Shown in pieces: positions 1 to 8,198 of a DNA stretch of 8,198 bases. Each line of letters starts with the position of its first letter. Within the stretch, counting starts at the first letter, position 1. The notes under the pieces were generated by a model. It saw nothing but the letters and a program-made list of their open reading frames with translations. It ran no database searches and had not been told where the DNA came from. The position numbers and the translations under genes are program-made. The stretch is from Octopus sinensis (Eukaryota), in assembly GCF_006345805.1 (NCBI RefSeq), contig NW_021828512.1, positions 1 to 8,198 of the forward strand. The letters run 5' to 3'.

Positions 1-78
1 GATGCAATTTCAAGGGATTTAAATGGGATTAACTGTAACGCTAGTGAAGTCTGCAATAACAAACTGAGTTTCCACTTC

Positions 79-342
79 TATGTATGTATGTATGTATGTA
101 TGTATGTATGTATGTATGTATGTATGTATGTATGTATGTATGTGTGTATGTGTGTATGTACGTATGTTGTATGTATGTATGTATGTATGTACGTACGTAC
201 GTATGTATGTATGTATGTATGTATGTACGTACGTACGTATGTATGTATGTATGTATGTATGTATGTATGTATGTATGTACGTACGTACGTACTACGTATG
301 TATGTATGTATGTATGTATGTATGTATGTATGTATGTATGTG

Positions 343-378
<36 letters not shown>

Positions 379-420
379 TACACGTCTATATATATGTATG
401 TATATATATATGCATATATA
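79..420. repeat. Compound microsatellite (TATG)n with TACG interruptions, followed by (TA)n
   Basis: Directly visible tandem TATG/TACG units from 79 to ~340, then TA runs to ~420. Confidence 0.97.
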
Positions 421-519
421 CGAATGCGTTTCTAGATTAGGAATATAAAATCCATGTCTTTCATCAGCGTTAATGTATATATATGTACACATATTTATGT
501 ATATGTGTATGTATATATG

Positions 520-547
520 GTGAAGGCGCATGGCTCAGTGGTTAGAG
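520..547 (+). mobile_element. Truncated 5' head of a tRNA-derived SINE (A-box only)
   Basis: GAAGGCGCATGGCTCAGTGGTTAGAG has a Pol III A-box (TGGCTCAGTGG, 531-541) and a tRNA-like D arm. No B-box follows; the sequence switches to an unrelated fragment. Confidence 0.6.
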
Positions 548-710
548 GACGTGGAACAAGTATAGTGTTATTGGACACTCAGGAAATGAGGAAAGAAGGA
601 GGGTTTAACGTTTCGAACGGAGCTCTTCGTCGGAAACTTAGGAGAAGGAAAGATCCAGAGACGGGAAGACGGAGGAAAAAAGTCGCCAACGGTACACACG
701 CGGTCACATT
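545..710 (-). mobile_element. Penelope-like element (pseudo-LTR) fragment carrying a minimal hammerhead-like motif
   Basis: The minus strand is pyrimidine-rich and contains GTTT-CCGACGA-A-GAGC-TCC-GTTC-GAAA-CG-TT-AAAC, the minimal hammerhead-like pattern typical of PLE pLTRs. Family assignment is an inference. Confidence 0.55.
603..637 (-). ncRNA. Minimal type I hammerhead-like motif (variant core CCGACGA)
   Basis: Stem I GTTT(637-634)/AAAC(606-603); core CCGACGA(633-627); stem II GAGC/GTTC; GAAA(614-611); palindromic ACGT in place of stem III; triplet GUU. Confidence 0.55.
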
Positions 711-872
711 ACATACATATATTACGTTTTCTCTTTCATTCTCCCATTTTTCTTTAGTGTTTCTATTTTTCAGCAATCTTTTTTCTTCTTTTCTTTCTTT
801 CTATACTACCTGTTCATTTGTTGAAGCCCTTACTTTCTTGCTTGTTTCATGTTGTAACCCCATTTCTTCTCT

Positions 873-913
873 TATATATGTATATATATACATATATATA
901 TATATAATATATA

Positions 914-965
<52 letters not shown>

Positions 966-972
966 TATATAT
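873..972. repeat. (TA)n microsatellite, left flank of the direct-repeat element
   Basis: Visible TA run with few interruptions. Confidence 0.95.
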
Positions 973-976
973 TTTT

Positions 977-1268
977 TTTTCGCAGGAAGGAAGTTTCTTC
1001 CGAAGTATACGTCTCGCTTTTATCTTCGAAACGTAGAGTAGATGAAACCTTAGCGACTGAAGAAGGGGATTTTTCGTTGTGCTTATTGTCCTGTATCTCT
1101 CTTTTTTTTGCTTGTCTTGTTCCTTGTTTGTGTCTATGTTTTTCGTCTCTCTATGTGTTCGACGTCTTTTTGGTGTCCTGTACACATATATGCGTGTATA
1201 TGTACATGTAGAGGTAGGTACGTACATATATTTTATATATATGCATATGTTCTATTTTATTAACCTAT
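977..1268 (+). repeat. Direct repeat copy 1 (pseudo-LTR)
   Basis: Aligns by eye to 1837-2127 with a few small indels and substitutions. Confidence 0.95.
1008..1070 (+). ncRNA. Putative non-circularly permuted hammerhead ribozyme, copy 1 (predicted cleavage after C1013)
   Basis: Stem III TACGT(1008-1012)/ACGTA(1031-1035); GTC triplet 1011-1013; stem I TCGCT(1014-1018)/AGCGA(1052-1056); CTGAAGA 1057-1063; stem II GGGGAT(1065-1070)/ATCTTC(1022-1027) after one extra A; GAAA 1028-1031. Confidence 0.7.
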
Positions 1269-1836
1269 TAACGACTAAACGCACGCACCCTATTAAGTAA
1301 GATTGTTCTGTTTATCAAGTTAGCCTTGATATTAACTCTCACGCGACTCTGCATCTCTTTTCTTTCTCTCCCATTCCCTTTTTCGTCCTTTTTCCCTCAC
1401 TTAACTTGTCTCTTCCTCTCTCTCTCATTCTTCATTCTCTCTCTCCCTTTCACCATTCTTCATAGTCTCCTCGCACCATTCCCCTTCTTCTCTCTCTTCC
1501 TCTTGCTCTCTCCCCCATTCCCGTCGTCCATCTGCGACGATACTTCCGTCGTAACTGCTATCCTGTCTTTTCTCGCCCGCCTTCTAAGGCTACTGGTCGA
1601 CATTCTTTCTCTCTCGTCGTCACTATAATCCAGCGTTTGCAATACTTTTTTCGTCTGGCGTTAACAGCCCTTCTTATCTTGTTCTCCTTGTCCTGTCTCT
1701 CACTGTTATATATTTATTTTTCCACTGTTTATATAATTTTTTTTTACTGTTTATATGTTTGTACTGTCGTTACCGTCTTGCTTTTTTTACCATTTTTACC
1801 CCTCTGCGAAAAGATCTCAGAATTTTATTGATTTGC

Positions 1837-2127
1837 TTTTCGCAGGAAGGAAGTTCTTCGAAGTATACGTCTCGCTTTTATCCTTCGAAACGTAGAGTAG
1901 ATGAAACCTTAGCGACTGAAGAGGGGATTTTTCGTTGTGCTTATTGTCCTGTATCTCTCTTTTTTTTGCTTGTCTTGTTCCTTGGTTTGTTGTCTATGTT
2001 TTTCGTTCTCTATGTGTTCGACGTCTTTTTGGTGTCCTGTACACATATATGCGTGTATATGTACATGTAGAGGTAGGTACGTACATATATGTTTTATATA
2101 TGCATATGTTCTATTTTATTAACCTAT
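1837..2127 (+). repeat. Direct repeat copy 2 (pseudo-LTR)
   Basis: Aligns by eye to 977-1268. Confidence 0.95.
1866..1928 (+). ncRNA. Putative non-circularly permuted hammerhead ribozyme, copy 2 (predicted cleavage after C1871)
   Basis: Stem III TACGT(1866-1870)/ACGTA(1890-1894); GTC 1869-1871; stem I TCGCT(1872-1876)/AGCGA(1911-1915); CTGAAGA 1916-1922; stem II GGGGAT(1923-1928)/ATCCTTC(1880-1886, one bulge); GAAA 1887-1890. Confidence 0.72.
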
Positions 2128-2132
2128 ATATA

Positions 2133-2172
<40 letters not shown>
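2125..2172. repeat. (TA)n microsatellite, right flank of the direct-repeat element
   Basis: Visible TA run. Confidence 0.95.
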
Positions 2173-2175
<3 letters not shown>

Positions 2176-3072
2176 ATGTTTAACGTATGGTGTGTGTAAG
2201 CGCAACAGAATTCTATACCTGGCGAATTATAAACTGCTTCGTCGTAATATAATTTTAAAATATAATAAAATATAAACTGGTGAAAAGTTCCTGAACTTTT
2301 CACGTCACCTTTTTAACATTTTGCCTATTAAATATTTTGCATATAAGTTGCATACATAGGGGAAATAATCAGAAGTTGAAAATGTATCAAATCTTTTTCT
2401 TACATACATATGTTCGTGTGTGTACACATGTATATATATATATTTGGAATTTACAGAAGAATAAAAGACGAAGTCAACTGTATGAACAAAGAGCAGATGT
2501 GCGTGGTATAGGTACAAAGTCATATTTGGATGACCTTGATCCGTTTTTACTGTATTTAGCTTCCCAAAACTTTTATCTAACTTTTCCATATTTTTCGTAT
2601 TTAAAATCAGTTGCTTTTCGATAATTAAATAGGCACACATATATATCATCTGTAATGTTTATCATTCAAAATTTAAAGTTTATTGCACGACAGAATAATA
2701 ATAATAATAATAATATATCTGTATATATTTAATTTCTACATGCGAAGAAAAACGCATCCTTTTAAGTAACGATATGACCGACAAACATACCCTTTCAAAA
2801 ATGCTGAAGCGTTTCTTTTTTATATAATATAACCGATTACATCTGAGCTTGTTAAAATTAGATACATACTAATATCAGGATGTATGAAACCAGTAATAGA
2901 TTAATAGAACACGCCAAAATATCTGTCAGGATATTTTTTTATTATTTGTTTTTATTATTTGTATTTCTTAAAAATGCATATTCTTAAATAGGATGTATGA
3001 TTTTAACGCTATTTCAGAGCAAATATACTTTTGTCTCCACAAATGGAAATCCTATATGAAATATTCCAAGAT

Positions 3073-3322
3073 AGGCGCAGGGTGACTGTGTGGTAAGAAT
3101 TGTGCTTCCCAACTACATGGTTCGTGCTTCAGTACTGCAGCGTGAAACCTTGGGCAAGTGCTGTCAGTGTATGTAGGTCTCGTAATCTACCGGTTCGGCC
3201 AAAGTGCCCGATTGAAGTACCAAGTTATAAAAACTAAGTGCAGGTGTCGATTCATTCAACTAAAAAAACGCTCAAGGCACTGCTCCAACATCGACGCTGT
3301 CAAATGACTGAATTAATTAAAG
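3073..3322 (+). mobile_element. Old, internally deleted tRNA-derived SINE related to the copies at 6438-6823 and 7569-8185
   Basis: The head AGGCGCAGGGTGACTGTGTGGTAAG...CCTTGGGCAAGTG and the tail GTCGATTCATTCAACT...TGCTCCAACAT...GTCAAATGACTGAA match the reverse complements of the younger copies, with many substitutions. Confidence 0.8.
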
Positions 3323-3506
3323 TATACTCAACATGATAACGCCGTGTAAACTATTAACGAACTGTTGAAAGAGCAATGCTTTGTGAATAAATTTGGTAGA
3401 TGTTATGTCTCAAAAAAGGAGACGTAACAAATTATCTAATTCAGCCCGATCGTGGTGTATATTACTAGAACCTAAGTCTGCATTCGCAAGGAGTGCCAGT
3501 GGACAC

Positions 3507-3551
3507 CGGCTACTGATGACGCACAAAAATACAGAAATACGTACATAGCTG
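3507..3551 (+). ncRNA. Degenerate type I hammerhead ribozyme relic
   Basis: Stem I CGGCTA(3507-3512)/TAGCTG(3546-3551); exact CTGATGA 3513-3519; GAAA 3534-3537; palindromic TACGTA stem III. Stem II has three C.A mismatches and the U16.1 position is C, so it is probably inactive. Confidence 0.55.
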
Positions 3552-3676
3552 CTATTCCGCCATTATAGCTATGTACTTTTCAGCTGCCACTGATATGTTT
3601 CTGTGCTTTTTTAAGGAGATGTTTCCTCAAAATAAATACCACTTCTAAGGCTTGTATATTTCCGTTAAATATGATA

Positions 3677-3722
3677 TGATATATATATATATATATATAT
3701 ATTTTTTTAATATACACACACA

Positions 3723-3791
<69 letters not shown>

Positions 3792-3940
3792 GGCATACAT
3801 ACATATATACATATGTGCATATATGTATGTCTGTCTGTCTGTCTGCATGTATGTATGTATGTATGTATGTATGTATGTATGTATGTATGTATGTATGTAT
3901 GTATATATGTAAGTATATATAATGTACGTATATATGTATG
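3677..3940. repeat. Compound microsatellite (TA)n/(CA)n/(TGTC)n/(TATG)n
   Basis: Directly visible. Confidence 0.95.
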
Positions 3941-4063
3941 TCGGCATATATTAAATTCAATTTGGTATTAGGAAAATGAGATTAAGTGTCCAGAATTATC
4001 TGTTATTAACCAAGTTAAAAGATTTCTCTCCTAGAAAACCTTCAACTGAGGATTGAATTTTTG

Positions 4064-4102
<39 letters not shown>

Positions 4103-4143
4103 ATATATATATATATATATATTATATGTTTGTGTGTGTGTGT
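4064..4143. repeat. Compound microsatellite (CT)n(TA)n(TG)n
   Basis: Directly visible. Confidence 0.95.
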
Positions 4144-4222
4144 TTTCTCCAAGAAACCGCATAAATGTAATGGTTTTAGCAAAAAGGCGACACCCACATC
4201 AAGTTACAAGGAATTGTTTCAC

Positions 4223-4291
4223 CTGGTTGATTTAATTCGAAACATCTCCAGTAACACCGCTGCGTCTTCTGCAGAATTTACATTCGCGAGC
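4223..4291 (-). CDS. Possible 69-bp coding exon of an unidentified host gene (LANVNSAEDAAVLLEMFRIKST)
   Basis: Minus-strand acceptor TATTTATTCCTTTCAG ends at 4292. The frame is open, non-repetitive and higher in GC than its flanks. It ends at AG|GTGAAA, which is either a donor or, read through, AGG TGA (stop). No homology recognised. Confidence 0.35.
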
Positions 4292-4819
4292 CTGAAAGGA
4301 ATAAATACTTTAATGGATCACAAACCCAGGAAAGTCTAAGTTACTACGTTTTTATTCTCCAGTGAAAATAATGGAAAAGAGAAAAAAAAAACGGCGCAGT
4401 TTGAATCGAAGTGAAGATGTTCACTGTGATGTGAAATCTTGGAACCTAATTTGGTTTCTGTAAAAAAAAAAAAAAGAAACAATGCAAGGTAGAATGGAAC
4501 AAACATACAGGTGAATTAAGTAAAGAAAATTATCTGGTGCTTTTATCTTAAAATTTATGCGGAGAAGAAACCTCTATCTTTTGTTGCAGTTAATAAAATT
4601 TATAGAATATTAGAAATTCAGTTTATTTATGCATGACAGTTTCATATTATCTGCATTGCAATCTGTGTTGCCTGAAGGTTGTTTATGCTTTTTTTTACGA
4701 ATATTTATAACAGGGTACGTGCAATATCATAGCACAAAATACATACCGTGGAGAACAACCACCATACCAAAAAAATACACCACTGGCTTTATATGTGCAT
4801 GTGTAAGCGAGCTGGTGGT

Positions 4820-5355
4820 AAGGCGGTGAGATGGCAGAATCGTTAGCACGCCGGGCGAAATGCTTAGCGGTATTTCGTCTGCCGCTACGTTCTGAGTTCA
4901 AATTCCGCCGAGGTCGACTTTGCCTTTCATCCTTTCGGGGTCGATTAAATAAGTACCAGTTACGCACTGGGGTCGATGTAATCGACTTAATCCGTTTGTC
5001 TGTCCTTGTTTGTCCCCTCTATGTGTAGCCCCTTGTGGGTAGTAAAGAAATAGGTATTTAGTCTGCTGCTACGTTTTGAGTTCAAATTCCGCCGAGGTCG
5101 ACTCTGCCTTTCATCCTTTCGGGGTCGGTAAATTAAGTACCAGTTACGCACTGGGGTCTATGTAATCGACTTAATCCGTTTGTCTGTCCTTGTTTGTCCC
5201 CTCTGTGTGTAGCCCCTTGTGGGTAGTAAAAAGTAGGTATTTCGTCTGTCTTTACGTTCTGAGTTCAAATTCCGCCGATGTCGACTTTGCCTTTCCTCTT
5301 TCCGAAGACGATAAATTAAATACCAGTTGCGTACTGGGGTCAATCTAATCTGCCT
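4820..5355 (+). mobile_element. tRNA-derived SINE with Meta/MESC-like core, body tandemly repeated ~2.6 times
   Basis: Head GGCGGTGAGATGGCAGAATCGTTAG (A-box) and B-box GAGTTCAAATT (4894-4904). The core GACTTTGCCTTTCATCCTTTCGGGGTCGAT...AAGTACC resembles the Meta/MESC SINE domain (from memory). Units start at 4869, 5053 and 5236. Confidence 0.88.
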
Positions 5356-5579
5356 AGTGGAGAAAAGATCATGTATGTATATGGGTATATATCTGTACAT
5401 ATGTGTGTGTGCGTTGTTCAAGGGTGACGTAAATAGCAACTCAAACGCGAGGGAAAAAATAAATAAGCATAGATTTGGTTAGAGATTTGACTCTCAAAAA
5501 ATGGGTAACAAAATGATGAAATATTTTTTAATGCCTCGAGTATACGGTCTTCTGCTGAATGGTAAGACAGAGATGGAAG

Positions 5580-5630
5580 TATCTATATATATGTATATCG
5601 ATGTATGTATGTATATGTATGCATCTATGC

Positions 5631-5663
<33 letters not shown>

Positions 5664-5731
5664 TGTATGTGTGTATATATATATATGCATCTATTCATAT
5701 ATGTATGTATGTATGTACGTAGGTATGTATG
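5580..5731. repeat. Degenerate (TATG)n/(TA)n microsatellite
   Basis: Directly visible. Confidence 0.9.
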
Positions 5732-6236
5732 TCATTGTTCAGTTTTATTTCAAGATTTCTTGCCAATAGAGAAAGATTCAGTTTCCAACCAAGATTCAAG
5801 TCTCATTCGTTGGAATTTCACCATCAACAGGATATTTTGTTAGTATGTATGTATGTATGTATGTATGTATGTATGTATATATGTATGTATATGTAGATTT
5901 GTATGTTTTGTTTTATGTATGTATTCTCATACATATAGTTGCTTATCTAGACATATTCATATATATTTAAGTGATAAACTTCTGGATACTACAGAATTTT
6001 ACAGTTCCGGATCTGTAGTCTTCGAATTAGCTTTCTCCCTTCTGGTTTTGAGAAGCCTAATTTCTCAAGACTGGTATTTAGGTAGTGTGTTACATATCCC
6101 ATGGGCCCAATAATTACAGGTACAAACCCAAACTTGTCATCTGGATAGAATAACTGCAGTTCAGCATAGGTGTTCTGATTTCCAGTTTTAGGTTAACATC
6201 CGCTAGGCAGCTAATTTCAACGACTGTGTACAGTTT
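5732..6236 (-). mobile_element. 5'-truncated 3' end of an R4/Dong-like non-LTR retrotransposon (RLE clade): ORF remnant plus 3' UTR
   Basis: ORF remnant 6236-5967, then a putative UTR with an internal (CATA)n, AATAAA at 5749-5744, ending in a (CATA)n tract. That 5732-5842 belongs to the same element is inferred from its orientation and the poly(A) signal. Confidence 0.7.
5967..6236 (-). pseudogene. Frameshifted C-terminal restriction-like endonuclease (RLE) domain fragment
   Basis: Manual translation with two frameshifts: KLYTVVEISCLADVNLKLEI / NTYAELQLFYPDDKFGFVPVIIGPMGYVTHYLNTSLEKLGFSKPEGRKLIRRLQI / GTVKFCSIQKFIT*. This fits the 'E-I-S-C-P-x-D...K...Y...P-V-I-I-G-x-L-G...GT-x-K' pattern of R4/Dong ORF C-termini. 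Confidence 0.75.
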
Positions 6237-6257
6237 ATGTATATATGTATATATGTA

Positions 6258-6420
6258 AATAATGAGGGAGATAAATTAATGTTAATATAATTAACATCAA
6301 TTTAAAACCAGTAGCCTAGCATACAAAAATCTGAAAAATCAGAGAAAATTCTAATACATGTGTATGTTCAAAGGGCAAGACCTCTAGGTAGTCGGCCGTA
6401 TGCTAGAAATAGATCACCAA
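6258..6420. mobile_element. Unclassified interspersed-repeat fragment related to the insert at 7814-8005
   Basis: Shares ATCAATT(T)AA(A/G)ACCA and, inverted, CTAT(T/A)TCTAGCAT...GACT with 7814-8005. It is bounded by TA-rich repeats and has a 9-bp inverted repeat CTAGCATAC/GTATGCTAG. Confidence 0.45.
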
Positions 6421-6437
6421 TGTATATATGTATACTC

Positions 6438-6823
6438 TCTCTTTTTACTCTTTTACTTGTTTCAGTCATTTGACTGCGGCCATGCTGGAGCACCGCCTTT
6501 AGTCGAGCAAATCGACCCCGGGACTTATTCTTTGTAAGCCCAGTACTTATTCTATCGGTCTCTTTTGCCGAACCGCTAAGTGACGGGGACGTAAACACAC
6601 CAGCATCGGTTGTCAAGCAATGCTAGGGGGACAAACACAGACACACAAACATATACACACACACTTACATATACATATACATATATACGACAGGCTTCTT
6701 TCCGTTTCCGTCTACCAAATCCACTCACAAGGCATTGGTCGGCCCGGGGCTATAGCAGTGGGACTGAACCCGGAACCATGTGGTTGATTAGCAAGCTACT
6801 TACCACACAGCCACTCCTGCGCC
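6438..6823 (-). mobile_element. Near full-length tRNA-derived SINE (Octopus-type) with internal microsatellite and a 27-bp deletion
   Basis: Minus strand: GGCGCAGGAGTGGCTGTGTGG (A-box 6813-6803), B-box GGTTCAGTCCC (6770-6760), internal (TG/TA)n, tail ...CAAATGACTGAAACAAGTAAAAGAGTAAAAAGAG. Highly similar to 7569-8185. Confidence 0.92.
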
Positions 6824-7057
6824 TATATGTATGTATCTATGTAATTTAAAATTAATAATAAACGGGGAAAATTAATCAATTAAATTAATTAATTTAATCA
6901 ATCAATTAATTAATAATTTTACCAAGTAGATCGGTACGTTAAAATAACCCTTAGAGGGAAAATTATACAAATATTCTATAATTATAAACATAATTATAAT
7001 TACAGGTCAGCTAATTGCTTCAACACACACCGAATTTAGAAATAGGACTTAAAAATT

Positions 7058-7560
7058 CCGTACGTATGTATATATGTATGTATGTATGTTTGTAGGTATG
7101 TACGTATGTATGCATGTATATGTGCGTGTATGTATATATGTACGTACTTACAATTTGTATGCAAGTATGTACGTATGCATGTGTGTACGTTTGTATGTAC
7201 GTATGTATGCATGTATATATATGTGTACGAATATACGTATGTATGTATGTGTGTATATAAGTATCTACGCACTTATATGTGTACGTACGTACGTACGTAA
7301 TTATGCATCTATGTACGTACATATGTATGCATGCATGTGTGGGTATGTATGCATGTATGTATGTAGGTAGGTAGATAGGTAGGTAGGTAGATAGGTAGGT
7401 AGGTAGGTAGGTATGTAGGTAGGTAGGTAGGTAGGTGGGTAGGTAGGTAGGTAGGTGGGTAGGTAGGTAGGTAGGAGGTAGGTAGGTAAGTAGGTAGGTA
7501 GGCAGGCAGAGCTGGCTGGCTGATTGGCTGGATGTATGTATGGATAGGTGGATGGGTTTA
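7058..7560. repeat. Compound degenerate microsatellite (TATG/TACG)n -> (TAGG)n -> (GGCT/GGAT)n
   Basis: Directly visible; the TAGG block spans ~7363-7502. Confidence 0.95.
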
Positions 7561-7568
7561 TACATATA

Positions 7569-8185
7569 TCTTTTACTCTTTTAGTTGTTTCAGTCATTTG
7601 ACTGCGGCCATGCTAGAGCACCGCCTTTAGTCGAGCAACTCGACCCCGGGACTTATTCTTTTTGTAAGCCCGGTACTTATTCTATCGGTCTCTTTTGCCG
7701 AACCGCTAAGTAACGGGAACATAAACACACCAGCATCGGTTGTCAAGCAATGCTACGGGGACAAACACAGACACACAAACACACACACGCATATATATAT
7801 ATATATATATACACAATTAATTAAGGGTAGAAATTGATATTTATCAATTAAGACCAATTATTTTATTTCGTATATTTTTCACTTGTTTATTGCTATGGTT
7901 TTGTGTTGAGTTTGATCTGAGAACATAATCTTTTGTGGTGAATGGCGATTTGACGTCTATATCTAGCATGTTGACTGTCCACTTTTCGTATTCAGTCCTT
8001 AATTGGTATATATATACACATATATACGACGGGCTTCTTTTCAGTTTCCGTCTACCAAATCCACTCACAAGGCTTTGGTCGGCCCGAGGCTATAGCAGAA
8101 GACACTTGCCCAAGATGCCACGCAGTGGCACTGAACCCGGAACCATGTGGTTGGTAAACAAGCTACTTACCACGCAGCCACTCCT
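7569..8185 (-). mobile_element. tRNA-derived SINE (same family as 6438-6823) interrupted by a ~190-bp insertion
   Basis: 7569-7790 and 8020-8185 align to the two halves of 6438-6823; foreign sequence 7814-8005 sits in the internal microsatellite. Confidence 0.92.
7814..8005. mobile_element. Nested insertion in the SINE microsatellite, with short inverted termini
   Basis: Absent from the paralogous SINE. AATTAAGG (7819-7826) and CCTTAATT (7997-8004) are inverted, and the flanks are TA/CA repeats. Confidence 0.7.
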
Positions 8186-8198
8186 ACACATTGTACAA

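Follow-up and report, generated by a model that had tools for sequence, protein, structure and literature searches.

A non-autonomous Penelope-type tandem retroelement of Octopus sinensis with a predicted non-circularly permuted hammerhead

A stretch of 8,198 nucleotides of the Octopus sinensis genome (contig NW_021828512.1, forward strand; hereafter the window) contains a non-coding sequence that repeats its own beginning and lies between two runs of (TA)n. What kind of element leaves such a copy, and how is it made? The initial annotation had taken it for a retrozyme-like element, from which hammerhead ribozymes excise an 858-nt RNA that is possibly circularized and re-inserted by the reverse transcriptase (RT) of a Penelope-like element (PLE). 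The corresponding features of the window are as follows.

977..2127, plus strand: a single element insertion of 1.34 units (from alignment and family ends).
977..1268, plus strand: first copy of the terminal direct repeat, pseudo-LTR-like (from alignment).
1837..2127, plus strand: second copy of the terminal direct repeat, which terminates at the fixed start site of reverse transcription (from alignment and the 3' ends of the family).
1014..1871, plus strand: predicted cleavage-to-cleavage monomer of 858 nt, non-coding (from descriptor, Pfam and folding).
873..972, no strand: (TA)n target on the 5' side (from repeat finding).
2125..2177, no strand: (TA)n target on the 3' side (from repeat finding).
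1269..1315, plus strand: sequence forming the optional 3' "tail" of 40-50 nt in some older copies, a PLE signature (from the 3' ends of family copies).

The terminal repeats (annotated at first as ~290 bp) are identical in 290 of 294 columns of a pairwise alignment; otherwise they differ by several 1-nt indels, such as unpolished contigs typically have. The copy is truncated at its 5' side ~37 nt ahead of the first predicted cut, and its 3' terminus is the fixed end of the family. The (TA)n described on both sides is present at 873-972 and 2125-2177. No credible ORF had been seen in the element, and Pfam gave indeed no match for the three longest plus-strand frames inside the unit, which is low in GC (40%) and pyrimidine-rich. 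The monomer folds better than its shuffled versions, with z -3.2 as a linear and z -4.6 as a circular molecule (25 shuffles). Its predicted length of 858 nt holds for the window copy but not as a value for the family: in 35 tandem pairs of the host genome the period from cleavage site to cleavage site is 824-898 nt (median 863).

In the window's own genome (2.72 Gb), the element family is represented by 40 scored matches at 98-100% among 1,422 candidates. The exact three-block S-G-C motif of the hammerhead (see below) has 1,376 genome matches, compared to 0 for a reversed-pattern control, and a looser two-block G+C pattern has 3,249, compared to 1. Furthermore, arrays of three units exist in the genome, and the unit with its head-to-tail joint is present in assembled contigs of two of the four sequencing runs examined. 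In run X1, depth is much higher just 3' of the predicted cut, contig depth being a measure that can neither rank parts nor show ends. As the window lies on a small contig and the two repeats differ by 1-nt indels, one could suspect that the locus was duplicated in place or misassembled, or that it is an element of the LTR/TRIM type. However, there are thousands of dispersed copies instead of a single-copy locus, they have variable 5' ends and form head-to-tail arrays, and the repeat borders possess neither TG...CA ends nor PBS- or PPT-like sequences. Copy number, arrays and 5'-end data refute these readings, whose remaining chance is practically negligible. It is almost certain that 977-2127 is a copy of a real, multi-copy, non-autonomous element of the PLE type, as had been proposed, and the family is young.

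The element carries the elements of a hammerhead in an unusual order.

1008..1018, plus strand: hammerhead block S, comprising the 5' strand of stem III, GUC with the predicted cut after 1013, and the 5' strand of stem I (from descriptor and covariation, with the 5'-end pile-up).
1023..1035, plus strand: hammerhead block G, comprising the 3' strand of stem II, GAAA (1028-1031) and the 3' strand of stem III (from descriptor and covariation).
1036..1051, plus strand: conserved linker from block G to block C, with the AGUA strand of an internal loop and the 3' strand of an extension helix (1044-1048) (from copy alignments).
1052..1068, plus strand: hammerhead block C, comprising the 3' strand of stem I, CUGAAGA (1057-1063), an extra A and the 5' strand of stem II (from descriptor and covariation).
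1866..1926, plus strand: second S-G-C hammerhead, with the predicted cut after 1871, GAAA at 1887 and CUGAAGA at 1916 (from descriptor).

The blocks are arranged as cleavage site, GAAA and CUGAnGA, that is, in the reverse of the cyclic order of types I-III (type SGC), and 3-4 nt link block S to block G (stem I to stem II). A type-SGC descriptor finds exactly two sites in the window, 1013/1014 and 1871/1872. These are the sites predicted before, and genomic 5' ends accumulate there as well; the hammerhead itself is, however, not of the type I/III known from retrozymes but a non-circular S-G-C permutation. The descriptor matches none of 20,000 dinucleotide shuffles of the unit on either strand. 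Rfam hammerhead models do not match the window at E<=1, which is expected for a permuted order because the blocks do not follow one another as in types I/II/III. The conserved core (NUH, GAAA, CUGAnGA) is completely present in S, G, C order, although this conservation is partly circular, as most loci were found with core patterns and it is to that extent built into the search. When 39 copies were tallied from anchors, C or A but never G was found at position 17, and A or U at N7. N7 is the free position of the hammerhead core, and the two variable core positions are those at which hammerheads allow exchanges. Moreover, the hammerhead of the element has an extra A before stem II; an unpaired A at this place is a described trait of PLE hammerheads (PMC4209133).

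The stems were compared in 28 natural copies from several subfamilies. Double changes are found at 4 of the 7 pairs of stem I and at 2 of the 5 pairs of stem III. Compensatory cells number 38 (11.8 in shuffled and no more than 8 in slid controls); note that these cells count sequences and go back to a handful of evolutionary events. The 39-copy tally agrees for both stems. The four pairs of stem II (G-C, G-U, G-U, G-C) can form in 38, 39, 37 and 31 of the 39 copies and are nearly invariant; no compensatory change was found in them, and the oldest subfamily has only 3 bp. By its block order and by stems I and III, the putative ribozyme matches type SGC; its stem II is a candidate helix, and it may act in cis.

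Other pairings compete with this fold, and they involve two more features.

1804..1845, plus strand: conserved hairpin just upstream of the ribozyme, followed by GAAGG able to sequester the 3' strand of stem II (from sequence, folding and a pairing tally).
993..997, plus strand: 5' strand of a helix extending stem III, which pairs with 1044-1048 (compensatory changes at 3 of 6 pairs).

The 3' strand of stem II pairs with the upstream GAAGG in 95.9% of cells and with the core's own GAAGG, in an inactive register, in 99.3%; in most older copies, its 5' strand is taken up by a local hairpin. Nested minimum-energy folds of the unit omit the ribozyme. A candidate helix for the interaction of stems I and II is 75% paired and has no double change, and the same strand covaries with an upstream partner instead. 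Finally, the linker between blocks G and C pairs with the 5' flank and thereby extends stem III across an internal loop with nearly invariant AGUA. This fourth helix has double changes at 3 of 6 pairs (with four young rows misaligned by one column in the tally), and its 3' strand reaches the 3' strand of stem I within 0-3 nt. The AGUA loop may resemble a bulged-G/loop E motif; a kink-turn reading was dropped, as the required tandem GA is not conserved. Given the geometry of hammerheads, such an extension of stem III seems incompatible with an SGC fold made by one molecule. It is therefore likely that cleavage is under some control, be it a conformational switch or an exchange of blocks between two units. 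Dimeric hammerheads that spare monomer circles have been described (PMC4209133).

The copies of the element have one fixed and one variable end. When loci chosen irrespective of their 3' end are considered, 54 terminal 3' ends lie at the same point as in the window copy and are followed by (TA)n, while seven older copies carry a further 40-50 nt of the unit, the optional tail (nine were flagged, two of which, L003 and L031, were misclassified). In PLEs, the optional tail has been tied to two internal RT start sites (PMC11167929). The 5' ends vary across copies, and some copies have 5' inversions; inverted 5' pieces in L109/L110, L119/L120, L015, L037 and L052 result in inverted-repeat insertions, as described for PLEs. 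Targeting of (TA)n microsatellites is seen as well, the set used for mapping 5' ends being itself anchored on the 3' junction. A fixed 3' end combined with a variable 5' end is the PLE pattern. The copies are not circularly permuted at both ends, as had been considered, since only the 5' end varies.

The 5' ends were mapped for the first 89 of 522 loci with an exact 3'-end match, which were aligned to a natural three-unit copy. Two loci were discarded (L192, for want of an anchor, and L122, whose alignment ran over into a neighbour), so that 87 remained; two of these are censored at the end of the reference. Fourteen of 78 insertions at risk stop 244-259 nt from the 3' end, i.e. 0-15 nt 3' of the predicted cut, three of them exactly at the cut. 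Compared to a background expectation of 1.8%, this is an excess with p=1.6e-10, and no other 16-nt window has more than 4 stops; note that the lower edge of the 244-259 window was set after seeing the data and that TA microhomology may favour some exact starts. In an independent set of 30 older copies, for which the G+C blocks served as anchor, about 11 begin between the cut and GAAA as well. In contrast, no copy stops at 180-244 nt, the 3' foot of the helices, where RT meets them first, which favours a physical RNA end over a stall of RT. The pile-up of 5' ends is indirect genomic evidence for cleavage at the predicted site.

Alternatively, the motif might be a decayed ribozyme, or it might serve for recognition or as a stop without being catalytic, with the pile-up produced by RT stalling or by a protein nuclease. 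A motif of this kind would agree with the lack of support for stem II and its better conserved partners, with the conflict between the extension helix and the cis fold, and with a second family in the genome that has the same block order but no stem II. On the other hand, stem I covaries at four positions immediately 3' of the NUH triplet, the variation of the core keeps to the two tolerant positions, and the stops lie at or just after the scissile bond and not at the foot of the helices. We consider the non-catalytic reading quite improbable, and think it likely that the permuted hammerhead cuts itself at the predicted site, be it in cis or as a dimer.

The second family just mentioned (L061-L090, e.g. 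L062, around the central match) is unrelated to the element. It has S-G-C block order and its own stems I and III, and it makes up most of 695 matches (23 in the control). Its S-G-C motif sits in a non-LTR retrotransposon in which a restriction-like endonuclease motif was recognized by eye (no Pfam match). The 3' end of the retrotransposon follows ~120 nt after the S-G-C motif, and the strand before GAAA complements an upstream G-rich run. As its block C cannot form stem II, this family was set aside as independent support for an S-G-C ribozyme.

Most insertions are longer than the run from the 3' end to the first cut. In fact, 64 of the 87 pass the first predicted cut, 38 exceed one unit (copies of more than unit length, as noted initially for the window, are common) and 21 pass the second site. 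At the second pass 1 of 22 stops at the site, which does not differ significantly from the first pass (Fisher p=0.18). In 36 tandem pairs, the two units of the same insertion disagree in 5 of 331 shared-variant cells; between insertions, it is 3,881 of 11,385 variant cells (34%). There are at least eight haplotypes, each homogeneous across the units inside an insertion. The read-through junctions are exact in 32 of 35 cases. Two older read-through copies, L104 and L095, have small deletions, with trimmed upstream sequence joined at or across the cut, as expected from the joining of a trimmed RNA end. Taken together, homogeneous units, junctions, read-through and the folding of the monomer favour a bottleneck of one monomer, most simply a ligated circle. 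A circular template for reverse transcription is therefore probable; read-through and one haplotype per tandem fit such a template without proving it. A circle model has been proposed for PLEs (PMC4209133), and circles have been shown for other retrozymes (PMC7229834).

Could the same lengths arise without a circle? An active but weak ribozyme would leave some multimeric linear transcripts uncut, which would give long copies, whereas cut ones would give short copies. Exact junctions are also expected from uncut read-through, the difference in stopping between first and second pass is not significant, and PLE hammerheads are reported to cleave poorly in vitro (PMC4209133). Yet the homogeneity of at least eight haplotypes within insertions would still need a one-unit bottleneck or conversion, three-unit arrays exist though every round truncates the 5' end, and trimmed junctions occur at the cut; this explanation seems unlikely to us. 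In another scheme, the ribozyme would free linear monomers, and RT, on reaching the 5' end of a monomer, would jump to a 3' end, either that of the same molecule or that of another. Such jumps account for the one-unit bottleneck and for the two imprecise junctions at the cut (L095 and L104), but 32 of 35 junctions are exact and free of added bases, and there are almost no arrays of mixed haplotype though subfamilies coexist. Template jumping is accordingly very unlikely, and a ligated circle is the template that we prefer.

The enzyme that inserts the element is probably borrowed from a PLE. One PLE family of the genome is young (150 scored matches at 94-100% among 18,741 candidates) and encodes an RT domain (Pfam RVT_1); it also possesses a CxxC linker and a GIY-YIG-like C-terminus (both read from the sequence), (TA)n targets and an optional tail. 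From the architecture described in PMC8557442, this candidate helper appears to be Neptune-like. The initial annotation had suggested a search for autonomous PLEs sharing the repeat. None was found: the one PLE family compared, the Neptune-like one, has no significant DNA sequence in common with the unit, and in the loci examined the unit is nowhere continuous with a PLE ORF. The tblastn matches in L105, L129, L258 and L062 were rejected as autonomous partners, being fragments of neighbouring PLEs instead. L105, L129 and L258, loci of 3 kb, each combine a PLE ORF fragment with a copy of the element; in L105, the (TA)n that follows the 3' end of the element is also where the fragment begins, which implies that both use the same target.

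The very abundant young Neptune-like PLE (L211-L245; an 850-aa open frame is present in L241) has a type I hammerhead-like motif in its 3' UTR. In most of 30 copies of this motif CUGAnGA is replaced by UUGAAAA, that is, the C3-G8 core pair is swapped for U3-A8. The family has two alternative 3' ends ~40 nt apart.

Several further repeats are present in the window. On the minus strand, 601-637 belongs to a different repeat and forms a minimal type I hammerhead in PLE style, with a palindromic stem III, an extra A and one core mismatch (U4 to C); minimal hammerheads of PLEs are described in PMC4209133. A SINE-like unit of 184 nt occupies 4869-5350 with 2.6 copies in tandem. One dispersed SINE-like family is represented by several pieces, at 6443-6820, 7571-7809 and 8008-8185, as well as at 3082-3160 on the opposite strand.

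The results can be combined in a scheme of a non-autonomous Penelope-type tandem retroelement with SGC cleavage, probable circularization and copying back into (TA)n, to which, taken as a whole mechanism, we assign a probability of roughly two in three. In this scheme, a copy longer than one unit would first be transcribed. The ribozyme would cut the transcript after GUC, once per unit; here the structure comes from covariation and the site from the pile-up of 5' ends, while the chemistry is predicted. A borrowed PLE endonuclease/RT, for which the abundant Neptune-like family is the best candidate, would then nick (TA)n. Reverse transcription would begin inside the unit, at one fixed AU-rich site that the cut precedes by ~259 nt, as the fixed end and the tail of the copies indicate. 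On a linear cut RNA, RT would run off at the cut and leave a copy of ~250 nt, a length class that is observed; on a ligated circle, the putative template of the observed arrays, it would pass the site repeatedly and produce one to three or more identical units. Cleavage would probably be regulated by a conformational switch or by a swap of block C between two units, the latter of which would spare monomer circles.

A bolder version, which we put forward tentatively and with the odds slightly against it, is that this is the first genome-encoded, retroelement-borne non-circular hammerhead, switched off in the monomer circle by the extended stem III, with an exchange of blocks between units as the only way to complete it, and that thousands of copies record rolling-circle reverse transcription of a circle made by a ribozyme. 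If this is true, permuted hammerheads would also explain some of the PLEs that are reported to lack ribozymes or to have only "half cores". Naiads are reported in the available text of PMC8557442 to be without canonical hammerheads, some having "half cores" with the second half on either side.

In the literature searched, non-circular permutations are known only from environmental sequences with unknown hosts and no assigned genomic role. The present family supplies a permuted hammerhead with a host, a job and a series of subfamilies with compensatory changes. As insertion lengths split into those that ran off at the cut and those that were read through, the origin of PLE and retrozyme tandems from ribozyme-made circles becomes directly testable. 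Furthermore, standard type I/III descriptors miss permuted motifs, so that censuses of retrozyme and PLE ribozymes may be undercounts. We found no report of a permuted hammerhead in an animal retroelement in the literature searched, which covered few subscription journals and the supplementary alignments of Eckert et al. by keyword. In the same literature, the S-G-C order is reported only from metatranscriptomes, and the term "type-SGC" is used only by Eckert et al. 2023, whom PMC13725137, in its available text, just cites.

The type-SGC hammerheads of Eckert, Friedrich, Weinberg & Weinberg 2023 (HRIMA-1 and variants, PMC10085705) are non-circularly permuted, were validated in vitro and typically have a 3-nt linker between stems I and II; according to the available text, none of these motifs comes from the genome of a known organism, except for one GCS candidate. 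The hammerhead of the element shares with them the S-G-C order, all core nucleotides, a stem I of 5-7 bp, a linker of ~3 nt and two crossing helices. In contrast to the published ones, which come from metatranscriptomes, it is encoded in the genome, in an animal retroelement. It further differs in its PLE-type extra A, a weak G-U-rich stem II and the covarying extension of stem III, and its I-II interaction helix is not well supported.

With plant LTR retrozymes (PMC4918200) the element shares a ribozyme-to-ribozyme RNA of 600-1000 nt and terminal repeats of ~300 nt. However, their type III hammerheads, true LTRs, PBS/PPT and GC of >55% were not seen in the element, and they have 4-bp TSDs, whereas TSD length is masked in the element by the (TA)n flanks.

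The likeness to PLEs (PMC11167929, PMC8557442, PMC4209133) comprises the fixed 3' end internal to the unit, the optional tail of 40-50 nt, variable 5' truncation, 5' inversions, partial tandems, (TA)n targets and a terminal-repeat hammerhead with an unpaired A before stem II. Targeting of (TA)n is described for Naiad/Neptune, and non-autonomous relatives are described among Chlamys, such as MRC1 (PMC8557442). Unlike these PLEs, the element has no ORF, its hammerhead is permuted instead of type I, and no autonomous partner with a common repeat was found.

The animal non-LTR retrozymes (Cervera & de la Pena 2020, PMC7229834; Li, Clavereau & Pollet 2026, preprint 10.64898/2026.07.22.740005) are, like the element, non-coding tandem repeats with one hammerhead per unit, low GC and no LTR, PBS or PPT, for which dependence on PLEs and a circular intermediate have been proposed. 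Their hammerheads are of type I, their units measure ~170-450 nt, and circles have been shown for several; the unit of the element is ~865 nt long and pyrimidine-rich, its hammerhead is of type SGC, and its circle is inferred. The element works like an animal non-LTR retrozyme or a non-autonomous PLE, but it has the S-G-C order in place of the type I hammerhead, and units of 824-898 nt in place of the ~150-450 nt, by which retrozymes are recognized.
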